In this document: positions 1 to 64,000 of the stretch, in pieces | How positions within the stretch are numbered: the stretch's first letter is position 1 | Layout of the letters: each line of letters starts with the position of its first letter | Source: an uncultured Clostridia bacterium | GTDB taxonomy: Bacteria > Bacillota > Clostridia > Christensenellales > Borkfalkiaceae | DNA: 64,000 nucleotides | Assembly: GCA_947629095.1 (NCBI GenBank) | Contig: CANRCK010000004.1 | Coordinates: forward strand, 57,080 to 121,079 | Reading direction: 5' to 3' | Notes under the pieces: model-generated | Seen by the model: the letters and a program-made list of their open reading frames with translations, nothing else | What the model was told of the DNA's origin: nothing | Databases searched by the model: none | Position numbers and translations under genes: made by a program

Positions 1-516
1 AATGATGAGGAACTGCGTCATCGTCTCGGAAGTGGCGCCGGACTTGGATATTACGTTGAAACAGGTTTTTTCGGGTTCGATTACGTCGAGAAGAGCCTGC
101 ATTCTTACGGGGTCGACGTTGTCTTCAACGTAGAATTTGGGACCGTTGCGGTCCTTTTGGGGAAGCTCGTTATAGTGAAGATGCTTTAATGCGTTGAACG
201 CCATTATGGGACCGAGAGCGCTGCCGCCGATGCCGAGCACTACGAAATACTTGAACTTTTTTCTTACTTCCTTTGCCGTTGCGAGAATGTCGTTTACGAT
301 TGCTTCCTGATTGTAGGGTAGCTCGGTCCAGCCCATAAACAGGTCGTCCCTGCCGCGGTTTGCAGCTACATAGTCAAATGCTTCCTGCGCCTTGTCCTTT
401 ACCGCGCGGAGTTCACCGTCGGTAATGCCCTTGTCGCCGAGAGATTTGGACATCATATAGTTGTAATCCACGGTAACGCGCATCGAATTACGCCATTCCT
501 TTGTTTTATATGCCAT
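1..516 (-). CDS. pgi: glucose-6-phosphate isomerase, 5' part only (172 codons; the rest lies beyond the window start)
   Basis: Own minus-strand translation from ATG 514-516: MAYKTKEWRNSMRVTVDYNYMM...FVVLGIGGSALGP...NVISKSGATSETMTQFLII. The GIGGS and SKSGxTxET motifs are typical of PGI. GGAGGAAAAA Shine-Dalgarno at 521-530. Missing from the ORF track because it runs off the edge. Confidence 0.85.
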   Translation of the reverse strand, partial: MAYKTKEWRNSMRVTVDYNYMMSKSLGDKGITDGELRAVKDKAQEAFDYVAANRGRDDLFMGWTELPYNQEAIVNDILATAKEVRKKFKYFVVLGIGGSALGPIMAFNALKHLHYNELPQKDRNGPKFYVEDNVDPVRMQALLDVIEPEKTCFNVISKSGATSETMTQFLII

Positions 517-680
517 TAATTTTTTCCTCCATTGATTATTGCTTAAAAGCAAATTCCAAATGATATTATAGCCCACAAATGAGGCTTAGTCAATAGCAAT
601 GCGGAAATTTGCTCAATTTTTTGGCAAACTGCCGCCATTTAGTTGCGTGAACGATTGTTTATAAGTTATAATCTATATAT

Positions 681-1895
681 ATGGATTATACGTTTACGGA
701 GGACCAGGTTAAGGCGTACGGACTTATAACGGACTGGTTTTTCCGCTCTGCAAAACAGATATTCGTGCTTGCGGGCTACGCGGGAACGGGAAAAACAACC
801 CTTATAAAGAGGGTGGTGCTTGACGCGCTGAAGCTTGTGCCGGACGAGAGCGCAGCTTTTGTTACGCCCACGGGGAAAGCTGCAACCGTGCTGATACGCG
901 CGGGGATCCCCGCCACTACTCTCCACCGGCTGATTTACCAGTCGATTGTTACCGAACAGGAAGTGGAAGTAAACGGCAAAAAAATAACCGTTGAAAAACT
1001 TTCTTTCAAGCGGCGCGAGCATATAGATAAAGACGTTAAACTCATAGTTCTGGACGAGGCTTCGATGGTCTCGGACGAGGTAATAGCCGATTTGGCGGGG
1101 TTCGGCGTGAAGCTGTTGCTGTGCGGGGACAACGCGCAGCTGCCGCCCGTGGAGGGATTTAACAGCTGCCTTACTCTGCCGGACTTTACGCTTGAAACTA
1201 TTGTGCGGCAGGAACTTGACAATCCCATAATAAAACTTTCAAAAATGGCGCGCGAGGGAGTTTATATTCCCTTCGGGAGATACGGCAACACCGTGGCGGT
1301 GACTTCAAAGCGGATTTTTACGGGCGAGAGACGGAAACAGTCGCTTTTGAACGCGGACCAGATAATCTGCGGGATAAACAAAACCAGGGCGCAGATAAAC
1401 GACGAGGTGCGCTCCTACAGGGGGCTGGGCGCGCTGCCCCAGACGGGGGATAAGCTTATTTGCACGCAGAATAATTGGGAAACTTTTATTGACGAGGATA
1501 TGCGGTTCAATCTTGTGAACGGCATTATAGGCACAGCTTACAAACCGTTTTACGACACGGACAAGAGCATTGGGTTTATGATGTTCAAGCCCGATTTTTT
1601 GGAGGATTATTGCCCCGAAGCTCTGCCGTTTGACGCGGGGATTTTTATTGCGGGCAATTATTGGTATAAGCGCGGGGATTATTTTGAAAAAACGGACGAA
1701 AACGGCGAGCCGACAGGGGTGTTCACCTTGAACAGGTTCGAATACGGATACTGCATTTCCTGCCACAAGGCGCAAGGCTCGGAGTTTGACAACGTTTTGG
1801 TGTTTGACGAGAGTTACGCTTTTAAGGAAGATAAAAACAGGTGGCTTTACACCGCCATTACCCGCGCAAAAGAAAAATTGATTATAGTGCGTTAG
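681..1895 (+). CDS. small SF1B helicase, RecD/Dda/Pif1-like
   Basis: 404 aa. Walker A GYAGTGKTT, Walker B IVLDEASM, C-terminal CHKAQGSEFDNVLVF...YTAITRAKEKL as in RecD-like helicases. Single-module size similar to phage Dda. Confidence 0.7.
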   Translation: MDYTFTEDQVKAYGLITDWFFRSAKQIFVLAGYAGTGKTTLIKRVVLDALKLVPDESAAFVTPTGKAATVLIRAGIPATTLHRLIYQSIVTEQEVEVNGKKITVEKLSFKRREHIDKDVKLIVLDEASMVSDEVIADLAGFGVKLLLCGDNAQLPPVEGFNSCLTLPDFTLETIVRQELDNPIIKLSKMAREGVYIPFGRYGNTVAVTSKRIFTGERRKQSLLNADQIICGINKTRAQINDEVRSYRGLGALPQTGDKLICTQNNWETFIDEDMRFNLVNGIIGTAYKPFYDTDKSIGFMMFKPDFLEDYCPEALPFDAGIFIAGNYWYKRGDYFEKTDENGEPTGVFTLNRFEYGYCISCHKAQGSEFDNVLVFDESYAFKEDKNRWLYTAITRAKEKLIIVR

Positions 1896-1935
1896 TGTGC
1901 CGAGTGTGGTGGGATTGGGAAAGCTGTTTTTTAAA

Positions 1936-6148
<4,213 letters not shown>

Positions 6149-6301
6149 ACGTATATTATATCACAGCGGCATGAAAAACTCAATAGATTTGGGCTTTTCA
6201 AGGGACGGAAGTTGAAAAGTTTGCCCGCCGCAATCAAGCAGAAAGCGGCGGGCGCAGGTTTGCCTTTAAACGCGGTTTTTTTGATTTGGGGCAACAAAAA
6301 A

Positions 6302-6691
6302 TCAACCGCCGATTATTTTTGTGGTTTCCTTTTCCCTGCGGTATTTTGCAAGGGCGGAAAGATAGCGGTTTGATAGTTCGAGGGTGTAGCGCTGCTTTTC
6401 CTCATAGGACAGCGTTTGATAGTAGTCCGCGTCCGTGAGCCTGCCGATTGCGTCGGAGACTTCACCCTCCTCGTCGAGCATCTTTTTTACGCGCAAATAA
6501 AATTCATCGTCCTTTTCGCCGCGGATTGCGCTGATTACTTTGCCCTTCATTGTGGATTTTACCTTTATTTCGCTTACTCCCCTCTGCCTGGCGCTGTCGG
6601 CGTTTTGGTCGAAATTCTTTTTACAGTCGTTCCAGAAATCATTTTTGAGCCGCTGCTTGGCGGCGCGCGCGAGAGCCTTTAAATCGCCCAT
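6302..6691 (-). CDS. hypothetical charged protein (129 aa)
   Basis: Intact ORF with GGAGGG Shine-Dalgarno about 5 nt upstream of the ATG. Lys/Glu-rich. No motif I recognise. Confidence 0.55.
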   Translation of the reverse strand: MGDLKALARAAKQRLKNDFWNDCKKNFDQNADSARQRGVSEIKVKSTMKGKVISAIRGEKDDEFYLRVKKMLDEEGEVSDAIGRLTDADYYQTLSYEEKQRYTLELSNRYLSALAKYRREKETTKIIGG

Positions 6692-6733
6692 AATCCCCTC
6701 CGCAAAATTTGATATTTTACGACTTTTTTTATT

Positions 6734-6770
6734 ATGAAAAAAGCCCGTTGCACAGCCATTCGTGCAACGA
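6734..6770 (-). terminator. intrinsic terminator after rpsU
   Basis: Minus strand reads CGTTGCAC-GAATGGCT-GTGCAACG followed by GGCTTTTTTC. Stem arms at 6746-6753 and 6762-6769. Confidence 0.7.
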
Positions 6771-6778
6771 ACTCTTCA

Positions 6779-6955
6779 TTAGTTTTTATTTCTCTTTCTT
6801 GCCGCTTCAGCCTTTTTGCGCTTTTTAACGGAGGGAGATTCGTAAAATTCTTTTTTACGGAGATCGCCTATGATACCGTCGCGCGAGCATTTTCTTTTAA
6901 ATCTTCTGAGAGCGCTCTCTACAGACTCGTTTTCGCCCACTCTTATTGTTGACAT
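6779..6955 (-). CDS. rpsU: 30S ribosomal protein S21
   Basis: Own translation (58 aa, below the ORF-track cutoff): [67 protein letters not shown] Shine-Dalgarno upstream. Confidence 0.9.
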
Positions 6956-7097
6956 TTCCTACCCTCCTTCGCCTTGCGCAATTAGTCGTTTGCCAGAAAC
7001 GCTTTTAAAGTATAACAAACGGAGAAAATTATGTCAACGGTTTTTGGAATCAAAAGAAATTTTTTCCTTAAATAATTTTAAAGAAAATAATTATTTA

Positions 7098-8132
7098 TTA
7101 TACCAACGGAATCTGCGCGCAGGCGTTAATGTCGAGCGGGGAAAAATTGCCGGCAAGATATTGGGTCAAGCCCTCCGAAGCTATCATTGCGGCGTTGTCG
7201 GTGCAGAACTGTTTGGGGGGAAGCACGCAGCGCAGCCCCGCACGCTTGCAGGCGGAGGACAACGCCTCGCGGAGATAGCCGTTGGCTATTACGCCACCCC
7301 CTGCCGTGACGGTGGTTGCACCCAAAGACAGGGCGCACTCAACGGTCTTTTTTACGAGGGGGTCGATTGCGGCGTGCTGGAAAGAACAGGCGACGTCGGC
7401 ATAACTTATAGCCTCGCCGCGCTGTTCGGCATTGTGGACGGCGTTTATTACTGCCGTCTTTAATCCGCTGTAAGAAAACTGCATACGTGTTGAGTTTTTT
7501 ACAAGCGCGGGCGGAAGCTTTACGGTGTTGGAGCCGCTGCGGGCAAGCCGCTCGACATTGGCGCCGCCGGGATATTCAAGCCCCAGAACCCGCGCGACTT
7601 TATCGAAGGCTTCGCCTGCGGCGTCGTCGCACGTGCCGCCGAGGACTTTGAATTCAAGATAATTTTTTGTGTATAAAACAGCCGTGTGACCGCCGCTTGC
7701 AAGCAGGGTGACGAACGGAGGCTTAAGCTCTTCGTCAACGAGGTAGGCGGCGGCAAGATGACCGCGGATGTGATTTACGCCGATGAGGGGGATATTTAGG
7801 GAATACGCCAGACCCTTGGCAAAAGACAGACCGACGAGAAGGGCGCCCAAAAGCCCCGCGCCATAGGTTACGGCTATTGCGTCGAGCCGGTTTGCGGATA
7901 CGTTTGCCGATTCAAGCGCCCTGCGAACGACCTCGTCCACGGCTTCGGTGTGAGCGCGGGAGGCGATTTCGGGCACTACGCCGCCGTACTTTGCTTGCTC
8001 GGTTGCAGAGGAAATTATTTCCGACGAGAGAAGCTTTCTGCCGCAAATTATAGCCGCGGCGGTTTCGTCGCAGCTTGATTCTATGCCTAAGATTATGGGC
8101 GATGGTTTGATTGTGGCGTTTGGTGTGTACAT
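7098..8132 (-). CDS. tsaD: tRNA N6-adenosine threonylcarbamoyltransferase
   Basis: 344 aa. ILGIESSCDETAAA and GVNHIRGHL motifs of the Kae1/TsaD family. Confidence 0.93.
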   Translation of the reverse strand: MYTPNATIKPSPIILGIESSCDETAAAIICGRKLLSSEIISSATEQAKYGGVVPEIASRAHTEAVDEVVRRALESANVSANRLDAIAVTYGAGLLGALLVGLSFAKGLAYSLNIPLIGVNHIRGHLAAAYLVDEELKPPFVTLLASGGHTAVLYTKNYLEFKVLGGTCDDAAGEAFDKVARVLGLEYPGGANVERLARSGSNTVKLPPALVKNSTRMQFSYSGLKTAVINAVHNAEQRGEAISYADVACSFQHAAIDPLVKKTVECALSLGATTVTAGGGVIANGYLREALSSACKRAGLRCVLPPKQFCTDNAAMIASEGLTQYLAGNFSPLDINACAQIPLV

Positions 8133-8147
8133 AATTTTATTAAAAAA

Positions 8148-8372
8148 GTCGCTGCGCGACAGATTCTTCGTCGGGCTGCGCCCTCCTCAGAATGACAGGA
8201 GAGGGAAAGCGGAAGAGGGCAAGTTTGGGTTGCCGCATACATATTTAAATAATTTATGGTGCAAACAGGGAATTATCAATCCCCTCAGTCTCGCGTTGCT
8301 CGACAGCTCCCCCTACTACGGGGAGCCAAGGAATAAGAAGCGATGACAGCTCCTCTTACTAAGGGGCACGAA
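8148..8372. repeat. extragenic repeat cluster: inverted family-B end plus a family-A unit and a degenerate half unit
   Basis: 8148-8199 GTCGCTGCGCGACAGATTCTTCG...CCTCAGAATGACAGG is the reverse complement of the family-B left end. 8281-8332 is CCCCTCAGTC...GACAGCTCCCCCTACTACGGGGAGCCAAGG. 8342-8372 is a decayed hairpin-2 copy. Confidence 0.8.
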
Positions 8373-8440
8373 GTCTGCAACGGATTAAATACAAGCAAGA
8401 CAAGGGGCGCGCAACCGCACGAAAATTTTTGTGAACTTTT

Positions 8441-9541
8441 TTATACTGTTTTCTTTAAATAATCGATTATAAAGCCCTGTATATCCCCGTCCATAACTGC
8501 CTGAACGTTGGGGTTTTCGTAGCCGGTGCGGTGGTCCTTTACAAGCGTGTAGGGGCAAAAGACGTAGGAGCGGATTTGGCTGCCCCATTCTATCTTTTTG
8601 ATTTCGCCCTTCAATTCCGCGTCCGAGGCTTCGCGTTCGGCTATCTGTCTTTCAACCAGCTTTGCGCGCAGATATTCAAAAGCCATAGCCTTGTTTTGCA
8701 GTTGGCTGCGCTCGTTCTGGCACGTGACGACTATACCCGTGGGAAAATGGGTTATGCGGATTGCAGTTTCGGTTTTGTTTACCTTTTGTCCGCCCGCGCC
8801 CGAAGAACGGTAGACGTCTATTCTTATATCCTCGTCGCGGATTTCAACTTCGTTTTCATCCTCGATTTCGGGCATAACCTCGAGGGAGGCAAACGACGTG
8901 TGGCGGCGTTTGTTGCTGTCGAACGGGGAAATGCGCACCAAACGGTGAACTCCCTTTTCCGCCTTTAAAAAGCCGTAGGCGTTTTCGCCGTCGACTTTGA
9001 AGCTTACGCTCTTTAAGCCCGCTTCGTCGCCGTCCTCAAAGTCCAGATCTGTGACCTTGAAGCCCTGCTTTTCGCAATAGCGGCAGTACATTCTGTATAG
9101 CATCTGCGTCCAGTCGCAAGCCTCGGTGCCGCCCGCGCCCGCGTGAAGATTCAATATGGCGTTGTTTGCGTCGTACTTGCCCTTTAAAAGCGCACGTATG
9201 CGCATATCTTCAATATCGGCTTCGGTTGTGGAGATCATTTGCTCAAGCTCGGGAATGAGACTTTCGTCGTCCGCCTCCTCTATGAGGTCCACAAAGGCAT
9301 AGGCGTCGGCAAGGGCGCCCTCGCCCTTTTTATAGCTTGAGAGCTTGTTCTCGACCGAAGAAATTTCCCTGCCGATTTTGGCGGACCTTTCCAGATCCTG
9401 CCAGACTTCCGGCTTTTCCTGCTCTTTTTTGAGTTCATCGAGGCGCGCGCCGAGATTGTCGATATCGAGCGCGTACTTTGCCTCGGAAAGTGAGTCCGCA
9501 AGGGTTTTGAGTTTTAATCTGTAATCGTCTGCTTTGAACAT
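8441..9541 (-). CDS. prfB: peptide chain release factor 2 (single uninterrupted frame)
   Basis: 366 aa. RF2-specific SPF (RISPFDS) and GGQ (SGAGGQKVNK). Downstream of secA as in Firmicutes. Confidence 0.93.
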   Translation of the reverse strand: MFKADDYRLKLKTLADSLSEAKYALDIDNLGARLDELKKEQEKPEVWQDLERSAKIGREISSVENKLSSYKKGEGALADAYAFVDLIEEADDESLIPELEQMISTTEADIEDMRIRALLKGKYDANNAILNLHAGAGGTEACDWTQMLYRMYCRYCEKQGFKVTDLDFEDGDEAGLKSVSFKVDGENAYGFLKAEKGVHRLVRISPFDSNKRRHTSFASLEVMPEIEDENEVEIRDEDIRIDVYRSSGAGGQKVNKTETAIRITHFPTGIVVTCQNERSQLQNKAMAFEYLRAKLVERQIAEREASDAELKGEIKKIEWGSQIRSYVFCPYTLVKDHRTGYENPNVQAVMDGDIQGFIIDYLKKTV

Positions 9542-9545
9542 AAAA

Positions 9546-9981
9546 TACCTGAAGATATGCGAAATTTATTCGCTTGAAAGTGAGGAGCCAAGGGCTTCCC
9601 CGCCTGTCATTCTGAGGCGTTAGCCGAAGAATCTGTTGCGAAGCAACTTTTCCGTTTCTACATTCCCCGAGCAAACCACGGGGGATTCTTTCGCTCAATC
9701 GCCCGCTTTCAGCGGGTCTCATTTCGACTCAAAATGACAAAGCTTTAATTGACATTGCCCCCTCAGTCACCTGCGGTGACAGCTCCCCCCACAAGTGAGG
9801 GCAGCCAAGGGTGAGTGCCATTACGAAGTTAACGGTGGGTAGAAGCGAGTTATGCAAGGCGCGCGAGGAAAACTTGAAGGAGCGTACATAGACGTACGTG
9901 TCGTACCGAAGGCGTTAGCCTTACTGAAAGTTGCCGCAGCGCAACACAGCAGAACAACGCTTATACACGCCGCCGCGGCAG
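9546..9981. repeat. composite repeat array (A-half, B, A, C) filling the secA-prfB intergenic region
   Basis: A 3' half at about 9575-9596 (GTGAGGAGCCAAGGG), family B at 9605-9739, family A at 9757-9811, diverged family C at 9820-9981. Same order as at 58701-59107. Confidence 0.85.
9605..9739 (+). mobile_element. family-B 135-bp MITE-like element with terminal inverted repeats
   Basis: Ends TGTCATTCTGAG ... CTCAAAATGACA (11/12 inverted match). Internal hairpins GTTGC-GAA-GCAAC, CCCCG-N9-CGGGG, CCCGC-TTTCA-GCGGG. A second copy of identical length lies at 58771-58905. Confidence 0.75.
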
Positions 9982-12900
9982 CTATACTATTTTGCCGTGG
10001 CACTTTTTATACTTCAACCCCGACCCGCACGGACATGGGTCGTTTGGTCCTATCTTCTTTTTTTCGTTTACCTTGGGAAGGGCTTTGCCGCCGATATTTG
10101 CGGCTAAGTCCTGCGGAGGCATGGGTGCGTCGCCTATTACCGGTCCGCTTAAAGGTCCAACGCGATTTATTTGGGTGGATTGCGGCTGACCCCGAACGGG
10201 AGCTTCGCCCTGACTATTTTGCGTATTCTGCGTATTTTGGGCGTTTTGGGCGTTTTGGGCTTCACGCGCTTCGATTTCCTTTACACGCTGCTCCATAATC
10301 TGCTGCGCGCGGGCAAAAACGCCGGGGTTCATGGGCGCGTGGTCGTTGCTTTCGGGGGTGGGTATTACCTGCTTGCGGACGGGAGCCTGCGGAGCCACGC
10401 GGACTATTCTGCCCTTTAACAGACGGGAAATGGTGGTTGTTTGCACGCGCTCTATCATCTCCTCAAACATCTCGTAACCTTCGGTTTTGTAGGAAATTAC
10501 GGGGTCCTGCTGGGCGTAGCCGCGCAAGCCTATGCCCTTCCTGAGCTGGTCCATGGCGTCTATGTGGTCTATCCAGTTTCTGTCCACGCTTCTCAAAAGC
10601 TCGTTGCGCTCGATTTGGTGATAGTCGACCTGACCGCCTGTCATTTCGCTTACGTTGACTATTTTTTGCTCGTACGCGTTTATGACTTCCTTGCTGATTT
10701 TTTGGATTGCGCGCTCGTAATTCCACTTTTCGAGCATTTCGCGGGTGATTTCAAAGGTGCATTCGTCGGGATATACCTTTTGGCGGAGAGCCTCGTTTAA
10801 AGCGGACTCATCCCACTTTTCGGGCATTTCTTCGGTGTTGACCGTTTCCCCGACAATCTTTTCGACGTAGTCGGGAATGTATTTGAGCATTTGCTCGTGC
10901 ACGTCCTCGCCCTTTAAAACTTTCATACGCTCGCCGTAGATGGTTTTGCGCTGCTCGTTCATAACCTCGTCGTATTGGAGGGTGTTCTTTCTTATACCGA
11001 AGTTCCTGCCCTCGATTGCGCGCTGGGCGTTTTCTATGGATCGGGTGAGCATTTTGGATTGCAGACACTGGTCCTCGTCTATTTTGAATACGGAGTAGAG
11101 CTTTTTCATGCTCTCTCCGCCGAAACGCTTTGCAAGATCGTCCTCAAGGGAAATGAAGAACACGGAGTCGCCCGGGTCGCCCTGTCGACCCGAACGTCCG
11201 CGGAGCTGGTTGTCGATACGGCGGCTTTCGTGCCGTTCGGTGCCGATTATACATAATCCGCCCGCGGCGATGACCTGCTGCTTTTCGGCGTCGGTCTCCT
11301 TTTTATACATTTCGTACAGCTCGGCATAACGCGCCCTTGCAACCTGCTCTTCCTCGGTGAATTCGCGGTCGGCGTAGGAGATTGCAACCTCTACCATGTC
11401 GTGGTCGTAGCCTTCCTCCCGCATGCGCTTTTTGGCAAGATATTCGGGGTTGCCGCCCAAAAGGATATCGGTGCCGCGTCCTGCCATGTTGGTGGCTATG
11501 GTTACGGCGTTGAGTCTGCCCGCCTGCGCTACGATTTCGGCTTCGCGCGCGTGGTTTTTGGCGTTTAAGATGTTGTGCTTTATGCCGTTGCGGCGGAGAA
11601 GCCTTGAAATTTCCTCAGACTTATCCACGGTGACTGTACCTATAAGTATGGGCTGACCCTTTGCGTGGCGCTCGACCACCTCGTTGACGATGGCGCGCTT
11701 TTTGCCCTCTACCGTGGAATAGATCATATCGGCATAGTCCACCCTCTTTACGGGGCGGTTGGTGGGAATGGGAACGACGTCGAGGGAGTAGATAGTTCTG
11801 AACTCGTCCTCTTCGGTTTTTGCAGTACCCGTCATTCCCGAGAGCTTTTTATAGAGCCTGAAATAATTTTGGAACGTTACGGTGGCGTGGGTTTTGTTCT
11901 CCTCCTTTACCTTGACGTGTTCCTTTGCCTCGATTGCCTGATGGAGACCGTCGGAATACCGCCTGCCGTTGAGAATACGGCCGGTAAATTCGTCGACGAT
12001 GAGTATTTCGCCATCGTCGGAGACAATGTACTCTTCGCCGTTGTGGAACAGCTCGTGAGCCTTTAACGCCTGCTGTATGTGGTGGTTGAGGTCGGCGTTT
12101 TCCACGTCGCCGAGGTTCTGTATGCCAAAGAATCTTTCGGCTTTTTCGGCGCCCTTTTCGGTGATTGTGACGGACTTATCCTTGCGGTCGATTATATAGT
12201 CCCAATTCTCCATTTCCTCGAGAATGGATATAAGGCGGTCCTGCGCTTCCTGTTCCTCTTTGGAAAGCTCCTTCTTCTTGCGGGAAGGCGCCTTTTTTTC
12301 CGCCTCCTTTTTGTCGTCGTCGAAGCCGCCCGAAAGCGTGCGGACAAACCTGTCCACGTCCTCGTACAGCTTTGAGCTTTCGCCGCCCCTGCCGGAAATG
12401 ATCAAAGGGGTACGCGCTTCGTCTATGAGTATGGAGTCGACCTCGTCGATTATGCAGAAGTTCAGCTCGCGCTGGACCATTGCGGGAATGGAAGTTTTTA
12501 AGTTGTCGCGCAGATAATCGAAGCCCAGCTCGTTGTTGGTGGCGTAGATTATATCGCTTTGATAGCTCGTTTGCTTATCCTTGTCGTCCATTCCGGGAAC
12601 CACTACGCCGACGGTTAGCCCCATGAATTTGTGAACCTTGCCCATCCACTCGGCGTCACGCCGGGCAAGATAGTCGTTTACGGTTACTATATGGACGCCG
12701 TGCCCCGTGAGCGCGTTGAGATAGGCGGGAAGGGTTGAAACGAGGGTTTTGCCTTCGCCCGTCTTCATTTCGGCGATTCTGCCCTGGTGGAGACAGATGC
12801 CGCCCATTATCTGGACGTGGAAGTGCTTCATTTTTAAAACGCGCCAGCTTGCCTCGCGCAGGGCGGCAAAGGCGTCGTAGAGGATATCGTCGAGCGTTTC

Positions 12901-13065
12901 CCCCGCGGCGAGCCTGTTCTTTAAGATTTGCGTCTGCCCCTTTAGTTCCTCGTCGGACATGGCGGCGTATTTGGGTTCGAGATCCTCAACCTTGTCCGCC
13001 ATTTTATCGAGCTTTTTTAAGGCGCCGCGGCTGTCGGAACCGAGAATGAATTTTACAAGTCCCAT
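9982..13065 (-). CDS. secA: preprotein translocase ATPase SecA (long form, 1027 aa)
   Basis: MKTGEGKTL Walker A, DEVDSILIDEARTPLIISG, C-terminal zinc motif CPCGSGLKYKKCHG. Extra charged insert and Q/N-rich C-terminal extension. Confidence 0.95.
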   Translation of the reverse strand: MGLVKFILGSDSRGALKKLDKMADKVEDLEPKYAAMSDEELKGQTQILKNRLAAGETLDDILYDAFAALREASWRVLKMKHFHVQIMGGICLHQGRIAEMKTGEGKTLVSTLPAYLNALTGHGVHIVTVNDYLARRDAEWMGKVHKFMGLTVGVVVPGMDDKDKQTSYQSDIIYATNNELGFDYLRDNLKTSIPAMVQRELNFCIIDEVDSILIDEARTPLIISGRGGESSKLYEDVDRFVRTLSGGFDDDKKEAEKKAPSRKKKELSKEEQEAQDRLISILEEMENWDYIIDRKDKSVTITEKGAEKAERFFGIQNLGDVENADLNHHIQQALKAHELFHNGEEYIVSDDGEILIVDEFTGRILNGRRYSDGLHQAIEAKEHVKVKEENKTHATVTFQNYFRLYKKLSGMTGTAKTEEDEFRTIYSLDVVPIPTNRPVKRVDYADMIYSTVEGKKRAIVNEVVERHAKGQPILIGTVTVDKSEEISRLLRRNGIKHNILNAKNHAREAEIVAQAGRLNAVTIATNMAGRGTDILLGGNPEYLAKKRMREEGYDHDMVEVAISYADREFTEEEQVARARYAELYEMYKKETDAEKQQVIAAGGLCIIGTERHESRRIDNQLRGRSGRQGDPGDSVFFISLEDDLAKRFGGESMKKLYSVFKIDEDQCLQSKMLTRSIENAQRAIEGRNFGIRKNTLQYDEVMNEQRKTIYGERMKVLKGEDVHEQMLKYIPDYVEKIVGETVNTEEMPEKWDESALNEALRQKVYPDECTFEITREMLEKWNYERAIQKISKEVINAYEQKIVNVSEMTGGQVDYHQIERNELLRSVDRNWIDHIDAMDQLRKGIGLRGYAQQDPVISYKTEGYEMFEEMIERVQTTTISRLLKGRIVRVAPQAPVRKQVIPTPESNDHAPMNPGVFARAQQIMEQRVKEIEAREAQNAQNAQNTQNTQNSQGEAPVRGQPQSTQINRVGPLSGPVIGDAPMPPQDLAANIGGKALPKVNEKKKIGPNDPCPCGSGLKYKKCHGKIV
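10217..10261. repeat. in-frame 9-nt tandem repeat inside the secA 3' region
   Basis: TTTTGCGTA TTCTGCGTA TTTTGGGCG TTTTGGGCG TTTTGGGCT on the plus strand. Encodes AQNAQNAQNTQNTQN in SecA. Confidence 0.7.
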
Positions 13066-13224
13066 TATTTACTCCTTACGGATTGATTTTTAAGAAGGTG
13101 CGCCTTTGAACGCGTTTTTGCGGGCGCACAAAAATTATATAAACAATTATATAATGGCTTAACCACCATTGTACAATATTTCGGCGTATAAGTAAAATCG
13201 TTTTTTTAAAAATTTTGCATTTTT

Positions 13225-13271
13225 TTGGAAAAATTTAAAAGGACGGCTGTGCGATACGTAAAACCGTCCTT
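13225..13271 (-). terminator. terminator-like hairpin after the 155-aa gene
   Basis: Minus strand: AAGGACGG-18 nt loop-CCGTCCTT followed by TTAAATTTTT. Arms at 13239-13246 and 13264-13271. Confidence 0.5.
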
Positions 13272-13288
13272 ATGCTTTGATTTAAGGT

Positions 13289-13756
13289 TCAAAAATTGCC
13301 ATATTCACGGCGGGCGTAAGCCTTGCAGCGGCGGGCGGTTTCCTCCGGCAGCTTGCCGCTCCAGCTTAAAAGGGCGATATCGGGGTCTTCGGCAAGTTTC
13401 CCGGCGGCAAATTCCTTTTCTTCAACACGGCGCACGTCCATAACGACCCGGCTGCCGTCCGGCATTGCCGCAACCACGAGCACCTCCGCAAGAACGGGGA
13501 GAACGTAGTTGCCGAAAATATAGTCGCCTATATCTTCCATATCGGGTACGTGGGCGTGGGCGCCCAAAAATTCAACCGTCCATTCGCCGTCGCTATAGTC
13601 CACGGCAATGCCCATTCCGTTTTGGGGATTGACGAGCGCGACGAAGGGATAGTCCGCGCCCCTGTACTCAAGCGTGCGGACCTCCGCCCTTACGGGGGTA
13701 TCATACTCCGAAAGGCGGCTGTTGAGTTCCTTTGAAAGCCGTTCGTAAATATTCAT
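13289..13756 (-). CDS. hypothetical protein (155 aa), translationally close-coupled to ade
   Basis: ATG lies 2 nt after the ade stop, with GAGG 7 nt upstream. No recognisable motif. Confidence 0.55.
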   Translation of the reverse strand: MNIYERLSKELNSRLSEYDTPVRAEVRTLEYRGADYPFVALVNPQNGMGIAVDYSDGEWTVEFLGAHAHVPDMEDIGDYIFGNYVLPVLAEVLVVAAMPDGSRVVMDVRRVEEKEFAAGKLAEDPDIALLSWSGKLPEETARRCKAYARREYGNF

Positions 13757-13758
13757 CT

Positions 13759-15471
13759 CTATGCCTCTATATCCGTGAAAGTGAATTTTGACACGTCGAA
13801 CAGACCCGTATCCAGAAGTTTTAGCTCGGGGATTACGGCAAGCGACAAAAACGCAAGGGACATAAACGCTTCATACCCGCTGTTTACGCCCATAGAATAG
13901 GCTTTTTGGAGAAGGGCGCGGCTGTCCTTTATATATTCTTCCGCGCTGCGGGAGGACATAAGACCGCCGATATCGAGGGCAAGCGTGTGAAGCGCGCCGC
14001 CTGTTTCGGCTATTACCATACCCCCGCCAGTTTCCCTGAGGGCGTTGCCTGCCGCCGCCATTGCGGCGTTATCGTCGCCCAAGAGAATTATGTTGTGGGA
14101 ATCGTGGGAGACGGTTAAGCCCATTGCGCCGCCCTTGAAGCCATAGCCCTTTATAAGCCCCTTGCCTATATTTCCCGTAAGCTTGTGCCTTTCAACCACG
14201 GCAAGCTTGAGGATATCGGTGCCCTTTATATCCACGTCGCCGTTTTGGGAAGCGACTTGGGCTATTTGGCAGCCCGTGACTATGCTGCCCGGCTCCAACG
14301 TTATAACCTTTGCCCTGTTGCCCTTGAGCGGAAGTTTGAAATCCTCGGCGCAGAGGGGCTTTTTGAGACGGACGGTGTTGAGAACGGCTTGGGGGAGATA
14401 ACGGGCGGCGGAGAACAGAGCCTTGCCGTCCTTTGCAACGATTTTGCCGTCCTTTATTACGAGGCGGGCGTTGAAGTCCTTTAAATTATCCACCGCGACG
14501 AGGTCGGCCGCGTAGAAGGGAGCTATTCCGCCCCTCCATTTGAGACCGTAGCACTCGGAGGCGTTGAGCGTAGCGCACCTGACGGCTGTAATGGGGTCTA
14601 CGCCGTAATCGTTGACCATATGGCGGAGAGCGTCGTCTATATGACCCTTTTCCTTTAAGTCTACGGCGTGCCTGTCGTCCGTGCAGAGAATGAAGCGGCG
14701 GGAATTTTCCCGCGTGATAAACCGCGCGTTGCCGAGGTTTTTTGTGGACGAGCCGTGGCGGATGTGGACGTACATACCCTTGGATATCTTTTCCTCGATC
14801 TCGGCGCCGGACACGCACTCGTGATCGGTGGAGATGCCGCCGCAGAGATAGGCATTGAGGTCTGCGCCCGAAAGCGAAGGCGCGTGGCCGTCGATTATTT
14901 TGCCCGCGGCGTGCGCCGCTTGAAGCTTTTTGAGGACGTCATCGTTGCAATTTACGACGCCCGGATAGTTCATAAACTCGCCCAAACCGAATACATATGC
15001 GTTATTTACGTTATTTTGTATGTCCTCGCCCGAAAGGGTTGCGCCGCTCGTTTCAAACGGAGTGGCGGGCACGCAGGAGGGCAGCTGGAGCCAGACGTCG
15101 AGAGGGACGTTTTTTGAAGCCGTGGCAATATATTCACAGCCAGCCATACCGCAGACGTTGGTTATTTCGTGCGGGTCGGCAATCACAGCCGTGGTGCCGC
15201 GCGGAACCACGAGGGAGGCAAATTCTTCGGGGGAGAGCTGGGAGCTTTCTATATGGACGTGACCGTCGATATACCCCGGAAGAAGGGTGAACCCCGACAA
15301 GTCTATCTCTTCAATGCCGTCGTATTCCCCTACGCCGACTATTTTGCCGCAGGTTATTGCAACGTCCCCTTTGCGCAACACGCCGTTGAAAACGTCGGTA
15401 TACGTTGCGTTTTTGAGCACAAGCTCCGCCTTTTCTGCGCGGCGGGCGGCGGAAATCAACTTTTTAAGCAT
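13759..15471 (-). CDS. ade: adenine deaminase
   Basis: 570 aa. Amidohydrolase metal motif LLPGYIDGHVHIESS. The length and N-terminal pattern fit adenine deaminase. Confidence 0.85.
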   Translation of the reverse strand: MLKKLISAARRAEKAELVLKNATYTDVFNGVLRKGDVAITCGKIVGVGEYDGIEEIDLSGFTLLPGYIDGHVHIESSQLSPEEFASLVVPRGTTAVIADPHEITNVCGMAGCEYIATASKNVPLDVWLQLPSCVPATPFETSGATLSGEDIQNNVNNAYVFGLGEFMNYPGVVNCNDDVLKKLQAAHAAGKIIDGHAPSLSGADLNAYLCGGISTDHECVSGAEIEEKISKGMYVHIRHGSSTKNLGNARFITRENSRRFILCTDDRHAVDLKEKGHIDDALRHMVNDYGVDPITAVRCATLNASECYGLKWRGGIAPFYAADLVAVDNLKDFNARLVIKDGKIVAKDGKALFSAARYLPQAVLNTVRLKKPLCAEDFKLPLKGNRAKVITLEPGSIVTGCQIAQVASQNGDVDIKGTDILKLAVVERHKLTGNIGKGLIKGYGFKGGAMGLTVSHDSHNIILLGDDNAAMAAAGNALRETGGGMVIAETGGALHTLALDIGGLMSSRSAEEYIKDSRALLQKAYSMGVNSGYEAFMSLAFLSLAVIPELKLLDTGLFDVSKFTFTDIEA

Positions 15472-15556
15472 ATATAAGCCTCACTGACTTTTATGTGCGG
15501 CGCGGGAAAGATAAGCTTGTGTCATGCGCCGCCGATATTATTGTATCACGTACTTT

Positions 15557-15592
15557 GAAAAAAGTAAAGCCGGCTGCGGAAATTCCGCAGCC
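15557..15592 (-). terminator. intrinsic terminator after the P-type ATPase gene
   Basis: Minus strand: GGCTGCGG-AATTT-CCGCAGCC then GGCTTTACTTTTTT. Confidence 0.75.
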
Positions 15593-15613
15593 GTGGACAA
15601 AGAGGTTTTTGCG

Positions 15614-17977
15614 CTACTTTATAAGCGACGCGCGCATTGCGTTGAGAACGGCGAGAAGCATTACGCCGACGTCCGCAACGACCGACACTATGAGGGGGAA
15701 GGGAGAAACGGATACGCCGCAGGCGATGAGCGAGGCGAGAATTATATCGCACAGCATCAGCCCAAATTTTACGAACAGGGAGCCGACTATGTTCTGGACG
15801 ACTATGCGGCGGGTGCCCTTGGCGATTTTTCTGCCCTTGGGTATCAAAGAAATATTGTCGGACACGAGCACGACGTCGCTGGCTTCGATTGCCGCGTCCG
15901 AACCGACCTTGCCCATAGAAACAGCGCAGTCCGCGCAGGTCATTACGGGGGCGTCGTTTATGCCGTCGCCAACGTAGAGGAGCTTGCCGCGCTCTTTAAG
16001 TTCGCCCGCGCGGGCGAGCTTGCCGTCGGGGAGAAGCCCGGCGACGCAGCCGTCCAGCCCGGCTGCCTTTGCAACCGATTCCGCGCGCGCCCTTTGGTCG
16101 CCAGTGAGCATTTCGGTATAGGTTATGCCGCCGGCTTTTAAGGCGGAAACTGCCTCCTTTACCCCTTCCTTTAAACCGTCGTCTATTTCAATGACCCCCA
16201 GATATGTGCCGTCCAACGCAACATAAACTACCGTTGAAACGCTGTTTGCGGGCGGGAAGGCTACGCCGTTTTCCGAAAGAAGCTTTTCGTTGCCGCAGAG
16301 AAGGGTTTTTCCGTTTACGGTGCACTTTATACCCCTGCCGGCAAGCTCTTCGGCGTTTTCGGCAAAGACGTCCGTGGGGATAGCGGCAAACGCCGCGGCT
16401 ATGGGATGTGAGGAATATTTTTCGGCGGCGGCGGCTAATTGAAGCGCCATTTCGTTGCTGTAATTTATAACTTTGAACGAACCTTCGGTTATGGTGCCCG
16501 TTTTGTCAAACGCGGCAACCGTGGAGAGGGCAAGTTCGTCGAGACAGGTGGAGCCTTTTATAAGAATGCCCGAGCGGGCGCAGCGCCCGATGCCGCTGAA
16601 ATAGGTGAGCGGAACGGAGATGACGAGCGCGCAGGGGCAGGAAATTACGAGGAATGTAAGGGCGTTATATACCCACTCTTTAAAAAGCCCGACCCACGAA
16701 AGCGCGGGGGTGAAAAGATATATTGCCGTGGGAACGGCAAACGCAACGAGCAGCGCCGCAACGCAGACCGCAGGGGTGTAGTACTTTGCAAATTTGGATA
16801 TGAATTTTTCGGGCTTGGATTTTTTTGCCGTGGAATTTTCGACGAGTTCGAGAATTTTTGCGACGGCGGAATTTTTATATTCCCTTATTACCTCCGCCTC
16901 TATTGCGCCCGTAAGGTTTATTCCGCCCGATAAAATTTCGTCGCCGACGCCTGCCGCCGCGGGCAGAGGCTCGCCGTTTAAACTCTTTAAGTCTATGGAC
17001 GTTTCGCCCTTGAGGATTTTGCAGTCGACGGGAATTTTTTCGCCCGCCTTTATTAAAATTTTATCCCCGGCAACAAGCTCTTCGGGGGAGACAGTGCGGT
17101 ATTCCCCGTCTACTATGACGGTTGCGGTGTTGCTCTTTAAATCCATAAGGTCGGCAATGGAGCTGCGGGAAGCGCCCACGGCTATGCCCTGCAAAAGCTC
17201 GCCGAGCTGATACAAAAGCATTACCGCAACGCCCTCGAAAAAGCCCTCGTGCGTGAATATGCCCAGCACGACCGCGCCGATAGAAGCGACGGTCATAAGG
17301 AAGTTTTCATCGAAAATTCTGCCCTTGGAAAGATTTTTTACCGTGTTTACGAGGACGGGATGACCCACGGTTATATATGCAAGACCGTAGAGACAGTAGG
17401 TGCATATCTGCGCCGCAAGACTCTGCCACGCTACGCCCGTCAAATCGAGCACGAGGGCGGGGATAAACAGTATGACCGCCGCAACAAGACAGATTATATC
17501 CTTTTTATGCTCCGCGAAAACGGACCTTTTTTCCCTGCCGCCGACGATTTTTACATCCTCGAAGTGGGAGATGGCGTATATCGCCCGCTCGCGCGATTCG
17601 GGAGAGTCGGCGTTGAGGACGACGCGCATATTCATAAAGTCAACGCAAGCCTCCACGCCCGCGATTTTGTTAAGCTCCTCTTCAAGCTCCCGCGCGCAGT
17701 TGGCGCAACACAGGTTTTCGATTTTTATCTTTTCGCCGTAGACGCGCTCCTTATGGGGGGCGCTTCGAACTTCGTCCTCCACTACCCGCACTTCCTCGAA
17801 ATTATTGCACACGTCCTTTATTTTTTGGAGAGAGGGGTCGCTGCAATCGGCTACGACCTTTTGAGCCATAAAATCGACGGTGACGGAATTTACGCCGTCG
17901 AGCTTTTGCAGCTCCTCTTCAAGCTCCCGCGCGCAATTGGCGCAGTCAAGCCCCTCTATTTTTATAACTTTATTCAC
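15614..17977 (-). CDS. cadA: heavy-metal (Cd/Zn/Co-type) translocating P1B-type ATPase
   Basis: Two N-terminal HMA domains (GLDCANCAREL, LCCANCAREL), CPC (SCPCALV), DKTGT, GDGINDAP. I prefer the GTG start at 17977 (AAGGAG 10 nt upstream, overlaps the arsR stop as GTGAATAA) over the track's TTG at 17998. Confidence 0.9.
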   Translation of the reverse strand: MNKVIKIEGLDCANCARELEEELQKLDGVNSVTVDFMAQKVVADCSDPSLQKIKDVCNNFEEVRVVEDEVRSAPHKERVYGEKIKIENLCCANCARELEEELNKIAGVEACVDFMNMRVVLNADSPESRERAIYAISHFEDVKIVGGREKRSVFAEHKKDIICLVAAVILFIPALVLDLTGVAWQSLAAQICTYCLYGLAYITVGHPVLVNTVKNLSKGRIFDENFLMTVASIGAVVLGIFTHEGFFEGVAVMLLYQLGELLQGIAVGASRSSIADLMDLKSNTATVIVDGEYRTVSPEELVAGDKILIKAGEKIPVDCKILKGETSIDLKSLNGEPLPAAAGVGDEILSGGINLTGAIEAEVIREYKNSAVAKILELVENSTAKKSKPEKFISKFAKYYTPAVCVAALLVAFAVPTAIYLFTPALSWVGLFKEWVYNALTFLVISCPCALVISVPLTYFSGIGRCARSGILIKGSTCLDELALSTVAAFDKTGTITEGSFKVINYSNEMALQLAAAAEKYSSHPIAAAFAAIPTDVFAENAEELAGRGIKCTVNGKTLLCGNEKLLSENGVAFPPANSVSTVVYVALDGTYLGVIEIDDGLKEGVKEAVSALKAGGITYTEMLTGDQRARAESVAKAAGLDGCVAGLLPDGKLARAGELKERGKLLYVGDGINDAPVMTCADCAVSMGKVGSDAAIEASDVVLVSDNISLIPKGRKIAKGTRRIVVQNIVGSLFVKFGLMLCDIILASLIACGVSVSPFPLIVSVVADVGVMLLAVLNAMRASLIK

Positions 17978-18317
17978 AGCCGAGATGCTCCTTTGCAAGT
18001 TCTATTATTGTCATAACGTGCCAATCCGATATGGAATAGAGAATTTTTTTGCCCGAACGGCGGCACTTGACTATGCGCGCGGCTTTGAGCGTTTTGAGCT
18101 GGTGGGATACCGCGCTCTGGTTGCCGCCGACAGCTTCCACAACATGGTCTACGCACAGCTCCCCGCCCGCAAGGGCAAACAAAATTTTGAGCCGCGAAGG
18201 CTCGCCGATGGACTTGAAACGGCTGCCCATCTCCTCTATCTGTTCATCCGAAGGCATTCTTTGAAGCGCCTCTTTCAACCGCGCCTCGTGCAGCTCCTCT
18301 TCCTTGCACCTATCCAT
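17970..18317 (-). CDS. ArsR/SmtB-family metalloregulator (CadC-like)
   Basis: 115 aa. Winged-helix ELCVDHVVEAVGGNQSAVSHQLKTLKAARIV. First gene of the operon with the ATPase. Confidence 0.88.
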   Translation of the reverse strand: MDRCKEEELHEARLKEALQRMPSDEQIEEMGSRFKSIGEPSRLKILFALAGGELCVDHVVEAVGGNQSAVSHQLKTLKAARIVKCRRSGKKILYSISDWHVMTIIELAKEHLGCE

Positions 18318-18331
18318 ACTATGCTCCTTTT

Positions 18332-18351
18332 ATATGAATTATTATTCATAT
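18332..18351. promoter_or_regulatory. candidate ArsR-family operator (8-4-8 inverted repeat)
   Basis: ATATGAAT-TATT-ATTCATAT sits between the predicted -10 and the arsR start. Confidence 0.6.
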
Positions 18352-18360
18352 GATAATATT

Positions 18361-18389
18361 ATAATAATACGCCTGACGGGGAAAGTCAA
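18361..18389 (-). promoter_or_regulatory. candidate sigma-A promoter of the arsR-cadA operon
   Basis: Minus strand: TTGACT (18384-18389), 17-nt spacer, TATTAT (18361-18366), with TATAAT 3 nt further on. Confidence 0.5.
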
Positions 18390-18435
18390 GCGTTCGGCGA
18401 AAGATTTTTTTGAAATTTAAAAATCGGGAGCGGGT

Positions 18436-19323
18436 TTAAGCGAAAGGAAACGGGAAAAGGGGCGTTATTGCGTTGACAAGAATGCCGCAAAGATAGGAAA
18501 CGGCGTAGAGAACAAAGATTATGGCAAGGTTGGTTTTTATAAGCTTTGGGTTTTTGAGAAGAATTACAAAGCCCATGCCAGCGTTTACTACGAGACCTGC
18601 CGTCAAGCTGCCAAAGGTGATGACGCCGCTCGTGAATGCGGAAGTTAAAATTACGCTCGACGCACAGCCCGGGATGAGACCCACAGCCGCGGTGATAAGG
18701 GGTTGGAGATAGGAATTTACGGCAAGGGAGCCGGATATGCGGTCCTCTCCAACATAATATATGAGCGTGCCGAACAGAAAGTTTACAACAAAGAGATACA
18801 GGGCGATTTTAAGGGCGTGAAGCAAAGGATAGAGAAAAAAGAGCTTCCACGGGGAGTCGTCGCCCGATTCGTGCTCGCAGGAATATTCCGTGGAGCTGTC
18901 GAACTGACCGACTTCGGCAACCTTTTCCCTGACAAGAATGGCGTTTGCGGCGTAGCCGACAATCAATGCCAATAAAAATTTAATTATGAGAAGGGGCAAA
19001 ACAGCCGAGAGCGCGGAGACGTTGGTGACGTCGGATAACAGTAAAATGACCGCCTCGTCGGAGGTGGCAATGAATACCGCAAGCAGGGCGCCGGTGCGGA
19101 TATATTTCTTTTCGTAGAGCTTTGCAGCCATAACCGAAAAACCGCACAGCGGTACAAGACCGGCGGCGGAACCGATGAGCGGGGCAAAGCTGCCCTGTAA
19201 AATTTTGCGGTTGCCGAATACCGATGTTTTGTGCTCGATTACTTCTATTATTATATAGATGAGTAAAAGAAAGGGAAAGAGCTTGGCGGTATCCAGCAAC
19301 GCGTCAATAAAAACGTTTAGCAT
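18436..19323 (-). CDS. polytopic membrane protein, possibly of the ArsP_2 'putative 10TM heavy-metal exporter' family
   Basis: 295 aa, about 9-10 hydrophobic spans. N-terminus MLNVFIDALLDTAKLFPFLLL resembles that family as I remember it. Adjacent to the metal module. Confidence 0.5.
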   Translation of the reverse strand: MLNVFIDALLDTAKLFPFLLLIYIIIEVIEHKTSVFGNRKILQGSFAPLIGSAAGLVPLCGFSVMAAKLYEKKYIRTGALLAVFIATSDEAVILLLSDVTNVSALSAVLPLLIIKFLLALIVGYAANAILVREKVAEVGQFDSSTEYSCEHESGDDSPWKLFFLYPLLHALKIALYLFVVNFLFGTLIYYVGEDRISGSLAVNSYLQPLITAAVGLIPGCASSVILTSAFTSGVITFGSLTAGLVVNAGMGFVILLKNPKLIKTNLAIIFVLYAVSYLCGILVNAITPLFPFPFA

Positions 19324-19332
19324 TTATTTGAA

Positions 19333-19511
19333 AAATTGCGAAGGTATGCGGCGGGTAGAAGCGAGAAATTGCGGAGTTATCAAGCGGTTAGAAACGAGCA
19401 AGACAAGGAGCGTGCGTAAGCGACGACGGGAGCGTACATAGACGTACGTGACCGAGGAGCGCGCAAACGCGACACAGTATTGCGAAGTTTATAATCCGCT
19501 TGAAGCGTGAG
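19333..19511 (+). repeat. family-C extragenic element (full copy)
   Basis: Three ~30-nt internal direct repeats (TTGCGAAGGTATGCGGCGGGTAGAAGCGAG / TTGCGGAGTTATCAAGCGGTTAGAAACGAG / TTGCGAAGTTTATAATCCGCTTGAAGCGTGAG) plus a central hairpin CGTAC-ATAGAC-GTACG. Ends at the base before the stop codon 19512-19514. Confidence 0.8.
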
Positions 19512-20735
19512 CTACCTGAGTTTCTTTTTGGGCGCCTCCTTCTTAGGCTTCAACTTTTCCATTTTTTCACACTCTTCGGGATAGGGCATGGGAACGAAAT
19601 CCGCGTCCTTTTTGCCCGTTTGGATATAGCCGCCGTCCCTTGAAAGAAGGGTGAGGCGCGTTTCGGAATCAAATATATAGAGCCTTGAAAGGTCCACGGC
19701 AAGGTGAGTTTCGGCGCCGCTTGCGCACTCCGCGGCATATGTTACTATTACGGGCTGACCTGCAAGGTCGCACTCGGCGTAGGTAACTTCGCCGTCCGCT
19801 TCGGTTTTGCCGAGAGTTGCAAAAAGCTCCCCCTCCGCCGAGGTTTTTATGTCCTCGGGACGGATACCTATTATTATGGGCTTGCCGGATTCGGCGTATT
19901 CCGAGACGGCTTGGAATCTGTCAACAATTTTGGAATCAAGCGGAAGCTTTCCGCCCTTAAATTCCACAAAATAGCCTTCCCCTTCCTTTATGACTTTTGC
20001 GTTCTGCAAAAAGTTTATGGTGGGCGAACCTATAAAAAACGCAACGTAGGTGTTTACGGGGTAATCGTAGAGATTGGCGGGGCAGTCTATTTGCTGCACG
20101 AAGCCGTTCTTTAAAATGACGAGGCGGGTGCCTATGGTCAAAGCTTCGGAGAGGTTTTTTGTGGCGTAGACAAACGTTCCGTTTACGCGCGCCTGAACGT
20201 TTATTATTACGCTGAGGACGTCGCGGCGGAGATCGCTGTCTATGCCGGCGAGAGGCTCGTCAAAGAGGTATAGTTTGGGTTCGCGGACCATCGCCCTGCC
20301 TATTGCAACGCGCTGGCGGGCGGCGGAATTGAGGACCTTGGGCTTGCGGTAGAGAAGGTCGGTTAGCCCTAAAATTCCCGCAACGGACTTGACGCGGCTG
20401 TCCACAAGAGCCTGCGGAGCCTTGCGCAGCCTTAAACCGAACGCCATATTGTCGTAGACGGTGAGCGCGGGATACAGCGTATCCTGCCTGAATACCATTG
20501 CTATATCCCTGTTTTTTGGGTCCACCTCCGCCATATCCTTGCCGTCGATGTACACCGAACCTACGGAAGCCTCCTCAAGACCCGCTATTACCTTTAAAAG
20601 GGAACTTTTACCGCACTTTTCATTGCCGACGACAACTATAAATTCCCTGTCGTCCGCCTCTAAATTGACGTCGTAGAGGGCTGTCTCACCCGAGAGATAG
20701 ACCTTGCCAACTCCGCTTAACTTTAAACTTGCCAT
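19512..20735 (-). CDS. orphan MalK/MsmX-like ABC ATPase with degenerate catalytic motifs
   Basis: 407 aa, aligns by eye along E. coli MalK including the C-terminal regulatory domain (FIGSPTINF). Walker A GNEKCGKS. Signature LNSAA instead of LSGGQ. H-loop ATKNL instead of THDQ. Confidence 0.85.
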   Translation of the reverse strand: MASLKLSGVGKVYLSGETALYDVNLEADDREFIVVVGNEKCGKSSLLKVIAGLEEASVGSVYIDGKDMAEVDPKNRDIAMVFRQDTLYPALTVYDNMAFGLRLRKAPQALVDSRVKSVAGILGLTDLLYRKPKVLNSAARQRVAIGRAMVREPKLYLFDEPLAGIDSDLRRDVLSVIINVQARVNGTFVYATKNLSEALTIGTRLVILKNGFVQQIDCPANLYDYPVNTYVAFFIGSPTINFLQNAKVIKEGEGYFVEFKGGKLPLDSKIVDRFQAVSEYAESGKPIIIGIRPEDIKTSAEGELFATLGKTEADGEVTYAECDLAGQPVIVTYAAECASGAETHLAVDLSRLYIFDSETRLTLLSRDGGYIQTGKKDADFVPMPYPEECEKMEKLKPKKEAPKKKLR

Positions 20736-20928
20736 GTGTTTCTCCGCTTATTTTTTGGATGGCGCAGACTGCACCGTATATATAATAGCACATATGGGGC
20801 GGTTTTTCAAAGTGCTTTGAGGGTAAAAAGAAAAAATTTTTGGGCGTACGGGCGGAATTAAGGGGAACGGCGGCGGGAATTTTTTGAAAAACGTTGTACA
20901 AAACGAAAAAATATGGTATTATTCATTT

Positions 20929-21522
20929 ATGGCAAACACGGATTACGACAAGCTGATGACCGAAAAAATTGCCGCGGCGGGCGGAAAAAAGAAGCTGCTT
21001 TTGCACTGCTGCTGTGCGCCGTGCTCTTCGGCGTGCCTTGAAAGGCTGAAAGATTACTTTGAAATAACCGCTCTGTTCTATAACCCGAACATAGAGGACG
21101 CCGAGTACGAAAGACGGAAAGCCGAGCTTATAAGATTTGCCGAAGAGACGGGCTGGGCAAACATTATGGACTGCGACCACGATACTTCCGAATTCTACGG
21201 TGCGGTGAAGGGGCTTGAAAATTGCAAAGAGGGCGGCGAAAGATGCTTTAAGTGCTTTGAGCTGCGGCTTGAAAAGACTTACGGGCTTGCAGCGGCGGGC
21301 GGATTTGACTATTTTACGACGACGCTGACAATAAGTCCGCTTAAAAACGCCCGAAAAATAAACGAAATAGGCGAAAAAACGGGCGGCGGAATGTGGTTGC
21401 CCTCGGACTTTAAAAAGAGAAACGGATATTTGAGAAGCATAGAGCTTTCAAAAGAGTACGGTCTTTACAGGCAGAATTACTGCGGCTGCATATTTTCCCG
21501 CAGGGAACGCCCAAAGGCTTGA
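20929..21522 (+). CDS. queH: epoxyqueuosine reductase QueH (DUF208)
   Basis: LLLHCCCAPCSS and C-terminal NYCGC motifs. Start moved from the track's 20884 to ATG 20929 (MANTDYDK). Confidence 0.82.
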   Translation: MANTDYDKLMTEKIAAAGGKKKLLLHCCCAPCSSACLERLKDYFEITALFYNPNIEDAEYERRKAELIRFAEETGWANIMDCDHDTSEFYGAVKGLENCKEGGERCFKCFELRLEKTYGLAAAGGFDYFTTTLTISPLKNARKINEIGEKTGGGMWLPSDFKKRNGYLRSIELSKEYGLYRQNYCGCIFSRRERPKA

Positions 21523-21586
21523 AAAAATGCGCGGGGCGTGATATAATATAAATATACTTTTAAATAAACTTTTGCGGAGCTTACCG

Positions 21587-22525
21587 ATGGATATTAACAG
21601 ATATTTGCCCTCCTACGGCATAGAAAACAAACACTTTATAAAAATTTCGGACTTTTCCACCGAGGAGCTGTTTGAAATTCTTTATGCCACAAAGGCTATG
21701 AAATCAAAATTCATAGCGCACGAGGACACGCGTATTCTTAAAAACGTGACCGTTGCACTGCTGTTCGGGGATACTTCCCTAAGAACGCGCTCGGCGCTGG
21801 AAATAGGCGTGCGCCAGCTCGGCGGGGTGTGCGTTAACCTGCCGTACAGCGAAAAGGATATGCGCGCGGGGGAAAATATTAAGGATATAGTGAATATTAT
21901 CTCCCGCTACGGCGTGGGCGCGCTGGTGACGCGCGGCATACCACTCAAAAATCTGGACGAATTCTGCGCGGTTTCCTCCATTCCCATAATTAACTCCACA
22001 AACGAGAGCAGCATTCCCCTGCAGACGGTGTGCGATTTGTATACCATATGGGAAAAGCACGGAAAGCTTGAAGGACTGAAAATAGCATACGTGGGCAAAG
22101 GTTCAGCCAACGCCCATTCTTTGATACTCGGCGCAATAAAGTGCGGTATGGAAGTTGCTGTTGCAACTCCCAACGAATTTGCGCTTAAACGCGAGGTACT
22201 GAACTCCGTGCGGCAGTTCGGGCACGTGCTGGCAACCGATAACCCCGTTGAAGCCGTGAGAGGCGCGGATATAGTTTACACGGACAGCTATAACTACCAC
22301 TCCGTGATAACCGAGCGCGAAAGAGCTATTCTGGAGCCGTACTGCGTGAATACTTCGCTTATGTCGGTTGCAAACCACGGAGCGTACTTTATGCACTCAC
22401 TGCCCGCGTGCAGGGGCGTTGAGGTGACCGAGGAGATAATAGACGGAAAAAACAGCCTTGTATTAGACCAGGGAGAGAACAAACTGCACACGATAAAGGC
22501 GGTTTTGGCGCTGTTGATAAAATAA
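21587..22525 (+). CDS. aspartate/ornithine carbamoyltransferase-family protein, divergent
   Basis: About 312 aa. TSLRTR (versus STRTR) and MHSLPACRGVEVT (versus HCLPAxRGxEV). The HPxQ position reads IPLQ and there is no SMG motif. ATG 21587 preferred over TTG 21572. Confidence 0.65.
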   Translation: MDINRYLPSYGIENKHFIKISDFSTEELFEILYATKAMKSKFIAHEDTRILKNVTVALLFGDTSLRTRSALEIGVRQLGGVCVNLPYSEKDMRAGENIKDIVNIISRYGVGALVTRGIPLKNLDEFCAVSSIPIINSTNESSIPLQTVCDLYTIWEKHGKLEGLKIAYVGKGSANAHSLILGAIKCGMEVAVATPNEFALKREVLNSVRQFGHVLATDNPVEAVRGADIVYTDSYNYHSVITERERAILEPYCVNTSLMSVANHGAYFMHSLPACRGVEVTEEIIDGKNSLVLDQGENKLHTIKAVLALLIK

Positions 22526-22546
22526 AATATAGCATATATATAGCGT

Positions 22547-22583
22547 AAAGGGCTGCGCCTTTAAGGGGCGCAGCCCTTTTATT
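22547..22583. terminator. bidirectional intrinsic terminator between convergent genes
   Basis: AAAGGGCTGCGCC-7 nt-GGCGCAGCCCTTT (13-bp stem) flanked by A and T runs. Confidence 0.85.
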
Positions 22584-22593
22584 ATGCCGTTTT

Positions 22594-23397
22594 TTAACTT
22601 TGGGGGGTAAGGATTATTTTCACAAGCTCGGGGCGGTTGAAAAGACGGAGAGGGAATTTTGAGTTGCCCAGCCCGCGGGAAATTACAAGCATAGAGCCGT
22701 TTACCCTGTGAACGCCCGAGATGAGCTTGGGGAAAACACCCTGCCCGGGGGCGTATAAGCCTTTTTTTGTGAAGGGAATGCGCCACTGTCCGCCGTGGGC
22801 GTGACCGCTTAAAACAAGGGGATAGCCCGCGCGGGCGTAGTTTTTTATGTGGTGGGGCATGTGCGCAAGGAGAATTTTATCCGAAGGGTCGTCGGATAGA
22901 GTTAAAACGGCGTCGTTTTTGTTGCACGCGCCGTTCAGCCCCGCAAAGGTTACCCCGCAAACCGTTGCGCAGGCGTTATCAAGAACGGTTGCGCCGGCAG
23001 CGGCAAGCGCTTTGCGCAAACTTGCATAGCCCTTGTTGCGCATTTCGTGGTTGCCTGAGACATATACCACGGGGGCTATAGCCGCCAGAGCGGAGACGGT
23101 TGCAACCGCCACGGCAACGTTCTTTTTGGTGTAATTGTGAATTATATCGCCCGTGACGGCTATCACGCCGGGCTTGCACGAGGCGACCGCGGAGACAAGG
23201 CGGGAATTGTTTTTGCCGAAAGACTTGCCGTGCAGATCGGAAATCTGAACTACGGTGACGCGCTCCTTTATCCACGGAAAACTCAATACGTATTGAGTTT
23301 TTACTATGGAATTATTGGAAAACCACAAAAACCAAACCAAAAGTGCGACGACTGCCGCGGCGCTTAAAGCAATCAGAGCCGCAAAAAGCGGGGTCAT
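22594..23397 (-). CDS. membrane-anchored metallophosphoesterase (YkuE-like)
   Basis: N-terminal TM segment. ISDLHG, VTGDIIH, SGNHE, SGHAHGGQ motifs. Confidence 0.8.
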   Translation of the reverse strand: MTPLFAALIALSAAAVVALLVWFLWFSNNSIVKTQYVLSFPWIKERVTVVQISDLHGKSFGKNNSRLVSAVASCKPGVIAVTGDIIHNYTKKNVAVAVATVSALAAIAPVVYVSGNHEMRNKGYASLRKALAAAGATVLDNACATVCGVTFAGLNGACNKNDAVLTLSDDPSDKILLAHMPHHIKNYARAGYPLVLSGHAHGGQWRIPFTKKGLYAPGQGVFPKLISGVHRVNGSMLVISRGLGNSKFPLRLFNRPELVKIILTPQS

Positions 23398-24062
23398 TGT
23401 CTTACCGCCACGATGCGGTAGATGGGCTTGCCGCGCTCTTTAAATAGCTTTTCGTGCTCCGTTTCCACGTCCCCCTCCACCGGATTTGCCGCCAAATCCT
23501 CGCATATATATGTTATTTTATACCCGCACGACTTATAGCTTTCCAGCGAAAAGAGATAAAAATCCCTATCGTCCGTCTTTTGCACGATTTCGCCGCCGCG
23601 CTTTAAAAAGGTTGAATATCTGTTCAAAAATACGGGGTGAGTGAGGCGCTGTTTTTTGTAGCCCTCCTTGGGGAGAGGGTTGGAAAAGTTGAGATATATG
23701 CGCGATATTGACTCCTCTTCGAAATATTTTTGAAGCACCTCGGCGGCGCAATTCAAAAAATAGACGTTCCTTAAATTTTCAGCCTTGGCGTGCTCGAGCG
23801 CCTCCACGAGGACGTTGGAAATTTTTTCCACGGCGATAAAATTTACGCCCGGGTAAAGCTTTGCCGTTTCACACACAAACTTGCCCTTGCCGCAGCCTAT
23901 TTCAAGATGGACGGGGTTGTCGTTGCCGAAGATACTGCCGAGGGGCAAAAGATCGGGGATAAGCGCCGAAAGCTTCATATTTTTTCCGCCGTCGGCAATT
24001 TTTACTATGTCGGCACAGGCTGACATTCTTTCTTCAAGATGGGATTTTTTACGCATTCTCAT
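23394..24062 (-). CDS. trmB: tRNA (guanine46-N7)-methyltransferase
   Basis: SAM motif HLEIGCGKGKF and NFSNPLPKEGYKKQRL region. Start moved to ATG 24062 (MRMRKKSHLEE). 4-nt overlap with the downstream gene. Confidence 0.82.
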   Translation of the reverse strand: MRMRKKSHLEERMSACADIVKIADGGKNMKLSALIPDLLPLGSIFGNDNPVHLEIGCGKGKFVCETAKLYPGVNFIAVEKISNVLVEALEHAKAENLRNVYFLNCAAEVLQKYFEEESISRIYLNFSNPLPKEGYKKQRLTHPVFLNRYSTFLKRGGEIVQKTDDRDFYLFSLESYKSCGYKITYICEDLAANPVEGDVETEHEKLFKERGKPIYRIVAVRQ

Positions 24063-24220
24063 ATAAAAAATTGTAACATATACGCCGCGTTTTTGCAAGT
24101 TTTTGAATGTGAAACGGTAACATATATATTTCATATTTATTTTATGCGCGGGCGTTTGGGATTGGTTTTTTTACGGTAAGTATAAGCGCCGGGTGAAAAT
24201 AAATAATTTTGAGAGGTTTT

Positions 24221-24772
24221 ATGACTTATTTTGAAATTATAGACTTATTCACCTTTTACGGCGTGGACGTTGCGGCGCTGGGGATTTTGACCTGCGGGCT
24301 TACGCAGATTTTAAAAACCACCGTTTTTAAAAAGGCGCCCAACAAGGTTTATACCTTTTTGCCCTTTGCGCTGGGAATTGCGCTGTACTTCGGCTATGCC
24401 GCCGTCGCTCACACCGAACTTTTCGGGTCCGCGGAATATATTGCATATATATTCGAGCGCGGGCTTTCGGTGGGCGCAGCCGCCACGATGGTATACGTGA
24501 TTTACGAACAGTTTGTAAAGGGGAAATACAGCGACCCCTACCGCTCTGCGGTGACAGAACTGCTCAAAGGGTACTTTGACGGCGAAAAACTCGGCGCGCT
24601 GGCGGAAAAAATAACCGCCGCATGCTTGGGGGAAAGGGAAAAAGCCCAAGAGGCGGTTGAAAAGCTTTTGATTTCCGAAGCGGCGGGTGAATTGAGCGCC
24701 GAGGAAATTAAAATCCTTGCCCGCATAATTGCAAAAACGCTGGAAAGACTGAATACGTCCACGGCAAACTGA
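24221..24772 (+). CDS. hypothetical membrane protein with helical C-terminal tail
   Basis: About 183 aa from ATG 24221 (GAGAGG 5 nt upstream). Three or four hydrophobic spans, then an Ala/Glu-rich helix. Confidence 0.5.
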   Translation: MTYFEIIDLFTFYGVDVAALGILTCGLTQILKTTVFKKAPNKVYTFLPFALGIALYFGYAAVAHTELFGSAEYIAYIFERGLSVGAAATMVYVIYEQFVKGKYSDPYRSAVTELLKGYFDGEKLGALAEKITAACLGEREKAQEAVEKLLISEAAGELSAEEIKILARIIAKTLERLNTSTAN

Positions 24773-24776
24773 AAAG

Positions 24777-24815
24777 CGCCCCGCGCACTTTTGTGCGCGG
24801 GGCGTATCGCTTTTT
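24777..24815. terminator. bidirectional intrinsic terminator
   Basis: CGCCCCGCGCAC-TTTT-GTGCGCGGGGCG (12-bp stem) then TATCGCTTTTT. Lies between convergent genes. Confidence 0.85.
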
Positions 24816-24818
24816 AAA

Positions 24819-26147
24819 CTATTTGCGGGAACGGATGTCCACCTTTAAATTGAGCTTCATATTATTTAAAACGTCGTCGCCGAGCGCTTTATATTCGGCG
24901 TAGTGGAATTTGAAAAGCTTCTCCTTTATGCCCAAAAAGTCGCAGCCGGTTGAACGGGAAACTTCCAAAAGCGAAGTAAGGCGCTTTTCTATTTCCTCCT
25001 CTGCGGCTTTTAATACCACGGGGGAGAGCTTGTCGTCGTCGGAGGTCTCCTTTGGCTCCACTTCCTTTTTTATGCCCGCGATCTGGGCGACGGCGCTGAA
25101 CTTTAACGTGACTTCCACGCCGTTTCCGCCCGGCTTTACCGAAAGACCCCCCTCGCCCTCGCCAAGACCGAGCGTGTAGTGATATTCCTCCGTGTCGCAC
25201 GGCAAAACGGCAAGACGTATTTCGTTTTTTATTAAGTTGAGGGCAAACGCCTGCTGCTCATCGAGAATCCCCGCAAACCAGCCGCCGTTGAAGATTGCCG
25301 TGCGGCGGGCGGTGAATTCAACGGGCTTTTGCCCGCCCTGTGAACCCTGCGAACCGCCCGAAGAGCCTTGACCGCCCTGAGAGCCGCCTTCGCCGCCCCC
25401 GCCGGAACCGCTGTTTGCACCGCCTTCGCCACCGCCCGAGCTGCCCTCGGGGGGCTTTTCGCCGCCGACGTTGTCGCCGTTACCGCCCTCCTCGCTGGTG
25501 CCCTGAACGTTGGCCTCTATAAACGGCATATAGCACGCCTTGCCGGGTGAGAAACGTTGGACGGCGATATCTTTTAAGCTTACGCTTGAGACGTTTGCCG
25601 ATTTTTTAAGCTCGTCCGCAAGGGCGCGCTGGATTACCGTGGTGGTCATATCACCCGTTTTTGTGGGCATTGAGAGATATTCCGAAGCTTTTCCGTTGCA
25701 CATTGCCACGAGAGCGGTTAGCTCGGAATAGTTCTTTCTGAAAAAGCAGCCCGTGAGGCGGAATATATTTTTATCCTTGCAGCTGTCGCCGAGAAGTATC
25801 AATTTGCAGAACTGCAGCTGGGGATAAAAGCCCGTTTTGGCGTTGATTTCGTTGAGGGCGTCGGCTATGGTTTCGCCGCTGCCCTGTATTTCGGCGTACT
25901 CGATGTTGTCGCCGCTCTGCGAAGGTTTGGGAACGGCAAGCTGCGCCGTGACCTGAACCTCGTTTTCGGTGGAGTCGATGCCGACGGCGACAATCAAGGA
26001 GGTTTTGCGGATGTCCACAAGCCCGAAGTCGTTTGTGAAGAAAAGCGCGGCAAGGGCTATAAAGGCAATCCAGAAAAATATTACAGAGAGCCTGCGCAAT
26101 CTGTCTTTATATAAATAACCGATATCCGTGTTGCGGTTTTTTGTCAT
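24819..26147 (-). CDS. spore germination protein, Ger(x)C lipoprotein family, with a Gly/Ser-rich insert
   Basis: 442 aa, third gene of a gerA-type operon. C-terminal pattern FLGIKEKLFKFHYAEYK resembles GerAC. Low-complexity insert GGNGDNVGGEKPPEGSSGGGEGGANSGSGGGGEGGSQGGQGSSGGSQGSQGGQ. Confidence 0.75.
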   Translation of the reverse strand: MTKNRNTDIGYLYKDRLRRLSVIFFWIAFIALAALFFTNDFGLVDIRKTSLIVAVGIDSTENEVQVTAQLAVPKPSQSGDNIEYAEIQGSGETIADALNEINAKTGFYPQLQFCKLILLGDSCKDKNIFRLTGCFFRKNYSELTALVAMCNGKASEYLSMPTKTGDMTTTVIQRALADELKKSANVSSVSLKDIAVQRFSPGKACYMPFIEANVQGTSEEGGNGDNVGGEKPPEGSSGGGEGGANSGSGGGGEGGSQGGQGSSGGSQGSQGGQKPVEFTARRTAIFNGGWFAGILDEQQAFALNLIKNEIRLAVLPCDTEEYHYTLGLGEGEGGLSVKPGGNGVEVTLKFSAVAQIAGIKKEVEPKETSDDDKLSPVVLKAAEEEIEKRLTSLLEVSRSTGCDFLGIKEKLFKFHYAEYKALGDDVLNNMKLNLKVDIRSRK

Positions 26148-27214
26148 ACTCGGCTCCTTTCGGCTCTTTTAAAAGCCAGCGACGCAAAGGGCGCGGCGGT
26201 TGAAAACAACAGCACTATTATCCAGCCCCAGTCGGTGTAGAAGTTTTGCAAGCCGGCGAGAGAGCCGCCGCAGGTTATTATTATGACGAGCAAGACGATA
26301 TTTACGAAGAACGATATAAGCTCCGGACAGTTCCAGCCCGAGCACTTGACAATGCAGTGCACGGCAAGCTGGACGTTGAGGACAAAGGCGAAGAGCATAA
26401 CTATTTCGAGGGCGTAGAGTGCGTAGAGATCCACCCTGCCCACTACGTCTATTGCGGAAAAATAGAGCGAGGTTTTGGAGACGGCAAACTGCCGCGACGA
26501 TGTGAGTTCGCCGTAGATGCCGTAGAATACGGCGAGAAACGCCAGAACGATGAGCGCCCCGGCGGCATAACTTAACGTAAGCTTTGCCGCGTCCCCCTTT
26601 TTGTAGCGGAAATTGCCGAGGAAGATGAGAAGATATGCCGGCTCCAAAAAGAAAAAGGAGGTTTTAAGCGCGCCGCCGAGATAGCCCGCGGGGGACGTCT
26701 TTAATACCGGAAGAAGATTTGTGAAGTCCACTTCGGAGAAGGACATAAAGAATATGAAAGCCATACTCACTATAAATATGGGCATACACACGTCGGCGCA
26801 GCGCCCTATATTTTTAAAGCCCTTGGCGCCCGCGTAGACAGTGAAGAGAAATACGGGGGCAAATACAGTGAACGAGGGAATCGTGTCGTAGAAAATTGCC
26901 TGTACGTAGAGCTTTTGCTCGAACATCAGCGGTATGGTGCAGAAGAGAAAAAAGGCTGCAAAAAGCCCGTAGATTATGCGCGCGGTTACTTCGCCGAAAG
27001 CGGTTTTTATGAGTTCGAACAGGGTTTTATCCGTGCGCGAGCTTAAAAAAGCAACCGCCCATACCGCCGCCCCCTGCACGAGAAAATCGAGAAGAGCGGA
27101 AAAGACGAGGTCCCTGCCAGAAATCCCCGAAAGAATTATTGGATAGAGCAACAGCTTTGTTGCCGCAGTGTAGAACGCAAGTATAAAACATATTTGCCTA
27201 ACGTTTATTTTCAC
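26144..27214 (-). CDS. spore germination protein, GerAB-type permease
   Basis: 356 aa, about 10 TM helices. Overlaps both neighbours (4 and 17 nt) in the A-B-C operon order. Confidence 0.78.
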   Translation of the reverse strand: MKINVRQICFILAFYTAATKLLLYPIILSGISGRDLVFSALLDFLVQGAAVWAVAFLSSRTDKTLFELIKTAFGEVTARIIYGLFAAFFLFCTIPLMFEQKLYVQAIFYDTIPSFTVFAPVFLFTVYAGAKGFKNIGRCADVCMPIFIVSMAFIFFMSFSEVDFTNLLPVLKTSPAGYLGGALKTSFFFLEPAYLLIFLGNFRYKKGDAAKLTLSYAAGALIVLAFLAVFYGIYGELTSSRQFAVSKTSLYFSAIDVVGRVDLYALYALEIVMLFAFVLNVQLAVHCIVKCSGWNCPELISFFVNIVLLVIIITCGGSLAGLQNFYTDWGWIIVLLFSTAAPFASLAFKRAERSRV

Positions 27215-28634
27215 TTTTCAACCTCACTTTGTCGCGCGATTTTATAGAGCCGGGGCGGCGCCTCAACGTGTACATATTGGCTTTGACCATACTGTCGTAG
27301 AGGTCGCTTCCCACAAGGGGCGCAAAGGGCGCCAGAAGGGGAACGCCGTAGGACTGTTCGGTGACGAGATAGCAGATTATGAATACAGACAGAACGACCA
27401 CGCCGAAAGGTCCCACGCTGCCCGCGATTATCAAAAATATCCAGCGAAGCGTTGTGGTGGTTTCCACGAGGTCGGGCACGGTGTACAGGCAGATAGCCGA
27501 AAAGGCGATTATGATTATTGCAGGCGTGGAGATTATGCCCGCCTTTACGGCGGTGTCGCCCAAAACGAGCGCGCCGACTACCGAGAGCGCAAGCCCGACG
27601 TATTTGGGCATGCGAATGGAAGCTTCGTTTAAAACCTCCAGCACGAGAAGAACCAAAAACATCTCTATGCTCGGCGAGAGGGGAAGCCCCTGCGACGAGC
27701 TGGCAATTTTGAGCAATAACCTGAAGGGTATGAGCTGCGCCTTGTAGAGCTGGGCGGAAATGTAGAACGCCGGCAGAAATATGCCGAGAAGAACGGATAT
27801 AAGCCTTATTATGCGGAGGGTTGTGGCACGGTAGGAGCTTGAATAGTAGTCCTCCCCCGTTTGGAAATCCTCCACGAGCATATAGGGAACCGTGATGGCT
27901 ATGGGGGAGCCGTCCACAAGTATGCCGACCCTGCCCTCGCTTATTTTTGCGCAGAATATATCGGGCTTTTCGGAGGTGCCGCAGCGCTTGAATATAGAGC
28001 GCGGGCGCTTGGATATGAACGCGGATACGTAGGAAGAGTCGGGAATTACGTCTATATTGTTTTCGGCAATTTCACGCTCAACCTTTTCGGGCAAGCCCTT
28101 GGGGCAGACGCCCTCTATATAGACTATTGCGATAGCCGTGTCGGAGCGCTTGCCGCTTTTGACCGTTTTGAATTGGAGCTTATCGCTCTTTATGCGCTTG
28201 CGGACAAGCCCCATATTTGTTTTTATTTCCTCTATAAATCCCTCGCGCGGACCTTTTACGGCTATCTGCGTGGGAGGTTCGGTGATGGCGCGCGCAGGCG
28301 GGCTTTTTAAACCCAAAATAAAATAGCCGCTTTCGCCGTCAACAAACAGAACGGCGTTGCCGTCGGAAATTTCCTTTACGGCGTCCTGAAGCTTTTCACC
28401 CTCCTTTACCTCCGGCGAAGCAAGCAACAGGCGGACCTTTTCTATGGAGTCCTCCTTCTTTACTTCCCTCAACGGCTTTATGACAAGCTCGCCCAAAAGC
28501 TCCTTGTTGCAGATGCCGTCCGCATAGATTGCGGCAAACTTTTTGCCGCCGTCAGAGAGGAACTCGAACACGAGGACATCCTCGCTGCTTAAAATCTTTT
28601 TGACTGCCTTGATATTTTTTTCAAGTGTGCTCAT
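27198..28634 (-). CDS. spore germination protein, GerAA family
   Basis: 478 aa. A soluble N-terminal domain followed by about 5 TM helices (FPLFVLEVLNEASIRMP-type region), typical of GerA subunit A. Confidence 0.85.
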   Translation of the reverse strand: MSTLEKNIKAVKKILSSEDVLVFEFLSDGGKKFAAIYADGICNKELLGELVIKPLREVKKEDSIEKVRLLLASPEVKEGEKLQDAVKEISDGNAVLFVDGESGYFILGLKSPPARAITEPPTQIAVKGPREGFIEEIKTNMGLVRKRIKSDKLQFKTVKSGKRSDTAIAIVYIEGVCPKGLPEKVEREIAENNIDVIPDSSYVSAFISKRPRSIFKRCGTSEKPDIFCAKISEGRVGILVDGSPIAITVPYMLVEDFQTGEDYYSSSYRATTLRIIRLISVLLGIFLPAFYISAQLYKAQLIPFRLLLKIASSSQGLPLSPSIEMFLVLLVLEVLNEASIRMPKYVGLALSVVGALVLGDTAVKAGIISTPAIIIIAFSAICLYTVPDLVETTTTLRWIFLIIAGSVGPFGVVVLSVFIICYLVTEQSYGVPLLAPFAPLVGSDLYDSMVKANMYTLRRRPGSIKSRDKVRLKSENKR

Positions 28635-28715
28635 ACGAATATTTTAAGTAAAAAATCATAAAAAATACTTGACAGAGCAACGCCGCGGAATGTATAAAAA
28701 ATATCAGAGGATTTT

Positions 28716-28874
28716 ATGGAAGAGCAAAAAAATAAGGAAACGGACGAAGAGCTTAAAAAAAAGAACGCAAAACTGAAAAGGCGCGTTCTTGTGGGCGTGG
28801 TTGTTGGGGTTGCGGTGTTGCTTGCGGTGGCTTTCCCTCTTATTGTCATAGGGCACGGCTGCGGTCTTTATTAG
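28716..28874 (+). CDS. possible 52-aa single-pass membrane micro-protein
   Basis: Own translation: MEEQKNKETDEELKKKNAKLKRRVLVGVVVGVAVLLAVAFPLIVIGHGCGLY. AGAGGA 5 nt upstream. Below the ORF-track cutoff and supported by nothing else. Confidence 0.3.
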   Translation: MEEQKNKETDEELKKKNAKLKRRVLVGVVVGVAVLLAVAFPLIVIGHGCGLY

Positions 28875-28890
28875 CGGCGTGTTGCCGCTG

Positions 28891-29012
28891 CCGGGTCTTA
28901 ATTACTTTGTCGCTTGACAGGCGGCAGCTCAAATCAAGCGGCGCGTCGCCGCACCCGGGTATCTTAATTACTTTGTCGCTTGACAGGCGACAGCTCAAAT
29001 CAAGCGGCGCGT
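28891..29012 (+). repeat. two tandem 66-bp direct repeats related to family-A hairpin 1
   Basis: CTTAATTACTTTGTCGCTTGACAGGCG(G/A)CAGCTCAAATCAAGCGGCGCG occurs twice with a period of 66 nt (28897 and 28963). Contains GTCGC-TTGACAG-GCGAC followed by AGCTC, and the inverted pair CGCTTGA/TCAAGCG. Confidence 0.85.
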
Positions 29013-29080
29013 TGCGCATCAAATAATAACCGAACCGCCCAAAGGGCGGTTGGACAAATCTAAAAAAAGACGATAATAAA

Positions 29081-29905
29081 ATGATAAAAATAGATTACGA
29101 CGCAAAATATTTTAATCCTCTGCATACCCTTGACTGCGGGCAGATTTTCAGGTTCGAACCGTTCAAAGAGGGATTTTTGGTGTTTTCCGGGGATAGGGCG
29201 TGCTACGTTTACTCCGACGGAAAAAAGACCTTTGTGCAGTGCGAGGACGGGGATTATTTTTATAACTTTTTCGATCTTGCGCGCGACTACGCGGGGATTG
29301 TGGAAAAGGCAAAGAGCTATAACCTGCCGTTGCTTTCAAAGAGCGCGGAGAGCTGCTCGGGGCTGAGGCTTTTGAACCAGCAAAAGGAGGAAATGATTTA
29401 CTCCTTTATAATTTCCCAAAACAACAACATACCGAGGATAAAGGGAATTATTTCGCGCATATGCGGGGGGTTAGGCGAAAAAAGAGAGTTTATGGGCGTT
29501 GAGTACAGCGCATTCCCCACTACCCGCGCCCTTGCCGCGGCGGGAGCGGAGTTTTTTAAAAATGCGGGCTGCGGATACCGCGATAAATTTTTGGACGAAA
29601 CCGCCAAAAGGATTCAAGGCGAAGGCATTGAATATCTTGAAAAACTGAATACGTGTGAGCTGAAAAGGGCTTTGATGGGATACAAGGGCGTTGGCGCGAA
29701 GGTTGCCGACTGCATTGCGCTGTTCGGATTTGCAAAGCGGGACAGCTTCCCCGTGGATACGTGGATTGAAAAAATTTACAGGGAGGACTTTGGCGGAACG
29801 CTTACCGACAGAAACAAGATATGCGATTACTTTTTGGGGCTGTTCGGGGAAAATTCGGGGTATATGCAACAGTATTTATTTTACGGAAAACGGCTAAACT
29901 TATAA
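29081..29905 (+). CDS. ogg: 8-oxoguanine DNA glycosylase/AP lyase (Ogg, HhH-GPD)
   Basis: 274 aa. HhH-GPD motif LMGYKGVGAKVADCIALFGFAKRDSFPVDTWI with the catalytic Lys and Asp. Confidence 0.8.
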   Translation: MIKIDYDAKYFNPLHTLDCGQIFRFEPFKEGFLVFSGDRACYVYSDGKKTFVQCEDGDYFYNFFDLARDYAGIVEKAKSYNLPLLSKSAESCSGLRLLNQQKEEMIYSFIISQNNNIPRIKGIISRICGGLGEKREFMGVEYSAFPTTRALAAAGAEFFKNAGCGYRDKFLDETAKRIQGEGIEYLEKLNTCELKRALMGYKGVGAKVADCIALFGFAKRDSFPVDTWIEKIYREDFGGTLTDRNKICDYFLGLFGENSGYMQQYLFYGKRLNL

Positions 29906-29906
29906 T

Positions 29907-30578
29907 ATGCCCGACTATTTTACGCACGTTATATCCGCCGACAAAATTTACGAGCGGCTGGACGGAGATTTGAAAAGCAAGATCCGGTCGCGGGATTTGT
30001 ATATTTTGGGCGCACAGGGCGGGGACGTGTTTTTTGCATACAATATTAACTTTACAAGAAATTTGGGGCGGGAGCTGCACAGAATAGACCCCGTGGAGTT
30101 TTTTAAAAGGCTGTATTTGGGGAACCGCTCCTATGCGGCGGGTTTTGCAACGCACTACGCCCTGGACTGCACGGTACACCCCGCCGTTTACGCCTTTTGC
30201 GAAGGAAAAAAATCACCGCTGGCGCACCAGAATTTTGAAAAGGACGTAGGTCTGTACGTGAGCAAATACTTCGGCATGCGCAGGACAATTTTGCCGAAGG
30301 ACAACGTTTTGAAGTGCACGAGCGCGGTTTACGACAGCATTAAACCGGTGGAGCCGGAGATCACGGTGACGGGCGTTGAAAGATGCCTTAAAAGGCATTT
30401 TACCTACACGAGATACCTCTACCGCAACAAAAAACAAACATATAAGTGCGATTACGACTTTTCGCTGTTTGCGGGGATAATCGAGGACGCGATAGAGCTT
30501 GGCGTTAAAACCGTGGAGTGCGTTTTGAAGGGCGATATAGACCCGAAGATATTTTCAAAAGAGTTTTTGCAGAGATAA
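29907..30578 (+). CDS. hypothetical protein, possibly of the zinc-dependent phospholipase C-like family
   Basis: 223 aa. N-terminal YFTHV and later HYALDCTVHP His-rich motifs resemble PF00882-like proteins as I remember them. Confidence 0.45.
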   Translation: MPDYFTHVISADKIYERLDGDLKSKIRSRDLYILGAQGGDVFFAYNINFTRNLGRELHRIDPVEFFKRLYLGNRSYAAGFATHYALDCTVHPAVYAFCEGKKSPLAHQNFEKDVGLYVSKYFGMRRTILPKDNVLKCTSAVYDSIKPVEPEITVTGVERCLKRHFTYTRYLYRNKKQTYKCDYDFSLFAGIIEDAIELGVKTVECVLKGDIDPKIFSKEFLQR

Positions 30579-31376
30579 TCAAACCAATTTATCGTACAGA
30601 CTGCTGTTTTGCAATTTTTTATAGAGTTCGTCCTCGGTGATTTCATCGAGGAATTTTTCATCTTCGTAAATCTGCAAAATGAGATAACGGTTGCCGTCCA
30701 CAAAGCGCAAAGCGTCCTTATATGTTGAGTTTTGGCTTAAAACAACGTACTTAATTTCCCTGCCGCTCTTTTTTTTGCGGGCGGAGAAATTGATTTTTTG
30801 CGCGGGCGGAGATTTGGTGAGCGCGGAACACAGCAAAAACGCCGCGGCGGTTATGAGCGTGAAGTTGCGCGCAACCGTAAAATACAGGGCTATTAACGCA
30901 GCAACCACCGCCAAATTGACGATACGTATTGTGATTTCCGCGGTTTGGGGCTTTAAAAAAAGACAAAGAACGCACTTTGCCACCCTGCCGCCGTCCAGAG
31001 GATAGGCGGGCAGAAGATTTAAAACAAGCATTGCCGCGTTGGCGTAGAAAATGAGGTCTGTGTAAGCGTAGGTTTGGGGAACGAACCACCACAGCCCCGC
31101 AACGGCAACGCACAAAAAAAAGTTGACGGCGGGTCCCGCCAGGGCGAGCTTTATTTCATCCCACGGGGAAATTCCCTCTATGTTGCATACCGCCGCCGCA
31201 CCGTAGGGCATTAAGCTGATTTTTGTGCACTCGAAGCCCAGCCGCCCGGCGCAAAATATATGACCGCACTCGTGCAGGAGTGCGGTCAGCGCGCAGATCA
31301 TAAATATCGGAAACCCGCCGAAGAGTGCCGTTATTAACCCCGCGGCAAAAAACAGGGGATGGACGGAGATTTTCAC
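30579..31376 (-). CDS. spoIVFB: site-2 (M50) intramembrane metalloprotease, SpoIVFB-like
   Basis: HExxH (LLHECGHI) and NLLPAYPLDGGR motifs in TM segments, with a C-terminal soluble domain. Overlaps the upstream LytM-like gene. Confidence 0.8.
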   Translation of the reverse strand: MKISVHPLFFAAGLITALFGGFPIFMICALTALLHECGHIFCAGRLGFECTKISLMPYGAAAVCNIEGISPWDEIKLALAGPAVNFFLCVAVAGLWWFVPQTYAYTDLIFYANAAMLVLNLLPAYPLDGGRVAKCVLCLFLKPQTAEITIRIVNLAVVAALIALYFTVARNFTLITAAAFLLCSALTKSPPAQKINFSARKKKSGREIKYVVLSQNSTYKDALRFVDGNRYLILQIYEDEKFLDEITEDELYKKLQNSSLYDKLV

Positions 31377-32107
31377 GATTTCCAGACGGGAACGGTTCCC
31401 GAAAGGGTTACGCCGCTTATCAACTCTTCGCCGTCAAAGAGGGAAACGGTTACTTCGCCCTGACCATTGGAATAGGCGAAAGGCAGGTTGCCGTAAACCT
31501 TGTCGCCAACCGACTGATAGACGTTGGTAAGCCCCGTTACTACGCTTGAAAAGTTTGAAGTGTGCGCGATTTTAACTATATATGTATCGTTTTGAGCCAC
31601 TACCGAGGCTACGGTGCCGTCGCATACGGGATAGACAGTGCCCTCCGCGGTGAACGAGAGAATTCCGTCGTCCGACATAACCACGTCGGCTTGGGAATTT
31701 ACGCCCACAACCGAGGAGAGAGTGAGCTGGCTGTAATCGGGTTCAACCACCTCCTCCGCCGGGTTGACGAGAGAGGAAATAAAGGTGTTTATTGCGCTGT
31801 TGGGCATAAATATATTGGTGAGAAAAATTGCCATGGCGATGAGGCAGACAGCGGCTATTTCGCCGAAGAGCACGGCGCTCTCCCTGTCCTTGCCGAACCT
31901 GAGCGATTTTTCCGATTGTTTTTTAGGAGGGTCCGAAAGGTCCTCCCCCTCCACATAGGCGCCGACGCGCTCGTTTACGCTGCTTACAACGCGCTCCTTT
32001 AAGTCGTCGCGGGGCTGCTCCTTGCGGCGGAAGAAGCTCTTCTTTTTGGTTACTGTTACGGTACTTACGGGAATTTCAAGCATTTCCGCGTAGTCTAAAT
32101 CCTGCAT
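31373..32107 (-). CDS. spoIVFA: SpoIVFA-like protein (one TM segment plus a degenerate LytM/M23 domain)
   Basis: 244 aa. Charged N-terminus, TM segment AVLFGEIAAVCLIAMAIFLTNIF, C-terminal beta-rich domain lacking the catalytic His motifs. 4-nt overlap with spoIVFB, as in the Bacillus operon. Confidence 0.58.
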   Translation of the reverse strand: MQDLDYAEMLEIPVSTVTVTKKKSFFRRKEQPRDDLKERVVSSVNERVGAYVEGEDLSDPPKKQSEKSLRFGKDRESAVLFGEIAAVCLIAMAIFLTNIFMPNSAINTFISSLVNPAEEVVEPDYSQLTLSSVVGVNSQADVVMSDDGILSFTAEGTVYPVCDGTVASVVAQNDTYIVKIAHTSNFSSVVTGLTNVYQSVGDKVYGNLPFAYSNGQGEVTVSLFDGEELISGVTLSGTVPVWKS

Positions 32108-32223
32108 AATTGTCCTCCGAATTTTTTAAGTCTATCTTAATATATGAGATGGACAAGCAACGTAGAACAATTTTTGAAGAGTTTGCGTATAATGAAGGAT
32201 TTTATTTAAGAGCGCGCAAAAAA

Positions 32224-33066
32224 TTAACAGGGGCGAATATACTTTGCCGCTGCGGAGGTGAGGAGGGCAAAGCTTGCGGGGGAGAGAGTTTCGCCCCGCG
32301 CCAGAAGGTTTATGCCGCACTCCGAGAGCAGTTGCTCACACTGCGCCCGCGTGAAGCCGAAGGCGCGGACGAGATTGTTTGCGAGGGTTTTTCTGCGGGC
32401 GGAAAAGGCGGCGTGCACAACCTTTTTATATAAAGCCTCGTCTTTTACGGGAAGCCGCGAATCCTCCACTTTAAGCTTTACCACCGCGCTGTCCACATTG
32501 GGGCGGGGCGTGAACGCCTCCCGCGGGACGAGCCTTAGAATTTCCGCCGAGACGCGCAGGGCTATAACGGCGGTAATTGCGCCATATTCCGGGGTGTTTT
32601 CGGTTGCGCAGAATCTGCGGGCAACCTCCTCCTGCACCATCACCGTGAGGCTTTTGCAGAGGGAACTCTCCTCCAAAATTTTAGTGATGAGCGGGGTTGT
32701 AACGTAGTAGGGAAGATTTGCAACAACGGAATATTCGCCCGTTTCGCGCTCAAGCTCCCTTAAATTTACCTTTAAAAAATCTTTGAAGATTATTTCGGCG
32801 TTTTCTACGCCCGAAAGAGTTTGGGAGAGGACGGGTTTTAGCGAACGGTCTATTTCAAATCCTATAACCTTTTTTGCGCGCGCGGAAATGGCGCGGGTGA
32901 GCGTGCCTGCGCCGCAGCCTATTTCGATTATTGTGTCGCCTTTGGTTACGCCCGCGTCCCGCACGATTGAATCGAGCAGATTTTTATCGGTTATGAAGTT
33001 TTGACCGAGGCTCTTTTTAAAGCCGAAGCCCGCCTCCTTTAAGGTTGATTTTACGTCGTTTTCCAT
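32224..33066 (-). CDS. rsmA: 16S rRNA (adenine1518/1519-N6)-dimethyltransferase
   Basis: 280 aa. SAM motif IIEIGCGAGTLT and NLPYYVTTP. Confidence 0.93.
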   Translation of the reverse strand: MENDVKSTLKEAGFGFKKSLGQNFITDKNLLDSIVRDAGVTKGDTIIEIGCGAGTLTRAISARAKKVIGFEIDRSLKPVLSQTLSGVENAEIIFKDFLKVNLRELERETGEYSVVANLPYYVTTPLITKILEESSLCKSLTVMVQEEVARRFCATENTPEYGAITAVIALRVSAEILRLVPREAFTPRPNVDSAVVKLKVEDSRLPVKDEALYKKVVHAAFSARRKTLANNLVRAFGFTRAQCEQLLSECGINLLARGETLSPASFALLTSAAAKYIRPC

Positions 33067-33222
33067 AATTTAGTTGCCGTTTTGCGAGTATGTATTGAGT
33101 TTTGCGAGGCAAACTATCTTTGTAAACTTTTTAGTTTACCGTCTATTTTGCCCGGCGACGCGTAATCGCTATTGACGCTTTTACGTAGCCCGAGTGCAAT
33201 TTAAGCCTCACTTATGATAAAG

Positions 33223-33246
33223 AAGCCCACGTTTTTATGTGGGCTT
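33223..33246 (-). terminator. hairpin after tatD (weak terminator)
   Basis: AAGCCCAC-8 nt-GTGGGCTT. The T-run is better on the plus side, so direction is ambiguous. Confidence 0.4.
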
Positions 33247-33252
33247 TGATTT

Positions 33253-34038
33253 TTATTCGGGAGATTTCAGCTTTTTAAACAGCGCGTGGGCGTTTTGCCA
33301 CACGGTTTCAGCCATTTCCTCCGCGGGAACGCCGCGCACCTCCGCCATGTTACACAAAATTTCGGGTATGCTTGCGGGTGTGTTGGGAAATGTGCCGTAG
33401 AGGCTCTTCGGCGGCAAATAGGGGCTGTCCGTTTCGGTTAAAAGCCTGTCCTCTGCCAGCGCGGCAATAGTTCTTCTCGCTTTTTTGCTGCCCTGCCACG
33501 TGCTTGTGCCGCCGAAAGAGAAATATATGCCGAGTTTTTGAAGCTCCAAGGCTATCTCCGTTGAGTGGGAATAGCAGTGCAAAAGCGCGCCGTGTTTTAT
33601 AAGCGGGGCGTTTTCTTTTAACAGCGTGAGCATATCCTCGGCGCAGTCGCGGGAGTGTATCTGCACGGGCAAACAAAGCTCGTTTGCAAGGTTGAGCTGC
33701 TCCAAAAACATTTTTTGCTGCAATTGCTTGTTTGTTTCGGGATAGTGGTAGTCCAACCCTATCTCCCCTATCGCCACGCACTTGGGTTCGGCGGCGAGTT
33801 CGGCTATGATTTTGAGGTCCCCCTCCCGCAATTTATGCAGTTCGGTGGGGTGAAAGCCCGCGGTGAAGTACACAGCGGAGTACTTTTGGGAATACTCCGC
33901 AAACAGTTCGCTTGTGGCAAGGTCGTAGCCGGCGGCTATGATTTTCTGCACGCCCGCGTCCTGTATTTTTTTGATTAAATCGGGGATATTGCCGTAGCAA
34001 TCGCCGCCGAGGTGGCAGTGGACGTCTATAAATCTCAC
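33253..34038 (-). CDS. tatD: TatD-family metal-dependent DNase/hydrolase (YabD-like)
   Basis: 261 aa. IDVHCHL, EIGLDYHY, QIHSRD, ETDSPYLPP. 4-nt overlap with metG. Confidence 0.9.
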   Translation of the reverse strand: MRFIDVHCHLGGDCYGNIPDLIKKIQDAGVQKIIAAGYDLATSELFAEYSQKYSAVYFTAGFHPTELHKLREGDLKIIAELAAEPKCVAIGEIGLDYHYPETNKQLQQKMFLEQLNLANELCLPVQIHSRDCAEDMLTLLKENAPLIKHGALLHCYSHSTEIALELQKLGIYFSFGGTSTWQGSKKARRTIAALAEDRLLTETDSPYLPPKSLYGTFPNTPASIPEILCNMAEVRGVPAEEMAETVWQNAHALFKKLKSPE

Positions 34039-36032
34039 GAAAGAGCGCTCCCGTCGGGGATATCCTTTTCAGGCGAAACTACGGAGAGAGTTCCGTCGGG
34101 ACCCTCTGCGCAGACTATCATTCCCTCGGACATAATGCCCTTCATTTCGCGCGGGGGAAGGTTTACCACCACTATTACCTTTTTGCCTATCATCTCCTCG
34201 GGCGTGTAGTACTTGGCTATGCCCGAAAGCACGGAGAGCGTGCGGTCCCCCACTCTTATGGTTTCGTGCAGAAGTTTGCTCTTTTTTACAGCCTCGCAGG
34301 CTATAACCGTGCCCACGCGCATATCGATTTTTGCAAAGTCGTCTATGGTTATCTGCGCCTTTTGCTCCTCCGCGGGCGCGGGTGCGCTTTCGGCTATCTG
34401 CGCTGCCTCGATTTGGGCGATTTGGGGCTTGATATCCTCGAATTTAATTCTTTCGAAAAGCGTTGAGGGGGCGTTGGTTACGGCATATTCGGGGGTGTAC
34501 GCAAAAGTTGAGAGCGTTTTGTAATCCCTTTCGCCCGCGCCGATTTCGGCTTGGATTTTAGAAGCCGTGCGGGGCATATAGGGCTTTAAAAGGTTTGCTC
34601 CCATATCTATCGCCGACAAAAGGTTGTATAGAACGGTTGAGAGCCTTGCCCTTTTGCTTTCGTCCTTATAAAGTATCCACGGCGTGGTTTCGTCGATATA
34701 TTTGTTTGCGCGACGGAAGAGGGAAATTACGCAGTCCAGCGCGTCGGCTACCCTGTACTCCTCCATTGCCGCCGTTACCTTGCCGCAGGTTGAGGACGCT
34801 GCGGAGATAAAATCTTCGTCCGGTTCGCCCGCCTCGCCCATGTTTTTTGCAACGCCGCCGAAATATTGGTTTGTCATGGCAACCGTGCGCTTTACGAGGT
34901 TGCCCAAAGTGTTGGCAAGGTCGGCATTTACGCGCTCGCACATAAGTTCCCACGTTATTATTCCGTCGTCGGCATAGGGCATTTCGTGCAGAACGAAGTA
35001 GCGCACGGCGTCAACGCCGAATATCCCCGCAAGGTCGTCGGCATAAAGCACGTTGCCCTTGGACTTGGACATTTTGTCGCCGCCCTGCAAAAGCCAGCCG
35101 TGACCGAAAACGCTCTTGGGCAGCGGCTCGCCCAGCGCCATTAAGAATATGGGCCAATATATGGTGTGGAATCTTATTATATCCTTGCCGATTATGTGCA
35201 CGTCGGCGGGCCAATATTTTTTGTAGCTCTCCGCGGGATTATCCGGGTTGTAGCCAACGCCCGTGATATAGTTGGTAAGCGCGTCAAGCCAGACGTAGAC
35301 AACGTGACGGCTGTCGAAATCAACGGGTATGCCCCACTTGAAGGTGGAACGGGATACGCATAAGTCCTGCAACTTGGTTTTGAGTTCGCCGCTCTCCGCC
35401 GCCTTTAAAAGTTCCTCGTCCGACTTGCCTATGAACTCGTCCGAAAGGAGAAAGTTGTTCATCATTTCGCGCTTTCTCGACGCGGGTCGTATAAATTCGG
35501 GGTGGGTGACTATGTGCTGCACGAGGCGGTTTGCGTACTTGCCCATTTTGAAGAAGTACGCCTCCTCGCGGGCGGGCTTTACCTCCCTGCCGCAGTCGGG
35601 GCAGCGGCCGTTGACAAGCTGGCTTTCCGACCAGAAACTCTCGCACGGGGTGCAATATAAGCCCTCGTATGCGCCCTTGTATATGTCGCCCTGCTCGTAG
35701 AATTTTTTGAAAATCTTCTGCACGGCGGCAACGTGATAATCGTCGGTGGTGCGGATGAATTTGTTATAACTTATATCCATTCCGTTCCAAATATTTTTTA
35801 TTACGTCCACTACGCCATCCACAAATGCCTGCGGGGTAACGCCCTTGTCCTTGGCTTTTTGCTCCACCTTTAAGCCGTGCTCGTCGGTGCCCGTCATAAA
35901 GAACACGTCGTAGCCCTGCATGCGCTTGAAGCGGGCGATGGCGTCGCTTAAAATTATCTCATAGGTGTTGCCGATGTGGGGCTTGCCGGAAGTATAAGTG
36001 ATTGCGGTGGTGATATAGAATTTTTGAGACAT
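34035..36032 (-). CDS. metG: methionine--tRNA ligase with C-terminal tRNA-binding domain
   Basis: 665 aa. HIGN (GKPHIGNTYE) and KMSKSKGN motifs. C-terminal Trbp111/EMAP-like OB domain. Confidence 0.95.
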   Translation of the reverse strand: MSQKFYITTAITYTSGKPHIGNTYEIILSDAIARFKRMQGYDVFFMTGTDEHGLKVEQKAKDKGVTPQAFVDGVVDVIKNIWNGMDISYNKFIRTTDDYHVAAVQKIFKKFYEQGDIYKGAYEGLYCTPCESFWSESQLVNGRCPDCGREVKPAREEAYFFKMGKYANRLVQHIVTHPEFIRPASRKREMMNNFLLSDEFIGKSDEELLKAAESGELKTKLQDLCVSRSTFKWGIPVDFDSRHVVYVWLDALTNYITGVGYNPDNPAESYKKYWPADVHIIGKDIIRFHTIYWPIFLMALGEPLPKSVFGHGWLLQGGDKMSKSKGNVLYADDLAGIFGVDAVRYFVLHEMPYADDGIITWELMCERVNADLANTLGNLVKRTVAMTNQYFGGVAKNMGEAGEPDEDFISAASSTCGKVTAAMEEYRVADALDCVISLFRRANKYIDETTPWILYKDESKRARLSTVLYNLLSAIDMGANLLKPYMPRTASKIQAEIGAGERDYKTLSTFAYTPEYAVTNAPSTLFERIKFEDIKPQIAQIEAAQIAESAPAPAEEQKAQITIDDFAKIDMRVGTVIACEAVKKSKLLHETIRVGDRTLSVLSGIAKYYTPEEMIGKKVIVVVNLPPREMKGIMSEGMIVCAEGPDGTLSVVSPEKDIPDGSALS

Positions 36033-36137
36033 ACCGATTCTTCTTTAAAATAATTTTTATTAAGTATATCATTAATTTTTAAAGTTGTAAAACGTATACG
36101 AAGAATAAGTTGAAATTTAGGCTCATAAACATAGCTT

Positions 36138-36692
36138 ATGAACGCTGTTTTTACGGTGATATTTTTGGTTTCGGTTGCCGCGCTGGCAATTTCGGCGCCG
36201 CAAAACGCGCTGGGCGCGCTGCTTTCGGGCGCGGAAAAGTCGCTTAAAATGGCTGTTACGCTGTTTTGCATTTACGCGGTGTGGATGGGAATTTCCCGCG
36301 TGGCGGAAAAGAGCGGGCTTTCGGGCGCGGCGGCAAGGGGTCTGAAGCCGCTGACAAGGCGGCTTTTTAAAACGGAGAACGAAGCGGCGAACGAAAATCT
36401 GGCAATGAATTTATCGTGCAATCTTTTGGGAATAGGCGGCGCGGCAACGCCTTATGCCGTTAAAGCCATTGGCGAACTCGAAAAGGAAAAAAATACCTTT
36501 GCGCAAAAATTGCTGTTTATTATAAACGCTACCTCCGTGCAGATTGTGCCCACTACCGTTATAGCCCTGCGGGCGGCGGCGGGAAGCGCAGCGGCGGCGG
36601 ATATATTTTTGCCGTCGCTTATTTGCACCGCCTTTTCAACCGCGCTTGCGGCGGCAATATTTATTTTCGGTCCCAAAAAATGGCGTACATAG
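36138..36692 (+). CDS. spmA: spore maturation protein A (nucleoside-recognition-domain membrane protein)
   Basis: 184 aa polytopic protein. Paired and overlapping with a second similar gene, the arrangement typical of spmA-spmB. Confidence 0.7.
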   Translation: MNAVFTVIFLVSVAALAISAPQNALGALLSGAEKSLKMAVTLFCIYAVWMGISRVAEKSGLSGAAARGLKPLTRRLFKTENEAANENLAMNLSCNLLGIGGAATPYAVKAIGELEKEKNTFAQKLLFIINATSVQIVPTTVIALRAAAGSAAAADIFLPSLICTAFSTALAAAIFIFGPKKWRT

Positions 36693-37183
36693 TCCCCGTT
36701 ATATTTTTAGCCGTGTTTATTTTTGCGGCGGTGAAAAAAGTTAAAATTTACGACGAGTTTTCGGCGGGAGTTAAAGACGCGGCAAAATTTACCCTCTCCC
36801 TTATCCCCTGCCTTGCCGCCATTTTTATGATGTGCGAGCTGTTTGAGGCGAGCGGGCTTGCGGACAGGCTCACTGAGTTTTTATCCCCCGCCTTTGCCTT
36901 TTTGGGAATACCCAAAGAGCTTGCAAAGCTCGTTTTGATAAAGCCGTTTTCGGGGAGCGGGTCGCTGGCGTATCTGAACGATATTATCCAAACCTACGGC
37001 GCGGACAGCTACGTGGCAAGGTGCGCGTGCGTTTGCTACGGCTCCTCCGAAACGGTGTTTTATATCTCCGCCGTGTACTTTGCGGGGCTTAAACAAAAGA
37101 AACTTGCCGCGCCCATTGCCATAGTGATTGTTTCAACCTTTTTGACAACCGTTTTGGCGTGCCTTGTGTGCAGGGTTATGTGA
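36680..37183 (+). CDS. spmB: spore maturation protein B
   Basis: Start taken at ATG 36680 (MAYIVPVIFLAVF), overlapping the spmA stop. 167 aa polytopic protein. Confidence 0.7.
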   Translation: MAYIVPVIFLAVFIFAAVKKVKIYDEFSAGVKDAAKFTLSLIPCLAAIFMMCELFEASGLADRLTEFLSPAFAFLGIPKELAKLVLIKPFSGSGSLAYLNDIIQTYGADSYVARCACVCYGSSETVFYISAVYFAGLKQKKLAAPIAIVIVSTFLTTVLACLVCRVM

Positions 37184-37219
37184 CGGAATTTATAGAATGT
37201 TTGATATTTTCAAAAAATG

Positions 37220-37248
37220 TTGACTACGCTTAAATATAAATATTTATA
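37220..37248 (+). promoter_or_regulatory. candidate promoter of an orphan non-coding transcription unit
   Basis: TTGACT (37220-37225), 17-19 nt spacer, TTTATAAA block. The region is AT-rich, so false positives are easy. Confidence 0.3.
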
Positions 37249-37254
37249 AAATTA

Positions 37255-37505
37255 TCGACAAAATATTTTACTTTTGCCGATAATCGTTTATAATTATCAG
37301 TGTAATCAATATTTGATTACACCTTTACGTAGCTCATCATTTTTCCCCCTTATCATATAGAGGCGGCGCAGACTCCGGTTTGCGTCGTTTCTTTTTGCAA
37401 CGTTACGTTGCATCATAGTTTCTTAATTGCGGAAGCGGAAAGCATACTTTATCACAGGTCAAACATAGTCGGGGCGCGAAAAGTCGCGCCCCGACTATTT
37501 GTTTA
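37255..37505 (+). ncRNA. candidate ~250-nt small RNA (no ORF, own terminator)
   Basis: No ATG on the plus strand between 37220 and 37530. Hairpins GTGTAATCAA-TATT-TGATTACAC and GGCGCAGAC-TCCG-GTTTGCGTC (2 G-U pairs). Ends in a strong terminator at 37467-37505. Confidence 0.3.
37467..37505 (+). terminator. strong intrinsic terminator in the spmB / LRR-gene spacer
   Basis: AGTCGGGGCGCGA-AAA-GTCGCGCCCCGACT followed by ATTTGTTT. Sits 280 nt downstream of the spmB stop. Confidence 0.8.
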
Positions 37506-37511
37506 AACTCC

Positions 37512-37540
37512 TTGACATTTTAATATTATAATGATATAGT
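37512..37540 (+). promoter_or_regulatory. candidate sigma-A promoter for the LRR lipoprotein gene
   Basis: TTGACA (37512-37517), 17-nt spacer, TATAGT (37535-37540). Confidence 0.55.
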
Positions 37541-37593
37541 TTAAGTACCACATTTTCCTAATTTAATATACGGATATTTTTTATTCCGTTTTG

Positions 37594-37649
37594 CGCAAAT
37601 TATGGGTATGCATTATAGCAATGCGTATCTCTTTTGCCTATAATTTGCG
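37594..37649 (+). promoter_or_regulatory. long leader hairpin (13 + 8 bp)
   Basis: CGCAAATTATGGG pairs with CCTATAATTTGCG. Inner stem TATGCATT-ATAGC-AATGCGTA with an 8-nt bulge. Confidence 0.5.
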
Positions 37650-37704
37650 GTAATACTGTTACGCTAAAATTGGGAAGGTGTGGTAACCTGAAGAGATACC
37701 GTGC

Positions 37705-37736
37705 GGTGTGCTCTTTCGGGCACACCTTATTTTTTA
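37705..37736 (+). terminator. leader terminator/attenuator immediately upstream of the LRR gene RBS
   Basis: GGTGTGCTC-TTTC-GGGCACACC then TTATTTTTTA. The RBS AGAGGAGA starts 7 nt later. An upstream GGTGTG (37677-37682) could compete for the CACACC arm. Confidence 0.7.
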
Positions 37737-37754
37737 TCGCACAGAGGAGAAACA

Positions 37755-39782
37755 ATGAAGAAAAAAGTATTTATTGCACTTTTGGCTCTTTTAAGCGTAA
37801 TATGTGTTGCGTTGGGGCTTACTGCATGTAATGGCGGTTCAAGCTTTGTATTTGAATTAACGGGTGATTCATACACTTTAAAAAAATATAATGGTACAGA
37901 AACGGAAGTGGTTATACCCGAAAAATATAATAATTTGCCCGTAACAGCTATCGACGGTAGTGCGTTCTATGAGTGCAAAAGCCTTATAAGCATAGATATA
38001 CCTAACAGTGTTACATCTATAGGCTCTGAGGCGTTCTATAATTGCAAAAACCTTACAAACATAACCATACCCGACAGTGTTACTTCTATCGGCGGCGGTG
38101 CGTTCGCGTATACAGCCTATTACAATAATGCAAATAATTGGATAAATAATGTTTTGTATATTGACAATCATTTGATTGTGGCAAAAGAAACACTTTCCGG
38201 CAACTATGATATACGGCAAGGGACAAAAACTATTGCCGACGGTGCGTTTAGTCGTTGCACAAGCCTTACAAGCATAACCATTCCCGACAGCGTTACTTCT
38301 ATCGGCGGTTGGACGTTCGAGAATTGCACAAGCCTTACAAGCATAAACATTCCCGACAGCGTTACTTCTATCGACGTTTTGGTGTTCTGGAATTGCACAA
38401 GCCTTACAGACATAACCATACCCAACAGCGTTACTTCTATCGGCGATAGTGCGTTCTCAAGTTGCACAAACCTTGAAAGTATAACCATACCCGACAGCGT
38501 TACTTCTATCGGCGGCGGTGCGTTCGAGAATTGCGCAAGCCTTACAAGCGTAACTATACCCGACAGCGTTACTTCTATCGGCGGCGGTGCGTTCGAGAAT
38601 TGCGCAAGCCTTACGGGAGTTTATATAACGCATATTAAGGCGTGGTGCAATATTGATTTTGGTTGGTTTGCTAACCCGTTGTATTATGCACACAACCTTT
38701 ATTTAAATGAAGAACTTGTAACCGAGATTACTGCTGATATGTTGCAGGGAGTAAAAGAAATTAAAGATTATGCGTTCGCGGGTTTCGGAGGAACAAATAT
38801 AACCATACCTAACAGTGTTACATCTATAGGCTCTGAGGCGTTCTATAATTGCAAAAACCTTACAAACATAACTATACCTGACAGTGTTACTTCTATCGGC
38901 AACCGTGCGTTCTATGGTTGCAAAAGCCTTACAAGCATAACCATACCCAACAGCGTTACTTCTATCGGCGATAGTGCGTTCTCAAGTTGCACAAACCTTG
39001 AAAGTATAACCATACCTAACAGTGTTACATCTATAGGCTCTGAGGCGTTCTATAATTGCAAAAACCTTACAAACATAACCATACCCGACAGTGTTACTTC
39101 TATCGGCGGCGGTGCGTTCGCGTATACAGCCTATTACAATAATGCAAATAATTGGATAAATAATGTTTTGTATATTGACAATCATTTGATTGTGGCAAAA
39201 GAAACACTTTCCGGCAACTATGATATACGGCAAGGGACAAAAACTATTGCCGACGGTGCGTTTAGTCGTTGCACAAGCCTTACAAGCATAACCATTCCCG
39301 ACAGCGTTACTTCTATCGGCGGTTGGACGTTCGAGAATTGCACAAGCCTTACAAGCATAAACATTCCCGACAGCGTTACTTCTATCGACGTTTTGGTGTT
39401 CTGGAATTGCACAAGCCTTACAGACATAACCATACCCGATAGCGTTACTTCTATCGGCGGCGGTGCGTTCGAGAATTGCACAAGCCTTACAAGCATAAGC
39501 ATTCCCGATAATGTTACTTCTATCGGAAATGGTGCGTTCCAAGGTTGCACAAGCCTTACAGGCATAACCATTCCCGACAGCGTCACTTCTATCGGCGGCG
39601 GTGCGTTCAGTAGTTGCGCAAGCCTTGAAAGCATAACATTTGAAAATACTACGGGCTGGACGGTTTCGCCATATTACGATATGTCAAACGTTCAAAGCGT
39701 AAACGTGACAGACGCAGCCCAAAACGCAACTTATTTAAAATCAACTTATAGCGGTTATTTATGGCAGCGGTATGATAATTAA
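37755..39782 (+). CDS. BspA-type leucine-rich-repeat (LRR_5) surface lipoprotein
   Basis: Start at ATG 37755 (MKKKVFIALLALLSVICVALGLTAC, lipobox LTAC; AGAGGAGA RBS). About 25 repeats of the type ITIPDSVTSIGxxAFxNCTSLTS. Visibly AT-richer than its flanks. Confidence 0.85.
   Translation: MKKKVFIALLALLSVICVALGLTACNGGSSFVFELTGDSYTLKKYNGTETEVVIPEKYNNLPVTAIDGSAFYECKSLISIDIPNSVTSIGSEAFYNCKNLTNITIPDSVTSIGGGAFAYTAYYNNANNWINNVLYIDNHLIVAKETLSGNYDIRQGTKTIADGAFSRCTSLTSITIPDSVTSIGGWTFENCTSLTSINIPDSVTSIDVLVFWNCTSLTDITIPNSVTSIGDSAFSSCTNLESITIPDSVTSIGGGAFENCASLTSVTIPDSVTSIGGGAFENCASLTGVYITHIKAWCNIDFGWFANPLYYAHNLYLNEELVTEITADMLQGVKEIKDYAFAGFGGTNITIPNSVTSIGSEAFYNCKNLTNITIPDSVTSIGNRAFYGCKSLTSITIPNSVTSIGDSAFSSCTNLESITIPNSVTSIGSEAFYNCKNLTNITIPDSVTSIGGGAFAYTAYYNNANNWINNVLYIDNHLIVAKETLSGNYDIRQGTKTIADGAFSRCTSLTSITIPDSVTSIGGWTFENCTSLTSINIPDSVTSIDVLVFWNCTSLTDITIPDSVTSIGGGAFENCTSLTSISIPDNVTSIGNGAFQGCTSLTGITIPDSVTSIGGGAFSSCASLESITFENTTGWTVSPYYDMSNVQSVNVTDAAQNATYLKSTYSGYLWQRYDN
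37998..38423 (+). repeat. 426-nt intragenic segment, copy 1 of a perfect duplication
   Basis: Identical base for base, by my reading, to 39012-39437 (offset 1014 nt = 338 codons). Confidence 0.9.
39012..39437 (+). repeat. 426-nt intragenic segment, copy 2 of a perfect duplication
   Basis: Identical to 37998-38423. A further ~80-nt identical pair lies at 38412-38490 and 38938-39016. Confidence 0.9.
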
Positions 39783-39792
39783 ACGGCATTAT

Positions 39793-39825
39793 AAAAGGCG
39801 CGGCGGAAGCCGCGCCTTTTTGTTT
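39793..39825 (+). terminator. intrinsic terminator after the LRR gene
   Basis: GGCGCGGC-GGAA-GCCGCGCC followed by TTTTTGTTT. Confidence 0.85.
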
Positions 39826-39875
39826 GGGCTAGTGAAATTGTAAATGACTGAGACGGCAAGCAAAAACATTATAAA

Positions 39876-39972
39876 CAATCCCCTCAGTCACTAAAGTGAC
39901 AGCTCCCCTTACTAAGGGGAGCCAAGGGAGAGAGGAAGTTCCCGACTCCCCGTCACAGGGGGAGCCAAGGGA
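39876..39972 (+). repeat. family-A double-hairpin repeat plus an extra hairpin-2 unit
   Basis: CAATCCCCTCAGTCAC-TAAA-GTGACAGCTCCCC-TTACTAA-GGGGAGCCAAGGG, then CTCCCC-GTCACA-GGGGGAGCCAAGGG. Confidence 0.85.
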
Positions 39973-39992
39973 GATACGTGTTGAGTTTTTGG

Positions 39993-41105
39993 TTATCTTT
40001 TGCGGATTTGGGAGACAATTTGTTTGAGGGCCTCCACCGTTTTATCCGCCTCCGCGCGGGTGTTGTGTTTGCCGAAAGTGAAGCGGACGGCGCTTTTTGC
40101 GCGCTCTACGCCCGCAACCGCCGTTACCACGTGCGAGGGCGTGACCGCGCCCGCGGAGCATGCAGAGCCTGTGGAAACGCATATGCCGTTTAAATCAAGA
40201 CACATCAAAATATTTGCGCCGTCGCAGCCCTGAAAGGAGATGTTTGCGTTTGACGGAACGCGCAAAACGGAATCGCCGTTTAGAACCGTGCCGTGTATTT
40301 CGGAGAGCACGCGCCCCACGAAATAATCGCGCAAACTCAATATATATGCGTTGTTTTTGCCTTCGGCGGCGCGTTCCAAAGCCGCGGCAAGCCCGACAGC
40401 CGAGGCGACGTTTACGGTGCCGCCGCGCAGCCCCCGCTCCTGCATGCCGCCCGAAACAAGGGGGGAAATATTGCTGCCGCTTTTTATATACATTGCGGCA
40501 ACGCCCTTGGGACCGTTGAACTTGTGAGCGGAGACGGCAAACGCCGAGGCTTTTTGGGGGAATGGCACAACGCCAACCGACTGAACGCAGTCGCAGTAGT
40601 AAAAAATGCCGTACCGTGTGCAGATTTCCGAAATTTTTTGGACCGGTTGAATGGCGCCTATTTCGTTATTGGCTGCCATTACGGCGCAAAAAACGGTGTT
40701 GGGGCGAACGGCTTTTTCCACCTCTTCGGGGGAAATTATTCCGTTTTTATCGGGCTGAACAAAGGTTACTTCAAAGCCAAAGTTCTGCATTTGCCTTGCG
40801 CTCTCCAACACTGCGGGGTGCTCGATGGCGGAGATTATGAGATGCCCGCTACCATGCGCGGCGCACACCCCTTTTACCGCCAAATTGCCCGCTTCGGTGC
40901 CGCCCGAGAGAAAATATACCTCCTCCGCCCTGCAGCCGAAGATTTTTGCAACCCTGTCGCGCGCGGAAATAAGTCCCTCCGCCGCCGCTCTGCCCGCAGC
41001 GTGCTGGGATTGGGGATTGCCGTATTCGGTTTGCAAATACGGCAACATCTCCCTTAAAACCGCATCGTCCAAAGGAGTTGTTGCCGCGTTGTCAAGATAT
41101 ATCAT
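39993..41105 (-). CDS. cysteine desulfurase (NifS/IscS class V aminotransferase)
   Basis: 370 aa. PLP-lysine motif SAHKFNGPKG and catalytic Cys loop STGSACSAG. Confidence 0.88.
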   Translation of the reverse strand: MIYLDNAATTPLDDAVLREMLPYLQTEYGNPQSQHAAGRAAAEGLISARDRVAKIFGCRAEEVYFLSGGTEAGNLAVKGVCAAHGSGHLIISAIEHPAVLESARQMQNFGFEVTFVQPDKNGIISPEEVEKAVRPNTVFCAVMAANNEIGAIQPVQKISEICTRYGIFYYCDCVQSVGVVPFPQKASAFAVSAHKFNGPKGVAAMYIKSGSNISPLVSGGMQERGLRGGTVNVASAVGLAAALERAAEGKNNAYILSLRDYFVGRVLSEIHGTVLNGDSVLRVPSNANISFQGCDGANILMCLDLNGICVSTGSACSAGAVTPSHVVTAVAGVERAKSAVRFTFGKHNTRAEADKTVEALKQIVSQIRKR

Positions 41106-41980
41106 AATTTAAAAGAATGTAATACCGTGTTTAGTTTTTCGGCTTGGGAACGGACGCTTTCGTATTCCCTGCCGAGTTTTGTGGAGGAATTTTGCTCGTT
41201 GAGGGAAACTTTTTTCATTGCCGCCCAAAGGTTATGACCGGTGAACATGCTTGATATAAAAAACAGGGCTGAAATGCACGCAAAAATTATCATTATTATC
41301 ATATTCAATCCGTCCTGACGGGCAAACATTACCGAGGCGAACGAAAGCGCAACGATAAGGCAGACCAAAAAGGGAACAGCCGTCAAGGAAAACCAAAGCA
41401 CGGAGCGCTTGCGGTCAGCCAAAAATACGCCGCGGCGTTCCTCCTTTTTGCGTTCCACTTCCACGTGCAGCGAAGCCGCGCGCTCCTCAAGCTCTATTAT
41501 TTTTTTCTCGAGCAGAGCGCTGTTTTCGGCAAGGACGGATTTTTCATCGTCCGAGCAATACATTGCAACGTTTTTTGCCGTTTCCTCGAGGTCGGGGCTT
41601 GAAAAATCGGTGAGCTGCCGCGTTTGGGCGGAAAGCTTTACTGCCCACGCCGGACCCGAATAGGGATTTGCGTTGTGGGCTTCGTCGATATATCTGAGAG
41701 CGCCATCGTAGTCGCCCTCCTCCATACATGTTTTTGCCGCCGAAACGGCTTCAAGGCACACCGCGTCAGCCTCGGGCTGCGCGGAATGAGCGGGGGAAGC
41801 GCTTTCGGCAATTTGCTGCACGCCCTCCTCATCCCCCTGAACTTCAAACTGCACTTCGTCGCCGAAAGTCTCCTCCACGGAGTCGTCGACATACAGCTCG
41901 TCCTCGCCGTCGGCGTTTTTGCGTATTCTGTATTTTTTATCCTTGTTGAGATCGTCGTCGATCAAACGCTCTTCAGCCAT
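41102..41980 (-). CDS. hypothetical membrane protein (acidic N-terminus, coiled coil, two TM segments)
   Basis: Start moved to ATG 41980 (MAEERLIDDD; GGAGAAAAAAA upstream), which removes the overlap with ispE. 4-nt overlap with the desulfurase gene. Confidence 0.55.
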   Translation of the reverse strand: MAEERLIDDDLNKDKKYRIRKNADGEDELYVDDSVEETFGDEVQFEVQGDEEGVQQIAESASPAHSAQPEADAVCLEAVSAAKTCMEEGDYDGALRYIDEAHNANPYSGPAWAVKLSAQTRQLTDFSSPDLEETAKNVAMYCSDDEKSVLAENSALLEKKIIELEERAASLHVEVERKKEERRGVFLADRKRSVLWFSLTAVPFLVCLIVALSFASVMFARQDGLNMIIMIIFACISALFFISSMFTGHNLWAAMKKVSLNEQNSSTKLGREYESVRSQAEKLNTVLHSFKL

Positions 41981-41990
41981 TTTTTTCTCC

Positions 41991-42836
41991 TTATTGAACT
42001 GTTTTGAGTTGGATGCTTTTGAATTTGCCGCGATATCTGCTCTTTGCCCAGCTTGCAAGCTCTGCGTTTTCAAAGAGGGCGTATACCGCGCTGCCCGAAC
42101 CCGTCATATTTACGCCGAGGGGCGAAAAGGCGGCAAGCTCCTCATAAGCCGTTTTTACGCTTGGCTCCAATTGCGCGGCGGGCGCGTACAGGGCGTTGCA
42201 CAAGCTGCCGCCGAGCGACGGTTTATCGCCGGAAATTAACGCCTGTATTGCGTTTTCTGAACTTTGTGGGGGCGACGGCATGGAGTCGTAGAGCTTGTAG
42301 CATTCAGCCGTGGAAACTCCGCCATCGGGCTTCAACATGAGGAAATCCAGCCGACGGTCGGTGTGTATTGCCCGAACTTTTTCTCCCCTGCCCGTCAAAA
42401 GGGCGTAGCCGCCGCCGAGCATATAGCCCGTGTCGGAACCGAGGGAGTCGGCAAGCTCTTTAAGCTCCCTTAAACTCCCCGCGCCGTAGAGCTTACTCAT
42501 TCCGCGGAGAACGCTCGCGGCGTCCGCAGAAGAGCCGCCTAGCCCCGCGCCGACGGGGATATTTTTATAAATTACTATATTTGCGCCGCATGTGCGGAAC
42601 CTTTCAACGTACTTTTCAGCCGCTCGGACGGCGTTGTTCCGCTCGGGCGGAATGAGTTCCGTGCCCATGCCGTGCATTTCCACAGAAACGAGGGAATCAC
42701 TGCGCTTTTTAAGGACTATAAGGTCGTATAGATCGACGGAACAGACGAGGCTTTCAACCGTGTGGTATCCGCCGCTTGAACCCGTTACCGAAAACGTGAG
42801 ATTGAGTTTTGCGTATGCCTTTACGCGCGCGTTCAT
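41991..42836 (-). CDS. ispE: 4-diphosphocytidyl-2-C-methyl-D-erythritol kinase
   Basis: GHMP-kinase motif PVGAGLGGSSADAA and N-terminal KAYAKLNL. Start taken at ATG 42836. Confidence 0.88.
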   Translation of the reverse strand: MNARVKAYAKLNLTFSVTGSSGGYHTVESLVCSVDLYDLIVLKKRSDSLVSVEMHGMGTELIPPERNNAVRAAEKYVERFRTCGANIVIYKNIPVGAGLGGSSADAASVLRGMSKLYGAGSLRELKELADSLGSDTGYMLGGGYALLTGRGEKVRAIHTDRRLDFLMLKPDGGVSTAECYKLYDSMPSPPQSSENAIQALISGDKPSLGGSLCNALYAPAAQLEPSVKTAYEELAAFSPLGVNMTGSGSAVYALFENAELASWAKSRYRGKFKSIQLKTVQ

Positions 42837-42888
42837 ATTAAGATTATAGCACACCGCGGCAAGTATTTCAATTAAATACAAGCGGACG

Positions 42889-43368
42889 TTATTTTAAATT
42901 TACGGTAAAATCGGAAATATTCTGCCTGTCCATTTTGAACAGCAGCACCCTTTGGTAAGGCGCCGAGGCGTCGCCGACGCCGCTTTTCTTTTCAAGCTTG
43001 CAGGTTATGTTAAGAACAGAGCCGGAATCAATTGACGCCTCGCTTATCGTATAATCGCGGGTTTTGTAGACGTCGCCGAAAGTATAGACCAACACGATTT
43101 CCCTGCCGAAGTCGGCATGGACATCACAATTTGGGAATATGTTATCGAACTCTTCCAAATCCAAAACAATAAGCTTGCGCGATTGGGGCAAGCCGCCATC
43201 CGGCTCATCGGCAAAACCTGTAAGCTTAACTGCGTTGCTCTGTAAAAATTCTTCGCTTGCCCAATCTTCGGCATGGCTGTAAACCGTAAGGTTATAGGGA
43301 ATACGTGCGCACCCTGCCAGCAAAAACAAACAGAAAATCATCGTGAATATAAGAGCTTTTTTCATGGT
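42889..43368 (-). CDS. small lipoprotein, function unknown
   Basis: Start at ATG 43368 (MKKALIFTMIFCLFLLAGC, lipobox LLAGC). 159 aa. Confidence 0.6.
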   Translation of the reverse strand, partial: TMKKALIFTMIFCLFLLAGCARIPYNLTVYSHAEDWASEEFLQSNAVKLTGFADEPDGGLPQSRKLIVLDLEEFDNIFPNCDVHADFGREIVLVYTFGDVYKTRDYTISEASIDSGSVLNITCKLEKKSGVGDASAPYQRVLLFKMDRQNISDFTVNLK

Positions 43369-43466
43369 AGTCTCCCGTTCGGCGGTCCTGCATGCGCGCG
43401 CAGATTTTTTTAAATTATAGCGCATGTATGGCGCTTTGTCAATAGTTGGGCGTTGCGGTTGGTTGA

Positions 43467-43609
43467 CAATCCCCTCAGTCTGCTTCGCAGCCAGCTCCCC
43501 TTGCCAAGGGGCGCCAAGGGTGGTGGGCGCTCTCCCCCCTTGGCTACCTCACTTTGAGGGGGCGTGGGCACAACAAAAACAGCTCCGCCCTTGGACCAAG
43601 GGGGAGCCG
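43467..43609. repeat. family-A repeats in head-to-head arrangement
   Basis: CAATCCCCTCAGTCTGC-TTC-GCAGCCAGCTCCCCTTGCCAAGGGGCGCCAAGGG, followed by an inverted partial copy (CCCCTTGGCTACCTCACTTTGAGGGGG) and a third hairpin-2 remnant. Confidence 0.8.
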
Positions 43610-43630
43610 GTTGTTATAAAATTGGGGGAC

Positions 43631-45088
43631 TCAGGATTTGCCCCTGAATACGAGTATGCGCTCCGTACCGCTGAGGGGATATGTAAGCTCGGGATTGGCG
43701 GACTTGATTGCTTCGGGAGTGCAGCACATCTTTTTTGCGGTCTCCCACAGCCCGTCGCCGGGCGCGGGGAAGCAGACGGATATGGCGGCGGTCGGCGCTT
43801 GCTTTTTTTCGCCCTCCTCGGCGCCCGTGAGATACTTTACCCTGTGTTTTTGGCACTCGCAAACGGCTATTTTGAGCGTGGCTTCGGCTTCGCACTCACC
43901 CTCGGCGCGCTGGCGTATGCTTATTCCCGTAACTATGACGTCGGCACTGCCATAACCGGCGCCCGTGAGCGCCAATGAAAACGGCAGGGTTACCTCGGTG
44001 GAGCGCACCTCGCCGCCCTGTTCGAAAAACAGAACGGACGTTACGCTGCCTTCCACTCCCTCCGCCGTGCGCACAAATTCGGCTTTGGGCAGAGCCGCCG
44101 CCAAAAAGGCGCAGGTGTAGTCCAGCTTTGCCTTGGAGGCGCACAGCCCCGAAACGCGCTCGGAGTAGACCTTTATGCTTTGGGGAACTTCGCACTCCTC
44201 TTCACCGTAAGTTAAAGTGAGTTCGTTTTCGGTGGAAAACGCGTCGGATATTAAAGTTACTTCCTCTTCCTCGAAAAATTTGCCCGTGAACGAGAGAGTG
44301 GCGGTGAATGAGACGTCGCACTTGCCGCGCTCTTCGTTGACCTTGCAGTCAACGGACATATCCTTTATTTCCGCACGACATTCTGCGGGGCAGGGAATTA
44401 TGGCGCGCTCGCAGGATATTTCGCACTTGAAGGGAATGAGCCTGTTCATTGCCACGGGGGAACCTTCGCGCACGGCAAGGAGACTTAAATTTATTTCGCC
44501 CTCTACTTCAACAAGTCCCGAACGCACCGTGCACGACAGAACCATAGGCTGGGCTGCGGGCACGAGAACGTCGGTTGCAACGTAGGTGAAATCGTCGTCC
44601 ACTTCGCTCTCGCCCGAGAATGCGACGGCATTATAGAGTTTGCCCTCCTCGTGCTTTTCTACGGCGCCTTCAAGCGATTGAACGTAGCTTCTGGCGGCGG
44701 AGTCGCTTACGGAGATAGCCGCGCCCACAACTACCGATACTATATAAAAGGAACCCTCCCTGCGGATACGGGTGTGCTCGCACGAGAGAACGCACGCGCA
44801 AAGCTGCGCGGGGGCAAGATTGTCGTCGTCGGCGTGGTGGGAAAATTCCGCGCCCTTCTGAACGCGGCAGAGATTTGCGCCGTCGGCATAGACGAGCGTG
44901 CAAATGAGTCTGCCACCGTAGGTGACCCTGCCGGAGGAGACCTCGGCAGAAGTCAATGAAACTTGCGGGTAAACGGCGACGACTTCGCCCATATCCTGCT
45001 CGGTAAATTTGATTTCGACTATGGATTGAGCCTTCAGCTCGGCAATTGTGCGGGTATACGTGCCCGTGGCGATGGATGCGTTTAACAT
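43631..45088 (-). CDS. DUF3794-like protein with C-terminal LysM-like domain (SipL/SpoVID-like spore morphogenetic candidate)
   Basis: 485 aa. Repetitive beta-rich body. C-terminal segment GDGLWETAKKMCCTPEAIKSANPELTYPLSGTERILVF looks like LysM. Sits between veg and ispE. Confidence 0.5.
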   Translation of the reverse strand: MLNASIATGTYTRTIAELKAQSIVEIKFTEQDMGEVVAVYPQVSLTSAEVSSGRVTYGGRLICTLVYADGANLCRVQKGAEFSHHADDDNLAPAQLCACVLSCEHTRIRREGSFYIVSVVVGAAISVSDSAARSYVQSLEGAVEKHEEGKLYNAVAFSGESEVDDDFTYVATDVLVPAAQPMVLSCTVRSGLVEVEGEINLSLLAVREGSPVAMNRLIPFKCEISCERAIIPCPAECRAEIKDMSVDCKVNEERGKCDVSFTATLSFTGKFFEEEEVTLISDAFSTENELTLTYGEEECEVPQSIKVYSERVSGLCASKAKLDYTCAFLAAALPKAEFVRTAEGVEGSVTSVLFFEQGGEVRSTEVTLPFSLALTGAGYGSADVIVTGISIRQRAEGECEAEATLKIAVCECQKHRVKYLTGAEEGEKKQAPTAAISVCFPAPGDGLWETAKKMCCTPEAIKSANPELTYPLSGTERILVFRGKS

Positions 45089-45135
45089 ATTTCCTCCCTG
45101 TTACAAGGTATAATATGCCGCGCGCATTTTAAATA

Positions 45136-45381
45136 TTACTCCGCCGCAGACTGAATTTTGACCCTGCCGCAAAGAATTTCGGAATAGGAATAAGCCGTTT
45201 TGCCGAGGAAATTTTTGTCGTACGGGCTTACGGTGAAGAGCGACGGGTATACCTCGCTTAAAGTTGCGGGAAAAGTGACGAATTTGTTTCTGCCCAAGTT
45301 GAGCTTTACTATTACGTCCTTGCCCAAGAGCTTTTGGACGGATTCTTTGATGGCGGTTATGCTTATATTTGACTTTATCAT
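45136..45381 (-). CDS. veg: Veg (biofilm/sporulation-associated small DNA-binding protein family)
   Basis: 81 aa from ATG 45381: MIKSNISITAIKESVQKLLGKDVIVKLNLGRNKFVTFPATLSEVYPSLFTV...YSYSEIL aligns with B. subtilis Veg as I remember it. The longer track ORF would read through a terminator hairpin. Confidence 0.78.
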   Translation of the reverse strand: MIKSNISITAIKESVQKLLGKDVIVKLNLGRNKFVTFPATLSEVYPSLFTVSPYDKNFLGKTAYSYSEILCGRVKIQSAAE

Positions 45382-45396
45382 ATAAACATTATTGGC

Positions 45397-45442
45397 AAAA
45401 AACGGAAAAAATATGCAGCCCGCGGCAATAGCCGCGGGCTGC
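45397..45442 (-). terminator. strong intrinsic terminator between the acidic-protein gene and veg
   Basis: GCAGCCCGCGGC-TATT-GCCGCGGGCTGC (12 bp) then ATATTTTTTCCGTTTTTT on the minus strand. Confidence 0.85.
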
Positions 45443-45479
45443 AAAACCTTTTTTATGTTCTTTTTATGCGGACGGGCGG

Positions 45480-45992
45480 TTAAAAATCGTCGTCATCGTC
45501 GTCATCTTCATCCTCGTCGTCGTCAAAATCGTCGTCCTCGAGGTCGTCAAGGGAGTCCATATCCTCGTCGGCAAGCGGGTCGTCGTCCTCGCCGTCGTAC
45601 ATTTCGTCCTCTTCTTCCTCGTCGAGGTCAGCTTTAAGCTCCTCTTCAAGCTCCTTGTCGTCAACGGTGAGATCGGAGTCGTCCTCGTCGAGGTAGTTCT
45701 TCCACTCCTCGTCCTTATCCATATCGACGTCCTCTTCCTCCTCGTACTCGTCCTGCTGGCTGCGGCAGCTTTCGCACATCTTTTCGCCGGGGCGTATGGG
45801 ATTTACGCCGCAAACGGGGCAAATTTCATCGGAATCGAGAACTTCGTCGATTTCTTCAAGGTCATCGTCGTCGAGGTCGGCAAACTGAAGGGGTCTGCCC
45901 TTCATCTCGGCTAAACAGACGTCGCAATACTCCTGCGTTTCGCTGTCTATATAGTTTAGTTCGCACCTCGGGCACTTGATATATTTTACCAT
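45480..45992 (-). CDS. double zinc-ribbon protein with hyper-acidic tail
   Basis: 170 aa. CPRC...CDVC and CPVC...CESC pairs. The remainder is mostly D/E and ends DDDFDDDEDEDDDDDDDF. Confidence 0.6.
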   Translation of the reverse strand: MVKYIKCPRCELNYIDSETQEYCDVCLAEMKGRPLQFADLDDDDLEEIDEVLDSDEICPVCGVNPIRPGEKMCESCRSQQDEYEEEEDVDMDKDEEWKNYLDEDDSDLTVDDKELEEELKADLDEEEEDEMYDGEDDDPLADEDMDSLDDLEDDDFDDDEDEDDDDDDDF

Positions 45993-46213
45993 TTTTTAAG
46001 CTCCGTACATACCGTATTTGTTACAGCATATTCCGATTTGCGGGAATATGTTTTTTACAGATTAAATTTCGGTAACATTATATTAATATTTAGTGCTTTT
46101 GTAAACTGTTTTCTTATGATATTTTTAAAAATTTAAAAGAAATTATACGCGATTTTTGCGGTTATTGTAAAAAGCATACGCAGGCGCCCCTTTCTTGACT
46201 TCGGCAGAATGGT

Positions 46214-46332
46214 GCCCCCTCAGTCATTAAAATGACAGCTCCCCCCACTTGTGGGGGGAGCCAAGAGGTTGGTGTGCGGCGGTAGCGACATACACGGCGC
46301 AAGGAAAACGCCGTACCGGGACTGAGGGGGGC
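46214..46332 (+). mobile_element. family-A element bounded by terminal inverted repeats (MITE-like, ~120 bp)
   Basis: Left end GCCCCCTCAGTC (46214-46225), right end GACTGAGGGGGGC (46320-46332). Internal hairpins GTCATT-AAA-ATGAC, GCTCCCCCCAC-TT-GTGGGGGGAGC, ACGGCG-N9-CGCCGT. Confidence 0.75.
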
Positions 46333-46426
46333 GTGTTGCTTTTGTGGCACGGGAAAACGGCTGCACGGCTGAATGGGGGCGTGAAAAAGCCCCCGAGGAA
46401 GCGGGGGCTATAATAGCTGCATGGTT

Positions 46427-48694
46427 TTAATCGTGTTTTTCTTCGGAGCCGGCGGATTCTGCATCGTCGTCCTCATAGACGTTTATATTCTTATCGTCTG
46501 TGGTGTCGACCTTGATTCTGCGCCTGGAGGCTTCGGGTTTCTTTTCGCCGCGCTTTCTCGAAAGTATGAGAACAACGGCGATTACCGCACCTATCACAAT
46601 TATACCCGCAAGGCACATACCTATAATAAAGAATACTTTTGCGACGGTGCTGAGGCTTTGGAACCAGGAAACATCTTCCTCGGCGGGTTCGGCTTGCAGA
46701 TAGTCGGAGCGGAAATCCTTGAGATAGCTATCCTCATCGGCGCTTGACATTTTGCCTATGACGGAATAGTAATAGTCGCGACTGTTGGCGTAAACTTCCT
46801 TGCCGTTGATTGTTGCCTTGTGATCCTTGAATTCAGCCCAATCGTTTTTGCAGGAGAGCATATCTTCCAGCTTTTCGATGACGTTTGCCGAGTAAACGGG
46901 GTCGGCGTCCGCGTCGAGCTTGGAGTTGAGAAGAGCAGCGAGGTCCTTTACATAATCGATATCGCCCGTGTAGAAGATATATCTTGAAGCCTGTGCAAGG
47001 TTTGCATAGATATCGGCGGGATAGTCGTCCGTGCTTTCATAGCCGGCGATGACTCCGTCCGTACCCGTTACCTTTTGATAGAGCTTGTTTAAATCGTCGA
47101 GGTCCTTATTGGTTTTGTCGCCTACGTTAAAAGTCATAACGTATTTATAAGAATTCATATTGTCGGTGGCGCTTGCGAATATGAGATGCCCATCTATAAG
47201 TTCGGGCATATACCAGCTGCTCGCCGCGTCGAGGTCGAGAATTCGCACGGACTTATAGTCTGTGACTTCGCTTGAACCGTGCATGCCGTTGTAGTCGTCC
47301 CACACACCGTTGTAGTTTACGCGGTAGAAGGAATATCCGTTGCCGCCGGTGACGGAATAGTACAGATAGTCGCCGTCCACAAAGAGCATTGTTGCCGTGT
47401 CCTTGGGAACAACGCGGTAGTAGCTTGTTTTATTCATTTTGTCGGATTCGGTGAGCTTGCCGTTTTCGATCTTGTTTACGGAGACGCCGCCCGTGCTTTC
47501 GGCAATGAGAACTGCCGACAAATCGCCGTTTTCGAATACGTATTGATAGCTATCGGCATTGGCGCCGCCGAGCATAAGCGCGGCTTCGTTTGCGGGGTTG
47601 CCGTCTATGGGGTTTTTCCACGCGCCGCCAGCGCCCGCAGATATATCGGAATCCTTAACCGAGAAGAGATAGCTCGTCTCGCTGATTGTATCCGCACGGG
47701 TGTAGAACAGGCTGCCTTGGCGGTAAGTTTCCAAAGTGTACTTGTAGGCAAGCGTATTTTGTACGGCGGGGTCCTCGGGCTTATAGTTGAAGGGCGACTT
47801 TTCTATGATTTTGCCGCCGAAGCCGTCGAACACAAGGTCGCCGCAGTTTATATATCTGTCGCTTTCGCTATCCCAGCCGAAGATAGAGTCAAAGTCGTAC
47901 TCGTTCTGCGCGGTTTTATCTGCGGTGACGGAATAAACCTGGTTGTATGACTGCGTGGTGTTGGAAGTGCCCGCGTAGTCATACACGTCCATAGTGTAGT
48001 AAACCTTGGGGTTGGACTTGTCCTCCGCGTCGAAAACGTAGCTTGAAACGTTGTAGGCAAGCAGGGTGTCTACGCCCGTCTTGGTGTTGTAGGAATGGAG
48101 ATTGGTGACCCCTGTGGATTCCTCGTACAAGGTTTCGGAGGTGGCTACATACATAAGATAGACCACTCCGTCCACTTCCACAAACCTGTAGTCGTAGTTG
48201 ACGGACGGGAACGTGACGTAGGCGTCCTTCATGGATTCCGTGCCGTCGAGCTTGGTGCTCTTCATTTCGAGATTGCCGCTTTGGATTACGCCGTCGGCAT
48301 TCCTCTTTGTGGAGGGCGTGCCGTAGTAGATATAGTCGCCGTATACGAAAATACCCGTGGAATAATTGGTGGAATACGCAATCTGGGGAACCAAAGTTTC
48401 GGCAGACGAATAGTTGCGCTTGTTTAAATCCTCCACTGCTATGCGCATTATGGAGCCTTTTACCGGTTTGCCATAGTCGTTTGCGGCAGTGCCGCTCTCC
48501 ACGCCGTTGACAAAATAGACATAGCCGCCCTTTTCAACGGCAAAGCCGCCGTTGGACTGAGCCGCCGACGCCGACGGGGTGTAGTTGAGCTTTACGCCCG
48601 AGTTGAACCCGGAACAGCCCGCAGCGGCGGCAACGCCCGTTGCAACTACCGCAGCCACAGCCGCACATATAATTTTTGTGAAATGCTTTTTCAT
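46427..48694 (-). CDS. large extracytoplasmic protein with lipoprotein signal and C-terminal TM anchor (possible beta-propeller, DUF5050-like)
   Basis: 755 aa. MKKHFTKIICAAVAAVVATGVAAAAGC lipobox. Recurring YxYY/YVYF aromatic motifs. C-terminal TM segment VAKVFFIIGMCLAGIIVIGAVIAVVLIL followed by a basic/acidic tail. Confidence 0.6.
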   Translation of the reverse strand: MKKHFTKIICAAVAAVVATGVAAAAGCSGFNSGVKLNYTPSASAAQSNGGFAVEKGGYVYFVNGVESGTAANDYGKPVKGSIMRIAVEDLNKRNYSSAETLVPQIAYSTNYSTGIFVYGDYIYYGTPSTKRNADGVIQSGNLEMKSTKLDGTESMKDAYVTFPSVNYDYRFVEVDGVVYLMYVATSETLYEESTGVTNLHSYNTKTGVDTLLAYNVSSYVFDAEDKSNPKVYYTMDVYDYAGTSNTTQSYNQVYSVTADKTAQNEYDFDSIFGWDSESDRYINCGDLVFDGFGGKIIEKSPFNYKPEDPAVQNTLAYKYTLETYRQGSLFYTRADTISETSYLFSVKDSDISAGAGGAWKNPIDGNPANEAALMLGGANADSYQYVFENGDLSAVLIAESTGGVSVNKIENGKLTESDKMNKTSYYRVVPKDTATMLFVDGDYLYYSVTGGNGYSFYRVNYNGVWDDYNGMHGSSEVTDYKSVRILDLDAASSWYMPELIDGHLIFASATDNMNSYKYVMTFNVGDKTNKDLDDLNKLYQKVTGTDGVIAGYESTDDYPADIYANLAQASRYIFYTGDIDYVKDLAALLNSKLDADADPVYSANVIEKLEDMLSCKNDWAEFKDHKATINGKEVYANSRDYYYSVIGKMSSADEDSYLKDFRSDYLQAEPAEEDVSWFQSLSTVAKVFFIIGMCLAGIIVIGAVIAVVLILSRKRGEKKPEASRRRIKVDTTDDKNINVYEDDDAESAGSEEKHD

Positions 48695-48821
48695 TATATA
48701 ATGAAACTCCGAAAAAAAATCTTTGCAAATTACAATTCAAGCATTTTTAATTATATACCAAACGATTTTTTTAAGCAATAAATTTAAGTTGATTTTGGCA
48801 AAAAAATAGGAAAAAGGGGTA

Positions 48822-49034
48822 ATGAATTTGGAAAAATTTGCACTTTTGAATTTACTTAAAGCCCTCGACGGCATAAAAAACCTTTCGGGCGGCGAAAACG
48901 GGAATAAAAGCGCGGAGAACTCTCCCCCTGCGCCGGACGCGCCAAAACGGCAGGACCAGCCGCCGAATATTTTATATGAGACGCTGGTGAAGCACGAACA
49001 GGTTAGCAACAGGCTGAAAAATAAACGCAATTGA
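48822..49034 (+). CDS. hypothetical small protein (70 aa)
   Basis: AGGGGTAATG Shine-Dalgarno context. Pro-rich centre. Followed by the terminator at 49057-49093. Confidence 0.35.
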   Translation: MNLEKFALLNLLKALDGIKNLSGGENGNKSAENSPPAPDAPKRQDQPPNILYETLVKHEQVSNRLKNKRN

Positions 49035-49056
49035 GGGGGCAGTAAGCCGCTTGAAT

Positions 49057-49093
49057 CAAAAAATGCAGCGGAAAAAGGGCGCTGCATTTTTTG
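49057..49093. terminator. bidirectional intrinsic terminator
   Basis: AAAAAATGCAGCG-9 nt-CGCTGCATTTTTT, between convergent genes. Confidence 0.8.
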
Positions 49094-49131
49094 TGAACTT
49101 TGTTATTTTTATAATCCGCTTAAGGGAAGCC

Positions 49132-50370
49132 TTACTTGATTGTGGAACGAACGTGAAGACGTATATGACGGGGCAGTCCGTTTACCCACAGAGGCGCAAT
49201 CTCTGCCTGAATGAGAGGATAAATATAGTGAACAAGCTCGCTCTTTACGTTTGTGCCGTCCTCGGTTATCCATTCGAGGGGAACCTTCTTTTCAACGTTG
49301 GCTATAAAGTGAACGTCGGCAGCCTCGGTTATGCACATGTAGGGGTCGTCGGAAATTCTCTTTAAGGTGATAACCTGCCCGTTCATACCTTCGAACGCAG
49401 CCTTTACCGCCGCGCCGCCTACGTTGTAGGCTTCGGTTACGTCCACGCGGGACTGTATGTGGGAAGCGCAGCGCTGCAGGGACGAAAGCTCGATTGCACG
49501 CGTTTTTACGCCGTACTTTTTGGCAACTTCGCCCGCAAGATAACGAGCCGTGCCGGCAAGCTGTTTATGACCGAACGCATCCACGTAGTCAACGTGGTCG
49601 GCAAGCTCGCAGACATATCTGCCGTCGGCTACCTTTACGCCCTCGGAAACGGCTATAACTACGGAACGATCCTCTTTGAGCAATTCGCCAACGTATTTGA
49701 GGAATTTTTCCACGTCGAAAACAACTTCGGGCAGGTAGATTGCGTCAACGCCCTCGCAGTCCTCGCCCTTTGCAAGCGCGGTTGCGGCGGTGAGCCAGCC
49801 TGCGTTGCGGCCCATGACCTCTATTACGGAGACAACGGGATAGTCGTATACCAAACCGTCGCGGATAATCTCCTTTGTGGTGGAAGCTATGTACTTTGCG
49901 GCGCTGCCGTAGCCGGGCGTATGGTCGGTTATGGCAAGGTCGTTGTCTATTGTTTTGGGAACGCCCATAAAGTGAATGGGGCTCTTTATCTTCTGACCGT
50001 AGTCGGTGAGCTTTTTGATGGTATCCATCGAGTCGTTGCCGCCGATATAGAAGAAAGCGTAAATTTCAAGTTCGTTTAAAATGGCGAAGATTTTTTCGTA
50101 AGTTTCCTCGTTGCCTTCGATATCGGGCAGCTTGTAGCGGCAGGAGCCGAGGAAGGACGAAGGCGTCCTCTTCAAAAGGTCGTTATCGAGGTCGTTCTTG
50201 AAGCGTGTGGATAAATCAACTATATCCCTGTCCAAAAGACCCTTGATGCCGTGCACCATTCCGTAGACAATGTCCGCGCCCCTGTCCTTTGCCGTTTTGT
50301 ATACGCCCAAAAGGCTGGAATTTATGACGGCTGTGGGACCGCCGGACTGCCCTACGATTACATTTTTCAT
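49132..50370 (-). CDS. 6-phosphofructokinase family, probably PPi-dependent type
   Basis: 412 aa. GQSGGPTAVIN, IGGNDSMDT (Asp where ATP-PFKs have Gly), VPKTIDNDL, MGRNAGW. Confidence 0.85.
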   Translation of the reverse strand: MKNVIVGQSGGPTAVINSSLLGVYKTAKDRGADIVYGMVHGIKGLLDRDIVDLSTRFKNDLDNDLLKRTPSSFLGSCRYKLPDIEGNEETYEKIFAILNELEIYAFFYIGGNDSMDTIKKLTDYGQKIKSPIHFMGVPKTIDNDLAITDHTPGYGSAAKYIASTTKEIIRDGLVYDYPVVSVIEVMGRNAGWLTAATALAKGEDCEGVDAIYLPEVVFDVEKFLKYVGELLKEDRSVVIAVSEGVKVADGRYVCELADHVDYVDAFGHKQLAGTARYLAGEVAKKYGVKTRAIELSSLQRCASHIQSRVDVTEAYNVGGAAVKAAFEGMNGQVITLKRISDDPYMCITEAADVHFIANVEKKVPLEWITEDGTNVKSELVHYIYPLIQAEIAPLWVNGLPRHIRLHVRSTIK

Positions 50371-50484
50371 TGAGATTTCCCCCTAAAATTAATTACAAAT
50401 GAATTTAATGCTAAAACTTAGCTATAATATTTTATCACAACGGGCTTTAAAAAGCAATATCAAAATTAAAATTTTATAGGTTTT

Positions 50485-50530
50485 GGGCACAAAAAACGAC
50501 CGACCCCACCGGAGCCGGTCATTTTTTTAT
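50485..50530 (-). terminator. terminator-like hairpin after the membrane-protein gene
   Basis: Minus strand: GACCGGCTCCGGTGGGGTCGGTC then GTTTTTTGTG. The stem is imperfect. Confidence 0.5.
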
Positions 50531-50534
50531 AAGG

Positions 50535-51032
50535 TTACTTCTTTTTGATAAATATGGGCGCTGCGCTAAGAGCCGCGGAAAGTATAGAGAAAATTCCCGA
50601 AACAATTGCGCCGGCGGCAAGGGTGAAGCCTTCCATAGTGGCGTTCTCACCTGCGGGAACGGTGAAAGGCACCGCGCAGAAGAAGAAAACGCCCGCAACG
50701 AGGAAGCAACCCGCAGCAACGGGGGCTATGTACTTGCACTTGAAGAACACGGAAAGCACCGCAAGCACAACGCCTGCAAGGGCAAGCACATAGGGCAGGA
50801 AGTTCATAAACGAAAACTTGAATATCTGAGCTTCAATCGTTTGTCCGAGAACTTCACTCTTTTCCGTATAGCCGAAAGCTATCTGCGCGCCCGTGTAAGT
50901 CTGCGTTCCTTTTGCAATACCCACATCCAAGGTGTAGGAAATTGCGGGCGCAAACATAAGAAATATGGATATAAGACCCAAAAGCGCCGCGCAGCATACG
51001 AGAATGTTGCCGAGTGTTAAATACTTTTTCAT
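50535..51032 (-). CDS. hypothetical membrane protein (165 aa, ~5 TM helices)
   Basis: Hydrophobic throughout. GGAGGATATG-type RBS upstream. Confidence 0.55.
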   Translation of the reverse strand: MKKYLTLGNILVCCAALLGLISIFLMFAPAISYTLDVGIAKGTQTYTGAQIAFGYTEKSEVLGQTIEAQIFKFSFMNFLPYVLALAGVVLAVLSVFFKCKYIAPVAAGCFLVAGVFFFCAVPFTVPAGENATMEGFTLAAGAIVSGIFSILSAALSAAPIFIKKK

Positions 51033-51189
51033 TTTTCATATCCTCCTTTTATTAGTCCCGCACTTTTGCGGGCTTATACATATTATCATATGCGCAAAAA
51101 TTTTGCAAGCAGCAAGCGTAACGCTTGAACTAAGTTTTTTAATTTCTTTTACGCTTAATATGTTTTGCGCAGGTCAAACAGTGTGACGT

Positions 51190-51345
51190 TCCCCCTCAGT
51201 CTGCTTTGCAGCCAGCTCCCCCTTGTTGCCAAGGGGGAGCCAAGAAGAAGGGCAGCAGCGCAGACAGCTCCCCCACAATGTGAGGAGAGCCAAGGGGTTG
51301 ATGGGCGGTGACAGCTTTCTCACACGGCGTGAGGGAGCCAAGGGT
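51190..51345 (+). repeat. three consecutive family-A units
   Basis: CCCCCTCAGTCTGC-TTT-GCAGCCAGCTCCCCCTTG-TTGC-CAAGGGGGAGCCAAG; GACAGCTCCCCCACAATGTGAGGAGAGCCAAGGGG; GACAGCTTTCTCAC-ACGGC-GTGAGGGAGCCAAGGG. Confidence 0.85.
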
Positions 51346-51353
51346 TGGGAACA

Positions 51354-51529
51354 ATTACGGAGTTATGCGGTGGGTAGAATCAAGAAATTACGGAGTTGGC
51401 AAGCGGTTAGAAGCGAGCAGAGCAAGGAAAGCGAGCACCGTCTGCAGGGAGTGTACACAGACGTACACGACCAAAGCGGCGCGGAGCTTGACACAGCTAT
51501 GCGACGCTTATAATCCGCTTGGCGGGAGC
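51354..51529 (+). repeat. family-C extragenic element (full copy)
   Basis: ATTACGGAGTTATGCGGTGGGTAGAATCAAG / ATTACGGAGTTGGCAAGCGGTTAGAAGCGAG / ...CTTATAATCCGCTTGGCGGGAGC. The central hairpin here reads GTGTAC-ACAGAC-GTACAC. Confidence 0.8.
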
Positions 51530-51530
51530 A

Positions 51531-51567
51531 ATAAAAAAATAGGACTTGTCGGATACGACAAGTCCAT
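51531..51567 (-). terminator. intrinsic terminator after rpsI (palindromic, usable in both directions)
   Basis: GGACTTGTCG-GATA-CGACAAGTCC flanked by A7 and T7 runs. Confidence 0.88.
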
Positions 51568-51571
51568 TTTT

Positions 51572-51985
51572 TTATCTCTTGCTGAACTGGGGAGCGCGAC
51601 GGGCTTTCTTTAAGCCGTACTTCTTTCTTTCCTTTACGCGAGGGTCGCGCGTTAAGAAGCCTTCCTTTTTGAGTGCGGGACGGGAACCTTCTTCCGCCTG
51701 AAGAAGCGCCCTTGCTATGCCCAAACGGATGGCGCCTGCCTGACCGGTGGTGCCGCCGCCGTACACGTTTACCAAAACGTCGTACTTGGAGGTTACGCCC
51801 AAAAGTTCAAGGGGTTGCTTTACTACGTATTGCAGAACGGACTGAGGGAAGTAGTCCTCAAAGGTTCTGCCGTTTATTTGAATAACTCCCGTTCCTGCGG
51901 GAATGAGGCGAACGCGGGCGATTGCCTTCTTTCTTCTGCCTGTCCCCCAGAATTGCAGTTTTTTCTTTAAATTAGTTTTAGCCAT
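51572..51985 (-). CDS. rpsI: 30S ribosomal protein S9
   Basis: 137 aa. [12 protein letters not shown] and C-terminal [12 protein letters not shown]. Confidence 0.95.
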
Positions 51986-52005
51986 ATAAAACTATACCTC
52001 TCCCC

Positions 52006-52437
52006 TTAAAATAATTTGAGTTCCTCGGGCTTCTGCGCCGCATGAGGATGCTCTGCGCCCTTGTAAACCTTTAACTTCGTAATCATATCTCTGCCGAGCG
52101 AGTTTTTGGGAAGCATACCCCTTACCGCCTCGTATACGGCAAGGTCGCTCTTTTCGGCAATCATTTTTTTGTATGCTACTTCCTTAAGACCGCCGATGTA
52201 GCCTGTGTGATATCTATAATATTTATCGGTGAGCTTTTTGCCGGTAAGAACTACCTTATCGCTGTTCACGACAATAACGTAGTCGCCCGTGTCAACGTTG
52301 GGCGTAAACGTGGGCTTGTTCTTGCCGCGAAGTATGGCAGCTACCTTAGAAGCAAGTCTGCCGAGGGGAACGCCGTTTGCATCAACGACGTACCATTTTC
52401 TCTCAACTGCCTCCGCCTTTGCCATATAGGTTTTCAT
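52006..52437 (-). CDS. rplM: 50S ribosomal protein L13
   Basis: 143 aa. RKWYVVDA...GRLAS..A..LRGK pattern. Upstream of rpsI as usual. Confidence 0.95.
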
Positions 52438-52665
52438 TTTCTACTCCTTGAAATTGCCGCAAACCTTGCGGATTTTTCTATCTCTACGTTGCAATGTAAA
52501 CTTATTTTATTATTTTATAAAATATCTGTCAAGCTGTTTTGAGTTGCGTTTACAAAGTTTTTTATAAATTTTGAATTAATTTTATCCACGGGCACAATTA
52601 CGCTTTTTTTAGCCGTTTTTGCCCGATTTATTGCTATTTTTTGGAATTTTATGCCGTTTTTGAAG

Positions 52666-54468
52666 TCACTCTTTTACGAGCACGGCTTTTATTCTTTTTA
52701 TTCCCGCGGAAACGTTTTCCTGCTTTACGATTTTGAATTTGCCAAGCTCGCCCGTGGACGAAGCGTGCGGTCCGCCGCAGATCTCCTTGGAGAACGTGCC
52801 TATGGCGTAGGTTTTTACCCTTTCGCCGTACTTGCTTTCGAAAAGACCCGTAAAGCCCTCCCTTTTTGCCTCTTCCAAGGTCATTTCCCGCATCACTACG
52901 GGGACATCGGCGGCTATTTGCTCGTTTACGAGCCGCTCCACTTCAGCCACCTCTTCGGGGGTGAGCTTGCGGGCGAAGTTGAAGTCGAAGCGCAGCCTCT
53001 CCTCCGTTATGTTGCTGCCCTTTTGCTCTACGTCGGGCGAACATACCTTTTTGAGAGCGGCGTGAAGAAGGTGGGTTGCGGTGTGAAGCCTTGTGGTCTC
53101 CTCCTTGTGGTCGGCAAGCCCGCAGGCAAATTTTTGTTCGCTGCCCGCGCGGCTCTTTTCCTGATGCTCCTGATAGGCGGCGTTGTAGCCGTCGACGTCC
53201 ACCGTTAAGCCGAGTTCGCGCGCCATTTCGCCGGTGATTTCAACGGGGAAGCCGTAGGTGTCGTACAAGTGGAAAGCCGTTAAGCCGTCTATTACCCCGC
53301 CTGCGGGAAGGTTTGCGGTTACCTTTTCGAACTCGCGAATGCCCTGCTGGAGGGTTTTTGAGAATTTAAGCTCTTCCTTTTCAAGCTCCTCCTCTATCTT
53401 TGCTTTGTTCTTTTCAAGCTCGGGGTATACGTCCTTATATTTATTTATTATGGTATAGGCAACCTGCTTTAAACTGCCCTGCGGAAGCCCTATGTTCCTG
53501 CCGAAGCGCACCGCGCGGCGGATTATTCTCCTTAAAATATAGCCCTGGTCGGTGTTGGAGGGAACTACGCCCTTGGGGTCGCCGAGCATAAACGTTGCGG
53601 TGCGGACGTGGTCCAGAATTACGCGGAAGGCGCGGGTTGTTTCGCCGCCGGCGGAATATTGTTTGCCCGTGAGCCGCTCGATTTCGGCTATGGCGTTTTC
53701 GAATACATCCGTTTCGTAGACGCTCTCCTTGCCGCCCAAAATGCAGAGGGTGCGCTCAAGACCCATACCCGTATCCACGTTTTTCTGCCTGAGCGGCTCG
53801 TACTTGCCTTCGGCATTTTTATTATACTGCATAAACACGTCGTTCCATACTTCGAGGAAAGTGCCGGCGGGGGCTTTGTCAAAGTCGTAGGGACCGAGCT
53901 TGTCCGCTTCGGCATGGTTGCGGATTATGTGCATTTCGGTATCGGGACCGCAGGGACCTGTTGTGCCTGCGGGACCCCACCAATTGCCCGACTTGGGCAA
54001 AAAGAATATGTGGCTCTTTTTTATGCCGCACTTTTCCCACAGAGCCGCGCTCTCCTCGTCGCGGGGGCAGTCGTCGTCGCCCGCAAAGCAGGTGACGGCT
54101 ATGTCGCCCGAGGGAATTCCGAGGTATTCGGGAGAGGTTAAAAACTCATACGACCACGGAATCATCTCTTTTTTGAAATAATCGCCGAGCGACCAGTTGC
54201 CGAGCATCTCGAAAAAGGTGCAGTGCGAGCTGTCGCCTACCTCGTCTATATCCCCCGTGCGCACGCACTTTTGCACGTCGGTGAGCCTGTTGCCCGCGGG
54301 GTGCTTTTCGCCCAAAAGATAGGGCACGAGCGGGTGCATACCCGCCGTTGTAAAGAGCACGGTGGGGTCGTTTTCGGGAATGAGCGATGCGGAGGGGATT
54401 ATTGCGTGCCCCTTGCTTTGGAAAAATTTGAGATACGTTTCTCTCAACGTTTCGCTTGTAAACTTCAT
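52666..54468 (-). CDS. alaS: alanine--tRNA ligase, short form (600 aa; catalytic and editing-site motifs present, no C-terminal C-Ala region)
   Basis: N-terminus FFQSKGHAIIPSASLIPENDPTVLFTTAGM...FFEMLGNWSLGDYFK is classical AlaRS. HTATHLLHAAL and CGGPH editing/zinc motifs present. The protein ends about 30 aa after CGGPH. Confidence 0.8.
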   Translation of the reverse strand: MKFTSETLRETYLKFFQSKGHAIIPSASLIPENDPTVLFTTAGMHPLVPYLLGEKHPAGNRLTDVQKCVRTGDIDEVGDSSHCTFFEMLGNWSLGDYFKKEMIPWSYEFLTSPEYLGIPSGDIAVTCFAGDDDCPRDEESAALWEKCGIKKSHIFFLPKSGNWWGPAGTTGPCGPDTEMHIIRNHAEADKLGPYDFDKAPAGTFLEVWNDVFMQYNKNAEGKYEPLRQKNVDTGMGLERTLCILGGKESVYETDVFENAIAEIERLTGKQYSAGGETTRAFRVILDHVRTATFMLGDPKGVVPSNTDQGYILRRIIRRAVRFGRNIGLPQGSLKQVAYTIINKYKDVYPELEKNKAKIEEELEKEELKFSKTLQQGIREFEKVTANLPAGGVIDGLTAFHLYDTYGFPVEITGEMARELGLTVDVDGYNAAYQEHQEKSRAGSEQKFACGLADHKEETTRLHTATHLLHAALKKVCSPDVEQKGSNITEERLRFDFNFARKLTPEEVAEVERLVNEQIAADVPVVMREMTLEEAKREGFTGLFESKYGERVKTYAIGTFSKEICGGPHASSTGELGKFKIVKQENVSAGIKRIKAVLVKE

Positions 54469-54488
54469 ATATATACCCTTTTAAAAGA

Positions 54489-55880
54489 TTATTTTTTTAT
54501 TATTTCGTAGCCCTCTTTGCCGTCCTTTACGGCATAGCCGAGCTTATCGAGTTCGGCGCGGAGGCTGTCTGCCGAAGCCCAGTCGCGGGCTTTTTTTGCC
54601 TGCCAGCGCTTTTCGGCAAGCTCCGTAACGACCGCGGGGACGGAAGCTTGGGGAACTTTTGCCGCAACCTCGCCCAAATACGCGTCCGCGTCCTTTTTAA
54701 AAAGCCCCAAAAGTGAATACGTTTTGCGTATTTGCGCCGCGTCCGCCGCGCACGAGGGGTCGCCCGCCGCCAGCTTGCGGGATATCTCCCTGAACAGGGA
54801 ATAAAGTTCGGACAGGGCGAGCGCGGTGTTGAAATCCTCGGACATATCCTCGTCGAACTTTTTGTCGATTGCGGGGTTGGCGCCCTCCTTGCCGTATTTC
54901 TCCTCAACCTCTTTTATTATTTTATAGAACTCCGTAAGGTGCCTTTCGGCTTCGGGGAAGAGGTCGTCGGTTATATTTATGTCGTTGCGGTAGTTGTTCT
55001 GCAAAAGGGCGAACTTGATTGCCTCGTTGGTGTATTTTTTGAGCAAGTCCTCCAAAAGAAGGGAATTGCCGAGGCTTTTGGACATCTTTTGTCCGTTCAC
55101 CTTTATAAGTCCGTTGTGCGTCCAATATTTTGCAAACTGCTTGCCCGTGAGGCTCTCTGTTTGGGCGATTTCGTTTTCGTGGTGGGGGAAAACCAAATCC
55201 CTGCCGCCGCCGTGGATATCTATCTGGTCGCCGAACGCCGCCATATTCATTGCGGAACACTCTATGTGCCAGCCCGGTCTGCCCTTGCCCCAGGGAGAAT
55301 CCCAGCATATTTCCCCTTCCTTTGCAGCCTTCCAAAGGGCAAAGTCCGCGGGGGAATGTTTGCACTCGTCGTTTTCCACGCGCACGCCGTTGAGCATATC
55401 CTCCACCGAACGGTTTGAAAGGCAGCCGTAGCGCCTGAAACTCTCAACCGAAAAATAGACGTCGCCGTTCTCCGCGGCATAGGCATGTCCCTTTTCTATG
55501 AGCTTTTGGATAAACGATATTATATTGCCGATATTTTCGGTGGCTTTGAGCCATACGGTGGGGTCGTCGATATCCATTTCCGCCATTATGCCGTTGATTT
55601 TTTCAATCATCATCGCGGCGTATTCGTCGGCGGGGATACCCGTTTCCCTGCTTTTGGCTATAATTTTATCGTCCACGTCCGTGTAGTTGCGGGCATAAGT
55701 TACGGCGTAGCCCTGCTTTTCGAGGAACTTGCGCATTATGTCGTAGATGAGCGCCTGATAGCCGTGCCCGACGTGGGCTTCGCCCGAAACCGTGATGCCG
55801 CAGGCGTACATTTTTACTTTACCCTGCTCCAAGGGTTCAAACTCTTCCTTGCGGCGGGTGAGCGAATTATAAATTCTCAT
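54489..55880 (-). CDS. cysS: cysteine--tRNA ligase
   Basis: 463 aa. HVGHG (HIGH-type) and KMSKSLGN motifs. Confidence 0.95.
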   Translation of the reverse strand: MRIYNSLTRRKEEFEPLEQGKVKMYACGITVSGEAHVGHGYQALIYDIMRKFLEKQGYAVTYARNYTDVDDKIIAKSRETGIPADEYAAMMIEKINGIMAEMDIDDPTVWLKATENIGNIISFIQKLIEKGHAYAAENGDVYFSVESFRRYGCLSNRSVEDMLNGVRVENDECKHSPADFALWKAAKEGEICWDSPWGKGRPGWHIECSAMNMAAFGDQIDIHGGGRDLVFPHHENEIAQTESLTGKQFAKYWTHNGLIKVNGQKMSKSLGNSLLLEDLLKKYTNEAIKFALLQNNYRNDINITDDLFPEAERHLTEFYKIIKEVEEKYGKEGANPAIDKKFDEDMSEDFNTALALSELYSLFREISRKLAAGDPSCAADAAQIRKTYSLLGLFKKDADAYLGEVAAKVPQASVPAVVTELAEKRWQAKKARDWASADSLRAELDKLGYAVKDGKEGYEIIKK

Positions 55881-56538
55881 TTTTATCCTCTTCTATTTTC
55901 AGAAGTTTTTTCAGCTCCGAAATCTCCCGTTCAAGCGCGAAAGTGCGTTCGCGCAGGGCGCACAGCTCCTTTAAAAAGGGGTCCGAGCTGTCCTGCAACA
56001 GGTCGGGAACGCGGTGACCGCCGTCCGTTTTTACTATTCTTGCGGGAACGCCGACTACCGTTGCGCCGGGCGGAACGTCCTTTAAAACCACGGCGCCTGC
56101 GCCGACTTTGGCACGGTCGCCTATTACCACGCTGCCCAAAACCTTTGCACCCGCGGAAATAACGCAGTTTTTGCCGACGGTGGGATGCCGCTTGCCCGTC
56201 TGCTTGCCGGTGCCGCCCAAAGTGCAGCCCTGATATAAAACGGTGCCCTCGCCCACTTCAGCCGTTTCGCCTATGACTACGCCGGAGCCGTGGTCTATGA
56301 ACACGCCCGCGGAAATTTTTGCGGCGGGATGAATCTCTATGCCCGTTGTAAACTTTGCCCACCGGCTTGCCATGCTTGCAAAAAGCTTTAAATGCATTTT
56401 GTAGAGCCTGTTTGCAAAACGGTGCCACGAGAGAGCGTGGACGCCCGGATAAGTTAAAACAATTTCAAGTGCGGAACGGGCGGCGGGATCGTTTTGACGC
56501 GCCGCCGCTATGTCACGGCGAAGTCGACTGAAAAACAT
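55867..56538 (-). CDS. cysE: serine O-acetyltransferase
   Basis: 223 aa. N-terminal SAT helical region (DPAARSALEIVLTYPG) and left-handed hexapeptide repeats. 14-nt overlap with cysS. Confidence 0.92.
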   Translation of the reverse strand: MFFSRLRRDIAAARQNDPAARSALEIVLTYPGVHALSWHRFANRLYKMHLKLFASMASRWAKFTTGIEIHPAAKISAGVFIDHGSGVVIGETAEVGEGTVLYQGCTLGGTGKQTGKRHPTVGKNCVISAGAKVLGSVVIGDRAKVGAGAVVLKDVPPGATVVGVPARIVKTDGGHRVPDLLQDSSDPFLKELCALRERTFALEREISELKKLLKIEEDKNENL

Positions 56539-56686
56539 ATAAGTTGCAGTTACTATATTATATATAATATTTTTATTAAATGCAATTCATTTGAGGGGGC
56601 TATTTAAACGGGCTGTAAGCAATTTTTACGCGTTGAAAGATTTTAACATAACTATTTATTTTTTGCACTAATCCCCCTCCATTCCC

Positions 56687-56715
56687 TTGACTTTTAAATG
56701 TTAAAAGTTTACAAT
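56687..56715 (+). promoter_or_regulatory. candidate sigma-A promoter of the DeoR-family gene
   Basis: TTGACT (56687-56692), 17-nt spacer, TACAAT (56710-56715). Confidence 0.5.
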
Positions 56716-56763
56716 ATTCATATAAAATATTTTTTGTGTTAATTTTTCACACGGGAGTGGATT

Positions 56764-57522
56764 ATGAAGCGAGAAAGAATCGAAGAAATTGCGGAAATAC
56801 TCGATAAACGCGGCAAAATGACATTGGAACAGCTTGAAGAAGTGTTCCCCAACGTATCCCAGATGACATTGCGGCGCGATTTGTTCCAGCTTGAAGAGGA
56901 CGGCAGAATAATAAGAATACGCGGCGGGGCAATGTCCGTTAAGGAAGTGCAAAAGGTCTCCGGCGAAGCGTATACAAAAAAGACCACCATTAACACAGAC
57001 GCAAAAATAATTATTGCGCAAAAGGCGGCGGCGCTTATCGACGAGGGAACCTGCATCTTTTTGGACGGCGGAACTACGGCGATGTATCTTGCAAAGGAAA
57101 TGCCCGACATCAAATGCACGGTGTTCACAAACGGCATTGCCGTGGCAATGGAACTTGCGCAAAAGAAAAACGTCAATATAACCGTAGTGGGCGGACAGCT
57201 GATGAAGGACAATCTTTCAACGTCCTCCCCCGCCTCAAAGGATTATTTTGATTTGACAAACTTTGAAATAGCAATAGTTTCGGCTACGGCGTTCACACCC
57301 GAACAGGGATTTTCCTGCAACAGCCAGATTGAGAGCGACCTTTTGAAAAGCGTATTCAAAAAGGCAAGGCAGGTTTATATGATGCTGGACAGCTCGAAGA
57401 TAGGCAAAATTAACCCCTATACCTTTGCGCACATAGAGGACGTGGACGTGCTTATCACCGACGACCACTTCCCCAAGGAATACAAAAAGATTTTTGAGGA
57501 CAACAATATAGTTGTGATGTAA
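56764..57522 (+). CDS. DeoR/GlpR-family transcriptional repressor
   Basis: 252 aa. N-terminal HTH MTLEQLEEVFPNVSQMTLRRDLFQLEEDGRIIRIRGGA and C-terminal DeoR sugar-phosphate-binding domain. Confidence 0.88.
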   Translation: MKRERIEEIAEILDKRGKMTLEQLEEVFPNVSQMTLRRDLFQLEEDGRIIRIRGGAMSVKEVQKVSGEAYTKKTTINTDAKIIIAQKAAALIDEGTCIFLDGGTTAMYLAKEMPDIKCTVFTNGIAVAMELAQKKNVNITVVGGQLMKDNLSTSSPASKDYFDLTNFEIAIVSATAFTPEQGFSCNSQIESDLLKSVFKKARQVYMMLDSSKIGKINPYTFAHIEDVDVLITDDHFPKEYKKIFEDNNIVVM

Positions 57523-57538
57523 AAAGCATAAAAAATTT

Positions 57539-57567
57539 CGGACGGCAATTTGCCGTCCGTTTTTTTG
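57539..57567 (+). terminator. intrinsic terminator after the DeoR-family gene
   Basis: GGACGGCA-ATT-TGCCGTCC followed by GTTTTTTT. Confidence 0.85.
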
Positions 57568-57594
57568 TTGGTTGCGGGAAATTTTTTTATATTG

Positions 57595-57623
57595 TTGACA
57601 TATACAAAAGTATTTGATAAAAT
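57595..57623 (+). promoter_or_regulatory. promoter of structured RNA module 1
   Basis: TTGACA, 17-nt spacer, TAAAAT, preceded by an A/T-rich UP-like tract. Nearly identical to 57844-57872. Confidence 0.6.
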
Positions 57624-57629
57624 TATATC

Positions 57630-57812
57630 GGTGTGAGAACCTGTACAAACGTATAAATTCCCGATTTTCGGAGTATACCCTATCGGTAGGGCTATACTCT
57701 TAATCGCGTTAAAACATACTCTGAAAACGGGAGTTTTAAAGGTCTCTCACACCTTGCGGGAAAGGTATAAGTTCTATATGCCGTTCTTGCAAAAGGACGG
57801 CATTTTATTATT
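57630..57812 (+). ncRNA. structured RNA module 1 (~180 nt; long bulged hairpin, conserved apical motif, terminator)
   Basis: P1 57630-57641 / 57741-57753 (12 bp). P2 57655-57676 / 57716-57736 (21 bp). Apical CCCTA-TCGG-TAGGG plus TTAATCGC. Terminator ATGCCGTTCTT-GCAA-AAGGACGGCAT then TTTATTATT (57778-57812). Confidence 0.55.
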
Positions 57813-57843
57813 CGTTTGTTTGCAGGAAAAATTTTTTATATTA

Positions 57844-57872
57844 TTGACTTATACAAAAGTATTTGATAAAAT
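57844..57872 (+). promoter_or_regulatory. promoter of structured RNA module 2
   Basis: TTGACT, 17-nt spacer, TAAAAT. The spacer TATACAAAAGTATTTGA is identical to module 1. Confidence 0.6.
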
Positions 57873-57878
57873 TAAGTA

Positions 57879-58051
57879 GCCAAGTATACTTTATTACAAT
57901 TTGCAAATTTTAAAGGTATTCCCTATCGGTAGGGTTATACTTTTTAATCGCATTACAAAAAAATACTTTAAAATTTGCGTAATAAAATGCTTGGCAGCTG
58001 GCGAGAAAGGTATAAGTTCTATATGCCGTTCTTGCAAAGGAACGGCATTTT
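57879..58051 (+). ncRNA. structured RNA module 2, doubling as the 5' leader of the SLOG gene
   Basis: P1 57879-57887 / 57987-57995 (9 bp). P2 57891-57919 / 57963-57985 (23 bp with bulges). Same apical CCCTATCGGTAGGG...TTAATCGC. Hairpin 58023-58048 contains the AAGGA RBS and ends 3 nt before ATG 58052. Confidence 0.55.
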
Positions 58052-58486
58052 ATGTTGAGTTGCGCATTTTTCGGTCATCGGTCGTTTGAATATTCAAAAT
58101 ACAGGGAAAAAACCAAAGGCATTATTTCCGAGCTTATAACGAAGTTCGGCGTAACGACTTTTTACGACGGTTGCCGCGGGGATTTTGATTTATTTTGCGC
58201 AGAAATAGTAGGCGAACTGAAAGTTGAATTTCCGGAAATAAAGCTCATTTACATACTGTCATATATACCTCAAAATAAACTTCTGCTGCCAAAAATTTTT
58301 GATGAATCCATGTATCTGCTTGAAGAGAGCGTGCCGCCAAAGTACGCAATAAGCCGCACAAACAGAAAGCTGGTTGAACTTGCAGACTATATAATTTCGG
58401 GGACATACTGCACATTCGGCGGAGCCTATACGGCACAGAACTACGCAAAAAGATGCAATAAACGGGTGATAAACATTTTTAATTGA
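58052..58486 (+). CDS. SLOG-superfamily protein (DUF1273/YpsA/YoqJ-like)
   Basis: 144 aa. N-terminal CAFFGHRSFEY resembles the (F/T)GHR motif of DUF1273 as I remember it. Rossmann-like alternation of hydrophobic strands. AT-rich gene. Confidence 0.6.
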   Translation: MLSCAFFGHRSFEYSKYREKTKGIISELITKFGVTTFYDGCRGDFDLFCAEIVGELKVEFPEIKLIYILSYIPQNKLLLPKIFDESMYLLEESVPPKYAISRTNRKLVELADYIISGTYCTFGGAYTAQNYAKRCNKRVINIFN

Positions 58487-58626
58487 CGGTCATATTCATA
58501 TCCATATAAAAACGTTTATATATTTTCCTTCAACGTGCCGTAGGGAATCCCGTGCCTGTTTATCTCCGCACCGTAAAGATTCCGGCTATGGTCGTAGGGA
58601 CACAAAAAAATGAGATATGTATGATA

Positions 58627-58658
58627 AATCGGGCAGCGGATACGCTACCCGATTTTTA
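58627..58658 (+). terminator. intrinsic terminator downstream of the SLOG gene
   Basis: AATCGGGCAGCG-GATA-CGCTACCCGATT (one mismatch) followed by TTTTA. Confidence 0.65.
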
Positions 58659-58700
58659 TAAACAACGCGCAGTTGCATACAAGTTGCAAAGAAAATTTTT

Positions 58701-59107
58701 GACAATCCCCTCAGTCACCTGCGGTGACAGCTTTCTCACGCGGCGTGAGGTCAGCCAAGAGCACCCCTCCTGTCATTCTGAGGAGTTAGCCGAAGAATCT
58801 GTTGCAATAAAACTTTTACCGTTTCTAATTTCCCCGAGCAGACCACGATGTGATTCTTGCGTTCAATCGCCCGCTTTCAGCGGGTCATTTCGACTCAAAA
58901 TGACACGGCTTAATTGCATTACCCCCTCTCAGGCTCGCTTTGCTCGACAGCTTTCTATTCTTGCCAAGTGAGTGAGTATAATTACGGAGTTAGCAAGCGG
59001 TTAGAAACGAGCAAGACAAGGAGCGTGCGTAAGCGATGGCGGGAGCGTACAAAAAACGCAAAGGCAACAAAGCTATGCGAAGTTTATAATCCGCTTGAAA
59101 CGTGAGC
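58701..59107. repeat. composite repeat array A-B-A-C
   Basis: Family A at 58701-58760, family B at 58771-58905, decayed A at 58917-58968, family C (lacking the first internal repeat and the central hairpin) at 58981-59107. Same order and orientation as 9546-9981. Confidence 0.85.
58771..58905 (+). mobile_element. family-B 135-bp MITE-like element, second copy
   Basis: Same termini (TGTCATTCTGAG ... CTCAAAATGACA) and the same length as 9605-9739. Roughly four fifths identical by eye, with small compensating indels. Confidence 0.75.
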
Positions 59108-61936
59108 TTATTCTGTGCGGAGAGCCACGACGGGATCCTTTTTAGCCGCCGCAGAAGCAGGGATAAGCCCCGATATCAACGTTAATATAACGCTTATGCC
59201 TATCATTATAAGCGCCTGCCAGAACGGAAGCGCGGCTATGTTGGGCACGCCGAACAGCGAACCGAGAATCAAGTTGAGCACGAGCGACAGAAGATAGGTT
59301 ACGCCTATGCCGACTATGCCTGCCGCAAGACCTATTATAAACGTTTCGGCATTGAAAAGCCGCTTTATATCCTTTTTTCTTGCACCTACGGCGCGGAGTA
59401 TGCCTATTTCCTTTATGCGCTCGACTACCGAGACGTACGTTATGATGCCCACCATTACCGTTGAAACCACAAGCGAGAGGGCGGTGAACGCCACAAGGGC
59501 TATGGTGATTATCTGAATCATGGTGTTGACCATAAATATTATCAGTCCTACTGTGTCGGAATAAGTTATTTTTTGCGCTTCACCGAGGTTTGAAACGGTT
59601 ATCTCCTCGCCCGCGCCGTTTACATATGTGAGAACGCCCGTGCCGTTCTCCCTGCACGCGTTGTTCCATTCGTCGAGATATCGGGTGACCAGATCCTTTG
59701 CGTCGAAATCGAGGGGGTATATTCTGATTCCCGACGGGATATCGCTGCCGGCAAGCATTGCGGCAGTTACCGCGTAGGGACTTGACCTATCGCCCGAGGA
59801 GGATGAACTGCCGCCCATCATCATCGACATCATATTTCCCATATCTGAAATACATGTGCAGCTTTGGCGCTTTTGGTAAACTCCTTTTTCTATAAACGTA
59901 TATTCGAAATTATACGGCAGAAAAGATAGCTCCTCATTTGCGGTTTGTTTTACATACTTTACTATTTCGCTTGCCATACCGTCTGAAAGAGTATGCTCTG
60001 TGAGCGCCCTTGTGTAGTACAGCCCCGACGGTAGACAGCCGTAGGATATACCCTTCTTTTTTTGAAGAATGGCGCGCACGTTCAAATCGATTTTGCCTTC
60101 GTCGGAAAAATTTGAACCTTCTACATTATATGTATAAACCGGTCGCTCGGCAGGAAAAATCCCAAGCTTAAACCTTTCATCACTTTCCGTGGTGCGGAAT
60201 ACGGTGTTTGAAGGATACCACGTAAACTTTTTGGAATCTTCGCCTATGAATTTTTTGTAATCCATACCGTTTTCAAGCAGATCGTTGCTTAAATCTCCGT
60301 TGTACTGGCTGTTATCCGCAGCTTTGAAGGCAAGGTTTAAAAATTCTTCCTCGTTCAGATAGCCGAACTGCCCGAAGTTCAGGTCGGTGAACTCGTTGTC
60401 GTCCACCACCATTATTAGGCTCGATTTGTCGCCGAAAACAGAGCCAAGCTCCTCATCTGTAAGTTTTTCGGTTTTGCCGAGGTCGGTGGCGAGAATGTCG
60501 TACTGCGACAAAATATAGTTGTAGTTGTCGGGAAGCTCGGAAAACGACGTGACGGTGCTTATTATGCCGGAGTACTGCCCGTACTCGGGAACGTCGCCGA
60601 GGATAGCCGTGTACAGCGAACGGATGCCCGTTATGGAGTATTTGCCGCTCGTATCCGATTCGGGGTCGATTGCGCCGTCGGTCACCTTGAAGTCGGTGTA
60701 GATATAGTTTGACATATCGAAATTATAAGTGAACTGCAAGGCGTTATAGTAATCCGAGGGCATTGCCGCAACATAGTCGCGGTATTCGGCGGTGATATCG
60801 TTTGTGGTCATTGCGCCGCCGAAGTCCATCAATGTATCGAGAAGGGAATCGACGTACACCTTATCCTTGAGCTTTGTTATATCGGGCTTGGCGCCTGAAT
60901 TTTGCGCCGCGTCCATAAGAGAAGTGAAGTCGATAGTTTGCTCCGCAACGGAGAGAGGATAGCCCGAGAGCATATCGTTTTCCATACTTGCTATGTAGTT
61001 TTGGACGCCGGCGGAAATTGCAAGGACCATTGAAACGCCGATGATGCCTATGCTGCCCGCAAAGGAGACCATTGCCGTGCGCTTGCCCTTGGACATAAGA
61101 TTTTTAAGGGAGAGCATAAACGCCATTCCCATGGACATGGACGTCTTCTTTTTTCTGCCCTTGGATTTTTTGAGCTCTGCAACGCCGACGGGGGCGTCCG
61201 CCGTTTCAGCGGGCTGTTCATTTGAAGATTCCGCGGGCTGCTCACTTTCGGCATAGCCGTCGAAGGGCATAGTGTCGTCGGTGACTTCGCCGTCGAGAAG
61301 GCGGATTATGCGGGTGGAGTACTTTTCGGCAAGCTCGGGGTTGTGGGTGACCATAATCACGAGCCTATCCCTTGCAATCTCCTTTAAGAGTTCCATTATC
61401 TGGACGCTGGTCTTTGAATCGAGCGCTCCCGTTGGCTCGTCGGCAAGGACGATTTCGGGGTCGTTTATGAGGGCGCGGGCTATTGCAACCCTCTGCGCCT
61501 GACCGCCCGAGAGCTGGTTGGGCTTGTTCTTTAATTTATCGCCCAGACCCACTTTTTCGAGAGCTTCTATAGCGCGCTGTCTTCTCTCCTCCTTGCTGAC
61601 GCCCGAAATGGTGAGCGCAAGCTCCACGTTTTGCAGAATGGTCTGGTGGGGAATTAAGTGATAGCTTTGGAATATGAAGCCTATGGAGTGGTTGCGGTAG
61701 GTATCCCAGTCCCTGTCGTTATATTTTTTTGTGGACACGCCCTCTATCAAAAGGTCGCCGGAGGTGTATTTATCCAGCCCGCCTATTATGTTCAAAAGGG
61801 TGGTTTTTCCGCAGCCGGACGCGCCGAGTATGGAGACGAACTCGTTTTTGCGGAACTTTATGGAAATTCCGCGCAGGGCGTGAACGACCCCTCCCGCTAT
61901 GGGATAATCCTTTGTTATGTTGTTGAGTTCAAGCAT
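59108..61936 (-). CDS. fused ABC transporter: MacB/LolD-type ATPase plus FtsX-type permease with a large extracytoplasmic domain
   Basis: 942 aa. GASGCGKTT, LSGGQAQRVAIARAL, LADEPTGALD at the N-terminus. First TM segment near residue 290, a long soluble loop, then a C-terminal FtsX-like bundle of three TM helices. Confidence 0.9.
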   Translation of the reverse strand: MLELNNITKDYPIAGGVVHALRGISIKFRKNEFVSILGASGCGKTTLLNIIGGLDKYTSGDLLIEGVSTKKYNDRDWDTYRNHSIGFIFQSYHLIPHQTILQNVELALTISGVSKEERRQRAIEALEKVGLGDKLKNKPNQLSGGQAQRVAIARALINDPEIVLADEPTGALDSKTSVQIMELLKEIARDRLVIMVTHNPELAEKYSTRIIRLLDGEVTDDTMPFDGYAESEQPAESSNEQPAETADAPVGVAELKKSKGRKKKTSMSMGMAFMLSLKNLMSKGKRTAMVSFAGSIGIIGVSMVLAISAGVQNYIASMENDMLSGYPLSVAEQTIDFTSLMDAAQNSGAKPDITKLKDKVYVDSLLDTLMDFGGAMTTNDITAEYRDYVAAMPSDYYNALQFTYNFDMSNYIYTDFKVTDGAIDPESDTSGKYSITGIRSLYTAILGDVPEYGQYSGIISTVTSFSELPDNYNYILSQYDILATDLGKTEKLTDEELGSVFGDKSSLIMVVDDNEFTDLNFGQFGYLNEEEFLNLAFKAADNSQYNGDLSNDLLENGMDYKKFIGEDSKKFTWYPSNTVFRTTESDERFKLGIFPAERPVYTYNVEGSNFSDEGKIDLNVRAILQKKKGISYGCLPSGLYYTRALTEHTLSDGMASEIVKYVKQTANEELSFLPYNFEYTFIEKGVYQKRQSCTCISDMGNMMSMMMGGSSSSSGDRSSPYAVTAAMLAGSDIPSGIRIYPLDFDAKDLVTRYLDEWNNACRENGTGVLTYVNGAGEEITVSNLGEAQKITYSDTVGLIIFMVNTMIQIITIALVAFTALSLVVSTVMVGIITYVSVVERIKEIGILRAVGARKKDIKRLFNAETFIIGLAAGIVGIGVTYLLSLVLNLILGSLFGVPNIAALPFWQALIMIGISVILTLISGLIPASAAAKKDPVVALRTE

Positions 61937-61971
61937 ATATTCCTCCCGCCGCCGTTTTTAGGCGGCAATTA

Positions 61972-62724
61972 TCAGGACTCCTTTTTGCCTTCGGCTCCCG
62001 TTTGGAGTTTGGGGTTGGAGTAGTTCTTTTCGTAACTGCTTAAATGGTCGTTGAGGTTACCGTCCGACTTGAAGGGGAACACGAAGCTCGCTTTCTTTTT
62101 TTCGAGCGACTCCACCTTCTCCTTGACGGTCTCCTTTAATTTTTCAAAATGTACAACTATGTTGTGGCTCTTTGCAAATGTGCGTATTTTGGCGGATATA
62201 TTGAGGGAATGCCCCAAATCCACAAAGAACACGCCGAGGAAAAGACCGACTATAAATGAAAACTCTATGTGTTCCACAAACCATATTACCGCGTCGATGA
62301 CGTAGAGGCGTATTACAAAGTAGTAGAACGCCGAAACGAGCAACCAGAATAACGAGAACAGGGGGCAGATTATGCCCTGTATGTTGCCCCAGCGGTTGGA
62401 ATAGTCCCAAAGCTTGATTTTCATACCCTTTATGAAAATGAGCCCCGCTATATATTCTATTAACGTCATAGTTACGCCCATAATCAGTATTATTATCACG
62501 GCGTCGAGCCATGGATGACCGGTGTATATGGGCAGAAAGGAGAGCGCGAAAAGCCCGGCTATGCCAAAGCCGTAGAGCGGAAGATAAGGTCCCGTTAAAA
62601 AGCCGGGGTTTATCCATTTTTTTGCGGTGAAGAAACGGCGGAAAAGCACCTCAGTCACCCAGCCGAGCATGCTGCCCGTGATGAAAAGGAACGCCGCTAC
62701 GAGCAGCGCGGTTACCACGTTCAT
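61972..62724 (-). CDS. polytopic membrane protein, possibly of the 'putative ABC-transporter type IV' family (PF06541-like)
   Basis: Start taken at ATG 62724 (MNVVTALL; GAGG 7 nt upstream). WINPGFLTGPYLPLYGFG motif resembles that family as I remember it. Confidence 0.55.
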   Translation of the reverse strand: MNVVTALLVAAFLFITGSMLGWVTEVLFRRFFTAKKWINPGFLTGPYLPLYGFGIAGLFALSFLPIYTGHPWLDAVIIILIMGVTMTLIEYIAGLIFIKGMKIKLWDYSNRWGNIQGIICPLFSLFWLLVSAFYYFVIRLYVIDAVIWFVEHIEFSFIVGLFLGVFFVDLGHSLNISAKIRTFAKSHNIVVHFEKLKETVKEKVESLEKKKASFVFPFKSDGNLNDHLSSYEKNYSNPKLQTGAEGKKES

Positions 62725-62768
62725 TTGTATACCTCGCATTGTTTAAATTATAGTATATATATCGCTTG

Positions 62769-64000
62769 TTAAAGCCTTACGGCGGCGTTGAGACGCGCTA
62801 TGGAGCGCTCCTTGCCGAGTATGCCCATGATGGTGCACAGGTCGGGGGAGTTGGGGCTGCCCGTTACGGCTATGCGGAGAATTTCGGCGATATCCGAAAC
62901 GCTTCCGCCGTATGCCGCGGGATTTGCCTTGTAGTCGCCCATTTCCGCGGCGAAGCCGACTTGGGCGGCAATTGATTTTACCTTTGCAAACCAAGCGGAG
63001 TTGTCGTCCGAGGGGTCGTAGAGCGCGGCAAAGCCGAGAAGAACTTCGTTTACCGTTTTTTGGTCAAAACGGAAGGCGTACTGCGGTTTGAACGTATCGT
63101 CGAAGAAATAATCTATGAGCCTTACGCCCTGTTCGGCGCGCTCTATGTCCTTGCGGCGCTTTTTGCCGCCCGTGCCCATGACGAGGTTCAAAATTTTTAT
63201 GACGTAGCTTTCATCGGCAAAGTGAAGCTTGTCGGCTTCCGTGCCGAATTCATCAACCCAGCCCTTTAAAAATTTATAGCACTCCTCCGCGGAGAGTTGT
63301 GAAATGCGGGTGCGGGAGATATCGGAGAGCTTGTCGAGGTCGAACAGCGTTCCGCTGCGGCTCATTTTATCTATTCTGAATTTGAATTCACGCCAATCAG
63401 CCTGCGGGTTTTTGCGCTCCCACTCCTCGTAGTTGGAATTGAGTATGGTGAGAAGATAGCGCACTACCGCTTCGGGATAGTAGCCCGCGGAACGGTAGTA
63501 ATCGAGGGACAGCTCGGGGTCCTTGCGCTTTGAGAGCTTGCGGCGGGTTTCGCCTTCGGTTTTCATAAGCGAGGACGTGTGCGCATATACGGGCTGCTTA
63601 AAGCCCAGCACATTGAAAAGCTCTATGTGTATGGGCAGGCTGGAAAGCCACTCCTCGCCGCGTATTACAAGCGTGGTGCGCATAAAATGGTCGTCTATGG
63701 CGTGCGCAAAATGATAGGTGGGTATGCCGTCGGACTTGATTAAAACTACGTCCTGATCGTTTTCGGTTACGGTTATATCGCCCTTTATTGCGTCGTGGAA
63801 AGTGTGCTTTACGGAGGCGTCGCCACGGGATTTAAGGCGTATTACAAAGGGTTTGCCCGCGTCGAGGTTGGAATATATCTGTTCCTCCGTTAAATTGCGG
63901 CACTTGGCGTATTTGCCGTAGTAGCCCGTGATAAGCTTTTGGGCGTTCTGCTCCTTGCGCACCTCGTCCAGCTCCTCCTCCGTGCAAAAACAGGGATATG
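62769..64000 (-). CDS. gltX: glutamate--tRNA ligase, 3' part (N-terminus beyond the window end)
   Basis: SDGIPTYHFAHAIDDHFMRTTLVIRGEEW and KLSKRK (KMSKS-type) motifs. The frame stays open upstream of the track's Met 63962 to the window edge. Confidence 0.82.
   Translation of the reverse strand, partial: YPCFCTEEELDEVRKEQNAQKLITGYYGKYAKCRNLTEEQIYSNLDAGKPFVIRLKSRGDASVKHTFHDAIKGDITVTENDQDVVLIKSDGIPTYHFAHAIDDHFMRTTLVIRGEEWLSSLPIHIELFNVLGFKQPVYAHTSSLMKTEGETRRKLSKRKDPELSLDYYRSAGYYPEAVVRYLLTILNSNYEEWERKNPQADWREFKFRIDKMSRSGTLFDLDKLSDISRTRISQLSAEECYKFLKGWVDEFGTEADKLHFADESYVIKILNLVMGTGGKKRRKDIERAEQGVRLIDYFFDDTFKPQYAFRFDQKTVNEVLLGFAALYDPSDDNSAWFAKVKSIAAQVGFAAEMGDYKANPAAYGGSVSDIAEILRIAVTGSPNSPDLCTIMGILGKERSIARLNAAVRL

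Follow-up and report, generated by a model that had tools for sequence, protein, structure and literature searches.

A hairpin repeat family abutting stop codons in uncultured gut Clostridia

The locus described here raises the question why one and the same repeated element should begin directly behind the stop codons of quite different genes. The window, by which we mean the whole stretch of 64,000 nt that was analysed, contains four copies on the plus strand, and alignment as well as an HMM search reproduced the coordinates given for them in a preliminary description of this DNA: copy A at 9820-9981 (type 2, with a 22-nt internal insertion; 142.6 bits with a covariance model), copy B at 19333-19511 (type 1, full length; 145.9 bits), copy C at 51354-51529 (type 1, with two 5' units; 136.9 bits) and copy D at 58981-59107 (type 1, with one 5' unit; 77.8 bits). 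The copies align with each other, and an HMM built from them re-finds all four in the window with nhmmer at E values of 7e-31 to 1.8e-41. The same HMM has an extra match that was missed at first, fragment E at 8368-8412 (plus strand), which lies in the spacer 8133-8440 and, according to the profile and to repeat comparison, represents a degenerate 5' arm of the element. A 21-position pattern for the 33-nt unit of the element matches the window six times, compared with 0.00 matches expected.

The junctions between genes and elements also agree with what had been reported, in that three of the four copies start 0-1 nt past the stop codon of a minus-strand gene. The secA gene ends with ...CHGKIV and a TAG at 9982-9984, which is followed by CTGCCGC of copy A; the TAG of the MalK-like ATPase gene (19512-19514) is followed by CTCACGC of copy B, which occupies the entire spacer up to the start codon of ArsP_2 (19321-19323); and the TAA of a fused ABC transporter gene (59108-59110) is followed by GCTCACG of copy D. 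The fourth copy, C, is set off from the rpsI stop codon (51572-51574) only by a canonical bidirectional intrinsic terminator on the minus strand, consisting of the hairpin 51542-51565 and its T-run. The C termini of the proteins encoded beside copies B and A are native, as homologues end with ...KKKLR* and ...CHGKIV*, respectively. A search of the window for tRNA and tmRNA genes returned none, and an exact look-up of the RpsI protein for other strains led back to the same strain only. The GC skew, considered as a guide to the direction of replication, is weakly positive on the plus strand, though the genes lie on the minus strand, and plus-strand ORFs just downstream of the copies are antisense shadows of real genes.

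Each copy consists of an imperfect hairpin of about 125 nt around a conserved core of about 105 nt, with one or two 33-nt units at one end. In copy B folding places the long hairpin at 19380-19503 (plus strand) and the apical hairpin, GCGTAC ATAGAC GTACGT, at 19432-19449; in copy C the long hairpin spans 51400-51521 (plus strand). The 33-nt unit (AATTRCGRAGKT..GYGGKTAGAARCGAG) is present as a tandem pair in copies B (19335-19367 and 19368-19400, plus strand, by repeat comparison and pattern) and C and as a single unit in copies A and D, and the second unit of copy B doubles as the 5' arm of the long hairpin. Three direct repeats of about 30 nt had been described initially; the tandem 5' units account for part of this observation, but the supposed third repeat is the 3' arm of the long hairpin. 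Likewise, the central hairpin taken as the main structure exists as the apical hairpin, but it is the long imperfect hairpin that dominates the fold. In copy D half of the apical hairpin is deleted, and the 22-nt insertion of copy A recurs in a copy from a metagenome-assembled genome (MAG). Read on the plus strand, the core has the layout ..AGAAGCGAGCAAGACAAGG..GGGAGYGTACAYAGACGTACRYGAC..ACACAGTATTGCGACGCTTATA, which is conserved including loop sequences and a G.A mismatch. All four Watson-Crick pair types occur in the outermost stem, which varies with the lineage or locus. The interior of the element is more conserved than its termini; the 33-nt units at the far end are a feature of the window lineage.

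The four window copies have many relatives elsewhere. In three related rabbit-gut MAGs of 'uncultured Clostridia bacterium' (CANQQD01, CANREJ01 and CANRKK01) the 33-nt-unit pattern found 12 real loci in addition to two chance hits; together the MAG loci comprise some 20 copies and fragments, which fall into at least three subtypes with compensatory differences between the two arms. The apical-hairpin motif GGAGYGTACAYAGACGTACRY was found in at least 120 metagenome stretches among the matches listed, with human gut named in two of the contig names; about ten of the listed stretches represent one conserved protein-coding gene that contains the motif by chance, whereas most of the remaining ones have a near-complete hairpin core. 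Several copies per contig, often in tandem, are found among these metagenome matches. A covariance model built from 12 copies yielded at least 112 matches in 100 sources. When 112 copies were fitted to this model, 91.7% of the cells were paired, 30 of 34 pairs showed changes on both sides (833 cells), and the covariation score was 0.523, compared with 0.149 for shuffled alignments and at most 0.09 with partners slid, all of these being figures from a model-guided alignment. An independent MAFFT/RNAalifold analysis of 12 copies recovered 21 compensatory pairs out of 34. The compensatory change that had been noticed in the central hairpin of one window copy proved to be general, the respective pair being C-G in 54 and U-A in 49 of the 104 copies listed.

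Rfam 15 gave no hits in the window at gathering thresholds and only noise for copies A and B in E-value mode (the best being Mahella-1 with 11 bits against a threshold of 70.7), no Rfam match to the elements was obtained in 15 metagenome loci, and plasmid and phage collections contained nothing similar. In a literature search of incomplete coverage we found no published description of the family. Family C, as the window copies had been termed, is the local subfamily of a widespread and apparently undescribed family of hairpin repeats in uncultured gut Clostridia. The elements can themselves be interrupted, as three copies, two in L007 (1606-1808 and 5315-5518) and one in L015 (3817-3969), contain a nested mini-insertion of some 55 nt (GCGCGAGGGCTTTGCCCGACGCTTTGGGTTAAAAGTTTTAGC..CTAAAACTTTCC) at an identical position. 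Two short-read contigs, L001 (ending at 4195) and L138 (ending at 4309), stop inside the element right past the MalK-like gene, which indicates that the repeat breaks short-read assemblies of these organisms. In L037 a Gut-1 RNA (RF01706; 1459-1534, minus strand), with 52.3 bits just above its threshold of 50, is located at a distance of 60 nt from two element copies.

How strictly the element keeps to gene ends can be judged from 12 independent members of the window subfamily whose 3' end is intact, found in the window and the three MAGs. All 12 turn the same (3') end towards the gene that ends there; eight are located 0-1 nt from the stop codon, three start right after the T-run of a terminator, and in the one remaining case (L009:7309) the EngB ORF extends into the element by 21 nt, its stop being the TAA of GGATTATAAGCG. 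TA or TAA is found at the junction of 11 out of 13 subfamily copies. For the wider family, distances were taken from an anchor, for which one alignment column was fixed in either arm of the conserved core. Among the 90 copies listed, an ORF of 80 aa or more that runs towards the element has its stop no more than 30 nt from the anchor in 51 cases at the 3' side and in 11 at the 5' side, and the tail of the longest flanking ORF (at least 100 aa) lies within 30 nt in 37 cases at the plus-strand 3' end versus 5 at the 5' end. The random scatter of distances and orientations against which the preliminary description had set its proposal was thus not seen. Eleven stops fall inside the TTATA motif of the core (in the mRNA, UAUAAGCG). 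Where the stop lies no more than about 10 nt from the predicted stem base, it is TAA in 29 cases, TAG in 7 and TGA in 3; these figures and the U-tract numbers given below are rough, since the automated procedure for extending the stem outwards frequently came to a halt at the conserved G.A mismatch.

Seven queA orthologues end with ...YRFFSFGDAMLIL*, their stop codon lying within the conserved TATAA motif of the element, and the last codons of queA form the outer stem together with the far flank, a pairing that covaries between the orthologues. The earlier statement that the element is located in the 3' UTR and not in coding sequence therefore holds for the genes beside copies A and B, with their native C termini, but not for engB and queA, where the reading frame enters the element. 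In L074, copies away from queA keep about 25 nt resembling the queA end (FGDAMMIV*), which suggests that the spreading unit can include former flanking sequence. Essential and housekeeping operons harbour copies in their interior, including secA-prfB, secY-[element]-adk-map-infA-[element], rpsP, queA and engB. A different arrangement is seen in L047 (PDWJ01066168.1), where a 16S-tRNA-tRNA-23S spacer (397-1533) contains four divergent copies and several extra 5' half-units; their orientation relative to transcription is opposite to the usual one, the plus strand being transcribed, and in three of the four copies the 3' end of the model extends up to the 5' end of either a tRNA (539, 788) or the 23S rRNA (1531).

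The reading we prefer, and to which we give about an even chance, is that of a REP/MITE-like, mobile but non-autonomous palindromic repeat, which would take the first nucleotides past the stop codon and be co-transcribed as a 3'-UTR or intercistronic hairpin. The position of the junction itself admits another view, in which the elements are not targeted at all: insertion with a preference for TA would occur anywhere, copies in genes, ribosome binding sites and promoters would be purged, and a deletion bias would let the survivors pile up at stop codons. The frequent TA or TAA at subfamily junctions is consistent with such a by-product, as is the observation that the junction is fixed relative to the gene while it varies by 0-10 nt relative to the element (TAG followed by CGTTGC in L138 and TAA followed by GCGCGG in L012, versus TAG followed by CTCCCGCC elsewhere); this shift of up to about 10 nt within the element leaves room for deletion up to the stop codon as a part of the explanation. 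Operon spacers are moreover tight, the secA-prfB spacer measuring down to 37 nt in relatives, so that little space is tolerated. However, either orientation should be equally harmless, and the polarity of the copies (12 of 12 in the subfamily; 37 versus 5 among the 90 copies listed) is thus left unexplained. In addition, the 440-nt, repeat-filled secA-prfB spacer of the window speaks against strong compaction, and the copies behind terminators begin exactly at the end of the T-run. We regard an origin of the pattern without any targeting as quite unlikely.

Gain and loss of copies, as the preferred reading of a mobile repeat would have it, is indicated by orthologous loci, where the comparison proposed with the initial description showed the element to be absent from relatives at both the MalK-like and the secA locus. 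Four relatives (85, 80, 79 and 76% amino acid identity) have no element in the MalK-like/ArsP_2 spacer but a GC hairpin and T-run directly past the TAA or TAG of the MalK-like gene, and copy B of the window occupies the place of this terminator. In the MAG CANREJ (84%) a type-2 element is found at the same MalK-like stop (TAG followed directly by CGTTGCGGCGTGTATAAGCG...), whereas the window has type 1, which implies either two independent arrivals or a conversion between subtypes. Between secA and prfB, three relatives (92, 90 and 88%) have a TAA and a spacer of 37-110 nt without the element; in the window, a TAG is followed by a 440-nt stack of repeats that starts at the stop codon, and the old spacer next to the ribosome binding site may survive at the far end of this stack. 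Conversely, two copies in L008 follow the orthologue of a window gene (39993-41105) behind which the window itself lacks the element. Stops that carry an element read TAG at the two loci compared (secA in the window; MalK-like in the window and L138), with the G readable as the first base of the element (GCTCCC...), whereas the element-free orthologues at the secA and MalK-like loci have TAA in six of seven cases. In this small sample, the difference fits an insertion between the TA and the final A of the stop codon; other copies read TAA followed by GCTC. Comparison of filled and empty MalK-like and secA loci revealed no direct target-site duplication.

Given that copy B stands where relatives have a terminator, the elements could themselves be unusually long intrinsic terminators, or cores inserted into the loops of pre-existing ones. 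They resemble intrinsic terminators in that a hairpin is located directly past the stop codon, and about 15 of the 66 metagenome copies listed have an A-run and a T-run around the outer stem (e.g. AAAAACGGTG...CACCGTTTTT). Yet the family differs by a stem of about 60 bp with conserved sequence and by the lack of a consistent U-tract: none follows the hairpin in the window subfamily and the queA copies, and U-tracts past the hairpin base were counted in only 7 and 4 of 88 cases with the unreliable stem-extension procedure. Copies located between the cistrons of essential, co-transcribed operons (secA-prfB, secY-adk) cannot be strong terminators. Insertion into a terminator loop at the MalK-like locus is unsupported, as no remnant of an ancestral terminator stem flanks copy B. 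Taken as an account of the family, the terminator explanation is highly improbable.

The conservation of the core has to be weighed against the preferred, mobile-repeat reading as well. The element might primarily be a cis-acting RNA motif, representing a new class for 3' UTRs and intercistronic regions, that is selected by the host and not selfish, its conserved internal loops and apical hairpin being read by a dedicated protein or an RNase; its base would have to lie at the stop codon for the terminating ribosome to open or close the hairpin and thus couple termination to decay, to reinitiation at the following cistron or to ribosome rescue. REPs within 15 nt of stop codons have been described as coupling termination to such outcomes. 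Loop and bulge sequences are kept across very diverse contigs while the stems covary, in queA orthologues the outer stem and the final codons covary, the element at the queA stop is kept in seven lineages, copies reside in essential operons, and one copy takes the place of a terminator-type hairpin, all of which would be expected for a host function. On the other hand, close relatives lack the element at the same loci, different subtypes are found at the same site, and the family shows tandem arrays, truncated copies, nested insertions and fragments, as is typical of selfish repeats. Furthermore, the mRNA strand is not favoured by the wobble counts: leaving out one fixed G-U pair, there are 82 G-U and 71 A-C combinations, which makes them uninformative as to the choice of strand. 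In view of these points we consider a host-selected motif unlikely.

The strand itself deserves attention, since the functional strand could be the plus strand, antisense to the gene, acting either as a convergent small structured RNA or as a single-stranded DNA hairpin for an HUH-type enzyme or a recombinase. This strand folds better in 59 of 65 copies, by 8 kcal/mol on average; a G-U pair at the base of the apical hairpin is fixed in 84 of the 104 copies listed, the G.A mismatch is conserved, the internal loops are purine-rich on this strand, and it is the transcribed strand in the rRNA spacer of L047. However, copy B lies between two co-directional minus-strand genes with 9 nt left to the next start codon, which leaves no room for a promoter of its own, and promoter and terminator scans around the window copies returned only the rpsI terminator and no associated promoter-like site. 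Once the one fixed pair is set aside, G-U and A-C counts are also balanced. We judge a plus-strand function to be very doubtful.

With respect to location, the closest precedent is found in REP sequences. Most REPs occupy spacers of unidirectional or convergent gene pairs, where fewer than 20 bp separate them from the 3' end of the ORF upstream; their termini often supply a TAG stop codon, their distance to the downstream ORF is variable, and they are believed to be co-transcribed and to function at the RNA level (Di Nocera et al. 2013, PMC3733652). The family shows the same location, close to the 3' end of the upstream ORF and with a terminus that can provide the stop, so that its stop-codon habit is precedented. 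Like REP/BIME elements (GTAG- or CGTC-tagged), it consists of multi-copy extragenic palindromes. However, REPs are 20-40 nt long, in contrast to 105-180 nt for the elements described here; the GTAG tag has a counterpart at the core boundary (GTAGA/GTAGG) in only about 14 of the 90 copies listed, the others having TTAGA, GAAGA, AGAGA etc.; and REPs are mainly proteobacterial, whereas this family occurs in gut Clostridia with an internal core conserved across many lineages. By element size and by the scarcity of GTAG, the family is not REP by definition.

BOX elements of Streptococcus pneumoniae are similar as modular repeats of Firmicutes with a variable short unit, boxB being comparable to the 33-nt unit. 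Their outer modules pair into a stable stem-loop; they are restricted to pneumococci and relatives, and their sequence is unrelated to the family. We know of no transposase for BOX and of no report that BOX elements abut stop codons. REPINs (Bertels & Rainey 2011, PMC3116915) share with the family a replicating hairpin of about 100 nt, populations of copies within genomes and long persistence; they are composed of two inverted REPs, each a palindrome, and their RAYT gene is flanked by copies, whereas the arms of the elements reported here are not palindromes. Bacterial MITEs (ERIC, Correia/NEMIS, RUP, YPAL, bcr1) are 100-200 bp long with 5'-TA-3' termini, their transcripts form long stem-loops, and they are co-transcribed with neighbouring genes and affect mRNA processing and stability (Delihas 2008, PMC2229807). 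Presence/absence polymorphism of the MITE type is seen at the MalK-like, secA and 39993-gene loci. Yet MITEs are bounded by conserved terminal inverted repeats, duplicate a TA target and have a parent IS; the termini of the family are variable, no terminal inverted repeats distinct from the hairpin arms could be defined, no duplication was found, and we know of no parent IS, which sets it apart from classical MITEs. Two other types of hairpin were considered and rejected: a SECIS- or PYLIS-type recoding signal does not fit with stops that are TAA and TAG at native C termini, and neither the R''/L''-L'/R' boxes of integron attC sites (RYYYAAC...GTTRRRY), looked for by eye on either strand, nor flanking genes other than housekeeping ones (secA, rpsI, queA, secY, infA, engB) were found.

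For the preferred reading of a mobile, non-autonomous repeat the following scenario can be proposed. Copies would be gained and lost locus by locus, mobilised by an enzyme acting in trans, and would settle in fixed polarity at the 3' boundary of genes, either at or after the TA of the stop codon or past the T-run of a terminator. The element would then be transcribed with the gene, essential operons included, so that the mRNA would carry a long stem-loop starting from 0-10 nt past the stop codon or extending across it. At the RNA level, this stem-loop might form a barrier to 3' exonucleases or a processing site and thereby set the 3' end and the stability of the upstream cistron. By analogy, an effect on the upstream cistron similar to that of REP/BIME elements and terminator stems is most likely, as one copy stands at the site of the relatives' terminator hairpin and others lie between the cistrons of essential operons. 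Several observations do not sit easily with this reading. Conservation is higher in the core than at the termini, opposite to what classical MITEs show and more in the manner of a functional RNA or DNA motif; the antisense strand folds better; and the copies in L047 are reversed. Moreover, clustering of 2329 flanking ORFs (about 0.8 Mb of flanks, 4-15 kb each) revealed no transposase or RAYT gene between or beside the copies, and the ORFs between neighbouring copies are housekeeping genes only.

The finding would be weightier if the core were bound by a factor or the stop codon actively targeted. That the conserved 105-nt core represents a new factor-bound motif and that placement at the stop is mechanistically required or actively targeted, beyond what a merely tolerated selfish repeat would show, is in our opinion conceivable, yet the chances are low. 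Insertion could, for example, be guided by the boundary between the translated and the untranslated part of a transcript; alternatively, the terminating ribosome could open the base of the hairpin and so control decay or downstream reinitiation. Small repeats and RNA motifs have received little attention in gut Clostridia, and the family is conserved and strongly covarying. It is a candidate post-transcriptional element for genes such as secA, queA, secY and infA. It also provides a ready marker and a natural system for asking why palindromic repeats hug stop codons, a habit that has been noted for REPs but to our knowledge has never been explained mechanistically.

Family C is not the only repeat in the window. 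In the secA-prfB spacer, copy A is adjoined by stacked modules at 9598-9819 (plus strand) comprising a GTCATTCTGAGG..GAAGAATC module, a CCCGCTTTCAGCGGG hairpin, TCGACTCAAAATGACA and a CAGCTCCCC..GGGGAGCCAAGG hairpin, and the same stack recurs beyond copy D (58764-58980). Within these stacks, some 170 nt (9598-9766 and 58764-58932) form a composite module of CCTGTCATTCTGAGG..GAAGAATC, the hairpin CCCGCTTTCAGCGGG and TCGACTCAAAATGACA, which has an inverted copy at 8150-8210; the GTCATTCTGAGG..GAAGAATC motif is presumably a repeat of many bacterial genomes. The GC-rich hairpin CAGCTCCCC-loop-GGGGAGCCAAGG constitutes a second family with at least six plus-strand copies (8304, 39900, 46236, 51213, 51265 and 51312; also at about 9780 and 39940), which are usually located just past family C on the side away from the gene, and the copy at 46236-46263 has a terminator-like score on the minus strand. 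A 693-aa ORF at 37701-39782 (plus strand) is composed of 69-nt (23-aa) tandem repeats, with at least 13 copies in three blocks; syntenic L008 lacks this ORF, and its spacer there contains other repeats along with copies of family C. At 57576-58053 a stretch of about 245 nt is duplicated in tandem; each duplicate has a near-consensus promoter (TTGACA/TAAAAT at 57595 and 57844), a conserved hairpin CCCTATCGGTAGGG and a terminator-like hairpin ATGCCGTTCTTGCAAAAGGACGGCAT with a T-rich tail behind it, and the two may represent copies of a small RNA gene. Finally, two 54-nt copies of 96% identity (TCTTAATTACTTTGTCGCTTGACAGGCGGCAGCTCAAATCAAGCGGCGCG) are found 66 nt apart at 28896-29015, upstream of a plus-strand gene at 29081.

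Follow-up and report, generated by a model that had tools for sequence, protein, structure and literature searches.

Attenuators and riboswitch expression platforms of Firmicutes run as leaders from +1, in which a terminator competes with an equally stable upstream hairpin and the Shine-Dalgarno sequence of the downstream gene is sequestered in the terminator. Tandem small RNAs (sRNAs), such as OmrA/OmrB and PrrF1/PrrF2, are adjacent copies that each have their own promoter and terminator, with near-identical ends and a divergent interior. Type III toxin-antitoxin systems (ToxIN, CptIN, and TenpIN) place short RNA repeats of ~34-48 nt in tandem, followed by a terminator and then by a protein gene that has no promoter of its own and depends on read-through; the toxin is a ToxN/AbiQ-type endoribonuclease. 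In other Clostridia, SLOG proteins sharing 35-60% identity with the one described here follow a small dedicated upstream partner at varying sites, namely a divergently transcribed XRE protein of ~80 aa with an HTH_26 domain.

Here we describe a locus in an uncultured gut Clostridia bacterium, lying in the window (the whole 64-kb stretch of DNA analyzed), that resembles each of these systems and departs from each. The layout of the Firmicutes leaders is present, but the RNA matches no Rfam family, its putative sensor helix P1 and the antiterminator have no nucleotides in common, every unit has its own promoter, one genome carries the RNA with no downstream gene, and the element occurs in two lineages rather than as a broad family. 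The arrangement of tandem sRNAs is also recognizable, but the divergent part is a long paired stem rather than a single-stranded seed, and the 3' terminator would double as a ribosome-binding-site gate. The order of parts is that of type III systems, whereas the units measure 235-249 bp and carry their own promoters, and the protein is of the YpsA/SLOG type rather than ToxN-like. Where the XRE-SLOG modules have a divergent protein gene, this locus has a co-oriented structured RNA unit.

Two tandem transcription units

Sequence reading and alignment place a tandem repeat at 57568-57816 (unit 1) and 57817-58051 (unit 2), the units being 249 and 235 bp long. The initial annotation had described a unit of ~249 bp occurring twice at these positions, with nearly identical promoter, apical motif, and 3' tail, and both statements were confirmed, as these three parts are 87-93% identical between the units. 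CCCTATCGGTAGGG (at 57678 and 57921) and GAAAGGTATAAGTTCTAT (at 57760 and 58005) each occur twice in the 64 kb against 0-0.2 expected, and the 29-nt promoter (at 57595 and 57844) occurs twice against 0 expected. A covariance model run with filters off found no third copy in the window, which holds two tandem copies only. Four independent assemblies have the same tandem arrangement, which argues against an assembly artifact.

A scan detected promoters and terminators, correctly ordered and oriented, in both units (Table 1). Judged by these signals, each unit is a real transcription unit, with a sigma-70-type promoter, a predicted RNA of ~175 nt, and an intrinsic terminator. The immediate neighbors are a DeoR-family regulator upstream (assigned by Pfam) and an ABC transporter downstream (assigned by Pfam on orthologous loci). 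The terminator of the DeoR-family gene marks the left edge of the variable region.

Table 1. Positions in the window of predicted features of the two units and the adjoining genes
Feature	Position	Strand	Details
Terminator of upstream DeoR-family gene	57539..57559	+	Scan: 9-bp stem then T7; kept in relatives
Unit 1 A/T tract	57581-57594		Upstream of promoter
Unit 1 promoter	57595..57623	+	Scan: TTGACA-17-TAAAAT, TG-extended, 11/12 matches
Unit 1 predicted transcription start	~57630
Unit 1 long hairpin	57630..57753	+	Folds; covariance model score 223 bits; 97-100% identical to L005/L010
Unit 1 P1	57630-57638 with 57745-57753
Unit 1 P1 extension	57639-57642 with 57740-57743
Unit 1 side hairpin	57643-57654
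Unit 1 P2	57655-57676 with 57716-57736
Unit 1 P3 (CCCUA-UCGG-UAGGG)	57678-57691
Unit 1 conserved apical strand	57692-57715
Unit 1 alternative (antiterminator-like) hairpin	57754..57792	+	UUGCGGGAA / GGUAUA [AGUUCUA] UAUGCC / UUCUUGCAA
Unit 1 intrinsic terminator	57778..57808	+	Hairpin 57778-57803: 11-bp stem, GCAA loop; UUUUAU tract
Unit 2 promoter	57844..57872	+	Scan: TTGACT-17-TAAAAT, TG-extended, 10/12 matches
Unit 2 predicted transcription start	~57879
Unit 2 long hairpin	57879..57995	+	Folds; covariance match
Unit 2 P1	57879-57887 with 57987-57995
Unit 2 P2a	57890-57897 with 57979-57986
Unit 2 P2b	57903-57919 with 57963-57978
Unit 2 P3	57921-57934
Unit 2 apical strand	57935-57962
Unit 2 alternative (antiterminator-like) hairpin	58001..58035	+
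Unit 2 terminator / Shine-Dalgarno sequestrator	58023..58053	+	Hairpin 58023-58048: 11 bp, GCAA-capped
YpsA-like SLOG gene	58052..58486	+	144 aa

Predicted fold of the RNA

Both transcripts are predicted to fold far more stably than shuffled sequences, at -66.2 kcal/mol for unit 1 (z = -6.9) and -53.6 kcal/mol for unit 2 (z = -5.9). The predicted architecture consists of a 5' long hairpin of ~34 bp, a conserved apical domain made up of the CCCUA-UCGG-UAGGG hairpin and ~25 conserved nucleotides, and a bistable 3' domain. The apical domain can pair in either of two isoenergetic registers (-47.5 and -46.4 kcal/mol in unit 1, -33.2 and -32.8 kcal/mol in unit 2). Refolding returned P1 and P2 in both units as first annotated.

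The initial annotation further held that the stems covary fully, which goes too far. The lower stems are only 30-48% identical between the units and cannot be aligned, yet both units fold, and the P1 sequences are wholly different (GGTGTGAGA versus GCCAAGTAT), the apex and not the base being conserved. The top 12 bp of P2, however, are still homologous between the units (9/13 and 9/12 identical). A covariance model built from unit 1 only recovers unit 2 with 102.6 bits (E = 1e-21). In the single comparison of unit 1 with unit 2, under a model-guided alignment, 10 of 53 pairs are changed on both sides against 0-1 with slid partners, and 94.9% of cells are paired against 35-51%. Because there are two independent sequence types only, the covariation is suggestive, not proven.

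A predicted switch in front of the SLOG gene

Each unit can form an alternative hairpin predicted to be about as stable as its terminator (-15.6 versus -15.8 kcal/mol in unit 1, -15.2 versus -16.0 kcal/mol in unit 2), and the two structures are mutually exclusive, as the terminator 5' arm is common to both. In unit 2, a Shine-Dalgarno-like AAGGA (58037-58041) extends from the last part of the GCAA loop into the upper terminator 3' arm, and the SLOG ATG (58052) overlaps the terminator U-tract. The same layout is kept in the related locus L005, where a single RNA unit lies directly upstream of SLOG, and thus in both SLOG-bearing lineages.

When the terminator forms, transcription would stop, a stable small RNA would be released, and the Shine-Dalgarno sequence of the next gene would be buried; when the alternative hairpin forms, RNA polymerase would read through and the Shine-Dalgarno sequence would be free. 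SLOG, for which the layout leaves no space to accommodate its own promoter, would therefore be expressed by read-through past the terminator. The leader or attenuator of SLOG would be whichever unit lies immediately before it, which is unit 2 here and the sole unit of L005, and unit 1 would be an extra autonomous paralogue. We infer from these features that the RNA is transcribed and that the switch operates; the trigger that flips it could be a factor or a ligand acting on the apical domain.

The downstream protein was first annotated as having a SLOG (DUF1273-like) fold, and structural modeling agrees. Its score against PF06908 is 20.9 bits, below the cut-off of 27.7, and 15 of 20 homologues match this family (E up to 0.01). 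The AlphaFold2 model (pLDDT 94.7) has as its top Foldseek match 2NX2, the structure of YpsA (E = 5.6e-7, TM 0.76), followed by ShosA in second place, DprA, the Moco carrier protein, and LOG. By its modeled structure, the protein is a YpsA-type SLOG protein with a Rossmann-like fold. In Bacillus subtilis, elevated expression of ypsA is reported to prevent both division and the formation of colonies (PMC7376506), which would be a reason for tight gating.

Conservation in relatives

The orthologous copy in L005 and in a second related locus, L010, differs from the window at 4 positions of the 179-nt RNA. DeoR and SLOG, which flank it, share 87% identity with their L005 counterparts, and 42.7% of four-fold sites in DeoR and 42.6% in SLOG are different between the window and L005. 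For the same pair, the conservation of the RNA has P = 7e-7 against the overall coding divergence and P = 7e-37 against four-fold sites. The -35 box and the terminator end are exactly the limits of the conserved block. This comparison demonstrates very strong purifying selection on the whole predicted transcript, and the view of the initial annotation that the fold is under selection stands, given 4 of 179 nt changed beside a four-fold divergence of 43% in DeoR and SLOG. By the same comparison, the RNA is better conserved than the neighboring protein genes, yet it is accessory.

The orthologue changes are compatible with the pairing. One turns an A-U pair into G.U in the P1 extension, another, from GCGGG to GCGAG, has A-U in place of G.U in the unit 1 alternative hairpin, and the rest lie in loops. 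With almost no stem changes in the orthologues, the stem sequence would be constrained and not the pairing only, and its invariance suggests a constraint beyond structure.

Family membership and distribution

The RNA had been taken for an unrecognized family, and an Rfam 15 search (4227 models) of the whole window accordingly gave no match at the gathering threshold; at E values up to 10 there were generic hairpin matches of 13-23 bits, far below thresholds. A literature search for the motif found nothing. 6S RNA was rejected, as there is no Rfam match to it and the RNA folds without a large central bubble. A MITE or REP-type repeat was rejected because there are no dispersed copies and the hairpin base differs between the units. 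For an integron attC site the conserved part is also the wrong one, the base differing and the apex being conserved, and the immediate neighbors are not integrases. No reverse-transcriptase gene adjoins the units and copies are not dispersed, so a retron was set aside. As for a DeoR operator, the gene's own upstream region shares no motif with the units, and the ATAC-AAAA-GTAT palindrome in the promoter spacer is broken in L005 and L010.

An exact-motif scan gave 1 match in 185,579 species genomes. Scans of metagenome contigs for the motif and of IMG/VR with four patterns gave 0 matches, as did blastn against plasmids and phages; a match to a mobile element, which the initial annotation had named as counting against its proposal, was thus not encountered among plasmids or phages. 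The RNA was found by blastn-short or covariance model in none of 80 metagenome loci and ~25 further DeoR-orthologue loci, the related loci searched by covariance model amounting to ~0.5 Mb. A 25-bit covariance match in one of them (L070) scores the same as the model does when run on its own reverse complement and was discarded as a generic hairpin. A composite six-frame pseudo-protein query, aimed at open reading frames (ORFs) miscalled over other copies, had no match. On these searches, only two lineages carry the element, which gives no indication of a broad new riboswitch class; the narrow distribution limits both the generality of the finding and the power of comparative proof.

Discussion

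The best reading of the locus, to which we give about an even chance, is a lineage-specific leader or sRNA that gates the YpsA-like gene through the terminator/alternative-hairpin switch. The initial annotation had the RNA controlling SLOG in cis. The Shine-Dalgarno/ATG layout and the isoenergetic hairpin make such control physically plausible as far as the sequence goes, but the link has turned out to be facultative, because L010 has an intact RNA with neither SLOG nor any other same-strand gene downstream, which counts against a gate. The expected tie to SLOG genes is loosened further by the more distant homologues (35-60% identity), which lack this RNA and are preceded by a divergent XRE gene instead. 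Unit 1, being followed by another promoter, cannot be purely cis-acting. In addition, the 3' strand of P1 reaches 57753 and the alternative hairpin begins next to it at 57754, without overlap, so the usual coupling of aptamer and expression platform is missing.

Some of the same observations would suit stand-alone, trans-acting sRNA genes present as tandem paralogues, in which the conserved single-stranded apical strand or the tail would base-pair with target mRNAs or bind to a protein, with SLOG a passenger on read-through. Each unit has its own promoter and terminator, L010 keeps the RNA without SLOG, the whole transcript is extremely conserved with its stem sequence included, and the combination of conserved ends and divergent interior resembles OmrA/OmrB. 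We nonetheless regard this as somewhat unlikely. No convincing target was found in the 64-kb window, the best complementarity of 12-13 nt being at chance level; the placement of the Shine-Dalgarno sequence in the terminator next to the ATG is kept across lineages with 43% four-fold divergence; and a plain sRNA gene needs no isoenergetic antiterminator. The evidence from L010 is also tempered by its near identity to L005, since the loss of SLOG may be too recent to show independent maintenance of the RNA.

By analogy with type III systems, the RNA might instead be a neutralizing or regulatory partner of a growth-inhibiting SLOG protein, filling the role of the XRE gene in an RNA-protein module. 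The order of RNA, terminator, and a protein gene without its own promoter fits this idea, as do the two-gene islands, scattered over unrelated chromosomal sites, in which SLOG homologues elsewhere are paired with a divergent XRE gene, and the fact that the element is accessory, in a hypervariable spot, and yet highly constrained. Two reports are in line with it: YpsA is reported to be toxic when over-expressed (PMC7376506), and ShosA, the second-best structural match, is the antitoxin component of a toxin-antitoxin defense system (PMC12961424). The locus, however, has neither short tandem repeats nor a ToxN-like RNase, its protein having the SLOG fold, and the SLOG protein shows a 12% difference between lineages against an almost unchanged RNA, which makes such a partnership improbable. 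The fuller version, in which an RNA antitoxin or regulator would have replaced the XRE partner, the state of the module would depend on the two-register apical switch, and paralogue-specific stems would give copy specificity, is likewise improbable.

Constraint could also act on the DNA, through a palindromic protein-binding or recombination site, a recently transferred or gene-converted tract, or a mobile module in an insertion hot spot. The stems are nearly all Watson-Crick, and the minus strand of the long hairpin folds almost as well as the plus strand, which is slightly better (-43.6 versus -48.3 kcal/mol in unit 1, -33.8 versus -34.5 kcal/mol in unit 2). By DeoR sequence, moreover, L005 is nearer to L091, a locus without the RNA, than to the window, and IS200-like and repeat elements have entered the intergenic region between DeoR and the ABC transporter, which is hypervariable. 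Even so, we see only a small chance of a DNA-level explanation: the conserved block coincides exactly with promoter to terminator, and the four-fold divergence of SLOG and DeoR is identical on either side, so that a transferred tract would have to be ~200 bp long and match the transcript. Terminal repeats and target duplications are absent, and the G.U pairs that arise through the orthologue changes make sense only in plus-strand RNA. The window has no further copy, the species genomes gave one match, and IMG/VR, metagenome contigs, plasmids, and phages gave none, which does not suit a mobile module.

Small proteins, read from stop-free frames of 80 and 65 codons (57637-57876 and 57880-58074) or as a leader peptide from the conserved tail AUG, which follows GAAAGG by 12 nt in all copies, are highly improbable, since the long frames have no canonical start codon near the 5' end, orthologues differ by a 1-nt indel that puts the long frame out of register, the leader ORFs differ in length and stop from copy to copy (33, 11, 25, and 37 or more codons), and no real protein homologues were found, the 80-codon frame having two matches among all representatives, a spurious repetitive ORF (P0143) and a 2811-aa sequence at 28% identity (P0144) that we assume to be due to chance. 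Leader-peptide attenuation was rejected as well, because the ORF end is not conserved.

If it is transcribed as predicted, the element is an RNA of no described family in an uncultured gut Clostridia bacterium, with two bistable elements of its own, positioned where they could gate a YpsA-like SLOG gene. It could offer a handle on the control of SLOG/YpsA proteins and on the signal that these proteins answer, and it would be an example of a small accessory module in which an RNA has taken over from an XRE protein as the regulator.

Results

Sequence reading (57000-59200) and alignment of the two stretches reveal a repeat in tandem, its units 249 and 235 bp long. Together with consensus scans and shuffle-tested folds, they confirm the promoter, structured RNA and terminator that the initial annotation assigned to each unit. 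When folding begins at the inferred transcription start, the unit 1 RNA reaches -66.2 kcal/mol (z = -6.9) and the unit 2 RNA -53.6 kcal/mol (z = -5.9), energies matched by no shuffle of either. An assembly artefact is ruled out, as the tandem layout is base-for-base identical in four independent assemblies. Both promoter spacers hold an operator-like palindrome, ATAC-AAAA-GTAT; we rejected a DeoR operator because a G to A change in the orthologues at loci L005 and L010 (AAAAATAT) breaks it, and the region upstream of DeoR itself has no similar motif.

Features of the RNA units and their surroundings (window positions unless a locus from a related genome or metagenome is named)
Feature	Position	Detail
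Motif CCCTATCGGTAGGG	57678 and 57921	exactly 2 copies in 64 kb window; 0-0.2 in shuffles
Motif GAAAGGTATAAGTTCTAT	57760 and 58005	exactly 2 copies in 64 kb window; 0-0.2 in shuffles
29-nt promoter	57595 and 57844	exactly 2 copies in 64 kb window; 0-0.2 in shuffles
Unit 1 promoter, TTGACA-17-TAAAAT, extended TG		11/12 matches, consensus scan
Unit 2 promoter, TTGACT-17-TAAAAT, extended TG		10/12 matches, consensus scan
Promoter-spacer palindrome	57602-57613, 57851-57862
Stop-free frames	57637-57876 (+), 57880-58074 (+)	80 and 65 codons
GCAA-capped terminators, 11 bp	57778-57803 and 58023-58048	consensus scan
SLOG Shine-Dalgarno, AAGGA	58037-58041
SLOG ATG	58052
DeoR-ABC spacer	57523-59107
Dispersed short repeat	8278, 39877, 43468, 58704 (+); L091 3321 and 3614	core CAATCCCCTCAGTC, short hairpin, then GACAGCTCCCCTTACTAAGGGGAGCCAAGGG
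Conserved ~130-bp block	58982-59110; L010 944-1087; L091 ~3850-3990
SLOG + XRE/HTH_26 two-gene module	L006 35-864; L007 2640-3573; L108 ~2215-2941; L109 3697-4513

The earlier view that the fold is no recognised riboswitch or sRNA family was borne out, with permissive Rfam scans (3 kb; 57620-58060) giving just generic hairpin matches of 13-23 bits. Across the whole window (1-64000), Rfam 15 gave no family at gathering threshold and no tRNA was found, though alaS and cysS, aminoacyl-tRNA synthetase genes of a kind that frequently carries T-box leaders in Firmicutes, are present. Searching plasmids and phages by blastn gave no match to the RNA units. A covariance model from unit-1-type sequences alone recovers unit 2 (102.6 bits, E = 1e-21) and, with filters off, nothing else in the window.

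Selection on the transcript, as read from comparison of the window with L005, is the strongest new evidence on the units. The flanking genes have diverged in step (identity 87.4% for DeoR and 86.9% for the SLOG gene, with 42.7% and 42.6% of four-fold sites changed, respectively), while the 179-nt transcript has four differences, three of them substitutions and the other an indel (P = 7e-7 against coding divergence overall, 7e-37 against four-fold sites). Binned at 60 nt, identity rises from 79-85% upstream of the -35 box to 97-100% in the transcript and drops to 83-91% from the first SLOG codons, such that the conserved block is, on this alignment, the transcription unit. All of these changes are consistent with plus-strand RNA pairing: A to G at position 10 of the RNA turns an A-U pair of the P1 (basal stem) extension into G.U, one indel and one substitution fall in an internal loop, and GCGGG to GCGAG in the linker turns G.U into A-U in an alternative hairpin. 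As a caveat, DeoR of L005 is nearer that of RNA-less L091 (90.4%) than that of the window (87.4%), implying a history with losses or an old transfer.

In a structure-guided alignment of the two units, identity is 34/39 in the apical domain, 51/55 in linker, tail and terminator, 9/13 and 9/12 in the top strands of P2 (the long upper stem), and 3/10, 10/21, 4/11 and 5/13 in the lower stems, so that likeness declines towards the hairpin base. The claim that the stems share almost no sequence is thus right for P1 and lower P2 and wrong for the top of P2. Covariation between units is suggestive, with 10 of 53 pairs changed on both sides (0-1 with partners slid) and 94.9% of cells pairing (35-51% slid), a real signal that derives from a single paralogue comparison. 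Paradoxically, stems are invariant between orthologues and the paralogue's lower stems are unrecognisable; within each paralogue, stem sequence is constrained beyond pairing alone. Divergence in the conserved modules is ~2% for the orthologues and 7-13% for the paralogues; therefore, either the duplication far predates the lineage split or unit 2 was imported, and under either history unit 2 is absent from, or was lost in, the L005/L010 lineage.

Two elements within each unit appear bistable. In the nascent tail, an alternative hairpin, UUGCGGGAA / GGUAUA (AGUUCUA) UAUGCC / UUCUUGCAA, uses up the terminator's 5' arm at nearly the terminator's energy (-15.6 and -15.2 kcal/mol in units 1 and 2, against -15.8 and -16.0), and full-length minimum-energy and centroid folds choose opposite members. 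The SLOG Shine-Dalgarno straddles the terminator's loop end and the top of the 3' arm, and the ATG overlaps the U-tract, a layout also found in L005 that leaves no space for a separate SLOG promoter. At the apex, each unit carries two copies of a heptamer, AUACUCU in unit 1 and AUACUUU in unit 2; one lies directly 3' of the P3 apical hairpin and the other forms the upper end of the P2 3' strand. Both copies show the C/U difference between units, and the 5' partner changes to match (GGAGUAU vs AAGGUAU). Constrained folds of the two registers are isoenergetic (-47.5 and -46.4 kcal/mol in unit 1, -33.2 and -32.8 in unit 2), and the conserved tail segment GGUAUA is predicted to be able to pair with the free heptamer. 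These models suggest a conformational switch and, with two sequence types, remain leads.

The 20-base apical motif has one match in 185,579 species genomes, L010, a rabbit-gut 'uncultured Clostridia' MAG, and none in metagenome contigs or IMG/VR. The upstream DeoR-family gene is strongly conserved across many relatives; the RNA was found in none of 80 metagenome loci with DeoR orthologues (69-91% amino-acid identity) or ~25 more (94-97%). Among loci compared, it is limited to the window strain (two units and SLOG), L005 (a single unit-1-type copy and a SLOG 88% identical in amino acids) and L010 (the same single copy without SLOG).

The spacer that separates the DeoR gene from the convergently oriented ABC-transporter gene is hypervariable, a hot spot in the close relatives compared (window, L091, L094, L097-L107, L114, L115). 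Some have ~120 nt here; L098 and L106 carry an IS200-like Y1 transposase, L091 and L094 contain short repeats amounting to 0.7-1 kb, L114 and L115 have small unrelated genes, and the window, L005 and L010 have the RNA with or without SLOG. A dispersed repeat whose 13-mer has four exact copies in the window (0.9 expected), one closely 3' of SLOG and two in L091's equivalent intergenic spot, resembles a MITE/REP-type element. Immediately past the stop codon of the minus-strand ABC-transporter gene, a ~130-bp block is conserved among relatives amid unrelated sequence (88% identical to L010 over its first 74 bp, 58982-59055, and ~71% thereafter); it may represent a terminator region or an element of the 3' UTR.

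The 144-aa product falls below the YpsA Pfam cut-off (20.9 against 27.7 bits). Its SLOG (DUF1273-like) assignment was upheld by PF06908 matches in 15/20 homologues and by an AlphaFold2 model (pLDDT 94.7) closest to B. subtilis YpsA (2NX2, TM 0.76), then ShosA and DprA. Homologues of 35-60% identity occupy unrelated chromosomal sites; each one examined is directly preceded by a divergently transcribed XRE (HTH_26) gene of ~80 aa and lacks the RNA unit. The two genes form a recurrent module whose housekeeping neighbors differ per genome, so it behaves as a small accessory island. In the window, by contrast, the RNA unit stands in place of the XRE gene.

Discussion

Our preferred reading, which we hold at about even strength, is a lineage-specific structured leader/sRNA unit of ~175 nt whose bistable terminator would gate SLOG transcription and translation, with unit 1 as an additional, self-contained paralogue. 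In B. subtilis, raised ypsA expression inhibits division as well as the formation of colonies (PMC7376506), which offers a rationale for tight gating.

That the units are purely trans-acting tandem sRNAs is the less probable but most serious alternative, favored by their autonomous promoter and terminator and by L010, which keeps the RNA without SLOG. It is unlikely that the RNA is a partner or antitoxin of SLOG. Equally doubtful is a DNA-level palindrome or short transferred tract, as the conserved block is exactly coextensive with the transcript and the G.U-creating changes suit plus-strand RNA only. Stop-free frames across both units, unusual for DNA of 33-41% GC, translate the apical motif as (Y/F)PIGR(A/V)IL; that the region encodes small proteins is highly improbable, as the frames lack a canonical start codon close to the 5' end, stop positions are not conserved, and a 1-nt indel in L005/L010 breaks the unit 1 frame.

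The RNA-like element is real, selected and previously undescribed. It is confined to two uncultured gut Clostridia lineages and loosely tied to SLOG; its gating role is plausible, and it is best filed with leader and small RNAs, a known class.
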